Source: Escherichia phage HX01. Taken from it: a DNA stretch of 64,000 nt. The translations under genes were made by a program, and so were the position numbers. Under the pieces are notes generated by a model, which was not told where the DNA came from, did not search any database, and was given only the letters and a program-made list of their open reading frames with translations. The DNA lies in sequence record NC_018855.1; one strand, 5' to 3'. This document shows, one piece after another, positions 1-64,000 of this stretch. Positions within the stretch are counted from its first letter, which is position 1; every line of letters begins with the position of its first letter.

Positions 1-69
1 GTAGCTCAATGGGAGAGCTGTCAGCTCATAACTGATAGGTAGCTGGATCGAAACCAGCCAGGGTCACCA
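1..69 (+). tRNA. tRNA with anticodon CAT (Met or lysidine-Ile type), 5' end cut by window edge
   Basis: D-arm AGCTCAATGGGAGAGC, anticodon stem GTCAG/CTGAT with loop CTCATAA, T-arm GCTGG-ATCGAAA-CCAGC, encoded CCA at 67-69. Confidence 0.7.
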
Positions 70-72
70 ATC

Positions 73-149
<77 letters not shown>

Positions 150-167
150 ACTTTAAGTGAGGAAAAT

Positions 168-512
168 ATGAAAGGCAATATTTATCTGGTAGTTCATGAC
201 TTAACGTTTTATTTTAACGAACGTGAAACAGTTATTTCCGATAGGTTAATTAATTCGCTGTATCAGCATGCTGATTATGTCTATTTTCAAAATGAATTCG
301 GACATTGGAAGTTTCTTAAAAACCGTTCCGGGTTAACTAGTTTTGAATACTTTGACCGTAAAGACCTTTTAAACGAAATTCCATTACAACATCGGTTCCA
401 GAAACGCGAATCACTATACTATTGTCGTCATATACCAAATGCTGAATGTGTTGATGAAGTAATTAATCTATGGCGTAGACGTAGAGAACAAATTGATGAT
501 ATGTCAAAATAA
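168..512 (+). CDS. hypothetical protein in tRNA region
   Basis: ORF track 120..512; start moved to ATG 168 after SD GAGG, since upstream part overlaps tRNA-Arg. Confidence 0.5.
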   Translation: MKGNIYLVVHDLTFYFNERETVISDRLINSLYQHADYVYFQNEFGHWKFLKNRSGLTSFEYFDRKDLLNEIPLQHRFQKRESLYYCRHIPNAECVDEVINLWRRRREQIDDMSK

Positions 513-680
513 GAAGCCGGGTCGCTACCGGCAAGTCGTCGGACTGATGTTCCCTGAGTAAGGACTGGTCTTAATAAATCTTTATGATTTGTTAATATCC
601 CCTTACATCACAGCAGAAACGGCGCAAAGAATTATCGATTCGAGGAAATATCTTTGCCGTAAGCCGAGTAGCGTTTTTGA

Positions 681-771
681 CGGAACGTTCGGATATGGTC
701 GAGATATGGCCTTTTAAAAATATTGAGTAGCGTCAACTGCTTAATAACCGGGTTCGAATCCCGGCGTTTCG
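681..771 (+). ncRNA. candidate tRNA-like small stable RNA
   Basis: Canonical T-arm CCGGG-TTCGAAT-CCCGG at 748-764 and possible acceptor pairing CGGAACG/CGTTTCG; D-arm not canonical; T4 encodes stable RNAs next to its tRNAs. Confidence 0.3.
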
Positions 772-815
772 TACAAACACTTGCCTTAGTAGGTGGAAAC
801 CCCGACAAGGTATAT

Positions 816-846
816 AGCCCCTTCCGAAAGGTTGGGGCTTTTTTGT
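816..846 (+). terminator. rho-independent terminator
   Basis: GC stem AGCCCC..GGGGCT followed by TTTTTT. Confidence 0.7.
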
Positions 847-888
847 ATAAATATAGTAAACAATAAACCTACTTTCTAAGGACCAGCA

Positions 889-1515
889 ATGTATACTTTT
901 AATGAATTTTTAGCCGAAACGGAAGTAATCACCGAAGCCGGTGTACGTATGACAAAAGAGAAATGGCAAGCTGCTTACGATGCTATTTCTGGTACAAAAA
1001 CTAGTACAGAGTTTTTCAAAAACGTTCAAGCCATGTATGGTATCGACACTTCCAGCCAAAAAGAATATTACAGAGCTTCTAAAGCATTCAAAGATATTGT
1101 TAGTGGCGGTGTTTCTGCTAAATCGGGTTCGCCTAAAGTAAAACCTGCTCCTACCGTTCCTAAACCTGCGACCCCTAAAGCAATAGCAAAACCTGAGCCT
1201 AAGCCGGAAGTAAAAGCAACTCCTAAAGCTCCTGCTCTTAAGTTTGATACTTCTAGCCTGGAAAAAAAATATAAACAACTATCTTCGCTTGTTCGTGATA
1301 TTGAATCCGATACATCTTCACTCGTTCGTGAATTCAACAGTCTTCGTAATGGCCAACATATCAACAACCTTGATACCCCAGACCTTTATCGTCTTTATTT
1401 GACTATCGAAGGTTTGAAGTATACTCAACCACTTCACGATGCGATTAAAGAAAAACTTCGTCAGGCAGGTCGTTTGGCTGCTGACGCTGCTCAGTATGCA
1501 AAAACTCGTAAGTAA
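889..1515 (+). CDS. internal head protein-like (N-terminal capsid-targeting-like sequence, K/P-rich)
   Basis: 208 aa; N-terminus MYTFNEFLAE resembles the MKTYQEFI capsid-targeting sequence of T4 internal proteins as I recall it. Confidence 0.5.
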   Translation: MYTFNEFLAETEVITEAGVRMTKEKWQAAYDAISGTKTSTEFFKNVQAMYGIDTSSQKEYYRASKAFKDIVSGGVSAKSGSPKVKPAPTVPKPATPKAIAKPEPKPEVKATPKAPALKFDTSSLEKKYKQLSSLVRDIESDTSSLVREFNSLRNGQHINNLDTPDLYRLYLTIEGLKYTQPLHDAIKEKLRQAGRLAADAAQYAKTRK

Positions 1516-1518
1516 AGA

Positions 1519-1538
1519 ATGGGGACTTCGGTCCCCAT
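1519..1538 (+). other. RNA hairpin with TTCG tetraloop, followed by TTAGGGGG
   Basis: ATGGGGAC-TTCG-GTCCCCAT; no T-run. Confidence 0.5.
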
Positions 1539-1567
1539 TAGGGGGTCTATAACTTACTGAAAAAGTT

Positions 1568-1600
1568 GTTTACTTCTTCCCTAGATGTGTTACTATAGAC
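1568..1600 (+). promoter_or_regulatory. T4-type early promoter (GTTTAC -35, TAnTAT -10)
   Basis: GTTTAC at 1568-1573, 17-nt spacer, TGTGTTACTATAGACC. Confidence 0.55.
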
Positions 1601-1624
1601 CTATAAAAACATGAGGAAAATGTT

Positions 1625-1930
1625 ATGAGTCTTTATACCGAACTGAATAAAAAATCTGAAGAATCTGCTGAAACTATTTTTAAAAACGTGCAAAAGCGTA
1701 TTTTAGAAAAGATGTATAACACTGCAGCTAAAGGTGAAAAATCTTGCCGGTTTCCGATGAGGTGTTCTTCAGATTTATGCGCAAATACTATTGAATGGCT
1801 GGAAAGTGAAGGTCTTACGGTAGAGAAAAACCCGGCGACTTCTATTGACAGTGAATCATATATTAGTATTTCTTGGGATAAACCACGTATGAATGAAGGA
1901 CACTACAAGTTGTTAAGTTGGAAAAAATAA
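1625..1930 (+). CDS. hypothetical protein
   Basis: 101-aa ORF after promoter, SD GAGGAAAA. Confidence 0.55.
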   Translation: MSLYTELNKKSEESAETIFKNVQKRILEKMYNTAAKGEKSCRFPMRCSSDLCANTIEWLESEGLTVEKNPATSIDSESYISISWDKPRMNEGHYKLLSWKK

Positions 1931-1997
1931 AATAATGATGTACAAGCACCAAGGATGGTGATACTATAGACTTATCAACTACAGTGGAGTAAACAAA

Positions 1998-2162
1998 ATG
2001 ACTACTTTAATTATTTGGTTTGACGAAAATGAAGAAACATACTGTGTGAACATTGGCGAAAGCCCAATGCCTGAATTTGAATCCTCAGATAAAAACTCTG
2101 TTGTATCTTGGGCTGAAGGTTATAAAGCCGCTAAAGGTGACGTTGAAATAATTTACATCTAA
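1998..2162 (+). CDS. hypothetical small protein (54 aa)
   Basis: ATG after SD GGAG; below 60-aa track cutoff; read manually. Confidence 0.4.
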   Translation: MTTLIIWFDENEETYCVNIGESPMPEFESSDKNSVVSWAEGYKAAKGDVEIIYI

Positions 2163-2208
2163 GTAAGTTTATGTTATAGTAATCACATCAAATCAAGAGG
2201 AAAACAAA

Positions 2209-2436
2209 ATGGCTAAAGTTAGTATTGATGTCGTTGATTATGAATACACCGAAGAAGTTATTCGCAACCGTCACCCTGAAGTTCGTATCGATTCAGTCCA
2301 AGATTCCAAGTTCTGGACAACTGAGCTTAATCTAAGTGGTCCTTATGAAGCTGTTAAGAAGTTCATGGTTGAAGAATACTGTGAAGGCATGCACCCAGAA
2401 GACGCCGAGTTTTATGTCAATTTGATTAAAAAATAA
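2209..2436 (+). CDS. hypothetical protein
   Basis: 75-aa ORF, SD AGAGGAAAA. Confidence 0.55.
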   Translation: MAKVSIDVVDYEYTEEVIRNRHPEVRIDSVQDSKFWTTELNLSGPYEAVKKFMVEEYCEGMHPEDAEFYVNLIKK

Positions 2437-2465
2437 TTTACAAACTCTTGAGAGCAGAGTATAAT
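2437..2465 (+). promoter_or_regulatory. early promoter (TTTACA -35, perfect TATAAT -10)
   Basis: TTTACA 2437-2442, 17-nt spacer, TATAAT 2460-2465; -10 flanked by inverted repeat GAGAGC/GCTCTC. Confidence 0.55.
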
Positions 2466-2506
2466 GCTCTCGTTGGATAACAAACCACCAATTGAAAGGT
2501 AATAAT

Positions 2507-3100
2507 ATGAACACACTGAAGAAACTTGTTGAATTCATCCGCACTAAACTGGGTACTGCTATGGCTAAAAATCTGACTGTAGAAGAACAGTATAACGCAG
2601 CTGCAGATAAGTTGATTACCCAAATCAAAGAACTAAAAACGGCTTCTGTTAAATCTATTAATGAAGAAAAACGTATTCGCGAACTTGTTAATGAAAAGAA
2701 CAAGCAAGCCGCTTCTAAGGAACGTGAAATTCGTAAGCTCCTGGCTGAAGGACAAGATGTTACCATGCATGCTAAGCTTGGTCTTCTGTATCGTCGAACG
2801 GCTGAACAACTTAATACAAAAGCTGACGGGTATGCCGCTATGCGAATTGAAATTGCTCGTAAGGTGGTTGAACTTGACGATGCTCGTCAGAACCTGGCAA
2901 TCAAACTCGAATACATTCGTGAAACTCGAGCAGCCAATGCCCTTGGTATCTCTACGGCTGATGATGTAATTGAAATCGCTGCACTAACTAAGGTTGATAT
3001 TGAAGACACTCTGACTCGTGTTGAAACGTTCAATGGCACTCCAACCGGTGTCGAAACCACTTCTGCTGATGTACAAGAATATATTAACTCTTTGAAATAA
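2507..3100 (+). CDS. hypothetical protein
   Basis: ORF track 2492..3100; first ATG at 2507. Confidence 0.6.
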
Positions 3101-3108
3101 AATAATAC

Positions 3109-3130
3109 GGAGGACTCCGGTCCTCCTTTT
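3109..3130 (+). terminator. rho-independent terminator
   Basis: GGAGGAC-TCCG-GTCCTCC then TTTT. Confidence 0.65.
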
Positions 3131-3149
3131 GGATAATAAAGGAGTTAAC

Positions 3150-3746
3150 ATGCGAAACCAAAATAATGATATTGACTCAATGTTCGAAGAGTTCCGAAAT
3201 AAGGTAAATCCACCTACGTCTTTAGTTGATTCATTACGATATGTTGCAACTGGACGTAAATGGTATTGGTCGTCTTCTTATGAGACAACTGAATATGCAA
3301 ATAACCGAAAATCTTTATTAGCCCCAGGTATTATGATTCATGATATCGGAGCTATTGCTAAACTAGTTGCAGACCATGATATTAGATTCACTGATTTCGT
3401 TGCTCCTACGTGGTCTGTTTGTTGTTTAAACACTGAATGGGACTATATCAGTGAACGTTCAGATGATTACATAGGCTTTAGAGACAAGCTTTTAAGGTCT
3501 AACATGTTTTATATTGATACAGAAGTTCTGGTCAATAATAAAAAATACTACTTCACTTTAATCGTCGATTCTGAAACTATGTATGAAGGCAAGCCTTTGC
3601 TTAAAAGAGTTGATGCTTTAAGTGCTATTGATGCGCTTTATGAAACCATGGTTGTTAGTCCTAATTTCACTAACAATTTAATCCTTGAGCAATTTATTAT
3701 GGAATGTAGAGAATATGTCAAAGCCAACCCTATACATGCCAAGTAA
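3150..3746 (+). CDS. hypothetical protein containing the EQFIMECR motif
   Basis: ORF track 3129..3746; ATG 3150 after SD AAAGGAG. Confidence 0.6.
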   Translation: MRNQNNDIDSMFEEFRNKVNPPTSLVDSLRYVATGRKWYWSSSYETTEYANNRKSLLAPGIMIHDIGAIAKLVADHDIRFTDFVAPTWSVCCLNTEWDYISERSDDYIGFRDKLLRSNMFYIDTEVLVNNKKYYFTLIVDSETMYEGKPLLKRVDALSAIDALYETMVVSPNFTNNLILEQFIMECREYVKANPIHAK

Positions 3747-4110
3747 GCCCTGGGCGTATGAATACAAGCGTAAATTAATCCCAAATGAAGTACTATTTGG
3801 CCCTATTTTAGCTTTAGCATTTTTAATCTTTATGATTATAGGAGCTGTTTTAGATTCCAATAAAGTTATATCGTCTGATGCAGCGTTTTCATTAATGTTC
3901 GTCGCACCACTTATTGTACCGTTTTTATTAATGCCTATTAATTGGGCAGGATATTGGCACCAAGGCCGTCATCACAGAGCCCGATTAAGAGAATGGAAAG
4001 TTCAGTGCGCAAAAGCCCAAGCTCAGTATGATGAAGCTGTTAAAAAGTATGAATATGAAGAAGCTATGGAATTCGTTAAGGAAATAAGATGCAAAAACCT
4101 CAACTCTTAA
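3715..4110 (+). CDS. small membrane protein, C-terminal EFVKEIRCKN tail
   Basis: ORF track 3685..4110; first ATG 3715; hydrophobic segments. Confidence 0.5.
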   Translation: MSKPTLYMPSKPWAYEYKRKLIPNEVLFGPILALAFLIFMIIGAVLDSNKVISSDAAFSLMFVAPLIVPFLLMPINWAGYWHQGRHHRARLREWKVQCAKAQAQYDEAVKKYEYEEAMEFVKEIRCKNLNS

Positions 4111-4451
4111 CCGTATGGCCTTCTCTTGGTGAGAACATTCTAATTTTTATTATGAGTATTGGCATGGGATTTGCCTTTGGATTAGTTGGATTTCTTATTG
4201 ACGGCGTTGTGTTAGGATTTATAGGGAACACTGGTGGATTCACAGACCAATGGCAGGACTTACGGTATACCCAAGCCTTTGCATCCATCGCATCATTTTG
4301 TACTGTAGTCTATTTTTACTACGATTTTATAAACCATAACAAGAAAAATAAAAAGGTTTACGCTTCTCAAATGATTAGTTATAATGAACTCCTAGCTAGA
4401 CGTGAAAATGAAACAATAGAAAACTTTATTAAGGAATGTAGAAATGAGTAA
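4089..4451 (+). CDS. small membrane protein, C-terminal ENFIKECRNE tail
   Basis: 120 aa, SD AAGGA, hydrophobic N-terminal half. Confidence 0.6.
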   Translation: MQKPQLLTVWPSLGENILIFIMSIGMGFAFGLVGFLIDGVVLGFIGNTGGFTDQWQDLRYTQAFASIASFCTVVYFYYDFINHNKKNKKVYASQMISYNELLARRENETIENFIKECRNE

Positions 4452-4749
4452 GATTATTGAAATTAAAGTACCAGAGTTTAATGATGCCAAATCCGCTTCA
4501 GATGCAATTTATAAACTTCTGAATCAAGCTGAACGTATCGAAGAAGAAGCAACAAAGATCGCAGACCAATATGCCGTATCATTTTCTGTAGGTGATTATG
4601 GTAGCGGTCGTACTTATTATCCTAAGGGTGAAATCGTATCCCAGTGGATGAAAGATGAAATTGAAAATAATGGTGGCGATGTTAAGCGTGAAGGTAATGG
4701 TTACGTTATTACTGAAGGTGCTTGGGTTTCGTCTTCTGCGTTGTGCTAA
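4444..4749 (+). CDS. hypothetical protein, paralog family ending W-V-SSSALC
   Basis: 101 aa; first of three tandem paralogs. Confidence 0.6.
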   Translation: MSKIIEIKVPEFNDAKSASDAIYKLLNQAERIEEEATKIADQYAVSFSVGDYGSGRTYYPKGEIVSQWMKDEIENNGGDVKREGNGYVITEGAWVSSSALC

Positions 4750-4758
4750 GGAATCATT

Positions 4759-5031
4759 ATGTCTAAAGAACAAACCGAACTGGCTGAAGCTGTAGCAAAA
4801 ATCTATGCAGCTATTGAGGCTGCCAAAGAAATTGCTGATAAACAAAACACAACATTCGACTTGTATCCAGCTTATGGTATGGGTGGAACATATCATTCAC
4901 CCGGACAGCTTAAAGCCGATCTTGAACGTTGTACAAAAAACGGCTATGCTGAATGGGCTGACGTTTACCAATACGACTACAACCTGAGCCTCGAAACTGG
5001 TGGTTGGATCGCATCTTCTCACACTTGCTAA
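4759..5031 (+). CDS. hypothetical protein, paralog family ending W-I-ASSHTC
   Basis: 90 aa. Confidence 0.6.
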   Translation: MSKEQTELAEAVAKIYAAIEAAKEIADKQNTTFDLYPAYGMGGTYHSPGQLKADLERCTKNGYAEWADVYQYDYNLSLETGGWIASSHTC

Positions 5032-5040
5032 GGAAACCAT

Positions 5041-5238
5041 ATGTCTCGTGAATTAGATTGTGCTGTACGTACGGCAGTAGCTGCCCTGGAAAACCTGTTC
5101 CAAATTGCAACAGAAGAACGCGAAGAAGTTACATTGTGGATTGAAGATAACGCAGGTCTGAATCTCCAGAACGCGATCTCATTATCCCACAATAGTATCA
5201 CTGTTCAAGGCTGGGTATCATCTAGTTATTCTTGCTAA
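5041..5238 (+). CDS. hypothetical protein, paralog family ending W-V-SSSYSC
   Basis: 65 aa. Confidence 0.55.
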   Translation: MSRELDCAVRTAVAALENLFQIATEEREEVTLWIEDNAGLNLQNAISLSHNSITVQGWVSSSYSC

Positions 5239-5242
5239 AACA

Positions 5243-5272
5243 GTTTACAACAAGATAGGGCTATGTTATAGT
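5243..5272 (+). promoter_or_regulatory. early promoter with inverted repeat around -10
   Basis: GTTTAC 5243-5248; GATAGGGCTA / TAGTCCTATC inverted repeat. Confidence 0.5.
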
Positions 5273-5300
5273 AGTCCTATCAAATTAAATGGAGTCCACA

Positions 5301-5540
5301 ATGATTTATTACGAAAGTATTGGAACCGAAGTGGTTGCTAAAACCATTACTCGTGAAAAGTTTGCAAAGATATTCGATATGCGTTATAAAAAATCTGAAC
5401 ACAAAGGCATCCGATTCGAAGATGCACACTGTACAATTTGCCCTTATAACGAAGACATAAATGGTACAATCGTTCCATTGGTAGAGGCTTCACACGATGA
5501 CCTCTGGGATGAATATGATATCGCATGTCGTGAAATTTAA
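5301..5540 (+). CDS. hypothetical protein
   Basis: ORF track 5289..5540; ATG 5301 after SD GGAG. Confidence 0.5.
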   Translation: MIYYESIGTEVVAKTITREKFAKIFDMRYKKSEHKGIRFEDAHCTICPYNEDINGTIVPLVEASHDDLWDEYDIACREI

Positions 5541-5568
5541 GTTAATGAATTAATCCGAGGAAAATATT

Positions 5569-6525
5569 ATGATGTTAGTTATTGGTTCTCGTGCACTTCA
5601 CTATCACGGTCTTATTGATTCTAACGCTATCAAAAATAGTGACTGGGACTTTATTGCAGACCAAGGTTCTTGGAATGCATTCAAAAATCAAATGATGGGT
5701 GTATATGTTCACCAAGATAACCCTGATGTCCAAGTTTTCAAATGCTTCCATAATGGACGCGAAACTCATTTTGAAGCATATATTGTTCCGGCAATCACTA
5801 ATGTCCGTGAATTAGTAGGTGAACTCACTCCTGAAGATTTCACGTCTTCTTATGACCTTTTAAAATACGCCAAGAAAAATTTGACTAAAGACCGTTTGAA
5901 CGGGTTTTACTGGGCAACTCCTGAGATATGTCTTGCAATTAAGATGTCTCATCGTTTCAAGAAAAATAATCCATTCTTTTTAAAGACTATGAACCATATT
6001 CAGTATCTTCGTGGTAAAGGTGTTACACTGAACGATGAACTTACTGAAATTATGCTAAAACGCCAGAAAGAAACCTTGAACTATGCTCACCCAGTTCTTG
6101 ACACTTCTAAAAGTGCGTTCTTTAAAGATGACATCTATACATATGACCATGATACTATTCATGAAGCCATTGCACTAACAGACCGTCCAGCGTATACATT
6201 TTATATGAAAGACGGTTCTGAAGTCATGACATCACGCGAGAAGTTCGAATCATTACCAGAAATGGTCAAATTGGCCGGTGTATACGAAGAATCATGTGTA
6301 CTAGCATTAGAACGTTCTCAAATTCCTAATGACTTTAAAATTAACCCTGAAGCCAGTTTTATGATGGCATTAGAAAAAGTATGTACAAGCATCACCTCCG
6401 GTTGGTTCCGTGAGTATGCCTGGGAAAACTACAGCAAAGTAGTAAGTATGTACCAAAGCTTAGGACATGATGATTACGTCAAACGTTTCAAACAAAATTT
6501 CCATATGGTAAAACCTTTCAAATAA
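5569..6525 (+). CDS. predicted nucleotidyltransferase-fold protein
   Basis: 318 aa; N-terminal IGSRALHYHGLIDSNAIKNSDWDF resembles the GS...DxD motif of Pol-beta-type NTases; unverified. Confidence 0.6.
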   Translation: MMLVIGSRALHYHGLIDSNAIKNSDWDFIADQGSWNAFKNQMMGVYVHQDNPDVQVFKCFHNGRETHFEAYIVPAITNVRELVGELTPEDFTSSYDLLKYAKKNLTKDRLNGFYWATPEICLAIKMSHRFKKNNPFFLKTMNHIQYLRGKGVTLNDELTEIMLKRQKETLNYAHPVLDTSKSAFFKDDIYTYDHDTIHEAIALTDRPAYTFYMKDGSEVMTSREKFESLPEMVKLAGVYEESCVLALERSQIPNDFKINPEASFMMALEKVCTSITSGWFREYAWENYSKVVSMYQSLGHDDYVKRFKQNFHMVKPFK

Positions 6526-6537
6526 CTTCACAAAACT

Positions 6538-6567
6538 GTTTACACAATTATAGGGCTATATTATAGT
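6538..6567 (+). promoter_or_regulatory. early promoter
   Basis: GTTTAC 6538-6543; near copy of the 5243 promoter. Confidence 0.5.
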
Positions 6568-6595
6568 AGTCCTATTAAAACATGAGGAGAATATT

Positions 6596-6901
6596 ATGAA
6601 ATTAACAGAAACCAACCGAATTGGTCTTTTAACAATATTTGCATCACCTTTTTACGCAGCCCTTTCTGTTGCAGTATTACAAAAGGCTTACGATATGGAT
6701 GGTGTTCCTGGTTTTGTATTCTTATCACCGTTTTTATTATTCGTCGGAGCATTGTTATTATATGCCACGACTAGTTTCGACCATAATGTCTGGGTCAATT
6801 ATAAATGTAAATTGTCTGAAGAAGAACACGCAGAAGCTCGTAAAAAAGCTATTGAATCTACCAATCTAGAAAATTTCATTAAAGAATGTCGAGGAAAATA
6901 A
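6596..6901 (+). CDS. small membrane protein, C-terminal ENFIKECRGK tail
   Basis: 101 aa, SD GAGGAG. Confidence 0.6.
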   Translation: MKLTETNRIGLLTIFASPFYAALSVAVLQKAYDMDGVPGFVFLSPFLLFVGALLLYATTSFDHNVWVNYKCKLSEEEHAEARKKAIESTNLENFIKECRGK

Positions 6902-6902
6902 T

Positions 6903-7589
6903 ATGAATAGTTCTAAAGTGTTTAATAGTCAAGCTCGTGCAGTAGGTGGTTTCGCTGGTAAAATTTCTAACGATAAAATCAAAAACGAACCTATGTTCTT
7001 CAACAGCTCGTTAGCCTTCGCTTTTGATAATGGTGGCCCTATTACTCGCAGCTTCATCATGAACCTACCAGATGATTGGAACACCGACCAGGTTGTATTT
7101 GATTCACGAGTCCACATGCTGATGCCTGGTTGGTATCCTGCTATTCCTGGATATCACCATGATGACGTACCACGCCCTGATATTCCAGTTGGTCAACACT
7201 TTATTACTGCAGGACAACCTGATTATGACAATCCTCGCTATTTGTCTGAACATATTCTTGGTCTTGTTAACGCTGATGTGTGTCCTACTCATTTTGCAAC
7301 AGGAACTGCAGAGTTCAGTCAGATTCCTGATGGCGAACTTATCTATCGTCAGTGGCACAAAGAAGTCCTCGAAAAAATTGAAAAAGGTGAACTAGAGAAA
7401 TGGGAAGCTCCAGATCGTACTCTTCTTCAGTTTGATTGGCAAACATGGCACACTGGTTCTCGTGCAATTAGTAACGGATGGCGTTGGTTCGGACGTGTAT
7501 CTCGTAATACAGACCGAGTTAAAAAGATTACCAATGAAATTCGTGTCAATGCTCAAGTTTATCTGGAATTCCCTATGGAAGGCTGGTAA
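6903..7589 (+). CDS. hypothetical protein
   Basis: 228-aa ORF, translationally coupled. Confidence 0.6.
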   Translation: MNSSKVFNSQARAVGGFAGKISNDKIKNEPMFFNSSLAFAFDNGGPITRSFIMNLPDDWNTDQVVFDSRVHMLMPGWYPAIPGYHHDDVPRPDIPVGQHFITAGQPDYDNPRYLSEHILGLVNADVCPTHFATGTAEFSQIPDGELIYRQWHKEVLEKIEKGELEKWEAPDRTLLQFDWQTWHTGSRAISNGWRWFGRVSRNTDRVKKITNEIRVNAQVYLEFPMEGW

Positions 7590-8080
7590 TGATTAACAAA
7601 ACATATTGGTCTAATATAGACGATAGCAATGAAGGTATTTCATACTATTCAGTAGATTGGACAGGATGTCCATCCTACTTAGTGAAAAATATTTGCCAAG
7701 AATTTAAAATCGACCAGCCAGCAGGTATTATCGTGAACAGATACATTAATGGATATCAACCTATCGATGAAGTAATACGAACAACTCAAGCTGAGCTTGA
7801 AAGGTTTTTCAATAAGTGCCAATGGATAACAGGATGGATTATATTTGTACCATCTATATGGTTTTTCAGTACTAAGGTGAGTTCTTTCGGTTTTGTTGAT
7901 ATTATTGCTATCTTATTAGCATCTAGTATCATAAGTGTTGTTGGTGGCATCATTGGCGGCGGTACCGCCGCCATCATTATTAATCTTGTTAAAAGTAGTT
8001 TACAAGAACATAAAGACAAGATAAAAGCCAAGAATAATGAAGTTGAACGTTTTATTACCGAATGCAGGAATTTGAGATGA
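7589..8080 (+). CDS. membrane protein with glycine-zipper TM segment, C-terminal ERFITECRNLR
   Basis: 163 aa; VVGGIIGGGTAAIII. Confidence 0.6.
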   Translation: MINKTYWSNIDDSNEGISYYSVDWTGCPSYLVKNICQEFKIDQPAGIIVNRYINGYQPIDEVIRTTQAELERFFNKCQWITGWIIFVPSIWFFSTKVSSFGFVDIIAILLASSIISVVGGIIGGGTAAIIINLVKSSLQEHKDKIKAKNNEVERFITECRNLR

Positions 8081-8313
8081 GTATAGCAATTTACATTAAA
8101 TCAGAATCATGTGATTCTTATCTGTATTCCTATGATACCGGAACGTCAGAAGAGAAAATCAAAGAAGATTTAGAAAGCGACTTGGATATGTTCCGACCTA
8201 TTTCTGATTATATGGTCCAAATATCTGATAGTGAAAGTCCGTCAACAGAAACATGTGTTGAAATTATTATACGAGATATCTTTAAACAATCATGGGACCG
8301 AGATGATGAGTAA
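8077..8313 (+). CDS. hypothetical acidic protein
   Basis: ORF track 8062..8313; ATGA overlap start at 8077. Confidence 0.5.
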   Translation: MSIAIYIKSESCDSYLYSYDTGTSEEKIKEDLESDLDMFRPISDYMVQISDSESPSTETCVEIIIRDIFKQSWDRDDE

Positions 8314-8761
8314 GAAAAATAAAGTGAAAGAACTATCAGCCGGTATTATTTTCCTTACCGAAGATAAAGAATTATTCATGGGGCGTGTAACTGGTTCTCG
8401 TCCTAAAGGTTCTTTAGCTCATCGGTGGGATATTCCTAAAGGTCGTGTCGAGCCCGGTGAATCTCCTATCGAAGCCGCTATTCGTGAATGCGAAGAAGAA
8501 ACTGGGTTTACACAATATGACCCTGCCTTCCTGAAAGACCTAGGTGAACATCATTACTCAGACAATAAGAATATTCACCTGTTCCTATATACCATCCCTG
8601 TAGAGCACGAGCAATTCAGAAATAGTGTTTGTAATTCCTATCATACATTCCCAGACGGACGTCAGATTCCTGAATTTGATGCATTCGCTTTAATTAAACC
8701 TTCTCAATGGGAATATGTAATGGGCAAATCATTATATAAGGTGCTCACTACCCTCCTATAA
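8303..8761 (+). CDS. nudE: Nudix hydrolase (T4 NudE / e.1-like)
   Basis: Nudix box GRVEPGESPIEAAIRECEEETG; lies just upstream of lysozyme as in T4; start trimmed to ATG 8303. Confidence 0.8.
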   Translation: MMSKKNKVKELSAGIIFLTEDKELFMGRVTGSRPKGSLAHRWDIPKGRVEPGESPIEAAIRECEEETGFTQYDPAFLKDLGEHHYSDNKNIHLFLYTIPVEHEQFRNSVCNSYHTFPDGRQIPEFDAFALIKPSQWEYVMGKSLYKVLTTLL

Positions 8762-8795
8762 GTAATAAATACCTCCTATAAACGTGGGAGGTATT
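8757..8795 (+). promoter_or_regulatory. late-promoter-like element plus hairpin covering the lysozyme ribosome-binding site
   Basis: AATAAATA 8764-8771 (one mismatch to TATAAATA); 9-bp inverted repeat AATACCTCC 8768-8776 / GGAGGTATT 8787-8795. Confidence 0.5.
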
Positions 8796-9284
8796 ATGAA
8801 TATATTTGAAATGCTTCGTAATGACGAAGGTCTTAGACTGACTTTATACAAAGACACTGAAGGCTTTTGGACGATTGGCATAGGCCATTTAGTAACAAAG
8901 AACCCATCTTTAGCCGTAGCTAAAGCTGAACTTGACAGAATGATCGGCCGTAAATGCAACGGTACAATTACCCTTGATGAGGCTGAAAAGCTATTTAATG
9001 AAGACGTTGATAAAGCCGTTCGCGGAATCTTGGGTAATGCTAAACTTAAACCGGTATACGATTCTTTAGATGCGGTTCGTCGTTGTGCATTGGTCAATAT
9101 GGTCTTCCAAATGGGTGTAGCAGGCGTCGCCGGTTTTACTAATTCTCTTCGTATGCTTCAACAGAAACGTTGGGACGAAGCGGCAGTAAATCTAGCCCAA
9201 TCTAAATGGTATCGTCAGACACCCAATCGCGCGAAACGCGTAATATCAACATTTAAAACAGGAACTTGGAAAGCGTATATATGA
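8796..9284 (+). CDS. e: lysozyme (endolysin), T4 e homolog
   Basis: MNIFEMLR...DEAEKLF...[41 protein letters not shown] matches T4 lysozyme from memory. Confidence 0.95.
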
Positions 9285-9549
9285 AAACATATAGTGAATT
9301 TTTATCAGAATCTATTCTTAACGAAGCTACTGACACATTTGCAACTAAGTTAGGTGCAGCTTTGGTTGAAGCCGAAAGTCTATTAGCACGTATTTTAAGA
9401 TAGATACTCGCAAATTTGAACGTACCAGTGATATCGTTAAGCTTGAAGCCTTGTTGCGTATGTGTGATAAACCGGAAGAAATCGCTAAGAACGGCTCGCT
9501 GATGAAACAACGTCTTGAAAAATATATTTCAGGCGCTTCAGAAAAATAG
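9281..9549 (+). pseudogene. frame-disrupted internal-protein-like gene
   Basis: ATG 9281 (ATGA overlap with e) encodes [10 protein letters not shown]... for 40 codons to TAG 9401-9403; coding-like sequence continues in the +2 frame to TAG 9547-9549. Confidence 0.45.
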
Positions 9550-9550
9550 T

Positions 9551-9605
9551 GTTTACTTCCTCCAAGGGTTTTGATACTATACATTCATCAACTACTTGGA
9601 GGAAA
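9551..9605 (+). promoter_or_regulatory. early promoter with inverted repeat covering the denV ribosome-binding site
   Basis: GTTTAC 9551-9556; perfect 10-bp inverted repeat TTCCTCCAAG 9557-9566 / CTTGGAGGAA 9595-9604. Confidence 0.55.
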
Positions 9606-9607
9606 TT

Positions 9608-10021
9608 ATGACTCGTATCAATTTAACACTTGTTTCTGAACTGACCGACCAACATCTTATGGCTGAGTATCGTGAATTACCACGCGTATTTGGTGCAGTC
9701 CGTAAACATGTTCAAAACGGTAAACGTGTAAAGGATTTTAAAATCTCCCCGACATTTATCTTAGGCACAGGTCATGTAACATTCTTTTACGACAAACTCG
9801 AATTTTTACGTTTACGTCAAATCGAGCTAATCGCTGAATGCTTGAAACGTGGTTTCAAAATCAAGGACACGACTGTCCAAGATATTTCCGACATCCCTGC
9901 CGAATTTCGTAATAATTATGTCCCGACCGAAGCGTCCATTGCGATAAGTCAAGCTCGTTTAGATGAAAAAATTGCTCAACGTCCTACTTGGTACAAATAC
10001 TATGGTAAATCAATTTACTAA
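9608..10021 (+). CDS. denV: endonuclease V, pyrimidine-dimer DNA glycosylase
   Basis: [34 protein letters not shown]... matches T4 DenV from memory; ORF track start trimmed. Confidence 0.93.
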
Positions 10022-10112
10022 GGAAAAAGGTTGCGATGGTAAAGCTTAAACAGTTTACGCTTAAGTATTAATATGGTATAATTACTCTATCAAAACAAAC
10101 AAGGAAACAAAA

Positions 10113-10415
10113 ATGAAAACATATCAAGAATTTATTACTGAAGCGCGAGTGAGTGCAGGTAAATTAGAAGCCGCTATAAATAAAAAGGCCCATTCATTTC
10201 ACGATTTGTCCGATAAAGACCGTAAGAAACTTGTAAGCCTTTATATTGACAAAGAGCGTATTCTCGCTCTTCCTGGCGCTAATGAAGGTAAACAGGCCAA
10301 GCCTTTGAATGCTGTTGAAAAGAAAATTGATAACTTTGCTTCTAAATTCGGTATGTCTATGGATGACCTTCAGCAAGCGGCTATCGAAGCAGCTAAAGTA
10401 ATTAAAGGTAAATAA
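10113..10415 (+). CDS. ipII: internal protein II-like
   Basis: 100 aa, N-terminus MKTYQEFITEARVSA (capsid-targeting-like). Confidence 0.65.
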   Translation: MKTYQEFITEARVSAGKLEAAINKKAHSFHDLSDKDRKKLVSLYIDKERILALPGANEGKQAKPLNAVEKKIDNFASKFGMSMDDLQQAAIEAAKVIKGK

Positions 10416-10417
10416 CA

Positions 10418-10450
10418 GTTTACTTTCTCCTAGAATTGTGATAGTATAAT
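10418..10450 (+). promoter_or_regulatory. early promoter
   Basis: GTTTAC 10418-10423, TATAAT 10445-10450. Confidence 0.45.
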
Positions 10451-10472
10451 CATAATTACTTGGAGAGGTAAA

Positions 10473-10546
10473 ATGACTCGATGAAAAAATTTTAATGAAG
10501 CCACACTGGTATAAGTATTAAGGCAAAAATATTTACATTCAAATAA
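10473..10546 (+). pseudogene. remnant of a denV-like gene (start fused to 3' end)
   Basis: ATG-ACT-CGA (MTR, as denV start) then TGA; following sequence reads DEKILMKPHWYKY*GKNIY, paralleling the denV C-terminus [19 protein letters not shown]. Confidence 0.4.
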
Positions 10547-10687
10547 CATGGGAACAAGCTGGACCTCATGATTCTATGAGGGATTCCCGCCAACCTGTAA
10601 TAAGGTCGAGTCCAAGTGCGGTAATGGGTAAATACAGAAATGGACAATTCATGTGCCATGGAATGGCCCAAACTTAGAGAGAACAAA

Positions 10688-11227
10688 ATGAAAACATTTT
10701 TAACTGGACCTTATCTATCCCTGATGAATGCTTTTACACACCATTCTGATGCTAGAGTAGAAGAAATTTGTAAGAACGGTTATGTCCCACCATTTGAAGA
10801 CATACTCAAGCAGTACTGTACACTTCGTTTAGACGGTGGCAGACAATCAGGTAAATCCACTGCAGTAACTAATTTTGCTGCTAATTGGCTGCACGACGAT
10901 GGAACAGTTATTGTTCTTTCTAATACTTCAGCTTATGCTAAAATTTCTGCTGGCAACATTAAAAAAGAATTTTCTCGTTATTCTAGCGACGATATTCGAT
11001 TCCGTTTATTTACTGATTCTGTCCGTAGTTTTATTGGCAATGAAGGTTCTAAATTCCGTGGATTAACGCTTTCTCGTATTCTGTATATAATTGACGAGCC
11101 TATTAAAGCTCCTGATATGGATAAGATTTACAACATACATATTAAAACAGTCCAACACTGTTGCAAAAGCAAATATTGCATCAGTGGTATTGCTCGTCCT
11201 CAATTTTTTGTGATTGGAATGCAATGA
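10688..11227 (+). CDS. P-loop protein (Walker A GGRQSGKST), function unknown
   Basis: ORF track 10640..11227; ATG 10688 after SD AGAGAGAA. Confidence 0.55.
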   Translation: MKTFLTGPYLSLMNAFTHHSDARVEEICKNGYVPPFEDILKQYCTLRLDGGRQSGKSTAVTNFAANWLHDDGTVIVLSNTSAYAKISAGNIKKEFSRYSSDDIRFRLFTDSVRSFIGNEGSKFRGLTLSRILYIIDEPIKAPDMDKIYNIHIKTVQHCCKSKYCISGIARPQFFVIGMQ

Positions 11228-11532
11228 TGACCACTATTGAAGTTTTTGAGTATTGTTATAACAGCCCAGTATGCAATAAAAGGGCTCTTGTAGAAAATTA
11301 TGAGATTTACCATTTTAAACCTAAACGATACCGTTTGACTAAAGGTCCGTTCGCAGGGCAGCAGGTTCTTTGTACTGCTCCTAATGCACGGTTGATGACT
11401 AGTATTCCGCATTTCAAAATGGAATTTATTGATGGGCCATTTAAAGGATTAATCACTCAAAGTTTAATGGCGTTTAATTCCGACCCATTTTTGATTAAAG
11501 AAAAAACTTGGATAAATTTATTTTCTAATTGA
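11224..11532 (+). CDS. hypothetical protein
   Basis: ORF track 11161..11532; ATGA-coupled start 11224. Confidence 0.5.
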   Translation: MMTTIEVFEYCYNSPVCNKRALVENYEIYHFKPKRYRLTKGPFAGQQVLCTAPNARLMTSIPHFKMEFIDGPFKGLITQSLMAFNSDPFLIKEKTWINLFSN

Positions 11533-11538
11533 GGTTAT

Positions 11539-11901
11539 ATGAAAGCATATCAAATTCTTGAAGGTGTACATAAAGGCACTATTTATTTTGAAGACGGTAC
11601 TCAAGCCCGGATTATCGTCTCTAAGACTTTTAAAGAAGACGCTATTGTAGACCCGGAAATTTTCTACGGTTTGAATGCCCGTGAAATTGAAATTGAACAT
11701 CAACCTAAAGTTAAAATTGAAGGTGGTCAACACCTGAACGTTAACGTTCTGCGTCGTGAAACTCTGGAAGATGCAGTTAAGCATCCGGAAAAATATCCGC
11801 AGCTGACCATCCGTGTATCCGGTTATGCAGTTCGCTTTAACTCTCTGACTCCGGAACAGCAGCGCGACGTTATCGCTCGGACATTTACCGAGAGTCTATA
11901 A
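11539..11901 (+). CDS. grcA: autonomous glycyl-radical cofactor (GrcA/YfiD-like)
   Basis: C-terminal [63 protein letters not shown] with glycyl-radical signature RVSGY; a T4 YfiD homolog (Y06I) is known. Confidence 0.85.
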
Positions 11902-12125
11902 TGGCTAAATTGATTATAGAAGGGTCTGAAGATGTTTTAAAATGTTTTGCCGCCTGGTTTAGTTGCTCAGGCGAGCAATCATTCATTGAAGCATTTAGAA
12001 CGGGTGATATTACTGGAAAATATCCGTCAACCGATATCACTGTACGCGGATATGGTATTAATGAGCCTATCCAATTGGTCGAATATGACCTTGCCACCGA
12101 TGAGGAAATTCCTTATGTCGATTGA
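11901..12125 (+). CDS. hypothetical protein
   Basis: 74-aa ORF, ATGA-coupled. Confidence 0.5.
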   Translation: MAKLIIEGSEDVLKCFAAWFSCSGEQSFIEAFRTGDITGKYPSTDITVRGYGINEPIQLVEYDLATDEEIPYVD

Positions 12126-12360
12126 AGACATCAAAGGCTACAAGCCGCATACCGATGATAAAATCGGTAAAGTGAACGCTATTAAAGATGCCGAAGTTCG
12201 TTTAGGACTTATTCTGGACGCCCTGGCAGAAGAAGCATTATCAGAAAATACTCCTGAAGCTCTGACGGCTTTGTCCCAACTTAACTGTGCTAAAGAGCGT
12301 CTAAAGGAAGCTAGTATGTGGGCGTGTCGTGCGGTATTTCGACCTGAGGAAAAATACTAA
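12115..12360 (+). CDS. hypothetical protein
   Basis: ORF track 11947..12360; start set to ATG 12115 after SD GAGG. Confidence 0.45.
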
Positions 12361-12659
12361 TGGCTCAAATCCTATCAGGCTTTGGAACTCATTATGAAGC
12401 ATCTCGACGCATAACTGAAAGCAATCCTTTTGGCCTTGTTCCGAAGCACAAGAAAATTCAAAGCCTTGATGACTTTGAGAATCGCCTATGGGCCCTCTTT
12501 AATGAGTACAAGGCATATCTGAAAGAAGACGCTGACGATTGTCTTGAAGAAGATGAGATTGCGTATTATGAACAACGCCTTGAACAGCTCAAGAACTTCC
12601 ACCAGGTTCGTGACGAAGTATCTAAAGCAGTTAAAAAGTTAATTCCTTTCAAAGAGTAG
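12360..12659 (+). CDS. hypothetical protein
   Basis: 99-aa ORF. Confidence 0.55.
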
Positions 12660-12708
12660 TTTACTTCTCCTCTAGTTGTGTTACTATAGACCTGTCAACT
12701 AGAGGAGA
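12659..12708 (+). promoter_or_regulatory. early promoter with inverted repeat covering the regB ribosome-binding site
   Basis: GTTTAC 12659-12664; perfect 13-bp inverted repeat TCTCCTCTAGTTG 12666-12678 / CAACTAGAGGAGA 12696-12708. Confidence 0.6.
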
Positions 12709-12715
12709 AATCAAA

Positions 12716-13174
12716 ATGACTATCAATTCAGACGTTTTTATCCGCCGTAATAAACTCCGTCGAATCTTTGAAACGGAGTTCCGCAAAATAAATGCCAGTA
12801 TAAAAGATGCTGCAAAGTCTCTTGGACTACCAGGCTTTCATATCAAGTATTCTCAACATCTCTTAGATCGTGCCATCCAGAGAGAAATAGATGAGAACTA
12901 CGTTTTTGAATTATTTCGTAAAGTAAAAAATCATGTTAAAGAAGTTGCAGAATTTTTATCAATGCCGGCACGTCCAGATGTTGATGAAGATTTTGTCGAA
13001 GGTGTTGAATATCGCCCAGGCCGTTTAGAAATAACTGACGGAAATCTTTGGTTAGGACTTACAGTTTGTCGCGAAAATCCTGCATTCAAAATGAAGACTC
13101 TTCAATGCAGAATGGCTATTATTAACAGTAAACGACTACCAGGAAAAGCTTCTAAAGCAGTGATTAAAATCTAG
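12716..13174 (+). CDS. regB: RegB site-specific endoribonuclease
   Basis: MTINSDVFIRRNKLRR...KYSQHLLDRAIQREIDE...CRMAIINSKRLPGKASKAVIK matches T4 RegB from memory. Confidence 0.9.
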   Translation: MTINSDVFIRRNKLRRIFETEFRKINASIKDAAKSLGLPGFHIKYSQHLLDRAIQREIDENYVFELFRKVKNHVKEVAEFLSMPARPDVDEDFVEGVEYRPGRLEITDGNLWLGLTVCRENPAFKMKTLQCRMAIINSKRLPGKASKAVIKI

Positions 13175-13182
13175 AGGTAAAC

Positions 13183-13725
13183 ATGAGAAAAGCACTACTC
13201 GCTGGTCTATTTGCTCTTTCATTATCAGCACATAGCTCCGAGCATACTTTTAGTAATGTCCAACTCGATAACTTGAATTATGCTTATCAGTTTGGGGAAC
13301 AGTTTTCTAAGGACGGAAAATTTAAAACGCATGAAAATATGCATAAGAAAGGACTTGGATACATAATGGCCGCAATACTATGGCAGGAATCATCTGCCGG
13401 TATTAATCTTAAAGATAAGAAAGGTCACCATGCGTATGGAATGTTCCAAAACTATCTACCAACAATGAGGGCAAGAGTTAACCAGCTTGGTTATAATATG
13501 ACTGATGCCCAAATTAAGAAAATGCTATCTAAGCGGTCTAATTCAGCAAGATGGGCTTATATCGAATTTTCTTATTGGTTAAATATACATAACGGGGATA
13601 TAAGGAAAGCCTTATCCTCATATAATGCGGGATGGAAGACAAGTGCTGGAAGTAAATATGCTTCTGAAGTCCTAGAAAAGGCCAATTACCTTAAATCAAA
13701 TAAACTACTGGAAATAAAAGAATGA
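13183..13725 (+). CDS. secreted lytic transglycosylase-like protein
   Basis: Signal peptide; WQESS and SYNAGW motifs resembling SLT domain. Confidence 0.6.
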   Translation: MRKALLAGLFALSLSAHSSEHTFSNVQLDNLNYAYQFGEQFSKDGKFKTHENMHKKGLGYIMAAILWQESSAGINLKDKKGHHAYGMFQNYLPTMRARVNQLGYNMTDAQIKKMLSKRSNSARWAYIEFSYWLNIHNGDIRKALSSYNAGWKTSAGSKYASEVLEKANYLKSNKLLEIKE

Positions 13726-14069
13726 CCAAAATGTTGGCTTTAATAGTTGGCTTGGTTTCATTTAACGCTCTTGCTAATACTACATATACTGATGTAACGG
13801 AGTATACAAACAGAACGGCGTCTGATTATTGTGGTAAAAGTCAAGAGTGTAAAGTAGATTTTTCACAAAAATTGTTATATGCGTATAAAGACGGAGAAAA
13901 AGATGGGGCGTCTAGTAGGTTCAAGGCGTCTACCTTAATTAAAAGATACTATAAAAAATGGCAAATATTAGAATGCTCGGTGGCGGAACCTAAAGATAAG
14001 GCAGCATGCAATTCTATGGTGGACCGTCTAGTTGACTCTTATAATAGAGGACTTGCAGCAAGTGATTAA
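13722..14069 (+). CDS. small secreted protein (T4 vs position, 115 aa)
   Basis: Signal-peptide-like N-terminus; assignment by position and length only. Confidence 0.5.
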   Translation: MTKMLALIVGLVSFNALANTTYTDVTEYTNRTASDYCGKSQECKVDFSQKLLYAYKDGEKDGASSRFKASTLIKRYYKKWQILECSVAEPKDKAACNSMVDRLVDSYNRGLAASD

Positions 14070-14529
14070 AAACTATATCAAGGGCGATATTGTCGCCCTG
14101 TTTTCTAAAGGTAATAATATTGCTCATGGGTGCAATTGTTTTCATACAATGGGCGCCGGTGTAGCAGGTCAATTAGCAAAGGCTTATCCAAAAATTTTAG
14201 AAGCCGATAAACTTCAAACCGAATTCGGAGACGAGTCTAAACTTGGGACTTATTCGGTTTATGAAAAATATTTTAAGACCCATAAAGCTTATTGCTTTAA
14301 TCTTTATACACAGTTTGAGCCGGGACCTAATTTTGAGTACTCTGCTTTAATGAATTGTATAATAGAATTAAATGAATTCGGAAAAAATAAGATAACAAAG
14401 CCTGTAATTTATATGCCAAGAATTGGTGCGGGTATTGGTGGCGGAAACTGGGATGTCATCGAAGAGATTTTAGATACGTATTCCACTAAACTAGAAATTG
14501 TGATTGTTGATTGGGAACCATTATTATGA
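14062..14529 (+). CDS. macro-domain protein (ADP-ribose binding/processing family)
   Basis: GDIVALFSKGNNIAHGCNCFHTMGAGVAGQLAKAYP resembles macro-domain N-terminal motifs; no in-frame ATG, GTG 14062 assumed. Confidence 0.55.
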   Translation: MIKNYIKGDIVALFSKGNNIAHGCNCFHTMGAGVAGQLAKAYPKILEADKLQTEFGDESKLGTYSVYEKYFKTHKAYCFNLYTQFEPGPNFEYSALMNCIIELNEFGKNKITKPVIYMPRIGAGIGGGNWDVIEEILDTYSTKLEIVIVDWEPLL

Positions 14530-14738
14530 ATATACATTATCCACATCCATATGACCCAAAGAATAAGGCAGTAATTATTCGTCAATGGGAACGCATTTGT
14601 CGTACCAAATGTCCAATTAATAGTCCACATGATGTAGATAAAGACTACATCGGAACATTCGTTGAATATACCTTTATTGATAAGAAAGGCCGTAAACAAC
14701 ATGTAGAAGAATATTGCTTAAAGGTGACATGGTTATGA
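14526..14738 (+). CDS. hypothetical protein
   Basis: ATGA-coupled start. Confidence 0.5.
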   Translation: MNIHYPHPYDPKNKAVIIRQWERICRTKCPINSPHDVDKDYIGTFVEYTFIDKKGRKQHVEEYCLKVTWL

Positions 14739-14920
14739 GTTTAAGTAAAGAACAAAAAGACAGACTCTTTTCTCTTATCCACGAAGTTATGGATAAAAAT
14801 AGCGAATTGGAAAAAGTTTGTAATGAATGCGGTCCTTTTAGCGCAAACGAGTACGAAGAACTTTCTAAAGAATTCGATAATAAAGAACAAGAACTCATTG
14901 ATTATATAAATTCCTTATGA
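14735..14920 (+). CDS. hypothetical protein
   Basis: ATGA-coupled start. Confidence 0.5.
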   Translation: MSLSKEQKDRLFSLIHEVMDKNSELEKVCNECGPFSANEYEELSKEFDNKEQELIDYINSL

Positions 14921-15114
14921 TTACTCGCGAACAAAAGAACGAAATATTATTTTTAGTTGGTGAAATTATTAGTTTAGAAAAGGATTTGTCTTTTGAATTA
15001 TCTTCTGATTATGGAGATGCCGAAACATATTACGAATTAGTAAAATCTATCGATAAAGCTGAAAATGATTTGGAAACATATTTAGAAAATTTAACTAAGG
15101 ACTCTTATGGCTAG
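14917..15114 (+). CDS. hypothetical protein
   Basis: ATGA-coupled start. Confidence 0.5.
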   Translation: MITREQKNEILFLVGEIISLEKDLSFELSSDYGDAETYYELVKSIDKAENDLETYLENLTKDSYG

Positions 15115-15688
15115 TTTAATTTTTACATATGCCGCTATGAACGCTGGTAAGTCTGCTTCATTACTTACTGCCGCACATAACTATAAAGAACGTGGCATGG
15201 GTGTATTAGTTCTTAAACCGGATATTGATACTCGCGATTCAAAAGGTGAAATAGTCTCTCGTATTGGTATTCGTCAGGACGCCAATATAATTACAAAAGA
15301 CATGGATATCTTTGAATTCTATAAATGGGCTGCAGCACAAAAGGATATTCATTGTGTATTTGTTGACGAAGCTCAGTTCTTAACTACTGAAAAGGTGTAT
15401 CAACTTAGTCGTATTGTTGACGTATACAATGTGCCGGTAATGGCATATGGACTACGAACAGATTTTAAAGGTAATCTATTTGAAGGTTCTCAAGCATTAA
15501 TGGCTATTGCCGATAAGCTTGTTGAACTTAAAGGTGTCTGTCATTGCGGTAAAAAAGCCACAATGGTAGCTAGAGTCACGGAAGATGGACTTCCAATTAC
15601 AGATGGCAGTCAAATTGAAATTGGTGATACCGATAGATATGTGTCATTATGCCGGAAGCATTGGAATGATTTGACAGGGTTGTTATAA
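15107..15688 (+). CDS. tk: thymidine kinase
   Basis: MASLIFTYAAMNAGKSASLL...VDEAQFL...CHCGKKA matches T4 Tk. Confidence 0.95.
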   Translation: MASLIFTYAAMNAGKSASLLTAAHNYKERGMGVLVLKPDIDTRDSKGEIVSRIGIRQDANIITKDMDIFEFYKWAAAQKDIHCVFVDEAQFLTTEKVYQLSRIVDVYNVPVMAYGLRTDFKGNLFEGSQALMAIADKLVELKGVCHCGKKATMVARVTEDGLPITDGSQIEIGDTDRYVSLCRKHWNDLTGLL

Positions 15689-15715
15689 ATACTAATATCT
15701 AACCAAGAGGTATAT

Positions 15716-15928
15716 ATGCAGCAATTAAACGAAAGACAACTTCGTAATCTTACTGTAACCCAATTGGACGAAATCCGAAGAGAAATAGGACATTCTATTT
15801 CTCATTTAAACGAGGATATCCGTCAAACTGGTTCTAAAGCTGATTATACACGCAAGCGCAAGCTGGAAAAATACCTCACAGATGTTAAGGCCGTCCAAAG
15901 GCGAAAAATAAATACTGGCCAAAATTAA
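15716..15928 (+). CDS. hypothetical protein
   Basis: 70-aa ORF, SD AGAGG. Confidence 0.5.
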
Positions 15929-15940
15929 CAGGAGGCCTAT

Positions 15941-16243
15941 ATGGCCTTAAGAGCGATAGCTGTCATGGCGATGCTGGGGTTTTTTGCAGCAACAACTCCT
16001 AACGTTGGTACTGCGTACACCGACCCATATTTTGATAACTTTATGGAATCAGGGATTAAAAACGTATATACTTTGTTTGAAATTCAAAATGTCGAGAATT
16101 CTGAAAAATTCTATAAGTATATGGCAAAGCATTACAAAAATAGCCCCTGTGATGATGCATTTGAATGCCATGAACAAGGCATAAAAACTGCCAGACAATT
16201 TGCCGAGTTCATGAAAATAAAATTAGAGCCTACATCTATCTAA
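15941..16243 (+). CDS. rI: lysis-inhibition regulator RI
   Basis: MALRAIAVMAMLGFF...DPYFDNFMESGI...KIKLE matches T4 RI from memory. Confidence 0.85.
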   Translation: MALRAIAVMAMLGFFAATTPNVGTAYTDPYFDNFMESGIKNVYTLFEIQNVENSEKFYKYMAKHYKNSPCDDAFECHEQGIKTARQFAEFMKIKLEPTSI

Positions 16244-16249
16244 TTTACT

Positions 16250-16278
16250 AGCCCCTTCCTTACGGTTGGGGCTTTTTT
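16250..16278 (+). terminator. rho-independent terminator
   Basis: AGCCCC..GGGGC then TTTTTT; near copy of the 816-846 terminator. Confidence 0.7.
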
Positions 16279-16288
16279 GCATTTAGCA

Positions 16289-16340
16289 GTTTACTTCTCC
16301 TCAGGTTGTGTTATAGTAGACCTTACTTACTAGAGGAGAA
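16289..16340 (+). promoter_or_regulatory. early promoter with inverted repeat covering the ribosome-binding site
   Basis: GTTTAC 16289-16294; TCTCCTC / GAGGAGA inverted repeat. Confidence 0.55.
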
Positions 16341-16344
16341 CGTT

Positions 16345-16524
16345 ATGTCACGTAAAGAAAAGATTTCTAAGTTGATGTTTTTGATTGAAGAGTATGCTAA
16401 TGCGGTATCTGATTGGGAAAATGCTCATGGTTGCGAAGATGGAGACATCGACATTAACAGAGCTATGAAAAAGATGGCCGAAGCCCACACCGAATTGCAA
16501 ATGTATGTTAACGAGATTATGTGA
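16345..16524 (+). CDS. hypothetical protein
   Basis: ORF track 16306..16524; ATG 16345 after SD GAGGAG. Confidence 0.5.
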   Translation: MSRKEKISKLMFLIEEYANAVSDWENAHGCEDGDIDINRAMKKMAEAHTELQMYVNEIM

Positions 16525-16531
16525 GGATATT

Positions 16532-16696
16532 ATGCTTTACGATTATACTGGAAAATCTGAAGACGGCGTACTTGAACTTTTACCTGAAAGCGCTGAAGAT
16601 GATATGGTGGTGATATATTGTGTTGGTTGTCAATCAATGCGTGATGAAATTTTTAAACGTGAACCAAGAAACTGTTGGCACAGGAGCATGAGATGA
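16532..16696 (+). CDS. hypothetical protein (MLYD paralog 1)
   Basis: ATG 16532 after SD GAGGA. Confidence 0.5.
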   Translation: MLYDYTGKSEDGVLELLPESAEDDMVVIYCVGCQSMRDEIFKREPRNCWHRSMR

Positions 16697-16788
16697 TTTA
16701 CTATCTTGAACCTTGGGCTTGGTTAACAATGGCTATAGGGCCTGTTTTAATTGGTTTATTCTTTTCATGGTTAGCGAGGAAACTGTAA
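16693..16788 (+). CDS. 31-aa hydrophobic peptide
   Basis: ATGA-coupled start and TAATG-coupled stop; one TM-like segment; read manually. Confidence 0.3.
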   Translation: MIYYLEPWAWLTMAIGPVLIGLFFSWLARKL

Positions 16789-17003
16789 TGCTGTATGACC
16801 CAAGTGGTAATTTTGAAAATGGTGTGATTGTTCTGGAACCTGAGCATCCAGTTGGTGACGTATACCGCCCAGTTGAAGTATGTGAATGTAATTTTGTTGC
16901 AGGTAATACTGGTGGGATTTCCATTGAGCAAGATGATGATGTTATTTACCTGGATGCAAGCCAAGTAGAAGCGCTTTATAGTATTTTAAAACACAATCGG
17001 TAG
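16788..17003 (+). CDS. hypothetical protein (MLYD paralog 2)
   Basis: ATG 16788 after SD GAGGA. Confidence 0.5.
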   Translation: MLYDPSGNFENGVIVLEPEHPVGDVYRPVEVCECNFVAGNTGGISIEQDDDVIYLDASQVEALYSILKHNR

Positions 17004-17045
17004 TTTACGTCTTGGTAGGACTATGATATAGTAATCCTACCAAGA
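17004..17045 (+). promoter_or_regulatory. early promoter with 12-bp inverted repeat
   Basis: GTTTAC 17004-17009; GTCTTGGTAGGA 17010-17021 / TCCTACCAAGAC 17034-17045. Confidence 0.55.
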
Positions 17046-17060
17046 CAAATGGAGAACAAA

Positions 17061-17171
17061 ATGAAACTTTTGCTTATCGCTTATGTTGTAGTACAATACA
17101 ATTATCCGATGTTTACTTATAACATGGTAAACGGCATAGTGAATCTTATTGAAACGAGTATGGTAAAATGA
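17061..17171 (+). CDS. 36-aa hydrophobic peptide
   Basis: First ATG after promoter with SD GGAG; read manually. Confidence 0.35.
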   Translation: MKLLLIAYVVVQYNYPMFTYNMVNGIVNLIETSMVK

Positions 17172-17347
17172 CCCGTGAACAAGCTAATAAATTGATGGAC
17201 CTTATCCATGACTTACGTGAAGCCGATTCAGATTTGAATGATGTAGCTTATCATGCGGTAAATGATAACGGAGACTTTTATGAAAATCAGGTTGATGCTT
17301 GCCAGAATGCTTTGGTGAATTTTGTTGAAACTTTAATTGGTGAATAA
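17168..17347 (+). CDS. hypothetical protein (59 aa)
   Basis: ATGA-coupled start; read manually. Confidence 0.4.
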   Translation: MTREQANKLMDLIHDLREADSDLNDVAYHAVNDNGDFYENQVDACQNALVNFVETLIGE

Positions 17348-17348
17348 T

Positions 17349-17879
17349 ATGAAAACTGTAATTGAAACAACCGAGTTGTTTGGTGATTTATGTATCGAAA
17401 AACGTGGTTATGTGTATGTTCTGACACAAGAAGATGATGCTGCTACTATTCTTCCTATGGAACTGGACAAGATTTTGAAACTCAATCCACCCGGCCATGC
17501 ATCTGTAATTAACATTGATGAAGACCTTCAAGTTCGTTTTTATCACGGACTTTATAGTGGGGTTAATATCGAAACTGAAGACGAATGTTTTTCTATTAAT
17601 AATTGGAAAACATTCGTCACTAAGGTGAAAGAATTCATGGAATCTGAAACAGTCAAAAAAGCCAAACTTCAATGGGCTAAATGCCGTAATGCTTTTATTA
17701 CAAATCAGGACCGCCCTGACTATACAACGATCCTAGGTGTTAATCCTTCTTATGAAGATGGCGATGTTGTAGTTATTCGTCAAATTGATGACCTTCGTCA
17801 GCATATCGTTACATTAGACAAAGATGAAGCAGTTGCTCTTAAAGCTTATCTCGATTCTATTATCCCAACTTTGAAATAA
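17349..17879 (+). CDS. hypothetical protein
   Basis: ORF track 17337..17879; ATG 17349. Confidence 0.6.
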   Translation: MKTVIETTELFGDLCIEKRGYVYVLTQEDDAATILPMELDKILKLNPPGHASVINIDEDLQVRFYHGLYSGVNIETEDECFSINNWKTFVTKVKEFMESETVKKAKLQWAKCRNAFITNQDRPDYTTILGVNPSYEDGDVVVIRQIDDLRQHIVTLDKDEAVALKAYLDSIIPTLK

Positions 17880-17888
17880 GGAATTATT

Positions 17889-18362
17889 ATGATTATCAAT
17901 GAAAACTCTTGGCACTTTAAAATTTACGCCGCGTTCAATAGTACATGGAATCGCCCGAAAACGTTGTGTGCTTATTTTTGGAAAACGTTTCTCCCGGTAT
18001 TGTTTGTTTCGATTATTGGATTTGCGATTTTAGCAGCGGCCACAATCGTTGGCCAGGAAATTTTAACTAAATTCTTTGTCTTTAGTAGTTTATGGACATT
18101 AGTTCCGGCCTCAATTGGTGTAGGTGTTTTATTCATTGCATTATGTGTTGGTATTTCTATAGTTTTAGTATTAGGCATACCGTGGCTAATCGACTTATAC
18201 AGAGAGCGGAAGTATTATAAAGAAGTTGAGCTCATTGCACAAAACCAAGAACGAATTAAAAATGGACTTGAGCCTATTGAACGTAAGAAATCATTAATAG
18301 GTGAATACCTTAAAGCTCGTAAAGAAAAAGTCTGTCCTACTCTTGAATATAAGGCTAAATGA
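17889..18362 (+). CDS. membrane protein
   Basis: 157 aa, multiple hydrophobic segments. Confidence 0.6.
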   Translation: MIINENSWHFKIYAAFNSTWNRPKTLCAYFWKTFLPVLFVSIIGFAILAAATIVGQEILTKFFVFSSLWTLVPASIGVGVLFIALCVGISIVLVLGIPWLIDLYRERKYYKEVELIAQNQERIKNGLEPIERKKSLIGEYLKARKEKVCPTLEYKAK

Positions 18363-19372
18363 TGAAAACAATTGTGAAAACTTATTTTGGTAGTCACCTT
18401 TATGGAACGTCTACTCCTGAATCTGACGTCGATTTTAAAGAAATTTACGTCCCTCATGCTCGTGATATCTTGACCGGTAACGTTAAAGAACATATGAGCA
18501 AGAACACGAATAACACGTCTTCTAAGAACACAAAAGACGACGTGGACCATGAGTTGTATAGTCTCAAATATTTCTTTAAACTAGCTGCAGATGGTGAAAC
18601 AGTCGCATTAGATATGCTTCACACTCCACCAAGTTTAGTAGTTAAATCTGATTTGCCTGACGTGTGGAAGTATATTCAAGACAACAGGTCTCGTTTCTAT
18701 ACTACTAACATGAAATCTTATTTAGGGTATGTCCGTAAGCAAGCTTCTAAATATGGCGTCAAGGGTTCTCGATTGGCCGCATTACGTGATGTATTGAAAG
18801 TAGTTAATCAAATCCCTGACCAGTGGGTTGATTACCAAGAGGGAATTCCAGATCGTTTACGCCGAACTAAGGTAGAAGATATCAAACACCGACTCCCTGA
18901 AAACGAGTTTTGTGAATGGGTATTCCATAATCATGAGAAAACCGGTCCACAAACGTTCTACACTGTGTTGGGTCGTAAATATCAGACAACACTTTCTCTT
19001 ATTGAGCTTAAGCAGTCTTTGAATAAACTTGATGCCGAATACGGTGAACGTGCTCGTAAGGCAGAAGCTAACGAAGGTATTGACTGGAAAGCATTGAGTC
19101 ATGCATGCCGTGGTGGACTTCAATTATTGGAAATTTACAAAACCGGCGACCTGGTTTACCCGCTTCAAGATGCTCCATTTATTCTCGATGTTAAGCTTGG
19201 TAAACATACGTTTAAAACTGTACAAGAATTCCTGGAAGATATTGTTGACCAGGTAGAACATGCGTCAGAACAAGCCGCTAAGAATGGTATGCAGCAAAAA
19301 GTAGATATGAGTTTCTGGGATGACTTCCTTGAACAAGTTTACTTAGAAAACCACAATTCGTACTATAAATGA
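18359..19372 (+). CDS. predicted nucleotidyltransferase-fold protein
   Basis: 337 aa; FGSHLYGTSTPESDVDF resembles the GS...DxD NTase motif; ATGA-coupled. Confidence 0.65.
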   Translation: MMKTIVKTYFGSHLYGTSTPESDVDFKEIYVPHARDILTGNVKEHMSKNTNNTSSKNTKDDVDHELYSLKYFFKLAADGETVALDMLHTPPSLVVKSDLPDVWKYIQDNRSRFYTTNMKSYLGYVRKQASKYGVKGSRLAALRDVLKVVNQIPDQWVDYQEGIPDRLRRTKVEDIKHRLPENEFCEWVFHNHEKTGPQTFYTVLGRKYQTTLSLIELKQSLNKLDAEYGERARKAEANEGIDWKALSHACRGGLQLLEIYKTGDLVYPLQDAPFILDVKLGKHTFKTVQEFLEDIVDQVEHASEQAAKNGMQQKVDMSFWDDFLEQVYLENHNSYYK

Positions 19373-19373
19373 T

Positions 19374-19391
19374 AAGGGCCTGAAGGCCCTT
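19374..19391 (+). other. RNA hairpin followed by TTAGGGGG
   Basis: AAGGGCC-TGAA-GGCCCTT. Confidence 0.45.
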
Positions 19392-19418
19392 TAGGGGGAT
19401 AAAATATTTTTAAAAAGT

Positions 19419-19448
19419 GGTGTACATGCTTTTAGGATATGTTATTAT
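19419..19448 (+). promoter_or_regulatory. early-type promoter (GTGTAC -35, TATTAT -10)
   Basis: 17-nt spacer, TGTTATTATAGACCT. Confidence 0.45.
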
Positions 19449-19486
19449 AGACCTATCGAAACGAAATGAGTAAATTGGAGAATAAA

Positions 19487-20467
19487 ATGTTCAACGTTCA
19501 AATCAAAAAAGGTATCTATCGTAATAACGAAATCTCCGGTTCTTATGTTGCCACAAAGACATGGTTCCCGGCAAAGCTTAATCCTGAATGTTCCCACTTA
19601 GGTGACGGTAAAATTTTCGTTATGATCGATGGTTCTGAACGTGGAGTATGGGTCTTCAAATCAGACATCGTAATGGAAGGAGTTGAGACGTCACCAGTTG
19701 CAGTTGTTGAAAGCACTGAAGATATGAAAACTCGTATCAACAAACGCTTTAAAGTAATGAACATGATGACGAATGGCATTATCGATGGCAAAATTCGTTC
19801 ACTCATTATTTCAGGTGCAGCTGGTATTGGTAAGACGTATTCTCTGGATAAAGCACTTAATAATGCTAATGATAACGGTTTCATCAAATACAAAAGCATT
19901 AATGGTAAAATCTCTGGTATTGGCCTTTACGAACAACTTTGGCTCAACCGTGATGCGGACAGCGTTCTCTTAATCGACGACGTTGACGTATTCTCAGATA
20001 TGGACATCTTGAACCTTCTTAAAGCAGCATTAGATACTGGAGATAAACGCAAAGTTTGCTGGAGCACTGCGTCATCTTATCTCGATGATAAGGGTATTGA
20101 TAAAGAATTTGAGTTTGAAGGTACTATCGTTTTCATTACAAACGTTGATATCGATAAAGAGTTAGAACGCGGTTCGAAACTTGCCCCACACCTTCAAGCT
20201 TTAGTATCTCGTTCAGTGTATCTCGACCTTGGAGTACACTCTAATGAAGAGATTATGGTTCGAGTTGAAGATGTAATATTATCTACTGACATGATGCAGA
20301 AACGTGGTCTGACGGATGCAGAAACGTATAAAGCATTGTCCTGGATGAAGGCCAACGTATCTCGTCTTCGCAATGTATCATTACGTACGGCTCTTTATGT
20401 AGCAGATTTTATTTCAACTGATAAAGATGGTTGGGAAGAAATCTCTGAAGTAACTTTACTGAAATAA
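19487..20467 (+). CDS. P-loop NTPase (Walker A GAAGIGKT, Walker B-like LLIDDVD)
   Basis: ORF track 19466..20467; ATG 19487 has SD GGAG. Confidence 0.65.
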   Translation: MFNVQIKKGIYRNNEISGSYVATKTWFPAKLNPECSHLGDGKIFVMIDGSERGVWVFKSDIVMEGVETSPVAVVESTEDMKTRINKRFKVMNMMTNGIIDGKIRSLIISGAAGIGKTYSLDKALNNANDNGFIKYKSINGKISGIGLYEQLWLNRDADSVLLIDDVDVFSDMDILNLLKAALDTGDKRKVCWSTASSYLDDKGIDKEFEFEGTIVFITNVDIDKELERGSKLAPHLQALVSRSVYLDLGVHSNEEIMVRVEDVILSTDMMQKRGLTDAETYKALSWMKANVSRLRNVSLRTALYVADFISTDKDGWEEISEVTLLK

Positions 20468-20605
20468 GCTTATAGGAAGTTCTGAGGTAACAAAAGCCAT
20501 AAAGATGAATAATCATATGGCTTACCTCAAAGAAGGACACCAGGAACCTACTGAGGGCATAGAAATATTTAAAAATAATGGTGTACAAATCAAAGAGGAT
20601 ATGTT

Positions 20606-20893
20606 ATGGATTTTATGCAAAAAATTAAAGCCGCAGTCGAACTGTATGCTCATCGTATGGTTAGTTCTACGATGCAATATAGCGAGGAGGTTCGCCAGGA
20701 CTCTTCCTTGAAAGGAAAAACTAAAGCCTTAATTACCTTAGACCGTCTACAAAAGAATGCCCTAGAGTTGTTCCAGTACGACAAGGATGCATATAAGAAA
20801 GAACAGGAAGAGAAACTTAAATCCGAAAAATTACAGAAAGTCCCGAAGTCTGTTTGGTTCAGTGGAAAAAATACCGAAAAAAGTTTCTTTTAG
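20606..20893 (+). CDS. hypothetical protein
   Basis: 95 aa, SD AGAGGA. Confidence 0.5.
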   Translation: MDFMQKIKAAVELYAHRMVSSTMQYSEEVRQDSSLKGKTKALITLDRLQKNALELFQYDKDAYKKEQEEKLKSEKLQKVPKSVWFSGKNTEKSFF

Positions 20894-20895
20894 TT

Positions 20896-20925
20896 GTTTA
20901 CAAGGTCTATGGTTATGTTATTATA
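20896..20925 (+). promoter_or_regulatory. early promoter
   Basis: GTTTAC 20896-20901, 17-nt spacer, TATTAT. Confidence 0.55.
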
Positions 20926-20951
20926 GACCTATCAACTACTGGAGGTAAAAC

Positions 20952-21479
20952 ATGAACGCTAAAGATATTTTCAACCTGGTAAATTATAACGACGGTAAAT
21001 TTAAATCTGAAGCACAAAGCAAGTTCTTTAATGACGTTGCTTATGGTAACGAGATTACCGTGGACGGAGGTCAGATTTTCAAATCTCGCTGGAATTGGAT
21101 TGCTATCATCGATTCAGTTGGAATTGTGGAAGTCTACAAAAACACTAACAAAAAACGTACATTATTCTGGTCTCGTGAAACTAACGAGCAGTACAAAAAG
21201 GATAAAGCATCTCGTTTATCCAAAGTAACCCAGGAAGATATCGAGTTTATCAAGAAAGATATCGAGATGTACGAAAATTTAATCGCTGAAGACCAGGCAG
21301 TACTCGATAAGTTTGATGAAATTAAAGCTTCTCGTGAAATCCCTGACTTCATGAAAGAAACAGTAAACGAACGATACGCTCTCACTTCAGAACGTATTGC
21401 AAACTATACAAAACAGAAAGCAGAACGTATTAGTACTCTTCGGAAATTTGAAGAACGTTTAAAGACGGTTCACGCATAA
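20952..21479 (+). CDS. hypothetical protein
   Basis: 175 aa, SD GGAGG. Confidence 0.6.
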   Translation: MNAKDIFNLVNYNDGKFKSEAQSKFFNDVAYGNEITVDGGQIFKSRWNWIAIIDSVGIVEVYKNTNKKRTLFWSRETNEQYKKDKASRLSKVTQEDIEFIKKDIEMYENLIAEDQAVLDKFDEIKASREIPDFMKETVNERYALTSERIANYTKQKAERISTLRKFEERLKTVHA

Positions 21480-21541
21480 ACGCTTTACCCAAGGACGGGT
21501 TATAATGGTTTTGAGTTCCAATTCAATCTGAGGAAATAGAT

Positions 21542-22537
21542 ATGAGCATTACATCTGATGCGGTAAAACATGAAATTAACGGTTTATGTGCTTCACAGAT
21601 TAAAGTATGGTTTAAAGACCATAATGATCGCAGAGCACTTAATTATGAGCAAATTGCTATCCAAGTTCATCAATTACTGACTAGTAAATTTGATTTTCAT
21701 ATGCCGTCTGAAATCTATACTAATCTACCGCGAGCGCTTATTAAAGCGTGTAAAGGTTACGGAAAATCAATGGCCGATGGAATCTTCAGCGCGCTGAATA
21801 AACTTAACGTTCTGTCGATGATTAACTCTAACAACATCCTGCGTAATCTAGGACGTACTGATTTGTTCGGTCGTGAACAGTGTAAAATGCCTTTGAAATG
21901 GATTGTTGCTCATCTTAACGAGAACCAAACACGTTTTATGGCCGTATCAGCACGCTTACAAATGGGCCTAGATCGTCAGATGAACTTTAAAACTCATCCA
22001 CGGTATTCAGGTTCAACAGACTTTTATAAATGTGAGCTTCAAAAGGTTGCAGGTAAAACTGTCTTAGTAGTTCGTGTAACGTTTGAAGGACGACGTCAAG
22101 GATATTTTGACCTAATCGGCTCTGGTCTTAAACATTGTGGATTTATTGACGAAGTTGATATTAAGCGAGACGGCATTGGATACCGTATTGGATATGTTTG
22201 TACTCTTAAAGAAGAGATTTCAGGACCAGCACCAGGACTAAAAGACGTTAGATATAAAGACGAGCTTGTTGAAGAAATAAAAGAAGTTGAATATGATATC
22301 AACCAAGAAGATGCTCTTAAAGACCTTATTGATGAACTAAACCAAGACATTATTCCGGTTCAGAAATTTGAATCAAAACATGTTGAGCAAATCAAATACT
22401 TTGAAGCTTTGATTAACGAACTTAATGTAACTATTCAACAGACTGATGATGAAATCTCACGATTAGCAGGCTTAAATGGTAAAAATAAAACGGAACGAGC
22501 TAATCTTATTCAAGTAGTAAAACTTCTTAAGGAATGA
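21542..22537 (+). CDS. hypothetical protein with C-terminal coiled coil
   Basis: 331 aa. Confidence 0.6.
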   Translation: MSITSDAVKHEINGLCASQIKVWFKDHNDRRALNYEQIAIQVHQLLTSKFDFHMPSEIYTNLPRALIKACKGYGKSMADGIFSALNKLNVLSMINSNNILRNLGRTDLFGREQCKMPLKWIVAHLNENQTRFMAVSARLQMGLDRQMNFKTHPRYSGSTDFYKCELQKVAGKTVLVVRVTFEGRRQGYFDLIGSGLKHCGFIDEVDIKRDGIGYRIGYVCTLKEEISGPAPGLKDVRYKDELVEEIKEVEYDINQEDALKDLIDELNQDIIPVQKFESKHVEQIKYFEALINELNVTIQQTDDEISRLAGLNGKNKTERANLIQVVKLLKE

Positions 22538-22566
22538 TGTACAACCAGGGATGGTTGGAGTATAAT
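22538..22566 (+). promoter_or_regulatory. early-type promoter (TGTACA -35, TATAAT -10)
   Basis: GGATGGTTGGAGTATAAT. Confidence 0.5.
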
Positions 22567-22592
22567 AAATTTTTCAACATGAGGAATATAAA

Positions 22593-23528
22593 ATGGCTTC
22601 TATTACACGTAGAGAACTTATCAAAGAATTTACCTCGAACGCATATACCCCAGGACCTAATCCTATCCGTATGCCTGTAAAGACTCCTGAAGAGATTGAG
22701 GAAATCTGTTCATATTATGGGATTAATTCTCGTAAGTTTACTCAATTTGAATGCGTTACTAACACACCCGTTAAAGAGTTCATTAAAAATGGTGAGTTCA
22801 GCCGTTTATTAGCCAAACAGAAACTTCGTAATTTTTGTATTGGCGGTGAAGGACAATATTTCGCTAAGCAGTTCAGGAATAACCTTAACAATCTGATGGC
22901 CATTGCTTCTCGTATTCGTCCTCAAGCAATTAACATGAAACATTTGAAATATACTTACGATAAGTTAGAAATCATGGTTATCAGTGAGAACGAGTTCACT
23001 CTTACGTATAAACCTAAGAATGATAACGTTGCTCGTGTATTCCACCAAGCGTTGGAAGTGTTAGGTGATAATATCCACCAGATTAAAGCAATTTATTCTC
23101 GTGAGCTTAATATTATCAACCCTATCAAGAATAAGGGCCATATCGCTATCCAGGCTCGTGTATCTATTGGTAAAAAGGTTCCTGCGCCATGGTGGCACAA
23201 AGACTCTGAATACTATCAAAATCTTAAAAAGGAAAATGCAACGTTCGAAGCGTCAATTACTACAACCCCAATTGGCAATGCTGAAGTTCAAGGTGCATAT
23301 TTTACTGCTCCATCTATATACACTTCACCGTCGACTAAACTGGAAATCTCTAACGGTCTTCTTCCTGCCGAAGATTACTATTATAATCAAATCAAAGCCA
23401 CTGTGGACCAACTGTCTGTTGAACTTGACAAAGCACAAGCTAAGCTTCGTGATGCTCAACAAGTAGTTACCAAGCTCCAGTTGCAGTACTCTAAACTTTT
23501 TAACGCAATGAATGCATTAAAATCATAA
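22593..23528 (+). CDS. hypothetical protein with C-terminal coiled coil
   Basis: 311 aa. Confidence 0.6.
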   Translation: MASITRRELIKEFTSNAYTPGPNPIRMPVKTPEEIEEICSYYGINSRKFTQFECVTNTPVKEFIKNGEFSRLLAKQKLRNFCIGGEGQYFAKQFRNNLNNLMAIASRIRPQAINMKHLKYTYDKLEIMVISENEFTLTYKPKNDNVARVFHQALEVLGDNIHQIKAIYSRELNIINPIKNKGHIAIQARVSIGKKVPAPWWHKDSEYYQNLKKENATFEASITTTPIGNAEVQGAYFTAPSIYTSPSTKLEISNGLLPAEDYYYNQIKATVDQLSVELDKAQAKLRDAQQVVTKLQLQYSKLFNAMNALKS

Positions 23529-23532
23529 ATCA

Positions 23533-23562
23533 GTTTACAACCAAGGATGGTTGGAGTATAAT
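23533..23562 (+). promoter_or_regulatory. early promoter
   Basis: GTTTAC 23533-23538; GGATGGTTGGAGTATAAT near-identical to the 22538 promoter. Confidence 0.55.
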
Positions 23563-23590
23563 CTTTCTATCTTAACGAGAGGAAAATATT

Positions 23591-24541
23591 ATGACACGTT
23601 CACATTACATTGATTATTTTGCAGGTCTTATCGCTAACGTTCATGCCCAACGTGCTTCTGGTTCATTAGGATTTGATGTTCCACACCGAGTTGTAGTAAG
23701 TGGTATTCTTCGCGATTTTGGTACATACACAGGCCAAGAAAATCATATCTGTAAAGATACTCAGAATGCATATTCTCATTCATTAGGGACACTGCTTCAA
23801 TGGTTCAAACGTTCTCGTTTATTATCTTCTACTGTAGCTCGCGATAACATTAAAAACTTTATGAAGCCGAGCTTTATTAAATCTGTGACATCTAAAACCG
23901 ATTTGGTTGAATTCACTATTGTTAATGATGTTAAAAAGACTCATTTGGCTGATTGGTTATCTACCATTCCTGAAACTAAATTTGCTGATAAATTTGCTTG
24001 TCAGTTCAATGACCAAGTGAATATGCTTTTTAAGCATGCTCGTAAACTATTTACTGCAGGTGATGACCGTACAAATACAGTTCATGTTAAGGATTGGGTT
24101 ATTGCTGATGAAGTAACACATAAGCCAGGTGGTTCATCAGTATTAATTAATATTCAGGTTCCTTATTATTACTCACGTAATCTCGGCACCATGAACTCTA
24201 AAGAAATTAATAAGCACAACAAAACTATTCGTTCGTTGTCTTATAAACTCCGCATGATGTTAAAAATTATGGACGTAGTGGAAATGTATGACGAAACCGA
24301 AGATAATGGTTCAATGTTATACAGTTCACGCATTCTAATTAAACTGAAGAACCCTAATACATATAAGCCAAATGTAAAAGAACCTAAAGTAGAAAAGGTT
24401 GATAACCTGAGCGAAGAACGTGAATATCTCAAATCTCGACTAGTTGAAGTTGAAGTCCAGATTGCCGAACACACCAAATTGTTAAAAGCTCTTAATGCAA
24501 AAGCAAATGGTTTACGTAATGCTATTGAGGTATTGAAATGA
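23591..24541 (+). CDS. hypothetical protein with C-terminal coiled coil
   Basis: 316 aa. Confidence 0.6.
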   Translation: MTRSHYIDYFAGLIANVHAQRASGSLGFDVPHRVVVSGILRDFGTYTGQENHICKDTQNAYSHSLGTLLQWFKRSRLLSSTVARDNIKNFMKPSFIKSVTSKTDLVEFTIVNDVKKTHLADWLSTIPETKFADKFACQFNDQVNMLFKHARKLFTAGDDRTNTVHVKDWVIADEVTHKPGGSSVLINIQVPYYYSRNLGTMNSKEINKHNKTIRSLSYKLRMMLKIMDVVEMYDETEDNGSMLYSSRILIKLKNPNTYKPNVKEPKVEKVDNLSEEREYLKSRLVEVEVQIAEHTKLLKALNAKANGLRNAIEVLK

Positions 24542-24855
24542 AAAAGCGTCTATTAGAAGATATTGCAGCTTCAAGTAATTCCAGTCTAATTAAAATTATT
24601 ATGGCTGGTGAAGAAGACGATTTAGAAATGCGCGGAAAGATTCATGGTTGTGACGATTTAGATTTTAAACCTCCGGCTTGGGATGCCATTATGGCTATGG
24701 TTAAACGTCGCGAAAGGGCTTCTAAAAACGTTCCTAATTGTCCTGAATGTGGTACTGAACAGGTTCAATTAGTTCATTGGCAGACTAGTAATCTTCGTTA
24801 TAAATGCCGTCATTGTAAACACCGATTTGACCGAGAAGAAAATGACAAAGCGTAA
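24538..24855 (+). CDS. zinc-ribbon protein
   Basis: CPECG...CRHCKH two CxxC pairs. Confidence 0.55.
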
Positions 24856-25084
24856 AGAATATATGGAGACTGCTGAAAAGGCAGTCCGTGAATTAGCAAT
24901 AGCGTATTATAATGAACACGGTAAATTTCCTGATAGATACAGCGTGCTTAAATCTGCTTTAACTCGTTCATATAAAAATATGCTATCAGAAGTAAGTGAT
25001 ATTATATACAAACATAAAGAACAAACAGGTCAAAGTCTTGATTACGACGAGACTTTTAAACAAGTACTAGGAATTAAGGAATAA
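24842..25084 (+). CDS. hypothetical protein
   Basis: ORF track 24827..25084; start uncertain. Confidence 0.45.
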
Positions 25085-25085
25085 T

Positions 25086-25349
25086 ATGTTTAAAGTATAT
25101 GGTTATGATAGCAGCATCCATAAATGTGTGTATTGCGATAATGCAAAACGTCTTTTGACCGTAAAGAAACAGCCGTTTGAATTTATCAACATTATGCCGA
25201 AAAAAGGTGTTTTTGATGATGAGAAAATTGCTGAGCTTCTGACTAAACTAGGTCGTGATACTCAAATTGGACTGACGATGCCACAAGTATTTGCTCCTGA
25301 TGGAAGTCATATTGGTGGATTTGACCAATTGCGGGAATACTTTAAATGA
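25086..25349 (+). CDS. nrdC: glutaredoxin/thioredoxin NrdC
   Basis: MFKVYGYDSSIHKCVYCDNAKRLL...MPQVFAPDGSHIGGFDQLREYFK matches T4 NrdC. Confidence 0.93.
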   Translation: MFKVYGYDSSIHKCVYCDNAKRLLTVKKQPFEFINIMPKKGVFDDEKIAELLTKLGRDTQIGLTMPQVFAPDGSHIGGFDQLREYFK

Positions 25350-25561
25350 TGCTTGAAGGAACTGATTATATCCATGACTACCGCGGAAGCGCGGTATATG
25401 TAGGTGATGAAGTCGCAGTTTATTATGGGTATGGAACTTTGATGACAGCAAAGGTTATTCAAATTAAAAATAATCATGCTAAACTCGAAGTTTATTATTC
25501 TAACGGTGAAAAGTCTATTTCTAAATGGAAATACGGCGATTGTATGGTCAAACTGGGGTAA
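25346..25561 (+). CDS. hypothetical protein
   Basis: ATGA-coupled. Confidence 0.5.
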   Translation: MMLEGTDYIHDYRGSAVYVGDEVAVYYGYGTLMTAKVIQIKNNHAKLEVYYSNGEKSISKWKYGDCMVKLG

Positions 25562-25563
25562 AT

Positions 25564-25734
25564 ATGATTTACGATATTAGTGTATCAAGAACTCCGTCAA
25601 TGGTTACTATTCCTGCTGAAGAATTAGATCGTCTTCAGAAAATTGAAGAGCTTCTTTGGGAAATTGAATCTGATTTGCCATCAGGATTAGAATCCTGGAT
25701 TGATTATGAAGAACTTAATAAATTGCGAAATTAA
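25564..25734 (+). CDS. hypothetical protein
   Basis: ORF track 25525..25734; ATG 25564. Confidence 0.45.
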   Translation: MIYDISVSRTPSMVTIPAEELDRLQKIEELLWEIESDLPSGLESWIDYEELNKLRN

Positions 25735-25744
25735 GTGGTGACAA

Positions 25745-26065
25745 ATGACTATTGAAAATAAATTAGATGTTGATGCAGTTCTGAGTGAAATCATCGAAGA
25801 CCATGACGCATTTTCAGAAAATTATGATTTCGATTTTTCGGATTATCTTAAACCTGTCGAAATAGAAGATTGGGTACAAGATGGCAAATGCCAATATCGG
25901 CAGTGCGTTTATTTTAGTCCAAAACATAACGTTCATGTGTCTGTAAATGAATCTCGCTCAGGTTCTTACCATTCTGACTGGTATTATGCAGTTCCGACTG
26001 TTGAACTAGTTGAGCCTCGTGAACGTGTAGTAACTCAGACAATACGAGAATGGATTACGCTATAA
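25745..26065 (+). CDS. hypothetical protein
   Basis: 106 aa. Confidence 0.55.
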   Translation: MTIENKLDVDAVLSEIIEDHDAFSENYDFDFSDYLKPVEIEDWVQDGKCQYRQCVYFSPKHNVHVSVNESRSGSYHSDWYYAVPTVELVEPRERVVTQTIREWITL

Positions 26066-26205
26066 AACCTTGGTGGGCGGCTAGATGGGAAACAGTAGAG
26101 CCAGAGCCGGAAGAACCGGTTTACACTGATGAAGAAACAGTATATAATGAACCAACGATAAATGACTTAATTGATATGGAGATGGGATATGATTGCAGTA
26201 GATAA
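26050..26205 (+). CDS. possible 51-aa acidic protein
   Basis: Manual read of ORF bridging two neighbours; weak. Confidence 0.25.
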   Translation: MDYAIKPWWAARWETVEPEPEEPVYTDEETVYNEPTINDLIDMEMGYDCSR

Positions 26206-26635
26206 GTGGTTTAGAATTAATCGTGCTGATAAAGGGCTGTGTAATTACTGGCCGGAACTTAGTGCAGGTACTGTCTTTAAAGTTCGTGAACTCGCAAAAG
26301 AATGCGAAGATGATATAGAACCTGATATTGGAATTATTGAAATTGAACTTTCTGATGGAAAGATTATTAACATCTATGATAAGCCAATTACGTATTGGTG
26401 CTTGTGGAATACTGAATCCGCAGAAAATGGCGAGATTGAAGAAGTTGTAGAACGAGTTGATCAAGCTATTCATAAACCTAAAGCTGGATTTCAGGGTGAA
26501 CGTATTTCATATGCATTATCTAAATCGGCGTTGAAAAAAGATATTGATGATTACGAAGGAAATTTGATGCAAGCTGCGGCAGAATATATTGAATGGCTTG
26601 AAACTCAAATTTCTTTTTCTGACCGAGCGTTTTAA
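26189..26635 (+). CDS. hypothetical protein
   Basis: ORF track 26171..26635; ATG 26189 after SD GGAG. Confidence 0.55.
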   Translation: MIAVDKWFRINRADKGLCNYWPELSAGTVFKVRELAKECEDDIEPDIGIIEIELSDGKIINIYDKPITYWCLWNTESAENGEIEEVVERVDQAIHKPKAGFQGERISYALSKSALKKDIDDYEGNLMQAAAEYIEWLETQISFSDRAF

Positions 26636-26684
26636 TACTTGAAAATAATAAATACCTTTATCTATTCAAGGTAAGGGTTTTATT

Positions 26685-27158
26685 ATGTTATTGACTGGCA
26701 AATTATATAAAGAAGAAAAACAGAAATTTTATAATGCACAAAACGGTAAATGCTTAATTTGCCAACGAGAACTAAATCCTGATGTTCAAGCTAATCACCT
26801 TGACCATGACCATGAATTAAATGGACCAAAAGCAGGAAAGGTGCGTGGATTGCTCTGTAATCTTTGCAATGCTGCGGAAGGTCAAATGAAGCACAAATTT
26901 AATCGTTCTGGCTTAAAGGGACAAGGTGTTGATTATCTTGAATGGTTGGAAAATTTACTTACTTATTTAAAATCCGATTACACCCAAAATAATATTCACC
27001 CTAACTTCGTTGGAGATAAATCAAAGGAATTTTCTCGTTTAGGAAAAGAGGAAATGATGGCTGAGATGCTTCAAAGAGGATTTGAATATAATGAATCTGA
27101 CACTAAAACACAATTAATAGCTTCATTTAAGAAGCAGCTTAGAAAGAGTTTAAAATGA
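26685..27158 (+). CDS. 49: endonuclease VII (Holliday junction resolvase)
   Basis: 157 aa; MLLTGKLYKEEKQKFY..CLICQREL..HLDHDHELNG..LLCNLCNAAEG matches T4 gp49. Confidence 0.95.
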   Translation: MLLTGKLYKEEKQKFYNAQNGKCLICQRELNPDVQANHLDHDHELNGPKAGKVRGLLCNLCNAAEGQMKHKFNRSGLKGQGVDYLEWLENLLTYLKSDYTQNNIHPNFVGDKSKEFSRLGKEEMMAEMLQRGFEYNESDTKTQLIASFKKQLRKSLK

Positions 27159-28972
27159 CAATTGAAAAAGAAATTGAAGGATTGATTCATAAAACTAATA
27201 AAGACCTTTTGAACGAGAATGCTAATAAAGATTCTCGTGTTTTTCCAACTCAACGGGACCTTATGGCTGGTATTGTGTCTAAGCACATTGCCAAAAATAT
27301 GGTCCCGTCTTTTATTATGAAAGCACATGAAAGCGGAATTATCCATTTCCATGATATTGATTATTCCCCTGCTCTTCCATTTACTAATTGCTGTTTAGTA
27401 GATTTAAAAGGAATGCTTGAAAACGGGTTTAAGCTAGGTAATGCTCAAATTGAAACGCCTAAATCGATTGGTGTTGCTACTGCAATTATGGCACAAATTA
27501 CCGCACAGGTTGCTTCACATCAGTACGGCGGAACGACTTTTGCTAATGTAGATAAAGTACTTTCTCCTTATGTTAAACGCACCTATGCAAAACATATTGA
27601 GGATGCAGAAAAATGGCAAATCGCTGATGCGTTGAATTATGCCCAATCTAAAACAGAAAAAGACGTATACGATGCATTTCAAGCTTATGAGTATGAAGTA
27701 AATACTCTTTTTAGCTCAAACGGTCAAACGCCTTTTGTAACAATTACATTTGGTACTGGAACTGACTGGACTGAACGAATTATTCAGAAAGCAATTCTTA
27801 AAAACCGCATTAAAGGCCTTGGTCGTGATGGAATAACTCCTATTTTCCCTAAACTTGTTATGTTCATTGAAGAGGGTGTCAATCTTTATAAAGACGACCC
27901 GAACTATGATATTAAGCAGCTTGCTCTAGAGTGTGCAAGCAAAAGAATGTATCCTGATATTATTTCAGTTAAGAACAATAAAGCTATCACTGGTTCATCT
28001 ATTCCTGTTTCTCCAATGGGTTGTCGTAGTTTCTTGAGTGTATGGAAAGATTCGACTGGAAATGAAATTCTTGATGGACGTAATAATCTTGGTGTTGTAA
28101 CACTGAATCTTCCTCGTATTGCGTTAGATTCTTATATTGGAACACAATTCAATGAACAGAAATTTGTTGAGCTATTTAATGAACGAATGGATCTGTGTTT
28201 TGAAGCCTTGATGTGTAGAATTAGTTCTTTAAAGGGTGTTAAAGCAACTGTTGCTCCTATTCTTTACCAAGAAGGTGCATTCGGGGTTCGTCTTAAACCT
28301 GATGACGATATAATTGAGTTATTTAAAAACGGTAGAAGTTCAGTGTCCCTAGGATACATTGGTATTCACGAATTGAATATTCTTGTCGGACGTGATATTG
28401 GACAGGAAATTTTGACTAAAATGAATGCTCGTCTTAAGCAGTGGACTGAAAGAACCGGTTTTGCTTTTAGCTTGTATTCTACTCCTGCTGAAAACCTGTG
28501 CTATCGCTTCTGTAAACTTGATACAGAAAAATATGGAAGTGTAAAGGATGTTACTGATAAAGGCTGGTACACTAACAGTTTCCATGTTTCAGTAGAAGAA
28601 AATATCACTCCGTTTGAAAAGATTTCTCGCGAAGCCCCATATCATTTCATTGCGACAGGTGGTCACATTTCTTATGTTGAACTTCCTGATATGAAAAATA
28701 ACCTAAAAGGTCTTGAGGCTGTATGGGATTATGCTGCACAGCATTTAGATTATTTTGGTGTTAATATGCCAGTAGATAAATGTTTTACATGTGGAAGTAC
28801 CCATGAAATGACTCCTACTGAAAACGGATTTGTTTGTTCTATTTGTGGAGAAACTGATCCTAAAAAGATGAACACCATAAGAAGAACATGCGGTTATCTT
28901 GGAAATCCGAACGAACGCGGATTTAATCTCGGCAAAAATAAAGAAATCATGCATAGGGTTAAACACCAATGA
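27155..28972 (+). CDS. nrdD: anaerobic ribonucleoside-triphosphate reductase
   Basis: 605 aa, C-terminal Cys cluster and glycyl-radical region; matches T4 NrdD size and position. Confidence 0.93.
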   Translation: MTIEKEIEGLIHKTNKDLLNENANKDSRVFPTQRDLMAGIVSKHIAKNMVPSFIMKAHESGIIHFHDIDYSPALPFTNCCLVDLKGMLENGFKLGNAQIETPKSIGVATAIMAQITAQVASHQYGGTTFANVDKVLSPYVKRTYAKHIEDAEKWQIADALNYAQSKTEKDVYDAFQAYEYEVNTLFSSNGQTPFVTITFGTGTDWTERIIQKAILKNRIKGLGRDGITPIFPKLVMFIEEGVNLYKDDPNYDIKQLALECASKRMYPDIISVKNNKAITGSSIPVSPMGCRSFLSVWKDSTGNEILDGRNNLGVVTLNLPRIALDSYIGTQFNEQKFVELFNERMDLCFEALMCRISSLKGVKATVAPILYQEGAFGVRLKPDDDIIELFKNGRSSVSLGYIGIHELNILVGRDIGQEILTKMNARLKQWTERTGFAFSLYSTPAENLCYRFCKLDTEKYGSVKDVTDKGWYTNSFHVSVEENITPFEKISREAPYHFIATGGHISYVELPDMKNNLKGLEAVWDYAAQHLDYFGVNMPVDKCFTCGSTHEMTPTENGFVCSICGETDPKKMNTIRRTCGYLGNPNERGFNLGKNKEIMHRVKHQ

Positions 28973-29439
28973 ATTATGATAGATTTTATCCTTGCGATTT
29001 TGTGAATGGCCCTGGTTGCAGGGTCGTTCTTTTCGTTACAGGTTGTTTGCATAAATGCGAAGGGTGTTATAATAAATCAACATGGAACGCTAGAAATGGT
29101 ATTCCATTCACGGGTGAAACACTGGAACAATTAATTGAATGTTTGAATAATGATTATATAGAAGGATTAACTATAACTGGAGGAGACCCTCTCTATCCTG
29201 ATAACCGAGATGTTGTTCATTGCATTGTTCAAACAGTAAAAAATCTTTATCAAAATAAAAGCATTTGGTTGTGGACAGGATATAAGTTTGAAGATATTAA
29301 ACAACTAGAAATGCTTAAATATGTTGATGTTATTATTGATGGGAAGTATGAGAAAAATCTTCCGACCAAAAAACTGTGGCGAGGATCAGATAATCAGCGA
29401 CTTTGGTCAAATACCGATGGGGTGTGGAAACATGATTAA
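28969..29439 (+). CDS. nrdG: anaerobic RNR activating enzyme (radical SAM)
   Basis: CDFVNGPGCRVVLFVTGCLHKCEGCYN; ATGA-coupled to nrdD. Confidence 0.92.
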   Translation: MNYDRFYPCDFVNGPGCRVVLFVTGCLHKCEGCYNKSTWNARNGIPFTGETLEQLIECLNNDYIEGLTITGGDPLYPDNRDVVHCIVQTVKNLYQNKSIWLWTGYKFEDIKQLEMLKYVDVIIDGKYEKNLPTKKLWRGSDNQRLWSNTDGVWKHD

Positions 29440-29545
29440 ATTGAATTATATTATGGATACTATAAATGATATGATTTTTCATTTTGGTCCAGAATTTTAT
29501 TCGCAGTATAGTTTGGTGTTTATCAATGTTTGGTTAATCAATTAA
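29432..29545 (+). CDS. possible 37-aa peptide
   Basis: ATG overlapping nrdG stop; weak. Confidence 0.25.
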   Translation: MIKLNYIMDTINDMIFHFGPEFYSQYSLVFINVWLIN

Positions 29546-29553
29546 GGGTAAAT

Positions 29554-29769
29554 ATGTATAAATTTCGTAAAGGTTTAGCTGATTTTCTTACAACTGTAAC
29601 GTTCTTTTTGTTTATGGCAGTTGGAGCTATTTTTCTTATTCCTTTTACTGTTGTATTTTTCTTGATTAGTTTAATTTCTCCGGAAAAGGGATTATCCTCC
29701 AGCGAATTCAATGAACGTTTGGACAAAATTACTAATAAACTGAATTCTGTTCTTGATAAAAAGGCTTAA
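29554..29769 (+). CDS. small membrane protein
   Basis: ORF track 29530..29769; ATG 29554; hydrophobic core. Confidence 0.5.
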   Translation: MYKFRKGLADFLTTVTFFLFMAVGAIFLIPFTVVFFLISLISPEKGLSSSEFNERLDKITNKLNSVLDKKA

Positions 29770-29771
29770 TT

Positions 29772-30089
29772 ATGATTAGTTTTGAGCGGTATGTGGTAGA
29801 GAGTTGGAAAGGTTTTGATATGTTCGGTAATGACTATTATTTCTATGAATGTAGTCTAAATCCTAGTTTTTGGGCTGGACGTGAACGAGAACTCGAAGAA
29901 ATTAATAACCGTGCCGAATTGTTAGGTGAATTACCTACGGTTTATTTTACCTTTGATGCATCTGGATTTGTTATCCAGGTTTATTTTCCTGAAGAAAACT
30001 CTGGTGATGATTCTGTTAATCCTCCTTATTGGGCTTACCAAGGAATTATTTCTCGTGGAACAAAACTCGAACTTAAAGAACAAGATTGA
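29772..30089 (+). CDS. hypothetical protein
   Basis: 105 aa. Confidence 0.55.
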   Translation: MISFERYVVESWKGFDMFGNDYYFYECSLNPSFWAGRERELEEINNRAELLGELPTVYFTFDASGFVIQVYFPEENSGDDSVNPPYWAYQGIISRGTKLELKEQD

Positions 30090-30378
30090 AATTTATGGCA
30101 TCCCTGAAGAAGTAGGACGTTGTCCAGGATGTTATACTGTTACAAAACTTTTAAAGGAGCTCAATGCTCCTTATACATTTTATAAAGTCCTCACTAATAA
30201 TGGTAAGATTGAATATGACCGTCCTTTAATCGTATCTCTTGCTAAACGTGCAGGATTCACTTCACTTAATATTCGTTATCCTGTCATATTTTTAAATGAT
30301 AAGAAACAAAAGAATATTGCAGAGTTTAAAAAGTCCTTGATTTCATTAGGATATGACTCTGATATCATAGAAGATTGA
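30085..30378 (+). CDS. nrdH: glutaredoxin-like protein (NrdH-like); start codon unresolved
   Basis: KIEIYGIPEEVGRCPGCYTVTKLL redoxin CxxC; no in-frame ATG near the conserved N-terminus (ATT at 30085, or ATG 30007 giving a hydrophobic extension). Confidence 0.55.
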   Translation: MEIYGIPEEVGRCPGCYTVTKLLKELNAPYTFYKVLTNNGKIEYDRPLIVSLAKRAGFTSLNIRYPVIFLNDKKQKNIAEFKKSLISLGYDSDIIED

Positions 30379-30400
30379 CCAGGTGCCGCCTGGTCTTCTT
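30377..30400 (+). terminator. putative terminator hairpin
   Basis: GACCAGG-TGCCG-CCTGGTC then TTCTTT. Confidence 0.45.
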
Positions 30401-30543
30401 TATCTCATTTCTAATATAATCCATTGGAATCTTCACTTCACTATCTCCTTGTGCCCCTCTCAAATCGAAAATATTTTCATAAAACAGTTTACATCCTCAA
30501 TAGATGTGTTAAGATTAAACCATCTACTATAGAGGAAAATAAA

Positions 30544-30726
30544 ATGACAATTGAAGATAAAGAAATTAAGGTCGACCAGTACTATTCTGTCAATGGTAAT
30601 GCAGTACAGATAACCAGAGTTTCAAGCCTGGATGTTTGGTACCATTCAATCAAATATCCAGAAATTGGTGAAATGCTTTGTGACCGTGGTATCTTCTGTT
30701 CAATTGCGAAGGAAATTAAGCCATGA
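30544..30726 (+). CDS. hypothetical protein
   Basis: ORF track 30424..30726; ATG 30544 after GTTTAC promoter (30486) and SD AGAGG. Confidence 0.5.
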   Translation: MTIEDKEIKVDQYYSVNGNAVQITRVSSLDVWYHSIKYPEIGEMLCDRGIFCSIAKEIKP

Positions 30727-30971
30727 TTAGTTTAGATTCAAAGAAAGTTGTTCTAACTCTTAATGTAAACAACGAACGTCCGATATTCATTACCATTTCC
30801 GATTTGCATGTTGAAATTGCTAATGGCGTCCGTACTTATCAAACGTCTAAAACACAATGGGACTATATCCCAATGTTGACGCTTACTCAGCGTTTAGAAT
30901 CAATCGGTCTTAAAGACCTTTCAGTAAGTGAAGTGAATTTTATCAAACGCATTGTATCAATCAACCTCTGA
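30723..30971 (+). CDS. hypothetical protein
   Basis: ATGA-coupled. Confidence 0.5.
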   Translation: MISLDSKKVVLTLNVNNERPIFITISDLHVEIANGVRTYQTSKTQWDYIPMLTLTQRLESIGLKDLSVSEVNFIKRIVSINL

Positions 30972-30978
30972 GGTACTT

Positions 30979-31272
30979 ATGGGTAAAACATATCGTCGTA
31001 AAGATTTGAAAGTTCGCGATTACGACTATTTTGGTAAACGTAAAGCTCCTGACGGTGTTAGCCACAAAGACATGGTTGAAAACATTTTCCGCTCAGATAA
31101 ATGGAAACGTATGAAAGGCGTTGATTCTGAAGTCAAGAACGAAATGAATCGACAACTTCGCAAAGAAGTTCGTAAGTTGAAAAAAGATGTTTACAGTAAA
31201 GAAGAGTATGATTATAATACTTCTCATACTGAAGCCAAACGTAAAGCTAACGAATGTTATCGTTACAGTTGA
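30979..31272 (+). CDS. hypothetical basic protein
   Basis: ATG 30979 after SD GAGGT. Confidence 0.5.
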   Translation: MGKTYRRKDLKVRDYDYFGKRKAPDGVSHKDMVENIFRSDKWKRMKGVDSEVKNEMNRQLRKEVRKLKKDVYSKEEYDYNTSHTEAKRKANECYRYS

Positions 31273-31279
31273 GGAAATT

Positions 31280-31414
31280 ATGAATATCAAACGAATGCTT
31301 TTTAAGCAGGGATTATATACTTTAAATGTTAATCCAAAGGGTGATACAACTAAATGGTCTGTAAATGACTGGATTAAGTTCATCGATGAAAATGGGGCGT
31401 GGAACACAAAATGA
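31280..31414 (+). CDS. possible 44-aa protein
   Basis: ATG after SD GAGGAAA. Confidence 0.35.
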   Translation: MNIKRMLFKQGLYTLNVNPKGDTTKWSVNDWIKFIDENGAWNTK

Positions 31415-31611
31415 ATCCTGAAAATATTGTGTCATGGCAACTTCGTGAAGAACGTGCCGAATTCTTTGCCAATATGAAACTCAACGGCGTTGAGGACGAA
31501 GACTTCTTACGCTGGTTCTGGATTTACAAATACAAAGAATGTCAACATGCTGTGCTATTGACTTGCGCAGCTATGTACGAAGGCTGGAAAGGCGCTAAAA
31601 AGTTCGGTTAA
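31411..31611 (+). CDS. hypothetical protein
   Basis: ATGA-coupled. Confidence 0.5.
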   Translation: MNPENIVSWQLREERAEFFANMKLNGVEDEDFLRWFWIYKYKECQHAVLLTCAAMYEGWKGAKKFG

Positions 31612-31674
31612 TAATGTACAACGATAGGAAGACATGTTATTATCTTCCTATCGTCTTAAAATGAGGAAAATATC

Positions 31675-31914
31675 ATGGCCCAAGAATTAGATTTTATCAA
31701 ATTCAAAAAACACCTCGACGTTAAAATTGGGGATTCAATTGTTAGGATTGAGTATGACATTTTAACAGATGCTATTACTGTTAGTTGTGATGGAAATAGT
31801 TTCAGCTTCGATACAACAGAAAACAAATACCCAATATATAAAGGTATCTTTGATATGGGTGTCGATATCAGCCCACGCGATACAAATTACTTGCTTTTCA
31901 TGCTTAAAAAATAG
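31675..31914 (+). CDS. hypothetical protein
   Basis: 79 aa; upstream inverted repeat CGATAGGAAGA/TCTTCCTATCG around TGTTATTAT. Confidence 0.55.
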   Translation: MAQELDFIKFKKHLDVKIGDSIVRIEYDILTDAITVSCDGNSFSFDTTENKYPIYKGIFDMGVDISPRDTNYLLFMLKK

Positions 31915-31950
31915 TGTACAGACTCTTGAGAGCAGAGTATAATGCTCTCA
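31915..31950 (+). promoter_or_regulatory. early-type promoter; copy of the 2437 cassette
   Basis: 28-nt identity ACTCTTGAGAGCAGAGTATAATGCTCTC with 2444-2471. Confidence 0.5.
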
Positions 31951-31980
31951 TTGGATAATAAAATAACCGAGGAAAATAAT

Positions 31981-32313
31981 ATGTCTACTAAAATCAAAAA
32001 CGTAGTTAATTCTTTCGCTTTCGATAAAGTTGTTGCTCTTCTGGAATCCGGCAATATTGTTACTCCTCAAGTCCTTGACGCGTGGGAATTCCGTCTTTAT
32101 GAAATCATGCAAAAACACGACCAGAAAATTGGACGTAATTCTATTCGTGAAATTCTAGTACAATATATTCTTTCTGAATTTGACGTTGCTGCATTTGGTG
32201 TTGAATCTAAAGCTTATCAGAAACATGAAATCTCTGAAAAGACTATCCGTCGTATGAAAAATCAACGTAAGAAAAAATTCGTTGACCTGAAAATTGTTAA
32301 GGCGGTAAAATGA
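31981..32313 (+). CDS. hypothetical protein
   Basis: ORF track 31942..32313; ATG 31981. Confidence 0.55.
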   Translation: MSTKIKNVVNSFAFDKVVALLESGNIVTPQVLDAWEFRLYEIMQKHDQKIGRNSIREILVQYILSEFDVAAFGVESKAYQKHEISEKTIRRMKNQRKKKFVDLKIVKAVK

Positions 32314-32537
32314 GCGTATTAACAGAAACTTTGATTAATGACCTGCGTCTAGCTGGTTACGAAGTTGGTACAAATAGTCTAGGTCTTCCTCAGATTGAAG
32401 GGCTTGGATTTATCCTAGAATATGAATTCAAACAATGGTGGTTATATGCTACGGTTGACGATGCGTTGAATATTGATTTCGTTGACCAATTTGATTCGCT
32501 GGATGCTGCTCTTGAAGCAGCAAAGGAACTAGAATGA
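32310..32537 (+). CDS. hypothetical protein
   Basis: ATGA-coupled. Confidence 0.5.
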   Translation: MSVLTETLINDLRLAGYEVGTNSLGLPQIEGLGFILEYEFKQWWLYATVDDALNIDFVDQFDSLDAALEAAKELE

Positions 32538-32803
32538 AATTAACTCGAATCAGTATAACTGAAGAAAAGCTGGGCGAATTCTATGTTGACGAATACATGA
32601 AAGTCACGTATTTTCCATTCGTTAAAGGTGTTGGTTTTTGGGAAACTCATGTATCTCAATTAAACGAAGGCGACTATAACGAAACACATGAGAACTTTTT
32701 AGATTTTCTTTATAATGCCGGTCTTACTGAGCTTTATATCGATATCCATGAGTTCAAACGTTTAATGGAAAAAGTGTTTCAGGCTTATTGTTTGCTCCGA
32801 TAG
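32534..32803 (+). CDS. hypothetical protein
   Basis: ATGA-coupled. Confidence 0.5.
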   Translation: MKLTRISITEEKLGEFYVDEYMKVTYFPFVKGVGFWETHVSQLNEGDYNETHENFLDFLYNAGLTELYIDIHEFKRLMEKVFQAYCLLR

Positions 32804-32875
32804 TATCTCGTGCTTTAAGATAGGTCTCTAAATATTATGATATAATAGACCTATGAATTGAGCTAAGAGGTACTT

Positions 32876-33433
32876 ATGACTGAACAAAAACCTAAAAATA
32901 ACTATGTGAATAATAAAGAGCTTCTCGCCGCTATAATCGAGTGGAAAAAGGAGCTCTTAAATAATAAAGACCCAAACAAAATTATTCGTCAGAATGATAC
33001 CATCGGTTTAGCAATTATGCTTATCGCCGAAGGCCTGTCTAAACGTTTCAACTTTTCAGGATATACCCAGTCTTGGAAGCAGGAGATGATTGCAGATGGG
33101 ATTGAAGCCTCTATTAAGGGACTTCATAATTTCGACGAAACTAAGTACAATAACCCACATGCATACATAACTCGAGCTTGTTTTAATGCTTTTGTCCAAC
33201 GTATCAAAAAAGAGCGTAAGGAAGTTGCAAAGAAATATAGTTACTTCGTTCATAATGTCTACGACAGTCATGACGATGATATGGTAGCGTTGGTAGATGA
33301 AACGTTTATTCAAGACATCTACGATAAAATGACGCATTATGAAGAATCCGCTTATAAAGCTCCTGGGGCTGAAAAGAAGGAAGTTGTTAGCGATTCGCCT
33401 AGTTTGGATTTTTTATATGAGGATGACAATTGA
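32876..33433 (+). CDS. 55: late-transcription sigma factor gp55
   Basis: 185 aa; NYVNNKELL...[39 protein letters not shown] matches T4 gp55. Confidence 0.95.
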
Positions 33434-33632
33434 CATCTCTAACTACTTAGAAGAACCTTTTGACGAAGCAATCCCTTATTTGGTAAAACTGTTGGGTCGT
33501 GAATTTAAAATTAATTTTGACATCGACCCTTTGAACCCACATGACGTGTCATTTTCGATAAATGGGACTCCGGTTGAGTATGAGTTCTGTATTGAAGAGG
33601 ATGGACGTTTTTATTTTAATTTAATGAGATAA
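33417..33632 (+). CDS. hypothetical protein
   Basis: ORF track 33339..33632 overlaps gene 55; start uncertain. Confidence 0.4.
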
Positions 33633-33633
33633 T

Positions 33634-33957
33634 ATGACTACCGAGATTATTGAAAATAAAGAAGCAGAAGATGCAGTAGCTAAAATGCTACAAGAAATCC
33701 AAAAGAAAAATGAAGCTGAAGCACGTAAAAAATCCGAAAAGATTCTTAAAAAGAATCGTTTTGAACTAAACCGTCTTTATGCTCATGCTCAAGAAGCAGC
33801 AATTCAAAACAACTTCGAAGCTTACGAATATGCTATTAAGAAATCTCGGGATATTCTACGACAACCATATAATGACAAGTTAATTAAAATCCAGTGGATT
33901 ACTACTCGTCAGGCTATTGAGGACATCATTAATGGCGCTAGTTCAAACAAAGTTTAA
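33634..33957 (+). CDS. hypothetical protein
   Basis: 107 aa. Confidence 0.55.
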   Translation: MTTEIIENKEAEDAVAKMLQEIQKKNEAEARKKSEKILKKNRFELNRLYAHAQEAAIQNNFEAYEYAIKKSRDILRQPYNDKLIKIQWITTRQAIEDIINGASSNKV

Positions 33958-34138
33958 ACGTCTTAATCTGAACGCAGGGTTCACCCTTAAATTGGGAGGT
34001 CCTCTTTGTGTTAAAATTTCTGAAAAGGAATATCACGACGGTTCTATTACAGAAATTTGTCCGCCTATTGTAAAGGCAGACCCAAAACAACTCGTGTGGG
34101 TTGATTCATTTCAAGTTAAGAAATGGTGGAAACGATGA
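33932..34138 (+). CDS. hypothetical protein
   Basis: ATG 33932 after SD GAGGA. Confidence 0.45.
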   Translation: MALVQTKFKRLNLNAGFTLKLGGPLCVKISEKEYHDGSITEICPPIVKADPKQLVWVDSFQVKKWWKR

Positions 34139-34177
34139 TAGAAATCGATTTAGGTATTTTCTGAGAGGTGATTATGT

Positions 34178-34354
34178 ATGACGAACACCCAGACTTCTGA
34201 AATAGATTATAATAAAATTCGTTCCTCTAAAGTAGAAATGATGAGACGCTTTAAAGAGTCTCATGATAAAGCTAAAGCAGAAGGAACTATAACATATAAG
34301 CCCATTCGATTTAAAAGTTCAAATGAGCCTCTGTACGGTGTACTATGTGGATAG
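34178..34354 (+). CDS. hypothetical protein (58 aa)
   Basis: ATG after SD GAGAGG; read manually; followed by terminator. Confidence 0.45.
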   Translation: MTNTQTSEIDYNKIRSSKVEMMRRFKESHDKAKAEGTITYKPIRFKSSNEPLYGVLCG

Positions 34355-34378
34355 GAACTCTTCGGAGTTCCTTTTTTG
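34353..34378 (+). terminator. rho-independent terminator
   Basis: AGGAACTC-TTCG-GAGTTCCT then TTTTTT. Confidence 0.75.
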
Positions 34379-34423
34379 CTTTATAAACGGATGATAGAAT
34401 GAATTAACTAATGAGGAAATAAT

Positions 34424-35443
34424 ATGAAAATTTTGCACTTAGGCGACTTCCATATCGGAGTCAAACAAGACGACCCATGGGTTCAAGATATTCAACGTGA
34501 TGGTATTCGTCAAGCAATTGAATACTCTAAGAAACATGGGATTAAAACTTGGATTCAGTACGGTGATTGGTTTGACGTCCGTAAAGCAATAACACATCGT
34601 ACAATGGAATTCAATCGTGAAATTGTTGATATGATTTCTAAAGCAGGCATTCACGTTCATGTCACGATAGGAAACCATGACATGGCGTTTAAGAATACAA
34701 TAACACCTAACACTGTTTCTGAATTGTTAACTCAATTTGAAAACTTTACTATTTACGAGCATCCAACTACTGTTGATTTTGACGGATGTCTGATTGATAT
34801 CGTTCCATGGATGTGCGAAGAAAATACAGGTGAAATCTTAGAGCACATCAAGACTTCTTCTGCCGCGTATTGTGTTGGGCACTGGGAACTGAACGGCTTT
34901 TATTTCTATAAAGGAATGAAGTCTCATGGGCTTGAACCTGATTTCTTAAAGACCTACAAACAAGTCTGGTCCGGCCACTTCCACACAATCTCTGAAGCTG
35001 CTAACGTCAAATATATTGGGACACCATGGACCCTTACTGCAGGTGATGAGAACGACCCACGCGGATTCTGGGTATTTGACACTGATGTTGAACGTATGGA
35101 ATTTATTCCTAATGAAACAACATGGCATCGACGAATCACTTATCCGTTTAAAGGCAAAATCAATTATTCTGATTATACTAATCTAGCCGTACGTGTTATA
35201 GTATCAGAAATTGATTCAGAGTTGACTAAGTTTGAATCTGAACTTGAAAAAGTAGTTCACTCTCTTCGTATGGTTTCTAAAGTTGATAACAGTGTTGAAT
35301 CTGATGACGACCAGGAAATCGAGATTAAATCACTTCAAGATATCATTAAAGAATATATTGACGCGATTCCAGATATCTCAGACGAAGACAGAGAAGCGCT
35401 GGTCAAATATTCCAACGAACTTTATATTGAGGCAACACAATGA
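34424..35443 (+). CDS. 47: recombination nuclease subunit gp47 (Mre11-like)
   Basis: MKILHLGDFHIG...GNHD phosphoesterase motifs. Confidence 0.93.
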   Translation: MKILHLGDFHIGVKQDDPWVQDIQRDGIRQAIEYSKKHGIKTWIQYGDWFDVRKAITHRTMEFNREIVDMISKAGIHVHVTIGNHDMAFKNTITPNTVSELLTQFENFTIYEHPTTVDFDGCLIDIVPWMCEENTGEILEHIKTSSAAYCVGHWELNGFYFYKGMKSHGLEPDFLKTYKQVWSGHFHTISEAANVKYIGTPWTLTAGDENDPRGFWVFDTDVERMEFIPNETTWHRRITYPFKGKINYSDYTNLAVRVIVSEIDSELTKFESELEKVVHSLRMVSKVDNSVESDDDQEIEIKSLQDIIKEYIDAIPDISDEDREALVKYSNELYIEATQ

Positions 35444-35697
35444 CTTTAGATGAATTTAACAATGCTGGTCTCAGGCTTGAAGTCGAAATGGGCGTTAAAG
35501 ATGATGATGGATTCGAGAACACTATCAAGTATTGGATTGAGCCATTACGCGTTGAAGGTAATGAAGTTAAAGCAGTTCATGTCTGCACCGACTGGGCTAT
35601 TGAATTTAGCTTTAATATAATGGACAACGATACTCCTGGCTCTATTCTTAAAATGGCTGAAGCGTGTATTGAGGATGCGTATAATGACGAAGACTGA
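35440..35697 (+). CDS. hypothetical protein
   Basis: ATGA-coupled. Confidence 0.5.
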   Translation: MTLDEFNNAGLRLEVEMGVKDDDGFENTIKYWIEPLRVEGNEVKAVHVCTDWAIEFSFNIMDNDTPGSILKMAEACIEDAYNDED

Positions 35698-35923
35698 TTA
35701 TGAAATCCATCGTCATGAATTTAGTATTGGTGACGGTTATATTGGTATCGTTGAATGGACTGAGAATTACGAGGAATCAACTCCTCGTTTCTTTGGAACA
35801 ATGTATGTTACCTGTGAGTACGCACCGGGTGTTGTTATGTATGCAGAACTAGATGAATATTTTGCTGATAGAGATGACATGTTAAAATATGTAGAGGACT
35901 TCATTCGAAGAGAATACATATGA
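35684..35923 (+). CDS. hypothetical protein
   Basis: ORF track 35669..35923; ATG 35684. Confidence 0.45.
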   Translation: MTKTDYEIHRHEFSIGDGYIGIVEWTENYEESTPRFFGTMYVTCEYAPGVVMYAELDEYFADRDDMLKYVEDFIRREYI

Positions 35924-37608
35924 AATCATTTAAATTAAATCGTGTTCGTTATCAAAACATCATGTCGGTAGGTGGGAATCCTATTGACATCCAATTAGAT
36001 AAAGTCCAAAAGACATTAATCACTGGTAAAAATGGTGGTGGTAAATCTACGATGTTAGAAGCCATTACTTTCGGACTTTTCGGTAAACCATTTCGTGATG
36101 TTAAGAAAGGGCAAATCATTAATAGCACGAACAAGAAAGAACTCTTAGTTGAGCTTTGGATGGAATTCGATGGTAAAAAATACTTCATTAAACGTGGCCA
36201 AAAGCCCAATATTTTCGAAATCTCCGTTGACGGTGTTCGTCTTGATGAATCTGCCAGCAGTCGTGACTTCCAAGAAGAATTTGAACGTAGCATCGGAATG
36301 TCATACGCGTCTTTTAAACAAATCGTTGTGCTTGGGACGGCAGGGTATACCCCTTTCATGGCTCTTAGCACCCCTGCTCGTAGAAAACTTGTCGAAGACC
36401 TTTTAGAAGTCGGCACACTCGCTGAAATGGATAAAATCAATAAGTCTCAAGTTCGAGAACTTAATTCCCAGGGACAAGTTCTCGATGCCAAGAAAGACGG
36501 TGTTATCCAACAAATTAAGATTTATAACGAGAATATCGAACGTCAAAAGAAATTATCTGGTGATAATGTAGCGCGTCTACAGAATATGTATGACGACCTA
36601 GCCAAAGAAGCTCGTTCATTAAAAGCAGAAATCGAAGAAGCTAATGAGCGACTACTTAATATCGTTCTTGATGAAGACCCTACTGAGGCATTCAACAAGA
36701 TAGGACAAGAAGCATTCTTGATTAAATCTAAAATTGACTCATATAACAAAGTTATTAAGATGTATCATGATGGTGGTACATGTCCTACTTGTGCATCACA
36801 GTTGCACCAGGGTGATCCTATTGTCTCTAAGATTACCGATAAGCTTCATGAATGTAATCACTCATTCGAGCAACTTACATGTCACAGAGATAATCTGAGT
36901 GTCCTAGTGGACGAATATAGAGCTAATGTTAAGACTAAACAGGACCTTGCATCTGATATTCGTACCAAGAAACAAGCAATGATTGCCACTATTGATAAAG
37001 CTAAGAAAGTTAAAGCTGCAATAGAACAAGCCTCGGCGGAATTTATCGACCATGCTGATGAGATAGCTTTGCTTCAAAAAGAACTTGATAAAATCATTAA
37101 AACAAAATCAGATATCGTTCTTGAAAAATATCATCGTGGTATTATCACAGATATGTTAAAAGATTCTGGTATTAAAGGTGCTATCATTAAAAAATATGTG
37201 CCTCTGTTCAACAAGCAGATTAACCATTATCTTAAAATCATGGAAGCTGATTACGTGTTTTCTATTGACGAAGAATTCAATGAATCTATAAAATCACGTG
37301 GTCGTGAAGATTTTAGTTATGCTTCATTTAGTCAAGGTGAAAAGGCACGTATCGATATCGCATTGTTGTTTACATGGCGAGATATTGCTGAAAAGGTCTC
37401 TGGTGTTAGAATCAATACGTTAATTATGGACGAAGTCATGGATTCCGCGACTGATTCTGAAGGTATTAAAGCTATTTCAACAATTCTTAACTCTCTAACC
37501 GATGCAAACGTGTTTATAATTAGTCACAGAGACCATGACCCACAAGCTTATGGACAGCATCTTCAAATGAGCAAAGTTGGACGATTTACGGTAATGACTG
37601 TTTCATAA
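35920..37608 (+). CDS. 46: recombination nuclease subunit gp46 (Rad50/SbcC-like ATPase)
   Basis: Walker A GKNGGGKST, coiled-coil middle, CPTC zinc hook, C-terminal ABC signature. Confidence 0.93.
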   Translation: MKSFKLNRVRYQNIMSVGGNPIDIQLDKVQKTLITGKNGGGKSTMLEAITFGLFGKPFRDVKKGQIINSTNKKELLVELWMEFDGKKYFIKRGQKPNIFEISVDGVRLDESASSRDFQEEFERSIGMSYASFKQIVVLGTAGYTPFMALSTPARRKLVEDLLEVGTLAEMDKINKSQVRELNSQGQVLDAKKDGVIQQIKIYNENIERQKKLSGDNVARLQNMYDDLAKEARSLKAEIEEANERLLNIVLDEDPTEAFNKIGQEAFLIKSKIDSYNKVIKMYHDGGTCPTCASQLHQGDPIVSKITDKLHECNHSFEQLTCHRDNLSVLVDEYRANVKTKQDLASDIRTKKQAMIATIDKAKKVKAAIEQASAEFIDHADEIALLQKELDKIIKTKSDIVLEKYHRGIITDMLKDSGIKGAIIKKYVPLFNKQINHYLKIMEADYVFSIDEEFNESIKSRGREDFSYASFSQGEKARIDIALLFTWRDIAEKVSGVRINTLIMDEVMDSATDSEGIKAISTILNSLTDANVFIISHRDHDPQAYGQHLQMSKVGRFTVMTVS

Positions 37609-37662
37609 ACGCTTTAACACGATGTGGTTATAATGACCACATCAAATTAAATGGAGAACAAC

Positions 37663-37851
37663 ATGGAGTATTCAACCGGTCAACATCTTCTCGTTGTCCC
37701 TGAAATTAAAAAATATGTTTTGACCAATACGTTTTCAGGTGAAGAACATATTGTTACTGAACAAATGCTCAAATCTGCTTTTAAAGATGAGTATAATAAA
37801 ATAATGTCTAATCGCAATTCCGCATGGACAGTTACCGACTTCTACGAATAA
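37663..37851 (+). CDS. hypothetical protein
   Basis: ATG 37663 after SD GGAG. Confidence 0.5.
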   Translation: MEYSTGQHLLVVPEIKKYVLTNTFSGEEHIVTEQMLKSAFKDEYNKIMSNRNSAWTVTDFYE

Positions 37852-37863
37852 GAGAGAAATAAT

Positions 37864-38280
37864 ATGTTTACTACTGCTAAAGGTTTCACTGCTGCTGATC
37901 TGAAAGTTACTTCTATCCGTACTGACGCTAACCCACATAACCATAATCGTGTTCGTAAAGCATGGGTCCTGCATTGTGATGACGCAAGTGCTAAAAAACT
38001 CCAATCTTTGCCACAAGAAACTCGTTTTATGATTTATGGTTTTATTGATAACGATGTATCTGATATGTGGATTCATCTGATGCGTAAGCACTATAAAGAT
38101 TCTATTGAAGCCGGCGGAAAAATCGTTCTTGATAAAGATGGTTCTGAGCGTCTGGAAGATCTCTACTGTGTTGATGCCGACGAACAACTAATTGCAGCTG
38201 GCGAAATTGTTGCTTCTAAAATTCCAGAATATATTGAATCACTGCCTGAAGCTATTAAAAAGCAGATGGTTGCTGCATAA
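37864..38280 (+). CDS. rpbA: RNA polymerase-binding protein RpbA-like (by position)
   Basis: 138 aa between genes 46 and 45 as in T4; sequence not verified. Confidence 0.6.
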   Translation: MFTTAKGFTAADLKVTSIRTDANPHNHNRVRKAWVLHCDDASAKKLQSLPQETRFMIYGFIDNDVSDMWIHLMRKHYKDSIEAGGKIVLDKDGSERLEDLYCVDADEQLIAAGEIVASKIPEYIESLPEAIKKQMVAA

Positions 38281-38322
38281 TAAATTTGTTATAAACTTTG
38301 AATTGTCTTGAAAGGAAATAAA

Positions 38323-39009
38323 ATGAAACTGTCTAAAGATACTATCGCTATTCTGAAAAACTTTGCCTCTATTAACTCCGGCATTCTGCTGAGTCAAGGT
38401 AAATTTATTATGACTCGTGCAGTTAATGGCACAACTTATGCGGAAGCAAATATCTCTGATGAAATTGATTTTGACGTAGCACTTTATGATTTGAATAGCT
38501 TCTTAAGCATTTTGAGTCTAGTGTCTGACGATGCTGAAATTTCAATGCACACCGATGGCAATATTAAAATTGCAGATACACGTTCCACAGTTTATTGGCC
38601 TGCTGCTGACAAGAGCACCATTGTTTTTCCTAATAAGCCAATTCAATTCCCAGTGGCTTCTGTGATTACTGAAATTAAAGCTGAAGACCTTCAACAATTG
38701 CTTCGAGTTTCACGTGGTCTTCAGATTGATACAATTGCTATTACAAATAAAGATGGTAAAATTGTTATCAATGGTTATAATAAAGTTGAAGATTCTGGAC
38801 TAACTCGTCCTAAGTATTCTTTGACTCTTACCGATTATGATGGTTCTAACAATTTTAACTTCGTAATCAATATGGCTAATATGAAAATCCAGCCAGGTAA
38901 CTATAAAGTAATGTTGTGGGGAGCTGGTGATAAAGTTGCAGCCAAGTTTGAAAGCTCTCAAGTAAGTTATGTTATTGCGATGGAAGCCGATTCTACTCAC
39001 GACTTCTAA
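38323..39009 (+). CDS. 45: sliding clamp gp45
   Basis: 228 aa MKLSKDTIAILKNFASINSGI; position upstream of 44/62. Confidence 0.93.
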   Translation: MKLSKDTIAILKNFASINSGILLSQGKFIMTRAVNGTTYAEANISDEIDFDVALYDLNSFLSILSLVSDDAEISMHTDGNIKIADTRSTVYWPAADKSTIVFPNKPIQFPVASVITEIKAEDLQQLLRVSRGLQIDTIAITNKDGKIVINGYNKVEDSGLTRPKYSLTLTDYDGSNNFNFVINMANMKIQPGNYKVMLWGAGDKVAAKFESSQVSYVIAMEADSTHDF

Positions 39010-39084
39010 GTCAAAGCTTTACGTTTAATGTAGTACTATTATGGAGGAGAAATCCTCCAGTTTAATGATAATGAGGAAAATTAC

Positions 39085-40047
39085 ATGATTACTATCAATT
39101 CCAAAGAACACATTCTAGAACAGAAATATCGTCCTTCTTCCATTGACGAATGTATTCTGCCTGCGTATGACCATGAAACATTCAAGTCTTTAGTATCTAA
39201 AGGAAAACTTCCTCATATTATTTTGCACTCTCCTTCTCCTGGTACAGGTAAAACAACCGTAGCAAAAGCATTATGTAATGATATCAATGCCGAAATGATG
39301 TTCGTCAACGGTTCTGATTGTAAGATTGATTTTGTGCGTGGTCCGTTAACTGCATTCGCTCGTTCAGTCTCAATGGAAGGCAAGCCGAAAGTTATCGTTA
39401 TCGATGAATTTGACCGTAGCGGCCTCGCCGAATCACAACGTCACCTTCGTACGTTTATGGAAGAATTCTCTAGTAACTGTTCTATTATTATTACTGCTAA
39501 CAACATCGATGGAATTATTGAACCATTACGTAGTCGTTGTCGAGTTATCGAATTCGGACGTCCAACCGAAGAAGATAAAATCTCGATGATGAAGAAAATG
39601 ATTCATCGTATGGTTGAAATCTGTAAGAATGAAAATATCGAAATCGCTGATATGAAAGTTGTTGCAGCTCTGGTTAAAAAGAACTTCCCGGACTTTCGTC
39701 GTACAATTGGTCAATTAGACCAGTACTCGTCTAAAGGTGTTCTTGATGCAGGTATTCTGTCTATCGTAACTAATGACCGTGGCACAGTCTCTGATGTTAT
39801 CGAAGCAATGAAGAACAAAGATATCAAACAACTTCGTGCATTAGCTCCAAAATATGCCGCAGATTATTCATGGTTCATCGATAAATTAGTTTCAGAATGT
39901 TATGACCAAGTTGCACCTGGTAAAAGTATTATTTCGCTTTATGAAATTGCAGGCGAAAACAATAAGTTTCATGGATTAGCAAGTAATATTGAATTACATG
40001 TTATGTATATGCTTCTTCAATTGACTTGTGAACTGACTTGGAAATAA
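39085..40047 (+). CDS. 44: clamp loader large subunit gp44
   Basis: Walker [15 protein letters not shown] box, SRC motif. Confidence 0.93.
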
Positions 40048-40048
40048 T

Positions 40049-40612
40049 ATGAACTTATTCGATGATGACGTCCAGCTTAACGAGCACCAAATTGCATGGA
40101 AGTCTAATGACGCTGATGCGATTCAAAAATGTGCTGATATGTTTAAAGAAAAACCTGAGAATGAATTCTTTAAAATCATTAATGCTATTAATGAAAAGAA
40201 ATCTATGTCAATTGCTCAGGTCGACTACTCAAAATTTATGGTTGAGAACTCATTATCCCAGTTCCCAGAATGTATGCCAGCTGTTTACATGATGAACTTA
40301 GTCGGTTCTGAATTAAGTGATGAAGCGCACTTCAACTATATGATGGCGGCAATTCCGCGTGGTCGTCGATTCTCTAAATGGGCTAAACTAGTCGAAGACA
40401 CTTCAGAGTTACTAGTTATCAAACTGTTGATGAAACATTACACAATCAACATGAATGATGCTACTGAGTATAAGCGGCTCCTTGAAAAAAATAACAAGTT
40501 GCCAATAGTCCTTAAAGAACTGAAGGCCATGGTCACTGATGAGTTTCTCAAAGAAGTTACAAAAAATGTGAAAGAACAAAAACAATTTAAAAAATTAGCA
40601 TTGGAATGGTAA
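40049..40612 (+). CDS. 62: clamp loader small subunit gp62
   Basis: 187 aa immediately after gene 44. Confidence 0.9.
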
Positions 40613-40614
40613 AA

Positions 40615-40983
40615 ATGATTGAAATTAAATTGAAGAACCCTGAAGATTTTCTGAAAGTCAAAGAGACTTTGACCCGTATGGGCATCGCTAATAACAAGGA
40701 TAAAGTCCTTTACCAGTCTTGTCATATCCTCCAAAAGCAAGGTAAGTACTATATCGTCCACTTTAAAGAAATGCTGCGTATGGACGGACGTCAGGTTGAT
40801 ATTGATGGTGAAGACTATCAGCGACGTGATTCGATTGCTCAGTTGCTTGAAGACTGGGGATTGATTGTTATTGAAGACTCTGCCCGTGAAGATCTGTTTG
40901 GTCTGACTAATAACTTTCGTGTTATCTCTTTTAAACAGAAAGATGACTGGACTTTGAAAGCAAAATATACAATTGGTAATTAA
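40615..40983 (+). CDS. regA: translational repressor RegA
   Basis: 122 aa MIEIKLKNPEDFLKVKETLTRMGIANNKDKVLYQSCHILQK matches T4 RegA. Confidence 0.93.
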   Translation: MIEIKLKNPEDFLKVKETLTRMGIANNKDKVLYQSCHILQKQGKYYIVHFKEMLRMDGRQVDIDGEDYQRRDSIAQLLEDWGLIVIEDSAREDLFGLTNNFRVISFKQKDDWTLKAKYTIGN

Positions 40984-40987
40984 AGCA

Positions 40988-41017
40988 ATGGGACTTCGGT
41001 CCCATTTGGAGTATAAT
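40988..41017 (+). other. TTCG-loop hairpin followed by TATAAT, upstream of gene 43
   Basis: ATGGGAC-TTCG-GTCCCAT; TTGGAGTATAAT at 41006-41017. Confidence 0.5.
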
Positions 41018-41064
41018 AAGTTCATCAACAAACAAAAGACAATAACTCGTCTAAAGGAAATTAA

Positions 41065-43776
41065 ATGAAAGAATTTTACTTAACGGTTGAACAGATTGGT
41101 GATTCAATTTTTGAACGTTACATCGATTCTAACGGCCGTGAACGTACTCGTGAAGTAGAATATAAACCATCACTGTTTGCTCATTGCCCGGAAAGTCAGG
41201 CTACGAAATATTTCGATATCTACGGTAAGCCGTGTACTCGTAAGTTGTTCGCCAATATGCGTGATGCCTCCCAATGGATTAAACGCATGGAAGATATCGG
41301 ACTTGAAGCACTTGGCATGGACGATTTCAAATTGGCGTATTTGTCTGACACTTATAACTATGAAATCAAATACGACCATACAAAAATTCGTGTGGCTAAC
41401 TTCGACATCGAAGTAACATCTCCAGACGGGTTCCCTGAGCCGTCACAAGCAAAACATCCGATTGATGCTATCACTCATTATGACTCAATTGACGACAGGT
41501 TCTACGTATTTGATCTATTGAATTCTCCATACGGTAATGTAGAAGAATGGTCTATTGAAATCGCTGCTAAGCTTCAAGAACAAGGCGGTGATGAAGTTCC
41601 ATCCGAAATTATCGATAAAATCATTTATATGCCGTTCGATAACGAAAAAGAATTGTTGATGGAATATCTCAACTTCTGGCAACAGAAAACTCCTGTCATT
41701 TTGACTGGATGGAACGTTGAGTCATTTGATATTCCGTATGTGTATAACCGAATCAAGAATATTTTTGGCGAATCCACAGCAAAACGGTTGTCACCACATC
41801 GTAAAACTCGTGTTAAAGTTATCGAAAACATGTATGGTTCTCGTGAAATCATTACATTGTTCGGTATCTCTGTTCTTGATTACATTGACCTTTACAAAAA
41901 ATTCTCTTTTACCAATCAACCGTCATATTCTCTGGATTACATTTCAGAATTTGAATTGAACGTTGGTAAACTGAAATATGACGGCCCTATTTCTAAGCTT
42001 CGTGAAAGCAATCACCAACGATATATTTCTTATAACATTATCGACGTGTATCGTGTATTGCAAATTGATGCTAAACGTCAGTTCATTAACTTGAGCTTGG
42101 ACATGGGTTATTATGCTAAGATACAGATTCAATCTGTGTTTAGCCCAATTAAAACATGGGATGCTATTATTTTTAATAGCCTTAAAGAGCAGAACAAGGT
42201 GATTCCACAAGGTCGTTCTCACCCGGTTCAACCTTATCCCGGCGCTTTTGTTAAGGAACCTATTCCAAATCGATACAAATATGTAATGAGTTTCGACCTT
42301 ACATCTCTGTATCCAAGTATTATTCGCCAAGTGAATATTAGCCCAGAAACAATAGCAGGAACGTTTAAAGTAGCTCCATTGCATGATTATATTAACGCTG
42401 TTGCTGAACGTCCTTCTGATGTGTACAGTTGTTCTCCTAACGGCATGATGTATTATAAAGATCGTGATGGTGTAGTTCCAACTGAAATCACTAAGGTCTT
42501 TAATCAACGTAAAGAACATAAAGGTTACATGCTTGCAGCTCAACGTAATGGTGAAATAATTAAAGAGGCATTGCATAATCCTAATCTTTCTGTTGACGAA
42601 CCATTAGATGTTGATTATCGTTTCGACTTCAGTGATGAGATTAAAGAAAAGATTAAAAAGTTGTCTGCTAAATCTCTTAATGAAATGTTGTTTAGAGCTC
42701 AACGTACTGAAGTTGCAGGTATGACTGCCCAAATTAACCGTAAATTGCTTATCAACTCACTTTATGGTGCACTTGGCAACGTTTGGTTCCGTTATTATGA
42801 TTTGCGTAATGCTACTGCAATCACAACATTCGGGCAAATGGCTTTACAGTGGATTGAACGTAAAGTTAATGAATATCTGAATGAAGTTTGTGGCACAGAA
42901 GGTGAAGCTTTCGTTCTTTATGGTGATACAGACTCTATTTACGTATCTGCTGATAAAATTATCGATAAGGTTGGTGAATCTAAATTCCGTGATACCAACC
43001 ATTGGGTAGACTTCTTAGATAAGTTTGCACGTGAACGTATGGAACCAGCTATTGATAGAGGTTTCCGTGAAATGTGTGAATACATGAACAATAAACAACA
43101 CTTAATGTTCATGGACCGAGAAGCTATCGCTGGGCCTCCACTCGGTTCTAAAGGTATTGGTGGATTCTGGACTGGTAAGAAACGTTATGCATTAAACGTG
43201 TGGGATATGGAAGGAACCAGATACGCCGAACCTAAGCTTAAAATCATGGGTCTAGAGACTCAGAAATCTTCGACTCCTAAAGCAGTACAGAAAGCTCTTA
43301 AAGAATGTATTCGTCGTATGCTTCAGGAAGGCGAAGAATCATTACAAGAATATTTTAAAGAGTTTGAAAAAGAATTCCGTCAATTGAATTATATTAGCAT
43401 CGCGTCGGTATCTTCTGCGAATAACATTGCTAAATATGATGTAGGTGGATTCCCTGGTCCTAAATGCCCGTTCCATATTCGTGGAATTCTGACGTATAAC
43501 CGGGCTATCAAAGGTAATATCGATGCACCGCAAGTTGTAGAAGGTGAAAAAGTATATGTTCTGCCTTTACGTGAAGGAAACCCATTCGGTGATAAATGTA
43601 TCGCATGGCCTTCTGGTACTGAAATCACAGATTTAATTAAAGACGACGTACTTCATTGGATGGACTACACTGTTCTCCTTGAGAAGACATTTATTAAACC
43701 ACTTGAAGGATTCACATCAGCAGCGAAACTCGATTACGAGAAGAAAGCATCTCTGTTCGATATGTTCGATTTTTGA
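41065..43776 (+). CDS. 43: DNA polymerase gp43 (family B)
   Basis: 903 aa; exonuclease and polymerase motifs (YGDTDS); N-terminus matches my recollection of RB69 gp43. Confidence 0.97.
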   Translation: MKEFYLTVEQIGDSIFERYIDSNGRERTREVEYKPSLFAHCPESQATKYFDIYGKPCTRKLFANMRDASQWIKRMEDIGLEALGMDDFKLAYLSDTYNYEIKYDHTKIRVANFDIEVTSPDGFPEPSQAKHPIDAITHYDSIDDRFYVFDLLNSPYGNVEEWSIEIAAKLQEQGGDEVPSEIIDKIIYMPFDNEKELLMEYLNFWQQKTPVILTGWNVESFDIPYVYNRIKNIFGESTAKRLSPHRKTRVKVIENMYGSREIITLFGISVLDYIDLYKKFSFTNQPSYSLDYISEFELNVGKLKYDGPISKLRESNHQRYISYNIIDVYRVLQIDAKRQFINLSLDMGYYAKIQIQSVFSPIKTWDAIIFNSLKEQNKVIPQGRSHPVQPYPGAFVKEPIPNRYKYVMSFDLTSLYPSIIRQVNISPETIAGTFKVAPLHDYINAVAERPSDVYSCSPNGMMYYKDRDGVVPTEITKVFNQRKEHKGYMLAAQRNGEIIKEALHNPNLSVDEPLDVDYRFDFSDEIKEKIKKLSAKSLNEMLFRAQRTEVAGMTAQINRKLLINSLYGALGNVWFRYYDLRNATAITTFGQMALQWIERKVNEYLNEVCGTEGEAFVLYGDTDSIYVSADKIIDKVGESKFRDTNHWVDFLDKFARERMEPAIDRGFREMCEYMNNKQHLMFMDREAIAGPPLGSKGIGGFWTGKKRYALNVWDMEGTRYAEPKLKIMGLETQKSSTPKAVQKALKECIRRMLQEGEESLQEYFKEFEKEFRQLNYISIASVSSANNIAKYDVGGFPGPKCPFHIRGILTYNRAIKGNIDAPQVVEGEKVYVLPLREGNPFGDKCIAWPSGTEITDLIKDDVLHWMDYTVLLEKTFIKPLEGFTSAAKLDYEKKASLFDMFDF

Positions 43777-43816
43777 TATAATGACATGGACGGTAAACTA
43801 ATTAAATGAGAGAAAT

Positions 43817-44452
43817 ATGAAAACTACTCCTATTACTATCGCTATTGACGCAATCATAAAACAAGCTTCTTCTTTGGTCGCTATGGCCAAAGTAATTAGT
43901 CAAAACCCTGCTCGTTATAATGCTATTCTAGAAACTCTTCGACGCCCAGGACTTAGTAATTATGAAAGCCGAGTAATTATTACAGGTGTTGGTAAGAATG
44001 CTAATATTGCAACTAAAGCTTCTGAGACATTTGCTTCACTCGGTATCCCGAGTATGTACTTGAACACTGGACATTATTCTCACGGTGATGCAGGATTCAT
44101 TGCGCCTAATGATGTGTTGATTCATATTAGTCGTTCTGGTAAAACTGAAGAAATGATAGGCGTGGCTAAGCATCTTAAAATGATTCGTCCGAACGTCAAA
44201 CAGATTCTGTTGCATTGTAACCCGGACATTCCACAAGAATACGAAGCTCTTTTTGATTATACGTTCTGTACAGGCATCGCAGTAGAGGTTGATGAGAATT
44301 CTCTGGCTCCGACCATGTCCACTACATTGTTGTTAGCGCTTATCGATACGTTTGCTATCAACCTTTCGTCTGAACGTGGATTTACCTCTAATGACTTCCT
44401 TAAGTTCCACCCTGGCGGTGCACTAGGTGCCATGTTACGAGGCGAACAATGA
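43817..44452 (+). CDS. SIS-domain sugar-phosphate isomerase (arabinose-5-phosphate isomerase / phosphoheptose isomerase-like)
   Basis: ITGVGKNANIATKASETF and HISRSGKTEE match SIS-domain signatures. Confidence 0.75.
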   Translation: MKTTPITIAIDAIIKQASSLVAMAKVISQNPARYNAILETLRRPGLSNYESRVIITGVGKNANIATKASETFASLGIPSMYLNTGHYSHGDAGFIAPNDVLIHISRSGKTEEMIGVAKHLKMIRPNVKQILLHCNPDIPQEYEALFDYTFCTGIAVEVDENSLAPTMSTTLLLALIDTFAINLSSERGFTSNDFLKFHPGGALGAMLRGEQ

Positions 44453-44592
44453 AAGCAATAACAATAGGACTTTTACTATTGATGCTTGTCATGACTATCT
44501 ACTGGAGCTTAACGACTCCAGTAATGATTCCGACTCTTATAATCGGATGGATTATGATTGGACTACAAGCAAAGTATGAATGCTTTAACTAG
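44449..44592 (+). CDS. 47-aa membrane peptide
   Basis: ATGA-coupled to SIS gene; two hydrophobic stretches; read manually. Confidence 0.4.
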   Translation: MKAITIGLLLLMLVMTIYWSLTTPVMIPTLIIGWIMIGLQAKYECFN

Positions 44593-44633
44593 AATAGTGT
44601 ACAATACTCCTACTTACCAATGAGGACCACAAC

Positions 44634-46319
44634 ATGAAAAAAGCTGTTATTCTTGGTGCTGGACTGGCAACTCGTTTGTATCCAATAACGCATCATATTC
44701 CTAAGGTGCTTGTTAACTATAAACAAGACACTATTCTGAGCAATTTGTATACAATTTATTCTGACCTTGGCGCAGATGAAATTATTGTAGTAGTTCATTC
44801 AAAATTTGCTGAAACTGTTCGAGCTTATTGTGAGCAAGAAGGGTTCAATGTGACTATTCGTACAGTTGATGAAGCGTATGGTTCTGCTTATGCTCTTGCT
44901 AAATTGCACAAAGATTTAGACGGCCATAATGTAATTGTTAACTGGTGTGATATTATTCCTGATTTTGGTTCATGGTCTTGGAATGTTAACGCAATCTATG
45001 TTAAAGGTGACGAATGTCGATATAATTTCGACGGTGAAAATATCACTAACGTAGGTTCAACAGGTGGTAATGTTGTAGGAATTTATCAGTTCAAAGACTG
45101 GGAATTCTATATGGGTTCTACCGATGAGGAAATTCATGAATACTGCAAAGGACGTGATTTCGTAGAATTCCTTTACGGCAGTGCATTCAATAAATCAGAG
45201 CTTATGAATCTAATTGATTTAGGTGATATGCCTAAACTTGAAAAGGCTCATGAAGTTCGTGAACTTAATCGTAGTTTTAATGCCGTTGAAATTGGTGAAG
45301 AAACTGTAACTAAATTCGCATTAACCGAACAAGGCCGAGCTCTTCAGAAAGATGAGATTTCATGGTATCTTAAAGTGAAATCAGATTCAGTTCCTCAGTT
45401 AGTTTCTGTTAATGAAAATAACTTTGAAATGGAACGCATTAAAGGTAAGCCGGCATTTGAATATATTAAATCCAAATCGAGTCTTGCTCGTCCACAAATT
45501 GTTGATGCAATTTTAGATGCACTGAAATTCAGCACAGACACTTATTTTGTAAGTCCTGAAACTGTTCGTCGTGATTTCACTAAAGAATTCTATACTAAAG
45601 TTATTGATCGTTGTGAAAGTATTCAACCATTGATTGATTCATTTGGTAAAATCACACATGTGAACTACACTAAGATTGGGCGTCTGAAGCCAATGTTGAA
45701 ACAAGCTTTAGAACACCTTATTCGTTATCATAACCGTTCTCAGGGACAGTACTCTGTTATTCATGGTGACCCGAACTTCAGTAATACTATGATTACTGAT
45801 AATGGTGAAGTCAAGTTTATCGACCCTCGTGGATATTTTGGTGAAACCAAGATTTATGGACCAAAATTGTACGACGAAGCTAAAGTGCTTTATGCTGTTT
45901 CAGGTTATGATGAATTCAACGCTAATCCGACCTGGGGACAGTTTACTATTGACGAAACAACTTGTAATGTGTCTATTAACATCAATCCATTAGTTTACAA
46001 ATATGGAAAGATGAGTTCGTTTAACGAGTATCATCATTTGGCAGTGGCAATTATCTGGATTGCATTAGGTGGTTATTTCAAGAATAATCCACTTAAAGCG
46101 GTAGCCGCATATTATAAAGGTATGGAACTTCTGACTAAGCAATTACGTAACATGGGCCGTGTACTTCAGGACGGCTCTATTAGTTATGACGTAGCAGAAC
46201 CTGTAACGGCTACTCTGATTACAAAAAATCCTGGTAAATGGGTACTAACTGATAAAGAAACTGGTGTTTCCTATCGTCCAATCGGTGGCGATATCACTCA
46301 TCAATGGGAACGAATCTAA
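44634..46319 (+). CDS. bifunctional sugar-1-phosphate nucleotidyltransferase / sugar kinase
   Basis: N-terminal GAGLATRLYPITHHIPKVL (G-x-G-T-R-x-x-P motif); C-terminal HGDPNFSNTMI and FIDPRGYFG (APH/ChoK-like kinase motifs). Confidence 0.75.
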   Translation: MKKAVILGAGLATRLYPITHHIPKVLVNYKQDTILSNLYTIYSDLGADEIIVVVHSKFAETVRAYCEQEGFNVTIRTVDEAYGSAYALAKLHKDLDGHNVIVNWCDIIPDFGSWSWNVNAIYVKGDECRYNFDGENITNVGSTGGNVVGIYQFKDWEFYMGSTDEEIHEYCKGRDFVEFLYGSAFNKSELMNLIDLGDMPKLEKAHEVRELNRSFNAVEIGEETVTKFALTEQGRALQKDEISWYLKVKSDSVPQLVSVNENNFEMERIKGKPAFEYIKSKSSLARPQIVDAILDALKFSTDTYFVSPETVRRDFTKEFYTKVIDRCESIQPLIDSFGKITHVNYTKIGRLKPMLKQALEHLIRYHNRSQGQYSVIHGDPNFSNTMITDNGEVKFIDPRGYFGETKIYGPKLYDEAKVLYAVSGYDEFNANPTWGQFTIDETTCNVSININPLVYKYGKMSSFNEYHHLAVAIIWIALGGYFKNNPLKAVAAYYKGMELLTKQLRNMGRVLQDGSISYDVAEPVTATLITKNPGKWVLTDKETGVSYRPIGGDITHQWERI

Positions 46320-46705
46320 TGCACCGTGTAGAAAACATGCTTAATCTTTGTTTTGATGTCGATGATTGTATAACAGAGTGGAATAACAACCGTGATTACG
46401 TGAACTTCAAACCAGACGTCGAAATGGTGACTGCCATTAATGCCCTGTACGATGCAGGGCATACCATAACGCTTTACACTGCTCGCGGTATGAAGTCAGT
46501 CGGTCCTGGTCGTATAGCAATTGACATTCTCCCAAGTCTGATTCAGAACTTGGCAAACATTGGATTGAAGTACCATAATTTGCTAACACATAAACCAGTA
46601 TATGATTGGATTATCGACGACAAAGCTATGCGTCCTGACGAATTCAAAGCTCTTATGAATAAAGGCGAATTCGAAACATTTAAATCATATAAACCGAATC
46701 TATAA
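46319..46705 (+). CDS. HAD-superfamily phosphatase
   Basis: Motif I FDVDDCIT; TAATG-coupled start at 46319. Confidence 0.65.
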   Translation: MHRVENMLNLCFDVDDCITEWNNNRDYVNFKPDVEMVTAINALYDAGHTITLYTARGMKSVGPGRIAIDILPSLIQNLANIGLKYHNLLTHKPVYDWIIDDKAMRPDEFKALMNKGEFETFKSYKPNL

Positions 46706-46762
46706 TAATTTAAGTAAGACCTGCAAAAACCATCGCGTCAATTAACGTGAGATGCAAAAAAA

Positions 46763-47923
46763 ATGAATACTTTTAAAATCGGAACGAATTTTGATTTAGC
46801 TCTTCTTGATAAAATCGTAGAGCTCAATAAAACTTATCCTAATAGCTTGATAAACGAAGTATACGGCTCTACAAGAGAAATGGCTTTTGTAGCAGCCAGA
46901 CCTGATTTTAGGCTTCCTGACGTTGACAAAAAGATGTTAGAAGATTATGTTAAACGTTGTAACGAATTAGGTATTTGCTTTAACTATACACTCAACACGA
47001 TAAATCCTGGTTCAAAAAGAGAACTAGTTGAGTGGAAGAAGAAAGCTATTCAGGATTATGTTCAGTATCTTTGGTCAATAGGCGTATGGCGTATTACTAT
47101 CGCTAACCCTGTTGTTATGGAAATTGTTCGTGAAGTCAATAAAGACATTGAGATTGAAGTTTCAACAATTCTACATGTCGATGCTGTAACTCAAATCAAA
47201 TACTTGCATGACCAATATAATATCAAAAAGGTCTGCTGTGGAATTCATAAGAACCGTTCAGTTTCTTTCCTGAAACGTGCAGCAGAGTTTTGTAATAAGA
47301 ACAATATAATATTTGAAGTTCTTGTAAATGAGTTCTGTTCTAATGCTGGTAAAGGGTACACAACACATTGTAGCTATCGTGACTCTTGCTATATTTTCCA
47401 TAGCACCGATGTTACAGTAGATGATGCCAAATCCTTAAATGGATATCCAATGCAACACTGTATTAAAGCTCGTGATACAGATCCATTTAACTGGTTGAGA
47501 ACTCGTTTTGTTCGTCCTCAAGATTTGAAACTTTATAATGATATTGGTATCACTCAATTTAAAGTTTCGGGACGTACAGGTAGCACAGACTACATTTTGA
47601 AAGTTCTTGAAGCTTATGCTTCTGAAAAGTTTGAAGGCAATTTGTTGGAATTGTGGAAGCCTTTAGAGACCATTTTCACTCTTGAAAATGAGACCGAGTT
47701 TTCACATACAGTAAATATTGAAACCTCTTTGTTAGACGGCTTTTTAGAAAAAAGGTGGTTCAAACATCCAGATTTCGATTGTGCTAATGAAATCTGCGGG
47801 ACGACGTGTACATATTGTGAAAGATATTATAAACGTCAGTTATCTAAAAATGGGTTATCAGAAAACTCTATATCTATTATTGATATAACTAACTCTGATG
47901 ACGCTTTGAGGTACCCAGAATGA
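46763..47923 (+). CDS. peptidase-U32-family-like protein with Cys cluster
   Basis: FKVSGRTGS resembles the U32 LKIEGRTKS motif; EFCSNAGKGYTTHCSYRDSC and C-terminal CANEICGTTCTYC. Confidence 0.5.
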   Translation: MNTFKIGTNFDLALLDKIVELNKTYPNSLINEVYGSTREMAFVAARPDFRLPDVDKKMLEDYVKRCNELGICFNYTLNTINPGSKRELVEWKKKAIQDYVQYLWSIGVWRITIANPVVMEIVREVNKDIEIEVSTILHVDAVTQIKYLHDQYNIKKVCCGIHKNRSVSFLKRAAEFCNKNNIIFEVLVNEFCSNAGKGYTTHCSYRDSCYIFHSTDVTVDDAKSLNGYPMQHCIKARDTDPFNWLRTRFVRPQDLKLYNDIGITQFKVSGRTGSTDYILKVLEAYASEKFEGNLLELWKPLETIFTLENETEFSHTVNIETSLLDGFLEKRWFKHPDFDCANEICGTTCTYCERYYKRQLSKNGLSENSISIIDITNSDDALRYPE

Positions 47924-48000
47924 TTTCTAGAAAAACTTTTAACCACCAACTTAACGAAGAGATTTTGACTATTAAAATTAACAGCAACGAACAAATTCTT

Positions 48001-48025
48001 AAAAAGGCCCATAAGGGCCTTTTTG
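48001..48025 (+). terminator. possible terminator
   Basis: AAAAAGGCCC-ATAA-GGGCCTTTTT; lies inside a possible 51-aa ORF. Confidence 0.4.
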
Positions 48026-48161
48026 AAACTAAAGCGGCTAAAGTGATTAAAGAACCTGTTCAACTAGAATACTAAGCCGAAGCTCTACGTTATATCAACA
48101 TCGCTAAGAAATTCAAATAAGCTTTATGAATTGAGTATATAATAACTGTATTGAGGTAAAC

Positions 48162-48878
48162 ATGGGAAAACATAACACAATGAAATATATTAAAGCCGCA
48201 GATTTTCAATCCGCATTTAAAGCTGTCAATCGTGAAATTTTAGAAAATCCACAGTTCATTACTGATTCTCGTATTGGACGTTGTAATGAAATTGGGTCTA
48301 TGACAGTAGTTGTTGATACCCCTTCATCATTCAAAATGACCGACCCACGTATTAATCGCATCTCTTATGAATATGCTGAAGATTTCTGGAAATTTATGAT
48401 TTCTGGTGGTACTGATGCAAAAGAAGCATTTAAGGCATATCCTAACGTCGCTAAATTTATTTCTAAACCTAAATCAGACGCTTTGCCTGCAAACTTCAAC
48501 ACTTTCTATGGTCCACGAATTGCGGCCCAGTTACCAACTCTTCTAAAAGAACTTAAAGAAAAACCTAACTCTCGAAGAGTTGTGTTCCAAATTCTAGAAA
48601 GTTCTGATCAGGCTTTGCTTGATTCAGACGAAACACTTGAATATCCATGTACTGACTCAGTGACTTATTATATTCGTGATGGTAAGCTTTATACCCACTG
48701 TCATATGCGTTCTCAGAACTGTGCTGTTGTTATGCAGTTGGATTTTTATCTCCAAGGAAAATTACTTCATTATATCGCTAACGAATGTGGTGTAGAAGTT
48801 GGTGATTATACTCATACCATGGTAAGTGCCCATGTGTTTGAACGTGATTTTGATTATGTTAAAGGATTCCTTGACTAA
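48162..48878 (+). CDS. 42: thymidylate-synthase-fold pyrimidine hydroxymethylase (gene 42-like, divergent)
   Basis: RRVVFQI, PCTDSVTYYIRDGKLYTHCHMRSQN, QLDF align to TS / dCMP-hydroxymethylase core motifs, with Asp at the cytosine-specificity position. Confidence 0.65.
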   Translation: MGKHNTMKYIKAADFQSAFKAVNREILENPQFITDSRIGRCNEIGSMTVVVDTPSSFKMTDPRINRISYEYAEDFWKFMISGGTDAKEAFKAYPNVAKFISKPKSDALPANFNTFYGPRIAAQLPTLLKELKEKPNSRRVVFQILESSDQALLDSDETLEYPCTDSVTYYIRDGKLYTHCHMRSQNCAVVMQLDFYLQGKLLHYIANECGVEVGDYTHTMVSAHVFERDFDYVKGFLD

Positions 48879-49777
48879 TGGCTATTTTCCGCGTACCTAT
48901 TTTGAGTATGCGGTCTTATGAAACTGGACAGTATGCTATCCTTAAGGATGGCAACTTCCAACTTCATTTGCACCGTGCTAATCCGGGTGATGTGATTACA
49001 TATCCACGTAATGCATCTGATATTAAAGAATGTGAACGTCTTTTCCCAGAATTTAAGTTTGTTCCATTATGGTATAAAGATAACGCATATAACACTCGTA
49101 AATATTTCTGGTCTGAAAATGAATTTGTGGTTGATTCATTAATTGATTATTATGATTGTGATTTTCTAATCACAGATATCACTGGATATGACGGCACTTT
49201 TGACGTAGAATTCAATTTCAATATCACTGCAGACCCTAATAAACCACGTTTTTATATTGACGAATTCTTAAAAACCGACATGTTGTCTGTTAATCGTTCA
49301 CTTCAAACTACTGTGTTGAATGAACGTCAAAAAGAAGTGCTGGTTAACGCAGGTGCAGATGGTAATAAGATTATCGTAACGCAGAAAGTTATACGTCCTT
49401 CCATCATGCAGCGTCTTGTAGGTGATTTGGCCCCTATTCATCTAGATGGTATTTTTCATCCATTTCGAATTAGTGACCCGTGTTATCGTTTTGAACAAGT
49501 GGTTGAATGCGCAATTCAATTAGGTCAACCGCTTTATATAACCGATCCAAATAATAGCTTCGACAGAAATAAGTATCCTGAAGAAGCACTGATTCGAATT
49601 TTTAAACCAACTAAAACTGAGTACTATCAAATTCTTAAAGGAAGACCGAAGATTCAATATTTCGAAAATCCTGAAGAAGTATTCCATCCAGGTCTTGGCG
49701 AGTTCATCTACTTTAACGCTTTAATTTCTTCACCGTATAATATACCTAAATATGAAGATGTCGTAATCGAGGAATAA
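48878..49777 (+). CDS. hypothetical protein; candidate DNA glycosyltransferase by position
   Basis: 299 aa in the slot where T4 has beta-gt; no diagnostic motif recognised. Confidence 0.35.
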   Translation: MAIFRVPILSMRSYETGQYAILKDGNFQLHLHRANPGDVITYPRNASDIKECERLFPEFKFVPLWYKDNAYNTRKYFWSENEFVVDSLIDYYDCDFLITDITGYDGTFDVEFNFNITADPNKPRFYIDEFLKTDMLSVNRSLQTTVLNERQKEVLVNAGADGNKIIVTQKVIRPSIMQRLVGDLAPIHLDGIFHPFRISDPCYRFEQVVECAIQLGQPLYITDPNNSFDRNKYPEEALIRIFKPTKTEYYQILKGRPKIQYFENPEEVFHPGLGEFIYFNALISSPYNIPKYEDVVIEE

Positions 49778-49778
49778 A

Positions 49779-50327
49779 ATGGCTAAAATTATTTTAGTAG
49801 ATGGCCCAGATAATGCTGGTAAAACAACTTTCATTAATGACATAATGGAAATTAGTGAAAGATATGTAAAGATTGATTTCCCTAAACGAACAGTTGATGG
49901 ACGTTTCGATGTTAAGTCTCGAAATGAAGTTGGCTGTTTCGAAACGATGTTGAATTATTTAGACCCTACTAAGATTTATCTGTTAGACCGTGGATATATT
50001 AGTAACTGGGTTTATGGACGTATTCGACAAGATGCGGACTCGGTTCTTGACGTTTATGAACAGGATTATGTTCGTCTTTGCCAAAACCATGATGTGTTCA
50101 CAATTATTTTAACACGTAACGAAATGACTGAAAGTTTTGAAGACGACCTTATTACTTTGTCTTCATTCGGTTTTAATACAGTCATTTCATATTTTGAAGA
50201 GTTTGCAATTCATAACGAAATCCAAACGTATCAATTACTTAATCATGATGGTGCTAACAAAGTTATAGGATTTAATGCAAGCGAACGTAATGGTTTGATT
50301 ACAGAAATTATCAAATGGGCTCGTTAA
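49779..50327 (+). CDS. P-loop kinase (nucleoside/nucleotide or small-molecule kinase-like)
   Basis: Walker A VDGPDNAGKTT, LLDRGY motif. Confidence 0.6.
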   Translation: MAKIILVDGPDNAGKTTFINDIMEISERYVKIDFPKRTVDGRFDVKSRNEVGCFETMLNYLDPTKIYLLDRGYISNWVYGRIRQDADSVLDVYEQDYVRLCQNHDVFTIILTRNEMTESFEDDLITLSSFGFNTVISYFEEFAIHNEIQTYQLLNHDGANKVIGFNASERNGLITEIIKWAR

Positions 50328-50426
50328 GAGCCTGTTTAAAGTTTTAAATGCTGTATAACCCTTAGTATATAATCATTTTATCTTTTAAACATGAGTAAAA
50401 TATAATGATGCCTATGGAAAAATACA

Positions 50427-51599
50427 ATGTCTGATTTAAAATCTCGTCTGATTAAAGCTTCTACTTCTAAAATGACTGCAGACTTGACTAAGTCTAAGCT
50501 GTTTAATAATCGTGATGAAGTCCCTACTCGTATTCCGATGTTGAATATTGCATTAGGTGGTGCACTGAATGCCGGGTTGCAATCAGGCTTAACTATTTTT
50601 GCTGCTCCTTCTAAACACTTTAAAACGTTGTTTGGACTGACCATGGTTGCAGCGTATATGAAGAAATATAAAGATGCAATCTGTTTGTTTTATGACTCAG
50701 AATTCGGTGCTTCGGAATCTTATTTTCGTTCAATGGGTGTTGATTTAGACCGTGTAGTTCATACACCAATTCAGTCAGTCGAACAACTTAAAGTTGATAT
50801 GACTAATCAGCTTGACGCGATTGAACGCGGTGATAAAGTTATTATCTTTATCGATTCAATCGGTAATACTGCATCTAAGAAAGAAACTGAAGATGCATTG
50901 AACGAGAAAGTTGTAGGTGATATGTCTCGTGCTAAGGCACTTAAATCTCTTTTCCGTATTGTGACCCCGTATCTGACTATTAAAGATATTCCGTGTGTTG
51001 CAATTAACCATACCGCAATGGAAATTGGCGGATTGTATCCTAAAGAGATTATGGGCGGTGGTACAGGTATTCTTTATTCTGCTAACACTGTATTCTTTAT
51101 CTCTAAACGTCAGGTTAAAGAAGGTACAGAATTGACCGGTTACGACTTCACGTTGAAAGCAGAAAAATCTCGTACAGTTAAAGAGAAATCTACTTTCCCG
51201 ATCACGGTTAATTTCGATGGTGGTATCGACCCATTCAGTGGCTTGCTAGAAATGGCAACTGAAATCGGTTTTGTGGTTAAGCCTAAAGCTGGTTGGTATG
51301 CTCGTGAATTCCTTGACGAAGAAACAGGTGAAATGATTCGTGAAGAAAAATCATGGCGTGCTAAAGCTACTGATTGTGTAGAATTCTGGGGACCTTTGTT
51401 TAAACACAAACCTTTCCGAGATGCAATTGAAACTAAATATAAACTAGGTGCTATCTCTTCTATTAAAGAAGTTGATGACGCTGTTAACGACCTTATTAAT
51501 TGCAAAGCAACAACTAAAGTTCCGGTTAAAACTTCTGATGCTCCGTCTGCAGCAGATATAGAAAACGACCTTGACGAAATGGAAGATTTCGATGAATAA
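50427..51599 (+). CDS. uvsX: recombinase UvsX (RecA-like)
   Basis: MSDLKSRLIKASTSK...AREFLDEETGEMIREEKSWRAK matches T4 UvsX. Confidence 0.96.
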   Translation: MSDLKSRLIKASTSKMTADLTKSKLFNNRDEVPTRIPMLNIALGGALNAGLQSGLTIFAAPSKHFKTLFGLTMVAAYMKKYKDAICLFYDSEFGASESYFRSMGVDLDRVVHTPIQSVEQLKVDMTNQLDAIERGDKVIIFIDSIGNTASKKETEDALNEKVVGDMSRAKALKSLFRIVTPYLTIKDIPCVAINHTAMEIGGLYPKEIMGGGTGILYSANTVFFISKRQVKEGTELTGYDFTLKAEKSRTVKEKSTFPITVNFDGGIDPFSGLLEMATEIGFVVKPKAGWYAREFLDEETGEMIREEKSWRAKATDCVEFWGPLFKHKPFRDAIETKYKLGAISSIKEVDDAVNDLINCKATTKVPVKTSDAPSAADIENDLDEMEDFDE

Positions 51600-51933
51600 T
51601 CTCGATGATTTAAATCTAGAAATCGTTGATGAATCCCCTTCTTTGGAAGGGGAGGACATTCGCAAAGAACGAGTGTTTAATGAATCTCTTAAAATTGTCC
51701 GTTCAGCAATGGAAAATGTCATTCAAGAGATTCTGATTACACTTGAAGACGGTTCCCATCATATAGTCTATATTACAAAACTAGACTGGGTTGATGGTAA
51801 AATCGTAATGGACTTTGCAGTTCTTGACCAGGACAGAAAAGCAGAACTTGCACCACATGTTGAAAAATGTGTTACAATGCAAGTACAACAAGCTTTTAAT
51901 GAACGGACCAAGAAAAAATTTAAATTCTTTTAA
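51592..51933 (+). CDS. 40: gene 40-like protein (by position)
   Basis: 113 aa between uvsX and 41. Confidence 0.6.
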   Translation: MNNLDDLNLEIVDESPSLEGEDIRKERVFNESLKIVRSAMENVIQEILITLEDGSHHIVYITKLDWVDGKIVMDFAVLDQDRKAELAPHVEKCVTMQVQQAFNERTKKKFKFF

Positions 51934-51942
51934 GGAGTTATC

Positions 51943-53385
51943 GTGGTAGAAATTATTTTGTCTCATCTAGTATATGACCAGGCTTATTTTTCTAAGGTCT
52001 GGCCTTATATGGATTCTGAGTACTTTGAGCGTGGACCGGCAAAAAATGTCTTTAAAATTATAAAGAGCCACGTTAACGAATATAATGCAATGCCGTCTAT
52101 CAATGCATTAAAGGTGGCTTTAGATAACAGTTCTTTAACTGAAGCCGAATATAAAGGAACTTCAGACCTAATTGAAAAATTGGCTGATACTCCTGAAGAC
52201 CATGAATGGTTGGTTAAAGAAACTGAGAAATATGTCCAGCAAAAAGCGATGTATAATGCTACGTCCAAAATCATTGAGATTCAGTCTAATGCTGAACTAC
52301 CTCCAGAACAACGTAACAAGAAAATGCCTGATGTAGGAGCTATTCCTGATATTATGCGTCAAGCACTTTCAATTTCGTTTGATAGTTATGTTGGACACGA
52401 CTGGATGGAAGACTATGAAGCACGCTGGCTTTCTTATCTAAACAAAGCACGTAAGGTCCCGTTCAAATTAAACATTCTGAATAAAATCACTAAAGGTGGT
52501 GCTGAAACCGGTACACTGAATGTTTTAATGGCCGGTGTTAACGTTGGTAAATCTTTAGGCCTTTGTTCACTTGCTGCAGATTATCTTCAAACAGGTCATA
52601 ATGTTCTTTATATTTCTATGGAAATGGCTGAAGAAGTTTGTGCTAAGCGTATAGATGCAAACATGCTTGACGTATCACTCGATGATATTGATGATGGTAA
52701 CGTATCTTATGCTGAATATAAAGCCAAGATGGAAAAATGGCGTTCAAAATCCACATTAGGACGTTTAGTAGTTAAACAGTATCCTACTGGCGGAGCTAAT
52801 GCTAATACATTCCGTGCATTGCTTAATGAATTGAAACTCAAGAAGAACTTTGTGCCATCTGTAATCATGGTTGATTACTTAGGTATTTGTGGGTCTTGTC
52901 GTATCAGAGTTTACACTGAAAATAGTTACACATTAGTTAAAGCTATCGCAGAAGAACTTCGTGCATTAGCAGTAGAATCTGAAACAGTTCTATGGACTGC
53001 AGCTCAAGTAGGACGTGCAGCATGGGATGCTTCGGATATGAACATGAGCGATATTGCAGAATCAGCAGGTTTACCAGCAACGGCAGATTTCATGTTGGCC
53101 GTAATTGAAACCGAAGAACTTGCACAAGCTGAACAACAACTTATCAAACAAATCAAATCACGTTATGGTGATAAGAATAAGTGGAATAAATTCCTGATGG
53201 GTGTACGTAAAGGCAACCAGAAATGGATTGAGATTGAGCAAGAAGGCATGAACACACCTAACACAGTAAATGAAAACGCAGGTGCTCAGATGCGTCAGGC
53301 AGAGGTGAATCGTACGGAACGCGTAGGTAAAGCCAAAGCAACACGTGCTGACCTAGATAGCTTAGCCAATGAGTTAAAATTTTAA
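51943..53385 (+). CDS. 41: replicative DNA helicase gp41 (DnaB-like); GTG start
   Basis: MVEIILSHLVYDQAYFSKVWPYMDSEYFE; Walker A GVNVGKS; GTG 51943 after SD AAGGAG. Confidence 0.95.
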   Translation: MVEIILSHLVYDQAYFSKVWPYMDSEYFERGPAKNVFKIIKSHVNEYNAMPSINALKVALDNSSLTEAEYKGTSDLIEKLADTPEDHEWLVKETEKYVQQKAMYNATSKIIEIQSNAELPPEQRNKKMPDVGAIPDIMRQALSISFDSYVGHDWMEDYEARWLSYLNKARKVPFKLNILNKITKGGAETGTLNVLMAGVNVGKSLGLCSLAADYLQTGHNVLYISMEMAEEVCAKRIDANMLDVSLDDIDDGNVSYAEYKAKMEKWRSKSTLGRLVVKQYPTGGANANTFRALLNELKLKKNFVPSVIMVDYLGICGSCRIRVYTENSYTLVKAIAEELRALAVESETVLWTAAQVGRAAWDASDMNMSDIAESAGLPATADFMLAVIETEELAQAEQQLIKQIKSRYGDKNKWNKFLMGVRKGNQKWIEIEQEGMNTPNTVNENAGAQMRQAEVNRTERVGKAKATRADLDSLANELKF

Positions 53386-53390
53386 TAAAA

Positions 53391-53408
53391 AGGAGACTTC
53401 GGTCTCCT
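53391..53408 (+). other. TTCG-loop hairpin after gene 41
   Basis: AGGAGAC-TTCG-GTCTCCT. Confidence 0.5.
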
Positions 53409-53414
53409 TTCGGG

Positions 53415-53444
53415 GTTTACATCTTCCTCTAGGCGTGATATGAT
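53415..53444 (+). promoter_or_regulatory. early promoter
   Basis: GTTTAC 53415-53420. Confidence 0.45.
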
Positions 53445-53473
53445 GTACTTACACAAACCAAGAGGAAAACATT

Positions 53474-53848
53474 ATGAATATGTCTCAAGCAATTTTTACT
53501 GCAATCACCGAAAACACAACTGTTGAAGTAGTTTCTCCGCTGGCAACCTACGTTATTCTTGCACCTAAAACTATTGTATCTCGTATGGAAAACATGGGCA
53601 AACGTATCGTACAAATTGTTGGAGCCGGAAATCAAAAACTTGATTATCTACGAACCATCAAAGCTTATGAACATTTCCAACTCGAAAAAGGTTCTCCTAT
53701 CCAGGTAGAACTCGTAAATGGTGATATCGTTCGAGCAATGTTCCATCATTTCTATGCATTGAATGACCCGTCTAAAGCGGTTCGTTTAATTGCATACGAC
53801 GCAAACCAAAACGAAATCAACGCAGATGTATCTAAATTACGTTTTTAA
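53474..53848 (+). CDS. hypothetical protein
   Basis: 124 aa, SD AGAGGAAAA. Confidence 0.6.
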   Translation: MNMSQAIFTAITENTTVEVVSPLATYVILAPKTIVSRMENMGKRIVQIVGAGNQKLDYLRTIKAYEHFQLEKGSPIQVELVNGDIVRAMFHHFYALNDPSKAVRLIAYDANQNEINADVSKLRF

Positions 53849-53899
53849 GTTTACTTCTCCGGTAGTTGTGTTATTATAGACCTATCAACTACTGGAGAA
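53849..53899 (+). promoter_or_regulatory. early promoter with inverted repeat covering the ribosome-binding site
   Basis: GTTTAC 53849-53854; 14-bp inverted repeat TTCTCCGGTAGTTG 53855-53868 / CAACTACTGGAGAA 53886-53899 (one G-T pair). Confidence 0.55.
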
Positions 53900-53903
53900 C
53901 AAA

Positions 53904-54221
53904 ATGAAAACCATCGATTGTAAAGCAGAATTTAAGATTTTTTATCACGGTTCAAGTAGTTCAGCTAACATCGAAAACATGCTTTGTCCTCCTGAGGAAA
54001 CAGGAGTTCTGTCTGAAACTGGACGTAAGAAAAACTTGGATCGTGTATTCTTTACTGAAGATATCGGTTTAGCAAAGATTTATGCAGGACGAGCAGCACG
54101 CTCTTATGGAGGTGAACCACGTCTCTATCGAGTAATTTCTCCGGTAGACGTAGTTCAAATGAATAATACTAAAGGTGCTACAGTTTATCACGCTGAATGG
54201 GCATTTTGCGAGGAAATATGA
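53904..54221 (+). CDS. hypothetical protein
   Basis: 105 aa. Confidence 0.55.
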   Translation: MKTIDCKAEFKIFYHGSSSSANIENMLCPPEETGVLSETGRKKNLDRVFFTEDIGLAKIYAGRAARSYGGEPRLYRVISPVDVVQMNNTKGATVYHAEWAFCEEI

Positions 54222-54409
54222 GCAAATTAACTAAAGTTACTTTTACCGGTTGGTTTAAAAGCGGTGAGATGTTCACTAAAGATATCATGTTATCAGGTGA
54301 TCGCGAAGAAATCGAGTGGGTTGCGGTACAACTTGCTGAAGTGAACAAAGCATTAGTTAAAGCATTTGTTAATGACGAGAAAGTTTTTGAAGCTGATTTC
54401 AGAGGATAA
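54218..54409 (+). CDS. dmd: Dmd (antitoxin against host RnlA/LsoA)
   Basis: MSKLTKVTFTGWFKSGEMFTKDIMLSGD...EVNKALVKAFVNDEKVFEADFRG matches T4 Dmd from memory; ATGA-coupled. Confidence 0.85.
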   Translation: MSKLTKVTFTGWFKSGEMFTKDIMLSGDREEIEWVAVQLAEVNKALVKAFVNDEKVFEADFRG

Positions 54410-54410
54410 T

Positions 54411-54623
54411 ATGTATTCAACCGTGTTTAAACCATCAACATACGAATTTGCATCAACTACACAATGGAAAGCTCTTATTCTGGAAGGATGGGAACTAATG
54501 ATGGACTGTGAAGCATCTGAAAAGTTTCCACACGGCAAAGTGGACTTCGTTAAATTTGCTGTACGTCCGACTAAACGACAGATTCGTCAAGAAAAACGCA
54601 AATTTCGCAAAAGTTTAAAATAG
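54411..54623 (+). CDS. hypothetical protein
   Basis: ATG 54411 after SD AGAGGA. Confidence 0.5.
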   Translation: MYSTVFKPSTYEFASTTQWKALILEGWELMMDCEASEKFPHGKVDFVKFAVRPTKRQIRQEKRKFRKSLK

Positions 54624-54625
54624 CT

Positions 54626-54655
54626 GTTTACAAGCATCGCATACTGTGTTACTAT
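54626..54655 (+). promoter_or_regulatory. early promoter
   Basis: GTTTAC 54626-54631, TGTGTTACTAT. Confidence 0.5.
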
Positions 54656-54683
54656 CTTTCTATCAACTACAGAGGAAATTGAA

Positions 54684-55052
54684 ATGAAAAAATTAATCGC
54701 TTTAGCAATGGTATTTGGATTAACCGGATGTGGTGCCAACGGCTTTATCCCTAATAATGTTGGGCAACTGATTTACAATCCGAATGTTAAACAGTATGAC
54801 CAACCTAAAGTTGAAGTGGAAGACCCGGTTACTGTAGGTAATCGAATGATTCAAGCTGATGCCCATGCTCAACATTATCGTGACTCTGATACTGTAGCAT
54901 TGCCAAAAGAACAACGCGTTAAAGAACATTGTCTACAGGCTACTGAAATCGCATTCATTCGCTATGTTGAAACAACTGGTAAAGAGCCTACCCAGAAACA
55001 AATCGCAAATAACTACGTCCAGTGTATTGAACGTTTAAACAAATTTAATTAA
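54684..55052 (+). CDS. predicted lipoprotein
   Basis: Signal peptide with lipobox LTGC. Confidence 0.6.
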   Translation: MKKLIALAMVFGLTGCGANGFIPNNVGQLIYNPNVKQYDQPKVEVEDPVTVGNRMIQADAHAQHYRDSDTVALPKEQRVKEHCLQATEIAFIRYVETTGKEPTQKQIANNYVQCIERLNKFN

Positions 55053-55113
55053 TTGGTTTACGCCAAAGTTAAAACAAGATATTATAAACATAACAAATCA
55101 AGAGGAAATTAAC

Positions 55114-55362
55114 ATGGAATTATTCGTAGCTAGTTCAGTAGCGGTTTTAATCGCAGGTATTGGTTCAATCATCATTTACATGTTGCCTTGGGTAATCGCA
55201 CTTATTCGTGGCACAAAAAGCACAACAGCAATCTTTTTTGTATCTTTACTCTTTAACTGGACGATGATTGGTTGGATTGGAACTTTAATTTGGTCTATCG
55301 TTGCCGAAAAGAAATCTGCCCAGCAGCCTCAACAAGTAATTATTATTCGCGAAAAAGAATAA
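55114..55362 (+). CDS. small two-TM membrane protein
   Basis: 82 aa, two hydrophobic helices. Confidence 0.6.
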   Translation: MELFVASSVAVLIAGIGSIIIYMLPWVIALIRGTKSTTAIFFVSLLFNWTMIGWIGTLIWSIVAEKKSAQQPQQVIIIREKE

Positions 55363-55366
55363 ACTT

Positions 55367-55400
55367 GTTTACATTATAGATGGACTATAGTATAGTAGTC
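55367..55400 (+). promoter_or_regulatory. early promoter
   Basis: GTTTAC 55367-55372; GGACTA/TAGTCC inverted repeat. Confidence 0.5.
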
Positions 55401-55425
55401 CTATCAAATCAACTAAGGAGTTAAA

Positions 55426-55719
55426 ATGAAAAAGTTATCATTGGCAGCAATCTTACTTGCAGTATCATGTGCACCAGCTCCAGTTACGGCAGGTTATGAT
55501 AAAGACCTCTGTGAGTGGTCAATGACTGCAAATCAAGAAGATGTTGAACAACAAATCTTCTCTGATATCATGAACATCACTAAACGAGACCGTCCTAATA
55601 TGGTTAATAAAGTTGTTGAACAACTTAAGTCTGGCGGTATCATGCAGTACAACTATGTTTTGTATTGTGACCCTAATTTCGATAACAAAGATATCGTAAC
55701 CGAAATCACAGGTGAATAA
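55426..55719 (+). CDS. sp: Spackle periplasmic protein
   Basis: 97 aa, signal peptide, GYDKDLCEWSMTA...SGGIMQYNYVLYCD matches T4 Sp from memory. Confidence 0.8.
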   Translation: MKKLSLAAILLAVSCAPAPVTAGYDKDLCEWSMTANQEDVEQQIFSDIMNITKRDRPNMVNKVVEQLKSGGIMQYNYVLYCDPNFDNKDIVTEITGE

Positions 55720-55720
55720 T

Positions 55721-56371
55721 ATGATTTATTATATGCACAAAAATGCGCCATTTAAATATGGTAAATTTCCTAATGCACAATGTTATAATATAACGCCGAA
55801 CGAAAATAATAACGGATATCATATTGGTGTAATTTTTGTAATTGTTAAAGATAACGAAATCGTTGCCTGGGCAGATTTTAAAGGTACAACATATGATGTT
55901 AATCCTGTGCCTTTCACATATTACAATATAATGGATTTGGCATATGATTATAATTGGTTTAATCATGACACGTTGGCTCATATTGAAGGTGTAGGATTTG
56001 ACATCTCTTATTCTAGCTATTCATTATGTCCTATGAGCCGAGCTCACGGTAAAGATGCCTCATATTTTTCATTTCGGAAACGTGTAAACTTCAAACGTAG
56101 TACAGAGTATGTTGGTGGACTCTTTGTTAAAGATAATAAAATAACCCGTATTAGTTATCCTCTAAGTGTAGGTCAAAAAGATGTTGATGTTGATTTAGAC
56201 TTAACCGAAAATAACATTAATCATATTGCTTCTGTATATTTTGATATCGATGAAAAAATTGTAGTGTGTGGATACGAATTACCACCTGAAGAAAAGGCTG
56301 AAGCAATTGAAGTCGAATTAGAAATTTCTGTTGACGACCAAATATTTAATGCATTTATGAATCGAGGTTAA
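55721..56371 (+). CDS. hypothetical protein
   Basis: ORF track 55712..56371; ATG 55721. Confidence 0.55.
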   Translation: MIYYMHKNAPFKYGKFPNAQCYNITPNENNNGYHIGVIFVIVKDNEIVAWADFKGTTYDVNPVPFTYYNIMDLAYDYNWFNHDTLAHIEGVGFDISYSSYSLCPMSRAHGKDASYFSFRKRVNFKRSTEYVGGLFVKDNKITRISYPLSVGQKDVDVDLDLTENNINHIASVYFDIDEKIVVCGYELPPEEKAEAIEVELEISVDDQIFNAFMNRG

Positions 56372-56372
56372 A

Positions 56373-56570
56373 ATGACTACTGCAATTTGCACTGGTTCTA
56401 AAATTAGTGTTTTTACAAGTTTTGAAGATTATGAAGTTGTTTCAAAACACCAATACCATATTAGCGTAAAAGCTAATGATGGTGTAATTTGGAATATTCC
56501 ACAGTATGAAGGCACTACATATGAAGTCACAGATATAAATGGTGACAAAGCAATCTTTGTAATTGATTAA
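56373..56570 (+). CDS. hypothetical protein
   Basis: 65 aa. Confidence 0.5.
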   Translation: MTTAICTGSKISVFTSFEDYEVVSKHQYHISVKANDGVIWNIPQYEGTTYEVTDINGDKAIFVID

Positions 56571-56589
56571 ATATACTCAGGAGGTACCT

Positions 56590-57057
56590 ATGGGTATTAT
56601 TAACACTGCAATAGATTCTGTTTATGCATATAAGTTTATTCGACTAATGCAAAAACCTTTTACCGAATGGAAAGCGTACGAAGCCAAAATCATCGATGAA
56701 CGTGGAAGTGTTCTTAAACGTCCTTCTACTCCTGAAGAGAAAGCGGCTTATACACCTTTTCATGCTTCAGTTCGTTCAATGAAGCGAATGATGAGCACTG
56801 TTCCCGGTCTTAATGGAATGGCCTCAATGATGTCTGCCTGGAGTGCTGTAGCTTCACGCTATAACATTACGGAAGAACAACAGAAAGAAATATTTAAAGA
56901 ACTCCCTTTATTTGAGGATATGGTTGCTGGTGATTCAGGCGGCAGTCCTCAAGCTATTGCATCAGGAACAACTACAGGTGCAGTCGTAAATAAAGGTCCA
57001 GAACAAATTCCTTCCAAGAAAAGAAAGCGAATTAAAGTAAATATTAATAAGTTGTGA
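56590..57057 (+). CDS. hypothetical protein
   Basis: ATG 56590 after SD AGGAGG. Confidence 0.55.
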   Translation: MGIINTAIDSVYAYKFIRLMQKPFTEWKAYEAKIIDERGSVLKRPSTPEEKAAYTPFHASVRSMKRMMSTVPGLNGMASMMSAWSAVASRYNITEEQQKEIFKELPLFEDMVAGDSGGSPQAIASGTTTGAVVNKGPEQIPSKKRKRIKVNINKL

Positions 57058-57096
57058 TATGATGGCCTTATTAATTTAAGGCCTCTGGAGAATACT

Positions 57097-58119
57097 ATGG
57101 CTGAATGGATAGATAATGAATTTGCTTATCGTGCGTTTTCTCACCTCCCTCGTTTTAGACAAATCAATAATTCAAGCACATTTAAATTAACATTTCGTTG
57201 TCCAGTTTGTGGCGACTCCCAGACAGATGCAATGAAAGCTCGCGGATGGTATTATGGCGGTACTCCTGGTAATGTACATTGCTATAACTGCCAATACCAC
57301 AATACAATTTCCGGATACTTAAAAGAGTATGATGAAGAGCTTTACCGCGAATATCTAATGGAAGTTCGTAAAGAAAAAGCTAGAATGGAACCAAAGATTG
57401 AAAAGGTTCCTGAACATAAACCAGAACCGGAGAAAAAGACTATAAATTCTTTGCCGTCTTGTTCTCGTCTGGACAAGCTGCCTGAAGAGCATCCTATTGT
57501 GAAATATGTTAAGTCTCGATGCATTCCTAAAGAATCATGGAACAGATTATGGTTCACATTAGAATGGCCCAAATTGGTCAACAAGATTCAACCCGGTACG
57601 TATAAGAAAGAGATTCCGGAACCACGTTTAGTGATTCCTATTTTTAATAAAGACGGGAAGGCTGAATCATTCCAAGGGCGTGCACTTCGTAAAGATGCTC
57701 CTCAGAAATATATCACTATTAAAGCGTTTGAGTCTGCAACAAAAATTTATGGTGTTGAACGTGTTAAGGAAGGAGACGTCTGGGTAATGGAAGGCCCTAT
57801 TGATAGTTTATTCATACCCAACGCAATCGCTATTACAGGCGGCTCAATAGATTTAGATGTGGTACCATTTAAAGAACGTCGGGTATGGGTAATGGATAAT
57901 GAACCTAGGCATCCGGATACTATAGCTCGCATGAAGCGATTAGTTGATGCAGGCGAACGTGTCATGTTCTGGGACCGAGCTCCGTGGAGATCAAAGGATG
58001 TGAATGATATGGTAATGAAAGAAAATGCAACACCACAAGAAATTTTAGAATATATGAAACAGAATATTTCAAGTGGGTTGCATGCTAAAATGAGATTATC
58101 TCGTTATTCGAAGATTTAA
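57097..58119 (+). CDS. 61: DNA primase gp61
   Basis: Zinc ribbon CPVCGDS...CYNCQYH and TOPRIM region; 340 aa. Confidence 0.93.
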   Translation: MAEWIDNEFAYRAFSHLPRFRQINNSSTFKLTFRCPVCGDSQTDAMKARGWYYGGTPGNVHCYNCQYHNTISGYLKEYDEELYREYLMEVRKEKARMEPKIEKVPEHKPEPEKKTINSLPSCSRLDKLPEEHPIVKYVKSRCIPKESWNRLWFTLEWPKLVNKIQPGTYKKEIPEPRLVIPIFNKDGKAESFQGRALRKDAPQKYITIKAFESATKIYGVERVKEGDVWVMEGPIDSLFIPNAIAITGGSIDLDVVPFKERRVWVMDNEPRHPDTIARMKRLVDAGERVMFWDRAPWRSKDVNDMVMKENATPQEILEYMKQNISSGLHAKMRLSRYSKI

Positions 58120-58313
58120 ACAAGCCCTATAATAGCAAAGGCCAAATCAACTACAGTATCCAATGGAACAGAAGGAACTATAATACCATGGGCAACTAAC
58201 AATGGTGCAATCCCGAAGTTCCATGAAATAATGCCACCTACAACTATTGCAGCGATAGCAGTTTTCTTTTTATTGCCTTTAATAGCGTTGATTAACGATG
58301 GAAGTTTAAACAT
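58116..58313 (-). CDS. small two-TM membrane peptide on the opposite strand
   Basis: Minus-strand ATG at 58313 preceded by SD AAGGAG with 6-nt spacer; hydrophobic with GG motif; overlaps primase stop by 4 nt. Confidence 0.6.
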   Translation of the reverse strand: MFKLPSLINAIKGNKKKTAIAAIVVGGIISWNFGIAPLLVAHGIIVPSVPLDTVVDLAFAIIGLV

Positions 58314-58403
58314 AATATCTCCTTAGTTACCTTATTATTTATTACGCTTTATAAAATTAATGTTAGAATTAACTTCTCTTATACTGAATTGAAAGGAAAA
58401 ATA

Positions 58404-58925
58404 ATGGCACACTTTAACGAATGTTCACAACTTATTTCTGGTGTTGATAAAGCAGAAGAAGCTTATTTTAATGCTCTGATTCACGAAGATAAAGACCCAC
58501 TGCAGGTAATGCTTGATATGCAGAAATCTTTACAGGTTCGTCTGGCAAATGACAAGCCTGAACATAACAAACATCCTGATGAATTAGCCACTGCTGGCGA
58601 TGTTGTTGATTGGCTGCGTAATCAGAAAGATTATATTGATGATGAATTCCGTGAACTGCTGACTTCACTTGGTGGTATGAGCAATGGTGAAAAAGCCGCT
58701 AGCTCTGTATGGAAGCCGTGGAAGGCACAACATGCTGAATATCGAAATCGTCGTATCGATGAACTGTCTCCTGAAGACCAGCTTGAAATTAAATTCGAGA
58801 TGATTGATATCCTCCACTTTGTTCTGAATATGTTCCAAGGTCTGGGTCTTTCCGCTGAAGAAATCTTTAAACTGTATTACCTGAAAAACCAACACAACTT
58901 TGAACGCCAGGATAATGGTTACTGA
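58404..58925 (+). CDS. 56: dCTPase/dUTPase gp56 (MazG-like)
   Basis: MAHFNECSQLISGVDKAEEAYFNAL...; position after primase as in T4. Confidence 0.85.
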   Translation: MAHFNECSQLISGVDKAEEAYFNALIHEDKDPLQVMLDMQKSLQVRLANDKPEHNKHPDELATAGDVVDWLRNQKDYIDDEFRELLTSLGGMSNGEKAASSVWKPWKAQHAEYRNRRIDELSPEDQLEIKFEMIDILHFVLNMFQGLGLSAEEIFKLYYLKNQHNFERQDNGY

Positions 58926-58970
58926 TTAAGTTATAAATACACCTGTAATTAAACAACAAAGGAGTTAATT

Positions 58971-59207
58971 ATGGGTGGTTACGTTAATATTAAAACCTTT
59001 ACACGTCCGGCTGGTGAAGGCAAAGAAGTTAAAGGTATGGAAGTTTCTGTACCGTTTGAGATTTATTCAAACGAACATCGGATTGCGGATTCTCATTACC
59101 AAATCTTTCCATCAGAAAAGGCAGCATATTCTACTGTAGTTTCTGATGCAGCTGATTGGAAAACTAAGAACGCTGCAATGTTTACCCCTACACCAGTAAG
59201 CGGTTAA
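58971..59207 (+). CDS. soc: small outer capsid protein Soc
   Basis: GYVNIKTF...YQIFPSEKAAYSTV matches T4 Soc. Confidence 0.9.
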   Translation: MGGYVNIKTFTRPAGEGKEVKGMEVSVPFEIYSNEHRIADSHYQIFPSEKAAYSTVVSDAADWKTKNAAMFTPTPVSG

Positions 59208-59215
59208 ATAATTTA

Positions 59216-59242
59216 AGGAATCCTTCGGGATTCCTTTTTTTG
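59216..59242 (+). terminator. rho-independent terminator
   Basis: AGGAATCC-TTCG-GGATTCCT then TTTTTTT. Confidence 0.8.
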
Positions 59243-59250
59243 TTTCTACA

Positions 59251-59285
59251 GTTTACATCCACTAAAAACTGTGTTAAGATATTCT
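59251..59285 (+). promoter_or_regulatory. early promoter
   Basis: GTTTAC 59251-59256. Confidence 0.5.
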
Positions 59286-59308
59286 TACTTACTCAAGAGG
59301 AGAACAAT

Positions 59309-59536
59309 ATGTTAAATCGCTGGATTAAACCTAATAACACATTAGGTGCTTTGATTGCTCAAGAAGTTTCGTTGAAATATGGTCTTGGATATTATGATGA
59401 TGTAGTCGTACACTCATTCATGATGGATGGTGAAGACATCAAATTTAATGCCGAAATTCGTTGGGACGATGGTGGTGTTCGTTTTGTTCGAGGAACAATT
59501 AATGCTTACAATGCTGAAGAAGTTGTTTGCTGTTAA
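59309..59536 (+). CDS. hypothetical protein
   Basis: ATG 59309 after SD GAGGAG. Confidence 0.55.
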   Translation: MLNRWIKPNNTLGALIAQEVSLKYGLGYYDDVVVHSFMMDGEDIKFNAEIRWDDGGVRFVRGTINAYNAEEVVCC

Positions 59537-59549
59537 ACCAGGCGAAGGT

Positions 59550-59750
59550 ATGATGCCTATTCCTGATACACACGAAAAAAGTTGGGAATATATCGGCGAC
59601 GGAATGATGGAAGAAGTTGTTCGTCCAAAAACAAAACAGGTTAATGCTTCAAGCTCTTCAAGTTATAATCATTCATACGTATCGTCTTGGCCTGGCGATT
59701 CTGGGTCAAGTTATTCTGATTGTGGTTCAAGCTCAGGGAGCTGTGAATGA
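59550..59750 (+). CDS. hypothetical Ser-rich protein
   Basis: ORF track 59427..59750; ATG 59550 after SD GAAGG. Confidence 0.45.
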   Translation: MMPIPDTHEKSWEYIGDGMMEEVVRPKTKQVNASSSSSYNHSYVSSWPGDSGSSYSDCGSSSGSCE

Positions 59751-59926
59751 ACAAAATAGTAAAATGGTTTAAAAGCTGGAATGATGGAGTCGAACCAGAA
59801 GATTGGTTGGATGTTCTTGAAGAGAATATGGCTAAAGAATTCCAGAAACACGAAGAGAAGCTCGTCGAAGATGAAGGCGAACGTATCGTAAAACTTTATA
59901 TGGGTGAACCATCGAGGAAATTATAA
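59747..59926 (+). CDS. hypothetical protein (59 aa)
   Basis: ATGA-coupled start, TAATG-coupled stop; read manually. Confidence 0.4.
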   Translation: MNKIVKWFKSWNDGVEPEDWLDVLEENMAKEFQKHEEKLVEDEGERIVKLYMGEPSRKL

Positions 59927-60390
59927 TGGATGCTATGTTATTTAAAATGTATTTGCTTGAAGCCAAGTCGTTTAAACATATACCAGTAGAAGATAAGACT
60001 CCACTAGAAATAGCTATTCTCATTAACAAAAGTCTAAATAATCCGCAATATATCGTAGAAGAATTCTGCAAATTGCAGATTCCTAAAGGTTACAAAATTC
60101 GTGTAGAGCGAGTTGGAGCTATTACTCGTTCTAAAAATTCTCCGTTTAGTCTTGAAGAAGGCATAAAGGATTTAGGTTATGAATCTACTGAAAATGCAGT
60201 TTATGTGAATCCTGAAAAGCGTTTAGACCTGTTTGAAAAGCGAGACCATAAGTACTTTGCCAAAAAATACTTTATTACATCATTAGCAGATTTAATCCAT
60301 TTGCAGCGAGCTATTTGGAAATTTTTTAAGACAAAAGGTGTAGCACTAGAAACATTCTCTGAACCGGCTAGTTTTTATCTTGGTGAATAA
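59926..60390 (+). CDS. hypothetical protein (T4 mrh position)
   Basis: 154 aa. Confidence 0.55.
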   Translation: MDAMLFKMYLLEAKSFKHIPVEDKTPLEIAILINKSLNNPQYIVEEFCKLQIPKGYKIRVERVGAITRSKNSPFSLEEGIKDLGYESTENAVYVNPEKRLDLFEKRDHKYFAKKYFITSLADLIHLQRAIWKFFKTKGVALETFSEPASFYLGE

Positions 60391-60391
60391 T

Positions 60392-60571
60392 ATGGACCTT
60401 ATGAGTATGTTTGACGAGCCTGAAGTTGAGGCTCCTAAAGTGCATCGTAGTGAACTTGTTGATGAACTAGATAGTATTATACAACGACACGGCTTTAGTT
60501 TACCTGTTGAAGCCCTGAAAGACCTTGCATCTTATTATGACGACCCTCCACCATGGAGTCCTTGGAAATGA
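60392..60571 (+). CDS. hypothetical protein
   Basis: ATG 60392. Confidence 0.45.
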   Translation: MDLMSMFDEPEVEAPKVHRSELVDELDSIIQRHGFSLPVEALKDLASYYDDPPPWSPWK

Positions 60572-60732
60572 AAGAGAAATTGAAAGAGAAATTCTTACTA
60601 GAAATCAAGGAAAAAGACTTTGAGACATGGTATCGAATGGTGAAAGGGTTGACATTGCTTTTTAAAGCATCCTTATTCATGTTAGAACAACCTGGTCCTG
60701 ATGGACCTTTAGTAGGAAAGCTTAAAAAATAG
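60568..60732 (+). CDS. hypothetical protein (54 aa)
   Basis: ATGA-coupled; read manually. Confidence 0.4.
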   Translation: MKEKLKEKFLLEIKEKDFETWYRMVKGLTLLFKASLFMLEQPGPDGPLVGKLKK

Positions 60733-60760
60733 TTTACATTCCCTCCTCTCGTGTTATGAT
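60732..60760 (+). promoter_or_regulatory. early promoter
   Basis: GTTTAC 60732-60737, TATGAT -10. Confidence 0.5.
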
Positions 60761-60787
60761 AGGCTTATCTTTAAATGGAGGTCTATC

Positions 60788-61369
60788 ATGACATGTCAAT
60801 CTGAACTTCAAGAACGTGAATACCTAACAAATCTGATTGATAGCAAATTCACCCACCAAGAACAAAACATTCTCTGGGCTTGCACCGATTCTAAGGAAGA
60901 CCCGGATTTCCACTATGAATTAGACCATCTTGTTCGTAAGCATATGACTTCTACAGTACCAGTAGAACTCTACCGTGGTGTAACTCCAGAAGAAGTAGAA
61001 CGTCTTTCCCTTCTTTCTGTTGGATGCCATTGGTCTCCTGGACGAGTAACATCGTTCACAACTGATTTCAGTACAGCTCGTCAATTCTCTGGGAGATGGG
61101 AATATCAGACGTACACTATTCTTAGTCTCAGGAATGCTCCATTCATTTTTGATTACTACCAAAACATGGTTAATATTGTACTCGCCGGAAAGAACCCTAA
61201 GCATGTTATGGAAGAAACACGTGTTGATGTCCTAGATATGATTGAATCTGAACAAGAGTACATGGTTTCAAGTATCTCTAGATTTGAGATTGTGGAAATC
61301 GAAGAGTTAGAGTATGACCCTTTGTCTCGAGTATACAAAATCATTCACTTAAAGATGTTGAATTTTTAG
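60788..61369 (+). CDS. modA: ADP-ribosyltransferase (ModA/ModB family), copy 1
   Basis: R-S-E type motifs: LYRG, SFTTDFSTA, ESEQEY; position before srd/dda. Confidence 0.7.
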   Translation: MTCQSELQEREYLTNLIDSKFTHQEQNILWACTDSKEDPDFHYELDHLVRKHMTSTVPVELYRGVTPEEVERLSLLSVGCHWSPGRVTSFTTDFSTARQFSGRWEYQTYTILSLRNAPFIFDYYQNMVNIVLAGKNPKHVMEETRVDVLDMIESEQEYMVSSISRFEIVEIEELEYDPLSRVYKIIHLKMLNF

Positions 61370-61400
61370 TTTACAACCACCACAGACGGTGTTATGATTA
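61369..61400 (+). promoter_or_regulatory. early promoter
   Basis: GTTTAC 61369-61374. Confidence 0.5.
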
Positions 61401-61428
61401 CTTTATCGAAACGTGAGGAGAAACCTAA

Positions 61429-62037
61429 ATGTTTATGCCGTATAACGAGTGTGAAATTGAAGAAATGGTTCGTCGTGCTCAAAACCCCGAATATCAAGAT
61501 GTATTGCAGTACGAAATTGATAGTCAATTCAGCGACATTGAACAAAGTGTACTGTGGCAGTGTATGGAAAACAAGCCAGACTGTATTCAACAGGAGTTAA
61601 GTTCAATCGTTCGTAGAAATTGGACGTCTTCTGTTCCTGAGACAATGTATCGTGGAATCTCTAAGAAAACTATGGCCACACTCGATGATAAAGGTATTGG
61701 TAGTATTATTAAATTTGACAGAGTAATGAGCTTCAGCCCAGTGTTCGGTGTAGCACGTAACTTTGCTTCGTATAATTTTTACGGAACATTTAATATGTTC
61801 TGCATCAAAGATGCACCATTTGCTTTCAACTTCCGTGAACATATGCTTAACATGATTCTGGCTGCGCCATCTTGTGAGTTCAATGGAGCTTTCCCTGAAG
61901 CGACAAGACGGTCTAATGCTAGACTTATATCTGACGAATGTGAATTTATGCTCCCTATAGGGACTACACTGCGTGTAGATTCTATTATTCAGGATGGACG
62001 TTATACAATCTGGAATCTGTCTATTGTCAGTTACTGA
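61429..62037 (+). CDS. modB: ADP-ribosyltransferase (ModA/ModB family), copy 2
   Basis: MYRG, SFSPVFGVA, SDECEF; paralog of the preceding gene. Confidence 0.7.
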   Translation: MFMPYNECEIEEMVRRAQNPEYQDVLQYEIDSQFSDIEQSVLWQCMENKPDCIQQELSSIVRRNWTSSVPETMYRGISKKTMATLDDKGIGSIIKFDRVMSFSPVFGVARNFASYNFYGTFNMFCIKDAPFAFNFREHMLNMILAAPSCEFNGAFPEATRRSNARLISDECEFMLPIGTTLRVDSIIQDGRYTIWNLSIVSY

Positions 62038-62190
62038 CTGAATTGGAATAACCGGATGGAACTCAGAACCATTATAACACATAAAAAATTAAAGCATTTT
62101 ATGAAAAAAGAGTGTACACTACCTGAGGGCATGATATTATAAGCTTATCAGCTAAATGACCTTAACGTCCGTAAGACAGAGGAAAATATT

Positions 62191-62937
62191 ATGTTATCAA
62201 ATAATAAAATTAACAAAATTAATCGTCGTCTTGACCACACCAGAGCTTCTGCGAAGAGACGCTCTAAGGATTTTAACTTAGACTTTAATTACCTTAAAAA
62301 CATTCTTGATCAAAAGGTCTGCGCTTACTCAGGTGAATCTTTCAATAACTCTGTTGAAGGTGAGAAATTATCCTTAGAACGTTTTAATAATGATATCGGC
62401 TACATTAAAGGTAATGTTATCCCAGTTAAGAAAAAATATAACACGGCTCGTTCTGATTTAACATTAGAAGAACTTATTGAGAAACGTGATGCCATTGCAA
62501 GACGTATCGCTAATCCTTCTGTTCGTAAAGTAGAGAAACTTAATCTCGACGAGAAGAAATGGGCCCAAATTAAAAAGGTTTATGGTACTATTTTAAAAAT
62601 CCGAGCAAAACGTGAAAATCGTGTTAAGCATATGGCGAACATGATGAAAAATCAACCTTTATCTAACGAATCTAAACTTAGAATTGTTGCTTTGAAAGCA
62701 CGCATTAACGGCTCACATCAAGCAGAAGGCCATGAACTTACTAAACTCAACGTTCTTCTTAAAGGCTCTGACTGGAAAACTAAAACTAAATTAACTGACG
62801 CTGAATCGCTTTTCGATACATATGATAAAGTTATCCAAGGTCTGCAACGTTTTGAAAAGATTGGTTTCATTGGTAAATTAAAATTGAAACGTGGCTTACC
62901 ACTTAGCGCATCATTATTCCAACTGGTTAAAGGTTAA
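62191..62937 (+). CDS. srd: Srd-like protein (by position and size)
   Basis: 248 aa upstream of dda; contains LSLERFNNDIGYIKGNV, possibly HNH-like; unverified. Confidence 0.5.
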   Translation: MLSNNKINKINRRLDHTRASAKRRSKDFNLDFNYLKNILDQKVCAYSGESFNNSVEGEKLSLERFNNDIGYIKGNVIPVKKKYNTARSDLTLEELIEKRDAIARRIANPSVRKVEKLNLDEKKWAQIKKVYGTILKIRAKRENRVKHMANMMKNQPLSNESKLRIVALKARINGSHQAEGHELTKLNVLLKGSDWKTKTKLTDAESLFDTYDKVIQGLQRFEKIGFIGKLKLKRGLPLSASLFQLVKG

Positions 62938-62939
62938 TT

Positions 62940-63251
62940 ATGGTTTATGTATATGCAATAGTTTATCGAGATATGGAAGGATTTACTGTCCCGGTTCCAC
63001 TTGATGAGCATCGTCCTGCGGTATTTTTTAGAAAGGATATTGCAGATAAAGTTTTCGATACTTTGAAAACACAGTATAAAACAGATTTAAAAATGGGAGT
63101 TCTAAGAATGGTCGAAACTCCGCGTAAGTTCTGGTTTAATAAGCTTGAAATGAAACACGTTAAACTAGATGCGGAGACGCAAAGATTGTATCAACGAATC
63201 CTGGACACAGGCCGTATTGTTAGTATTCCAATTGCAGGGACTTTACGATGA
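62940..63251 (+). CDS. hypothetical protein
   Basis: 103 aa. Confidence 0.55.
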   Translation: MVYVYAIVYRDMEGFTVPVPLDEHRPAVFFRKDIADKVFDTLKTQYKTDLKMGVLRMVETPRKFWFNKLEMKHVKLDAETQRLYQRILDTGRIVSIPIAGTLR

Positions 63252-64000
63252 CATTTGATGATTTGACTGAAGGCCAGAAAAACGCCTTCAACGTTGTTAT
63301 GGAAGCTATTAAAGAAAAGAAACATCATGTAACTATTAATGGACCTGCTGGTACAGGTAAAACAACCCTTACTAGATTCATCGTTGAAGCCCTTATTTCT
63401 TCTGGAGAATCAGGTATTATTTTAGCAGCCCCTACACATGCTGCTAAAAAGGTTCTAAGCAAACTTGCAGGTCAAGAAGCATCGACTATTCATAGCATTC
63501 TTAAAATCAACCCAACTACATACGAAGAAAACGTATTGTTTGAACAGAAAAAGGTTCCCGACTTAGCCTTGTGTCGTGTACTGTTATTTGATGAAGCGTC
63601 AATGTGCGACCGTTCTCTGTTTAAAATAATGTTAGCTAGTATCCCTAAATGGTGCACAGTAATTGGAATCGGCGACCGATGTCAAATTCGACCGGTAGAC
63701 CCAGGCGAATCAACTGCGTATCTAAGTCCTTTCTTCACTCACAAAGACTTCGTGCAATGCAACCTTACAGAAGTTAAACGTAGTAATGCACCAATTATTG
63801 ATGTTGCGACTGATATTCGTAATGGCAAATGGATTTACGATAAAGTAGTTGATGGACACGGTGTTCATGGATATACAGACCTTAAATCGTATATGATGAA
63901 CTATTTTAACGTCGTTAAAACTCCTGAAGACCTTTTCGAAAATCGAATGATGGCATTCACAAATAAGTCGGTGGACAAGTTAAATTCAATTATTCGCCGA
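63248..64000 (+). CDS. dda: Dda DNA helicase (SF1), 3' end beyond window
   Basis: MTFDDLTEGQKNAFNVVMEAIKEKKHHVTINGPAGTGKTT matches T4 Dda; no stop before window end. Confidence 0.93.
   Translation, partial: MTFDDLTEGQKNAFNVVMEAIKEKKHHVTINGPAGTGKTTLTRFIVEALISSGESGIILAAPTHAAKKVLSKLAGQEASTIHSILKINPTTYEENVLFEQKKVPDLALCRVLLFDEASMCDRSLFKIMLASIPKWCTVIGIGDRCQIRPVDPGESTAYLSPFFTHKDFVQCNLTEVKRSNAPIIDVATDIRNGKWIYDKVVDGHGVHGYTDLKSYMMNYFNVVKTPEDLFENRMMAFTNKSVDKLNSIIRR

Follow-up and report, generated by a model that had tools for sequence, protein, structure and literature searches.

A thymidylate-kinase-superfamily protein of Escherichia phage HX01 is a constant partner of the flavin-dependent 5-hydroxy-dCMP synthase and most likely its dedicated 5-hydroxy-dCMP kinase

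The window considered here, namely the whole 64,000-nucleotide stretch analysed from Escherichia phage HX01 (NC_018855.1), harbours on its + strand an ORF at positions 49779..50327 (stop codon included), which starts with ATG and encodes a protein of 182 aa, hereafter referred to as the kinase. A Shine-Dalgarno sequence, GAGGA, can be read directly from the sequence at 49769..49773 (+), i.e., 5 nt 5' of the kinase ATG, and the TAA of the upstream 299-aa ORF occupies 49775-49777; as only 1 nt separates this stop codon from the kinase ATG, the two genes are probably translationally coupled. The corresponding genes overlap by 4 nt in Thanatos (TH1_063/064) and by 13 nt in DLP3 and Ac42. On the 3' side, the uvsX recombinase gene (50427..51599, +), identified as an ORF and from the annotation in relatives, marks the downstream boundary of the cluster. 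The original prediction had placed the kinase between a candidate transferase and uvsX, which agrees with the 299-aa putative arabinosyltransferase found upstream and with uvsX starting at 50427, and the ORF lies exactly where it had located it, with the Walker A and LLDRGY it described, as checked in the ORF list and the sequence. Scanning positions 43500-50600 for promoters and terminators yielded no more sites than in shuffled sequences.

With respect to its lineage, many coliphages of the Mosigvirus (RB69-like) type match positions 44600-50400 at 97-98.6% identity, by which the window is assigned to Mosigvirus. The kinase shares 98.9% identity over 182 aa with RB69p045 (NP_861735.1) and has the same flanks, namely gp46:47 upstream and uvsX downstream; by identity and synteny, it is thus regarded as the ortholog of RB69 gp45. 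From their similarities, the genes around it can be recognised as the published arabinosyl-5-hydroxycytosine (ara-5hoC) cluster, where all members are encoded on the + strand: (i) a predicted SIS-domain arabinose-5-phosphate isomerase (43817..44452; RB69 gp55; Pfam SIS, 1.7e-10; syntenic with RB69p055), (ii) a predicted bifunctional sugar-1-P nucleotidyltransferase/APH-like kinase (44634..46319; RB69 gp52:53; AfhE-like; Pfam NTP_transferase, 8.5e-10, with weak APH-type matches; role from PMC13326640), (iii) a predicted HAD-type phosphatase (46304..46705; RB69 gp51; AfhF-like; TIGR01689, 4.6e-13; role from PMC13326640), (iv) a Peptidase-U32-family protein (46763..47923; RB69 gp50; Pfam PF01136, 6e-11; NCBIfam UbiU, 5e-4), (v) a ThyA homolog corresponding to the 5-hydroxy-dCMP (5hodCMP) synthase (48162..48878; RB69 gp48; Pfam Thymidylat_synt, 2e-15) and bearing the HMRSQN (D169N) signature, (vi) the putative first arabinosyltransferase of 299 aa (48878..49777; RB69 gp46:47; PHROG 3891; syntenic with RB69p047 and RB69p046), and (vii) the thymidylate-kinase-like kinase itself (PHROG 761; synteny). 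The flavin-dependent 5hodCMP synthase stands at the start of the arabosyl-5-hydroxycytosine DNA hypermodification, and the activity of the RB69 gp48 enzyme has been demonstrated, while the role of RB69 gp46:47 as first arabinosyltransferase is a proposal (PMC13326640). In the sugar route, i.e., Ru5P to Ara5P to Ara-1,5-P2 to Ara-1-P to UDP-Araf, all steps are assigned to homologs of gp55, gp52:53, and gp51 (PMC13326640).

Intact orthologs of the kinase occur in 342 phage genomes at 36-99.5% identity (tblastn, 50,697 phage records), and an alignment of 19 orthologs, in which the invariance of residues was judged, contains about 37 invariant columns that fall mostly in kinase motifs; for these two reasons, the ORF is a real gene rather than a chance ORF. 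The Walker A motif or P-loop, GPDNAGKTT (residues 9-17; 49803..49829, +), in which G9, D11, N12, G14, K15, and T16 are invariant, aligns to GLDRTGKTT of yeast thymidylate kinase (TMK) and GLDKSGKTT of vaccinia TMK. It comprises the TMK-type Asp, D11; in the human and yeast TMK structures, the Asp within the P-loop touches the deoxyribose 3'-OH. FPKR (residues 34-37; 49878..49889, +) follows strand 2 as the counterpart of the phosphate-binding FPxR motif of TMKs, with F34, P35, and K36 invariant and an alignment to KFPERS (yeast) and NFPQRS (vaccinia). LLDRGY (residues 68-73; 49980..49997, +), at the end of strand 3, corresponds to the TMK motif DR(Y/H/F) and aligns to MDRYVYS and VDRYAFS of the yeast and vaccinia enzymes; D70 and R71 are invariant in the 19 orthologs, and R71 remains so in a wider check across 70 distant relatives. 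After strand 4, a short segment made of R113 and the FEDDLI block (residues 113-125; 50115..50153, +), where R113, F120, D122, D123, L124, and I125 are invariant, may act as a LID, judging by its position.

Between these motifs lies a family-specific signature, GRF-x4-SRNEV-x2-FET (residues 41-56; 49899..49946, +), presumed to bind the acceptor, in which G41, R42, R48, N49, E50, V51, F54, E55, and T56 are invariant and which is the flexible, lowest-confidence part of the structure model. In HMMER alignments, TMKs show at this position an insertion of 16-20 residues relative to the kinase family profile, and the segment thus appears to stand where TMKs have longer thymine-binding helices. According to the model and HMMER together, the base-recognition region is about 20 residues shorter in the kinase than in TMKs and, as a consequence, the acceptor cannot be read from homology.

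As for the class of the protein, the HMM classification suggested in the original prediction failed with curated models: Pfam gave no PF02223 match, only sub-threshold AAA_14 and MMR_HSR1, the NCBIfam model TIGR00041 (DTMP_kinase) gave 15.3 bits against a cut-off of 83.25 and was thus not reached, and the Thanatos ortholog scored 24.3 bits against PF02223, whose cut-off is 27. A single-sequence phmmer search of the PDB with the kinase found nothing significant, and the profile of the 19 orthologs found only P-loop matches to RecA plus weak TMK matches. PHROG 761, annotated as “thymidylate kinase,” matched the kinase at 1.3e-44. A profile search among 1.84 billion representatives delineated a narrow family of 305 proteins at E<=1e-3 and 45 at E<=1e-10; the 70-sequence profile built from its matches reached YorR of SPbeta at 3e-16, the TMKs of yeast at 1e-11, Aquifex at 2e-11, vaccinia at 1.5e-10, and Staphylococcus aureus at about 1e-10, the TMKs aligning over the full length. 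The structure model likewise bears a closer likeness to solved TMKs than to other P-loop kinases, P-loop sugar kinases of the gluconate/shikimate-kinase type matched no closer in fold or sequence than nucleotide kinases, and no sequence or structural similarity of the T4 gp1 (1dek) type was found. In other words, Pfam and NCBIfam did not assign the protein, while PHROGs, the 70-sequence profile and the fold search all pointed to the TMK superfamily. Because only kinases appear among the leading sequence-profile and fold neighbours, and because the catalytic motifs of TMKs are invariant in the family, the protein is classified as a compact P-loop phosphotransferase of the thymidylate-kinase superfamily with an intact catalytic core; its initial reading as a kinase stands, and it is not a non-kinase NTPase. 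It is filed, on sequence grounds, as a member of this superfamily and of the RB69 gp45 orthologous group and not as a dTMP kinase, since the curated models failed and the thymine-binding element is absent.

The comparison with known proteins sharpens this picture. The solved TMKs, e.g., vaccinia A48R (2v54), yeast Cdc8 (1tmk), and S. aureus Tmk (4dwj), are 8-18% identical to the kinase, which is about 20-30 residues shorter. Where TMKs display at strands 2-3 a thymine-stacking Phe and an O4-binding Arg helix, “(L)F(S/C)ANRWE,” the kinase is devoid of it, its model showing a single helix (residues 45-58) between strands 2 and 3, and it possesses instead its own invariant GRF...SRNEV..FET signature; besides, the kinase is tied to a cytosine-modifying pathway and TMKs to the thymidylate pathway. 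YorR, from the Bacillus prophage SPbeta (PDB 2axp/3kb2), differs in that its P-loop lacks the Gly-Lys-Thr consensus, with DCCFKST instead, and in having neither the SRNEV..FET signature nor a 5hoC context. The 5-hydroxymethyluracil DNA kinase, 5-HMUDK (e.g., phage M6 gp54), is likewise a P-loop kinase of about 185 aa encoded in a phage pyrimidine-hypermodification cluster, and its co-occurrence with HhH glycosylase-like proteins recalls the kinase-HhH-GPD fusions found among relatives (PMC8989533). It acts on DNA, however, making a leaving group, a chemistry unsuited to the O-glycosylation of 5hoC, and the identification of the kinase as a 5-HMUDK was rejected, since M6 gp54 aligns over 23 P-loop columns only, without DR or FPxR (hmmsearch, 12.9 bits). 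The dNMP kinase encoded by T4 gene 1 (PDB 1dek/1del; RB69 gp159) would share with the kinase its proposed job, i.e., phosphorylating a 5-substituted dCMP for phage DNA, but the kinase was rejected as a gene-1 dNMP kinase for want of similarity to gp1 (1dek) in sequence and structure. No material difference separates the kinase from its listed counterparts, RB69 gp45, DLP3 gp78, and RL38J1 gp214.

The distribution of the kinase closely follows that of the synthase. Among the 50,697 phage records, 341 encode a synthase with 60% identity or more to that of the window, vs. 342 for the kinase, whose family forms 27 clusters at 90% identity in a 5.8-billion-protein database. When loci of T4-like phages were retrieved with the kinase as seed, 18 out of 20 had it grouped in one block with the genes for synthase, GT, phosphatase and bifunctional enzyme, the two exceptions being a 4.4-kb contig ending inside the cluster and MP1. 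The position within the block varies, as the kinase gene lies 3' of the GT gene in RB69, Ac42, DLP3, and Thanatos and 5' of the synthase gene in JS98, F48, and PSTCR6, either directly or with the U32 gene in between. In the reverse test, seeded by an alignment of D169N-type synthases from four lineages, 62 IMG/VR loci were retrieved with 28-97% identity to the synthase of the window, and 58 of them contained an ORF of the kinase family (hmmsearch, E<1e-4), always on the synthase strand and at a median distance of about 1 kb; in the remaining four, the contig is truncated, ending no more than about 1 kb 3' of the synthase gene. Two loci, L022 (28% identity, E 2e-4) and the weakly matching L021, were left out of the kinase family. 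The commonest layout in the 58 loci consists of the synthase, one GT-like ORF (about 300-440 aa) and then the kinase, and in 27 of them homologs of the arabinose-activation genes of the window were undetectable within 9 kb. A control scan of 291 kb and 483 ORFs matched only the kinase of the window and its MP1 ortholog; the gene-42 loci of Tequatrovirus and of an Aeromonas T4-like phage included among these controls, both with the hydroxymethylase-type MRSND motif, gave no match to the kinase family. Since it is present with D169N synthases even where arabinose genes are undetectable, the kinase is the partner of the 5hodCMP synthase and not of the sugar-activation genes. It is a constant member of the module built around this flavin-dependent synthase, and the initial view of a gene located next to the modification island has to be corrected accordingly.

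Several variants depart from this general scheme. The Morganella phage MP1 encodes an intact kinase ortholog with all invariant motifs, and a search for a synthase, which covered 150 of its 163 kb (all but bases 100001-113201), found none. PSTRCR_127, its genus-mate, possesses the full cluster, with a kinase to which that of MP1 is only 60% identical; MP1 therefore looks like a deletion derivative, which weakens the case it makes for a role independent of 5hoC. In the Providencia phage PSTCR6, two diverged kinase paralogs are encoded in tandem. Among the relatives, some eight representative clusters (E down to 1e-18) consist of a kinase domain fused to a C-terminal domain, in which a weak Pfam HhH-GPD match was obtained for two fusions, P0059 and P0060, and an MBD4-like motif, GLGKYAxDS...PxDKEL, for all five sequences inspected; one kinase fusion is located inside a 5hoC module, adjoining an FMN reductase gene. 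The order synthase-GT-kinase is also found in the Rhizobium phage RHph_I9, a member of the Pootjesviridae, to which RL38JI with its hexosyl-5hoC belongs as well; a MazG dCTPase and a further, gp1-like kinase are encoded nearby. The RHph_I9 counterpart of the HX01 kinase is only a weak match (E 2.5e-9 to the broad profile), where AR replaces DR.

The relation to the gene-1 dNMP kinase bears directly on the function of gp45. A T4 gp1 probe matches the annotated dNMP kinase of MP1 (38% identity over 238 residues) and found no match within the 64,000-nt window, a negative result that is meaningful because the probe does find the MP1 enzyme. In RB69, the gene-1 homolog is gp159, far from the kinase region (PMC13326640). 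The original prediction was thus right in considering gene 1 to be encoded elsewhere and the present protein to be an additional kinase. In vitro, RB69 gp159 converts 5hodCMP into 5hodCDP and, together with the gp48 synthase, is enough for 5hodC incorporation in E. coli (PMC13326640); as gp159 covers this step, gp45 would not be strictly required there. No biochemical test of gp45 was found in the literature searched, to which He et al. (2026) and Mahler et al. (2025) did not belong.

Taking these elements together, the kinase is most likely the module's own dedicated 5-hydroxy-dCMP kinase, an assignment of substrate we hold as somewhat better than even. ATP bound at the P-loop through K15 and T16, with Mg2+ coordinated via T16 and D70, would phosphorylate a 2'-deoxypyrimidine 5'-monophosphate held by D11, FPK(R), R71, and the GRF...SRNEV..FET segment. 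The likeliest acceptor would be the 5hodCMP delivered by the synthase encoded two ORFs upstream, and the product, 5hodCDP, would be converted by the host NDP kinase into 5hodCTP for the phage polymerase. The module would carry its own kinase wherever it moves, which would explain a second kinase in T4-like phages already endowed with a gene-1 dNMP kinase; we infer that this second enzyme reflects modular inheritance and not necessity. Regarding the two substrates originally envisaged, a modified nucleotide is favoured, the kinase following the synthase even without detectable arabinose genes, and a sugar is disfavoured because the published sugar pathway is complete without the kinase (PMC13326640).

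Another nucleotide step appears improbable, yet is the best placed of the other readings. The kinase could convert 5hodCDP into 5hodCTP or, without any specificity for 5hoC, act as a general dTMP/dCMP/dUMP kinase boosting dNTP supply, which would be in line with the fold and motifs of the TMK superfamily, with the intact copy in MP1, whose 150 kb examined yielded no synthase, and with the tandem diverged paralogs of PSTCR6, which would suit two steps or two substrates. Against this, the kinase accompanies D169N synthases almost without exception and is absent from the control loci, those of the hydroxymethylase type included, which favours a function specific to 5hoC; moreover, the thymine-binding helix region of TMKs is missing and, for the last step, the host NDP kinase is sufficient in E. 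coli (PMC13326640).

A little less probable again is an action on a glycosylated mononucleotide, where the GT would add the first sugar to 5hodCMP and the kinase would phosphorylate the bulky sugar-5hodCMP. On such a route, the gene-1 kinase could not take sugar-5hodCMP and the first glycosylation would be pre-replicative. The layout commonest in the 58 loci, i.e., synthase, GT-like ORF and kinase on one strand, the translational coupling of GT and kinase genes in the window, Thanatos, DLP3, and Ac42, and an acceptor subdomain smaller than that of TMKs, with possible space at C5, would all be compatible with it, as would the fact that the gene-1 kinase already handles 5hodCMP. It also fits the report that single GTs are inactive on 5hoC-DNA with UDP-Ara (Lee et al., PMC13326640), in a study whose experiments do not separate a mononucleotide from a post-replicative first arabosylation. 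On the other hand, gene order is not reaction order, the kinase is encoded upstream of the synthase and apart from the GT in JS98, F48, PSTCR6, and Proteus-type phages, MP1 retains the kinase without any GT, the later arabinosyl transfers take place on DNA and E. coli incorporates 5hodC as such (PMC13326640). In its fullest form, the synthase, GT and kinase triad would constitute a mononucleotide assembly line from which the polymerase incorporates an already glycosylated dCTP analogue. This is a long shot; if true, it would account at once for the presence of a second kinase, for the first GT having been reported as inactive on 5hoC-DNA and for a gene order maintained across unrelated viral lineages. 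We know of no precedent in phages for a glycosylated dNTP precursor.

A role at the DNA level, where the kinase would phosphorylate the 5-hydroxyl of 5hoC in DNA, in analogy to 5-HMUDK, act on DNA ends or serve as an ATP-dependent partner of the first glycosyltransferase (GT1), must be considered more doubtful still. It could find an echo in the relatives fused to a C-terminal domain (weak HhH-GPD in two, MBD4-like motif in five), one fusion lying within a 5hoC module, in the 5-HMUDK systems, where HhH glycosylase-like proteins likewise accompany a P-loop kinase (PMC8989533), and in the inactivity of GT1 alone on 5hoC-DNA (PMC13326640). Nonetheless, the validated 5-HMUDK, M6 gp54, has only a 23-residue P-loop in common with the kinase and no TMK motifs, and those of the kinase, namely P-loop Asp, FPxR, and DR, belong to the mononucleotide-kinase type; from the origin of the oxygen (PMC13326640), an aryl-type 5-O-phosphate would moreover be implausible in an O-glycosylation that keeps the bridging oxygen. 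Very little room is left for a kinase of the sugar pathway or of UTP supply, acting on an arabinose phosphate or recycling UMP/UDP for UDP-arabinofuranose, as the UDP-Araf pathway is fully assigned to the gp55, gp52:53, and gp51 homologs, 27 kinase-bearing loci have no detectable arabinose genes, the Pootjesviridae use hexoses yet retain an analogous kinase, and TMKs, rather than sugar kinases, come out as the best neighbours. A non-catalytic or regulatory NTP-binding protein, e.g., a scaffold in a dNTP-synthesising complex, is just as improbable: although the kinase scores below every curated kinase-model cut-off and its closest solved relative, YorR, is without known function, the P-loop Lys/Thr, the DR Asp/Arg and the Arg at the LID position are all invariant.

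Returning to the dedicated 5hodCMP kinase as the preferred reading, the gene and its predicted class are already known, since both stand in the literature: the listing of RB69p045 as a thymidylate-kinase homolog dates from 2021, and in 2026 it appears as a “nucleotide kinase” of the ara-5hoC cluster, in both cases by computation only. What is added here is the quantitative and controlled pairing of the kinase with D169N synthases across lineages, irrespective of the sugar genes, together with the reduced acceptor subdomain and the variants, namely the fusions, the tandem duplication and a kinase-only phage. As the kinase is obligately paired with the synthase, and not with the sugar genes, its role is narrowed to the metabolism of the 5hoC nucleotide. 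Arabosyl-5-hydroxycytosine, a hypermodification of phage DNA resolved only recently, affects resistance and sensitivity to restriction, CRISPR and type IV systems. In this respect, the D169N synthase and the kinase provide a two-gene signature for finding 5hoC-based modifications in metagenomes, the substrate of the kinase bears on where the first sugar is added, i.e., pre- or post-replicatively, and a co-expressed kinase may raise incorporation when engineering 5hoC DNA in vivo.

Beyond the kinase gene, the Escherichia phage HX01 window exhibits two single intact ORFs, at 44634-46319 (561 aa, the AfhE-like gene) and 48878-49777 (299 aa, the putative first arabinosyltransferase GT1), whereas in the RB69 reference both genes are split (RB69p053/052 and RB69p047/046, respectively). 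The RB69 splits have been stated in the literature to be sequencing errors, with which the unsplit ORFs of the window agree. Respective to GT1, the homolog in phage Thanatos, namely TH1_063 (L029, 5460-6362), is 48% identical to the product of 48878-49777 and was reported to display UDP-xylose pyrophosphorylase activity in vitro (PMC12838424), and no transferase activity on 5hoC-DNA was seen for the DLP3 homolog (PMC13326640); in view of these two reports, arabinosyl transfer is a candidate role of GT1.

On the + strand at 46763-47923, the window further encodes a protein of the peptidase U32 family, i.e., the ortholog of RB69 gp50 (Pfam, 6e-11), with a weak match to UbiU. Members of the U32 family include O2-independent C5 hydroxylases, namely RlhA, TrhP and UbiU/V, of which RlhA generates the 5-hydroxycytidine found in rRNA. 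While gp50 is labelled “sugar or heterocycle reductase” in a published table, an alternative role could be an anaerobic route to 5hoC complementing the O2/flavin-dependent synthase. Among the clusters compared, a gp50-type U32 gene is present in those of Mosigvirus, Thanatos, F48 and Gualtarvirus, and missing from those of JS98 and the Acinetobacter phages.

Relatives of the kinase occur in several other arrangements. In Providencia phage PSTCR6 (L032, MW057858), two paralogs of 186 and 199 aa lie in tandem (7359-7919 and 8004-8603), flanked by a phosphatase gene and a U32 gene; with a mutual identity of 46%, both are strong members of the kinase family retaining all motifs, and the pair could correspond to two substrates or two steps. 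Morganella phage MP1 (NC_031020; loci L017 and L023-L025), which carries an intact kinase ortholog, still encodes Alc-like, DenB-like and gp56-like (“dUTPase”) functions, the counterparts of which in T4 presuppose modified cytosine, and the full cluster is present in its genus-mate PSTRCR_127.

In other relatives of 311-357 aa, the kinase domain is fused to a C-terminal domain (protein clusters P0059, P0060, P0065, P0067 and P0069; L027, 10001-11074; L088 and L089, 11520-12455), which in P0059 and P0060 weakly matches HhH-GPD (Pfam). Since an MBD4-like motif, GLGKYAxDS...PxDKEL, is kept in all five fusion sequences read, the catalytic Asp appears to be retained. P0059 has a D169N-type synthase (MRSNN), a ThyA homolog of the 5-hydroxy-dCMP synthase type, on one side and an FMN reductase on the other, after which come SIS and AfhE-like genes. 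Host HhH-GPD enzymes, e.g., endonuclease III, excise 5-hydroxycytosine, and the fused domain might serve in the repair or protection of 5hoC/5hoU sites. In the metagenomic contig L027, an FMN-reductase gene (11068-11613) directly follows the kinase fusion, near the D169N synthase. This arrangement is consistent with 5hodCMP synthases being flavin-dependent, and it suggests that reduced flavin is, in some phages, provided by the phage itself.

Follow-up and report, generated by a model that had tools for sequence, protein, structure and literature searches.

A minus-strand gene beside the primase gene of an RB69-like phage encodes a predicted small membrane protein conserved in T-even-type phages

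T-even-type phages are the group known for lysis inhibition. In T4, the RI antiholin and holin T are late lysis regulators, and both are bitopic inner-membrane proteins with an N-in/C-out orientation. T4 Imm has two transmembrane (TM) helices. Small membrane-protein regulators of bacteria, such as MgrB, AcrZ and MgtS, act by binding a larger membrane protein. The gene described here, which we compare with these systems, was found in an RB69-like phage (Mosigvirus). The term window denotes the whole 64-kb stretch of DNA that was analysed. The gene and its surroundings comprise the following features:

58116–58313, minus strand: coding sequence of 65 codons plus TAA, a member of the PHROG 2024 / RB69ORF029w family
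57097–58119, plus strand: DNA primase gene (gp61), convergent to the coding sequence
58404–58925, plus strand: dCTPase gene (gp56), divergent from the coding sequence
58116–58119, not assigned to one strand: TTAA common to both convergent stop codons (ORF and primase gp61)

The original prediction placed a minus-strand ORF of 65 aa at 58116–58313, with its ATG at 58311–58313, and this was reproduced exactly. The 4-nt overlap with the primase stop was found as well: the shared TTAA reads as TAA on either strand. The 90-bp gap at 58314–58403 holds the start signals of both the minus-strand ORF and the gp56 gene. The strand bias that had been claimed was evident in a greedy ORF map, in which 107 plus-strand ORFs span 87% of the window. 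In this map, 58116–58313 was the sole minus-strand ORF that had a Shine-Dalgarno sequence (SD) and sat in a gap between plus-strand ORFs; the remaining minus-strand ORFs appeared spurious. Among the ~108 genes of the window, it is the lone convincing minus-strand gene.

The gene is not new, as it is already catalogued as a hypothetical gene of the T4 family. The protein matched the PHROG 2024 profile with E = 1.9e-27 (residues 1–65 of a 65-position profile) and was 100% identical to proteins of many Mosigvirus genomes. Family members appear under different names, i.e. 'hypothetical protein' (PHROG 2024 / RB69ORF029w), 'dam.1' in RB10 and bas37_0144 in Bas37. The features of family membership were all present in the window protein: a length of 60–69 aa, a basic N-terminus, one TM helix and the pattern W-N...P...G...(D/E). 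A tblastn search with the window protein as the query found the ORF in 691 phage records, and a divergent member as the query found it in 917.

The slot adjoining the primase gene and the orientation were kept in all nine T-even-type genera examined (Tequatro-, Mosig-, Gapriver-, Dhaka-, Jiaoda-, Gelderland-, Moon-, Kanagawa- and Marfavirus). The ORF lay on the strand opposite to primase gp61, on the gp56 side, in the window, RB69, T4, seven further genera and four metagenomic contigs. The identical 4-nt stop overlap occurred in T4, Bas37, STP4-a, CF1, PWKp16, L009 and L014, and it was missing in CJ20, JD18, Bp7 and L010. RB49 had no such ORF, and genes 56 and 61 abut there. The gene is an accessory gene of T-even-type phages (Tevenvirinae).

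A word-indexed protein search with the window protein found close relatives only. Ortholog seeds from T4 and Gaprivervirus were added, giving a profile of 22 sequences. Compared with 1.84 billion representative proteins, this profile matched only small T4-like phage proteins of the family. Four remote matches were traced to their contigs; these were all T4-like, and each match occupied the same slot. No match for the 65-aa protein was obtained in Pfam at E ≤ 0.1, in NCBIfam at E ≤ 1 or in a sequence-profile search of the PDB. Foldseek returned noise only from the PDB (E > 7) and only members of the same family from BFVD.

Purifying selection on the coding frame was visible. The dN/dS was 0.05–0.34 across family comparisons, and in two close pairs, 12 of 17 substitutions were synonymous (P = 9e-5). 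In 15 lineages, an open frame of 60–69 codons was maintained together with a strong SD, with an identity of ~30% at the lowest and saturated synonymous sites. Residues W31, P37 and G43 were invariant in the family alignments, and N32 and D/E52 were near-invariant. Purifying selection, deep synteny and the full-length PHROG match bear out the prediction of a genuine protein-coding gene, and the claim of a small membrane protein also held. We are highly confident that the gene is real and that its product is a membrane protein.

The start signals were assigned as follows:

58336–58343, minus strand: late-promoter-like element AATAAATA, the T4 TATAAATA consensus with A at −13
58314–58330, minus strand: predicted 17-nt 5' leader, starting 6 nt downstream of the motif
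58319–58324, minus strand: SD AAGGAG, 5 nt before the ATG

The AATAAATA element reads from 58343 to 58336 on the minus strand and begins 30 nt upstream of the ATG. The leader was taken to start at 58330 because the T4 late motif occupies positions −13 to −6 (PMC1524935). The predicted SD was present, but its spacer is 5 nt (ATATT) instead of 6 nt. A strong SD (AAGGAG, AAGGAGG, AGGAGG or GGAGG) was found in 15 of 15 lineages, and the motif NATAAATA ([A/G/C/T]ATAAATA) preceded the ATG by 20–41 nt in 13 of them. The sequence flanking these two conserved elements had diverged. In Bp7, Q7622 and PWKp16, which belong to three genera, a perfect TATAAATA preceded the ortholog.

On both strands of the 64-kb window, ATAAATA occurred 10 times; the number expected per 45-nt stretch was 0.0035. 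Of the nine [TA]ATAAATA sites, eight preceded a gene start by no more than 45 nt (P = 3.8e-11). The late-promoter motif was nearly confined to gene starts in the window, among them those of e, rI, 49 and soc. The element before the lysozyme gene is indeed the same, as had been noted: AATAAATA is found at 8764 and the ATG of lysozyme gene e at 8796. This variant also stands upstream of the antiholin gene rI and of gene 49. An A at −13 is a recognised variant, present in 9 of 50 T4 late promoters (PMC2988020). The predicted resemblance to a T4-type late promoter thus stands, as AATAAATA is an accepted variant that is conserved across genera.

Judged from these sequence features, a T4-type late promoter is very probably required for expression. 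In T4, the early and middle transcripts are all of one polarity (PMC2988020), and 58116–58313 runs opposite to the strand they use. Strictly late expression is therefore expected, and we consider late timing likely. An HMM scan by Nolan et al. did not list a late promoter at the corresponding RB69 position (PMC1524935). The promoter may be weak, because the first base of the motif is non-consensus in most lineages. No terminator-like site was detected between the convergent genes or between genes 61 and 56, so the late mRNA probably extends into primase gene 61 at its 3' end, in antisense orientation. Our literature search found no paper describing the gene, or a transcript, ribosome or peptide signal from it, and the region was not mentioned in the CRISPRi-ART paper.

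The protein was divided into three parts:

Residues 1–17 (58263–58313, minus strand): amphipathic helix (3–11), then the basic cluster KGNKKK; predicted cytoplasmic (AF2)
Residues 18–41 (58191–58262, minus strand): predicted TM helix with invariant W31 and P37 and near-invariant N32 (AF2, hydropathy, alignments)
Residues 42–65 (58119–58190, minus strand): G43, a Pro turn (P47), D52 and an amphipathic helix (51–62); predicted periplasmic or interfacial

The AF2 model had a mean pLDDT of 84.6, with helices at residues 3–11, 15–41 and 51–62. The pLDDT of helix 15–41 was about 88–91. For RB69ORF029w, one TM at residues 21–41 was predicted by Nolan et al. in 2006 (PMC1524935 supplement). Hydropathy and charge distribution were concordant across the family, and in every lineage, 4–6 K/R residues were located N-terminal to the TM. 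On a simple insertion scale, the TM helix was marginal in some clades (+2 to +4 kcal/mol). The protein is best read as a single-pass inner-membrane protein with one TM helix. Its topology is probably N-in/C-out, as suggested by the charge bias (positive-inside rule).

Two hydrophobic helices with a GG motif had been predicted. Two hydrophobic stretches and the GG (G26–G27) were present, but the first stretch alone was TM-like. A second TM helix was rejected: a Pro-rich and acidic tail of such short length cannot span the membrane, and AF2 shows only a 12-residue helix in it. The tail comprises 19–27 aa across the family, 1–3 of them Pro and 1–2 acidic; the insertion free energies sum to +4 to +13 kcal/mol. 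In addition to the invariant G43, it contains the conserved P47 and the conserved acidic D52, and its helix at 51–62 (12 residues) is amphipathic. The GG occurs in the Mosigvirus clade only and was given up as a family feature; neither it nor a GxxxG was retained as a functional motif, since conservation was lacking in the alignments. A SAR-type weakly hydrophobic TM was rejected as well: the TM is Ala/Gly-rich in some clades only and strongly hydrophobic in Gaprivervirus.

The T4 ortholog is located at NC_000866 17738–17938 on the plus strand, encodes 66 aa and has GATAAATA and AAGGAGG upstream. It is absent from the reference (RefSeq) annotation of T4, and a genome-wide transposon screen of 2025 does not include it in its T4 gene table. 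T4-based omics and screens that use these annotations pass over it. In Bas37, the ortholog bas37_0144 (52% identical to the window protein) carried insertions at 20 of 24 TA sites in HIDEN-SEQ and was called 'Non-essential'. As it tolerates transposon insertions, it is dispensable in the laboratory. The mean insertion count in the Bas37 library was 119.5 in bas37_0144 and 16 in the depleted rI (HIDEN-SEQ). In the T4 transposon library of HIDEN-SEQ, the lysozyme gene e was called essential. The analysis covered three of the six Bas37 host comparisons of HIDEN-SEQ, and these showed no significant change for bas37_0144. Within these comparisons, the missing fitness effect gave no hint of the process involved.

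The best explanation overall, which we favour with some reserve, is a late accessory single-pass membrane modulator. Transcription would occur in late mode only, by RNA polymerase directed by gp55/gp33/gp45, and the variant late promoter AATAAATA at 58343 to 58336 would drive the gene. The mRNA would be short and monocistronic, with the 17-nt leader and the strong SD. The basic N-terminus of the 65-residue inner-membrane protein would remain in the cytoplasm. The invariant Trp-Asn pair would sit in the TM helix, with P37 and G43 coming after it in the direction of the periplasm, and the short Pro-rich tail would put an acidic amphipathic helix at the periplasmic face. As conservation is strongest inside and just outside the membrane, helix-helix association is proposed: via its buried Asn and Trp, the protein may associate with a different membrane protein or self-associate. 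It would be a small late modulator of an envelope process and not itself a hole-former. Candidate processes are lysis timing or lysis inhibition, late superinfection exclusion and an effect on a host membrane protein. This mechanism draws on analogy and on the location of the conserved residues, and we put it forward tentatively.

A role in lysis, as the labels holin-like and antiholin-like in the original prediction suggested, would mean that the product helps to set lysis time or lysis inhibition, either as a small holin (or pinholin) or as an antiholin binding to holin T. We consider this unlikely. The protein is small, probably late and has at least one TM domain, as is the case for holins; its distribution is limited to T-even-type phages, and AATAAATA-type promoters also precede e and rI in the window. 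Moreover, one ortholog entry (UniProt/BFVD) is named 'Holin'. However, the other listed members are 'hypothetical' or 'uncharacterized', and the label was traced to this single database name, which has no supporting evidence. No Pfam holin or antiholin model matched, and no described holin family was recovered with Pfam, NCBIfam or the PDB fold search. The charged hydrophilic C-terminal tail typical of holins is absent: the protein ends in ...DLAFAIIGLV, the net charge of the tail ranges from −2 to 0, and family members share the hydrophobic end. The gene is also not part of a lysis cassette, at 49 kb from e at 8796, and with bas37_0144 being non-essential, neither linkage to the endolysin nor a requirement for lysis was seen. 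The tolerance of insertions in Bas37 stands against the depletion of rI in the same library. In addition, the window has its own RI:

15941–16243: RI antiholin gene (PF24205, E = 4.7e-24)

The PF24205 profile did not match the 65-aa protein, whose predicted periplasmic tail of ~24 aa is much smaller than the folded, globular periplasmic domain of RI.

Two genes of superinfection exclusion are located nearby:

55114–55362: imm (PF14373)
55426–55719: sp

By analogy with Imm and Spackle, the product could be a late factor for envelope protection or superinfection exclusion that blocks DNA entry or receptor function during progeny assembly. This is quite unlikely in our view. The gene is part of the same conserved block as imm and sp, and a spackle gene, annotated or detected, is present in this block in T4, RB69, phi25-307, JD18 and Bas37 and in the contigs L009, L010, L012 and L015. 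A small inner-membrane protein with conserved residues predicted to face the periplasm would fit, and such a role would be invisible in single-infection fitness screens, which is consistent with the HIDEN-SEQ result. Yet the argument is one of neighbourhood alone, in a region that simply follows the T4 backbone in its gene order. The 65-aa protein is unrelated in sequence to Imm, whose Pfam model (PF14373) did not match it, and imm and sp are both early and run on the opposite strand.

The label toxin-like was not supported, as there are no homologs outside T4-like phages and the Bas37 ortholog is dispensable. A membrane-depolarising peptide in the style of type I toxins, which would shut down or kill the host late in infection, is very unlikely. 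In favour are the shortness and hydrophobicity of the protein and the polar Asn within its TM, to which the Dhaka-, Kanagawa- and Marfavirus clade adds an Asp. Primase transcripts must also cross the ORF antisense, because no terminator-like site separates genes 61 and 56. However, the strong SD and a late promoter of its own set this gene apart from type I toxins, whose leader is typically repressed and structured. A gene for a dedicated antitoxin RNA was not apparent, and a toxin would add little in a host already committed to death.

That the ORF is untranslated and the conserved element is a late promoter making antisense RNA against the 3' end of the primase mRNA, or an R-loop near oriA, is extremely improbable: the late transcript meets no terminator-like site before it reaches gene 61, T4 oriA is annotated ~1 kb away inside gene 56, and late-promoter R-loops were raised as possible cryptic origins in a review of T4 replication (PMC3016281), but the substitution pattern is frame-specific and purifying, the 60–69-codon frame and strong SD persist in 15 lineages to ~30% identity with saturated synonymous sites, and conservation at the protein level includes hydropathy and the W-N...P...G...D/E pattern, so an antisense role, possible in addition, cannot account for the coding features.

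The late membrane modulator could be an overlooked component of envelope control in T-even phages that acts late together with either the lysis-inhibition machinery of holin T, RI and RIII or a host membrane complex. Sixty years of T4 genetics and the modern T4 screens would have missed it because it is absent from the T4 reference annotation and has a phenotype only under superinfection or on particular hosts. We regard this extension as doubtful. The feature itself is ordinary, a catalogued hypothetical gene. As it is conserved adjoining the primase gene and has conserved residues that suggest a specific intramembrane interaction, deletion, tagging and two-hybrid experiments on it would be inexpensive and have a well-defined target.

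Compared with RB69ORF029w and PHROG 2024, the gene belongs to the same family, and for Mosigvirus members, protein, position and orientation are the same, with no difference. T4 RI and holin T are alike in being small, with a single TM close to the N-terminus and a C-terminal part towards the periplasm (as predicted here), and RI of the window is preceded by the same AATAAATA promoter variant. They differ in that no sequence or profile similarity exists, and RI has a folded domain where ~24 residues are found here. Unlike them, the 65-aa protein has no charged C-terminal tail, and its ortholog is non-essential without a marked fitness cost. T4 Imm (PF14373) is also an inner-membrane protein of less than 100 aa, and its gene belongs to the same genomic block at a distance of 3 kb, but imm is early, on the other strand and unrelated in sequence. 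MgrB, AcrZ and MgtS of bacteria show no homology, and the gene described here differs from them in being phage-encoded and probably late. In size, in the single TM and in the conservation of TM and juxtamembrane residues, however, the protein resembles these regulators, and by analogy, this suggests that it may act by binding a larger membrane protein.

The minus-strand ORF at 58116..58313 is a real gene, and the original observation was confirmed. Its product is MFKLPSLINAIKGNKKKTAIAAIVVGGIISWNFGIAPLLVAHGIIVPSVPLDTVVDLAFAIIGLV. The minus strand 5' of it reads GCGT-AATAAATA-ATAAGGTAACT-AAGGAG-ATATT-ATG, with 30 nt from the start of AATAAATA to the ATG. The AAGGAG of the original prediction was found, with a spacer of 5 nt instead of the proposed 6 nt. 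The TTAA at 58116-58119 is common to the stop codons of the ORF and the primase gene, in agreement with the 4-nt overlap noted before. In a simple ORF map of the window, 107 plus-strand ORFs covered 87% of the sequence. The ORF was the only minus-strand frame with translation signals in a plus-strand gap, in line with the claim that almost all genes lie on the plus strand.

The 2 kb around the ORF showed 98% identity to Mosigvirus (RB69-like T-even) phages, e.g. TU01 and phi25-307, and the gene order nearby matches T4:

55114..55362: imm
55426..55719: spackle
between spackle and primase, in this order: 61.2-like and 61.1-like ORFs
57097..58119: primase gp61
58116..58313, minus strand: the ORF, between primase and dCTPase
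58404..58925: dCTPase gp56
58971..59207: soc

The sequence 3' of soc (59215..59236) can pair into a perfect stem of 9 bp whose core is GC-rich. A T run comes after it on the plus strand, and on the minus strand a tail rich in A and T. The element resembles an intrinsic terminator that works in both directions and would end the gene 56-soc unit.

The protein matched PHROG 2024 ('unknown function') along its whole length (E = 1.9e-27). The family is already known as annotated hypothetical proteins: the gene is named RB69ORF029w in RB69, 'dam.1' in RB10, 'putative membrane protein' in HMD-9 and 'hypothetical protein' in most other annotated records listed. Matches were found by tblastn in 691 phage records with the window protein as query and in 917 with a divergent family member. 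A 22-sequence profile recovered nine proteins among 1.84 billion representatives, all of them small family proteins or their fragments. Four remote profile matches (about 25-35% identical) were all on T4-like contigs in the same slot, on the opposite strand with primase on one side and dCTPase on the other. The dN/dS (Nei-Gojobori) was 0.05-0.34 in every non-saturated pair. In the two closest pairs, 12 of 17 substitutions were synonymous (neutral expectation 25%; P = 9e-5). Synonymous sites were saturated in the most distant pairs, and the 60-69-codon frame, the strong Shine-Dalgarno sequence and the hydropathy pattern were still kept.

The slot was confirmed in Tequatro-, Mosig-, Gapriver-, Dhaka-, Jiaoda-, Gelderland-, Moon-, Kanagawa- and Marfavirus. 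RB49 (Krischvirus) has no such gene, and genes 56 and 61 abut there. The small gene was retained despite turnover of its neighbours. In T4, dam sits between it and gene 56; a homing endonuclease (Bp7) or a 124-aa ORF (contig L015) sits between it and primase. In PWKp16, the flanking junctions contain MazG and LprI-domain genes; CF1 and metagenomic contigs have several small ORFs there. Both junctions of the 56-61 slot are insertion hot spots in the comparison sequences L002 (T4), L009, L015, L019, L020 (Bp7) and L022 (PWKp16), and all six kept the small gene.

A useful by-product is that T4, the best-studied phage, bears an unannotated ortholog. RefSeq NC_000866 has a 309-bp gap between the end of dam (17625) and the start of gene 61 (17935), which holds:

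NC_000866 17738..17938 (L002 3239..3439), plus strand: T4 ortholog, 66 aa

It shares 54% identity with the window protein and is preceded by GATAAATA and AAGGAGG. The ortholog was called in the recent Pyrodigal-annotated T4 record OZ209057 and uncalled in NC_000866, the T2 record and the HIDEN-SEQ T4 gene table. In a 15-billion-sequence collection, the exact T4 protein came from raw assemblies only, without an accession.

Thirteen of 15 lineages have NATAAATA 20-41 nt 5' of the ATG; STP4-a and CF1 have ATTAAATA in its place. The first base of the motif was A, G or C except in three lineages with T, the perfect consensus:

L020 1474..1674: Bp7 member
L021 1465..1674: Q7622 member
L022 1456..1656: PWKp16 member

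The motif was kept while the surrounding sequence diverged, which suggests selection on the motif itself. ATAAATA has only ten occurrences in the window, both strands counted; of the nine [TA]ATAAATA sites, eight are ≤45 nt 5' of a gene start (P = 3.8e-11). The genes behind such sites include lysozyme e (AATAAATA at 8764, gene at 8796, as originally pointed out), antiholin rI, endonuclease VII (gene 49) and soc. T4 transcribes these four genes from late promoters. A list of 50 late promoters of T4 has 32 perfect ones and nine with A at -13, and variant forms are in use both in vivo and in vitro (PMC2988020). T(-13) is poorly conserved among T4 relatives (Nolan et al., PMC1524935). A caveat is that the 31 RB69 late promoters listed from an HMM in the same study include that of soc and none at the ORF position. 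Early and middle T4 transcripts have one polarity throughout, and late transcripts have either (PMC2988020). As the ORF lies opposite to every early or middle gene of the window, late transcription is the sole known route to its expression. From its strand and motif, we infer that the ORF is expressed late. No terminator-like site was found between the convergent genes, so late RNA from the ORF promoter should extend antisense into gene 61. Likewise, read-through RNA from primase to gp56 should be antisense to the ORF earlier in infection.

Perfect motifs were also seen elsewhere in the window:

846, plus strand: TATAAATA; a 208-aa ORF begins at 889
10175, plus strand: TATAAATA; a 69-aa ORF (TTG start) begins at 10206
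15684, plus strand: TATAAATA; a 70-aa ORF begins at 15716, directly 5' of rI

These ORFs are probably further late transcription units; the 208-aa and 70-aa ORFs had no Pfam match. No ORF follows the minus-strand AATAAATA at 11587, the single [TA]ATAAATA site away from any gene start. Two plus-strand coding gaps (9253..9584 and 11200..11456) contain only implausible minus-strand ORFs. The stretch 150..850 is ORF-poor and lies 3' of two tRNA genes:

1-66: tRNA gene, cut by the window edge
73-149: tRNA-Arg

A 63-aa opposite-strand ORF annotated in phi25-307 (gp106, equivalent to 632..808) looks spurious and has no Shine-Dalgarno sequence. Nothing in 150..850 reached the Rfam gathering score; by analogy with T4, it may hold small stable RNAs.

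The AlphaFold2 model (family alignment; mean pLDDT 84.6) has helices at residues 3-11, 15-41 and 51-62, and residues 42-50 form a loop. For RB69ORF029w, a single TM segment (residues 21-41) was predicted by Nolan et al. (PMC1524935). Every lineage has 4-6 Lys/Arg before the hydrophobic core, and the best 19-residue window scored -2.4 to +3.8 kcal/mol for insertion. The tail after the invariant Gly has 19-27 residues, 1-3 Pro and 1-2 acidic residues. With a summed insertion score of +4 to +13 kcal/mol, the tail is ruled out as an independent TM helix. Hence, of the two hydrophobic helices with a GG motif first described, one TM helix stands, the second does not, and GG is restricted to Mosigvirus in the family alignments. 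By the positive-inside rule, the N-terminus would be cytoplasmic, with the tail on the periplasmic face. W31, P37 and G43 are invariant family-wide; N32 (Asp in one lineage) and D/E52 are nearly so. With this topology, conservation would peak in the juxtamembrane turn and in that half of the TM helix which is nearer the periplasm. This most conserved region has a polar residue within the bilayer, an Asn, and Asn is known to drive the association of TM helices. The Dhaka-, Kanagawa- and Marfavirus clade has an Asp within the helix (..LALDVFLWN..) besides the conserved Asn; it is the same clade that has the perfect TATAAATA promoter.

The HIDEN-SEQ phage transposon sequencing preprint (2025, bioRxiv 10.1101/2025.11.20.689424) covers the T4 relative Bas37 (phage KarlGJung), which has an ortholog:

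91945..92145, plus strand: bas37_0144, overlapping primase by 4 nt

It has 52% identity to the window protein, and GATAAATA and AAGGAGG precede it. Insertions were reported at 20 of 24 TA sites (class 'Non-essential'), with log2 fold changes of +0.33, +0.20 and -0.28 in three host comparisons (all q = 1). In the same tables, dCTPase had zero insertions, primase was intermediate and rI had a low mean count (16). As insertions were tolerated, the gene is not needed for plaque growth on E. coli K-12 or the isolates examined. This speaks against an essential part in lysis or assembly and agrees with an accessory role under particular conditions.

The leading reading of its function, a tentative one, is a late bitopic protein (N-in/C-out) whose conserved W-N...P...G surface would contact and modulate another membrane protein. 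Well supported by sequence and comparative evidence is the proposal of a late-expressed small membrane peptide; its holin-like, antiholin-like and toxin-like subclasses are unsupported. The Pfam and NCBIfam searches gave no family match, and they covered Imm, the antiholin family of T4 and every holin family; the PDB held no relative by sequence or by fold. BFVD matches were family members only; one bears the UniProt name 'Holin', and GenBank calls the same protein hypothetical. Holin hallmarks are lacking: the charged C-terminal tail is absent, no endolysin is linked and growth does not require the gene. The window's own RI antiholin and Imm genes were found elsewhere in the window.
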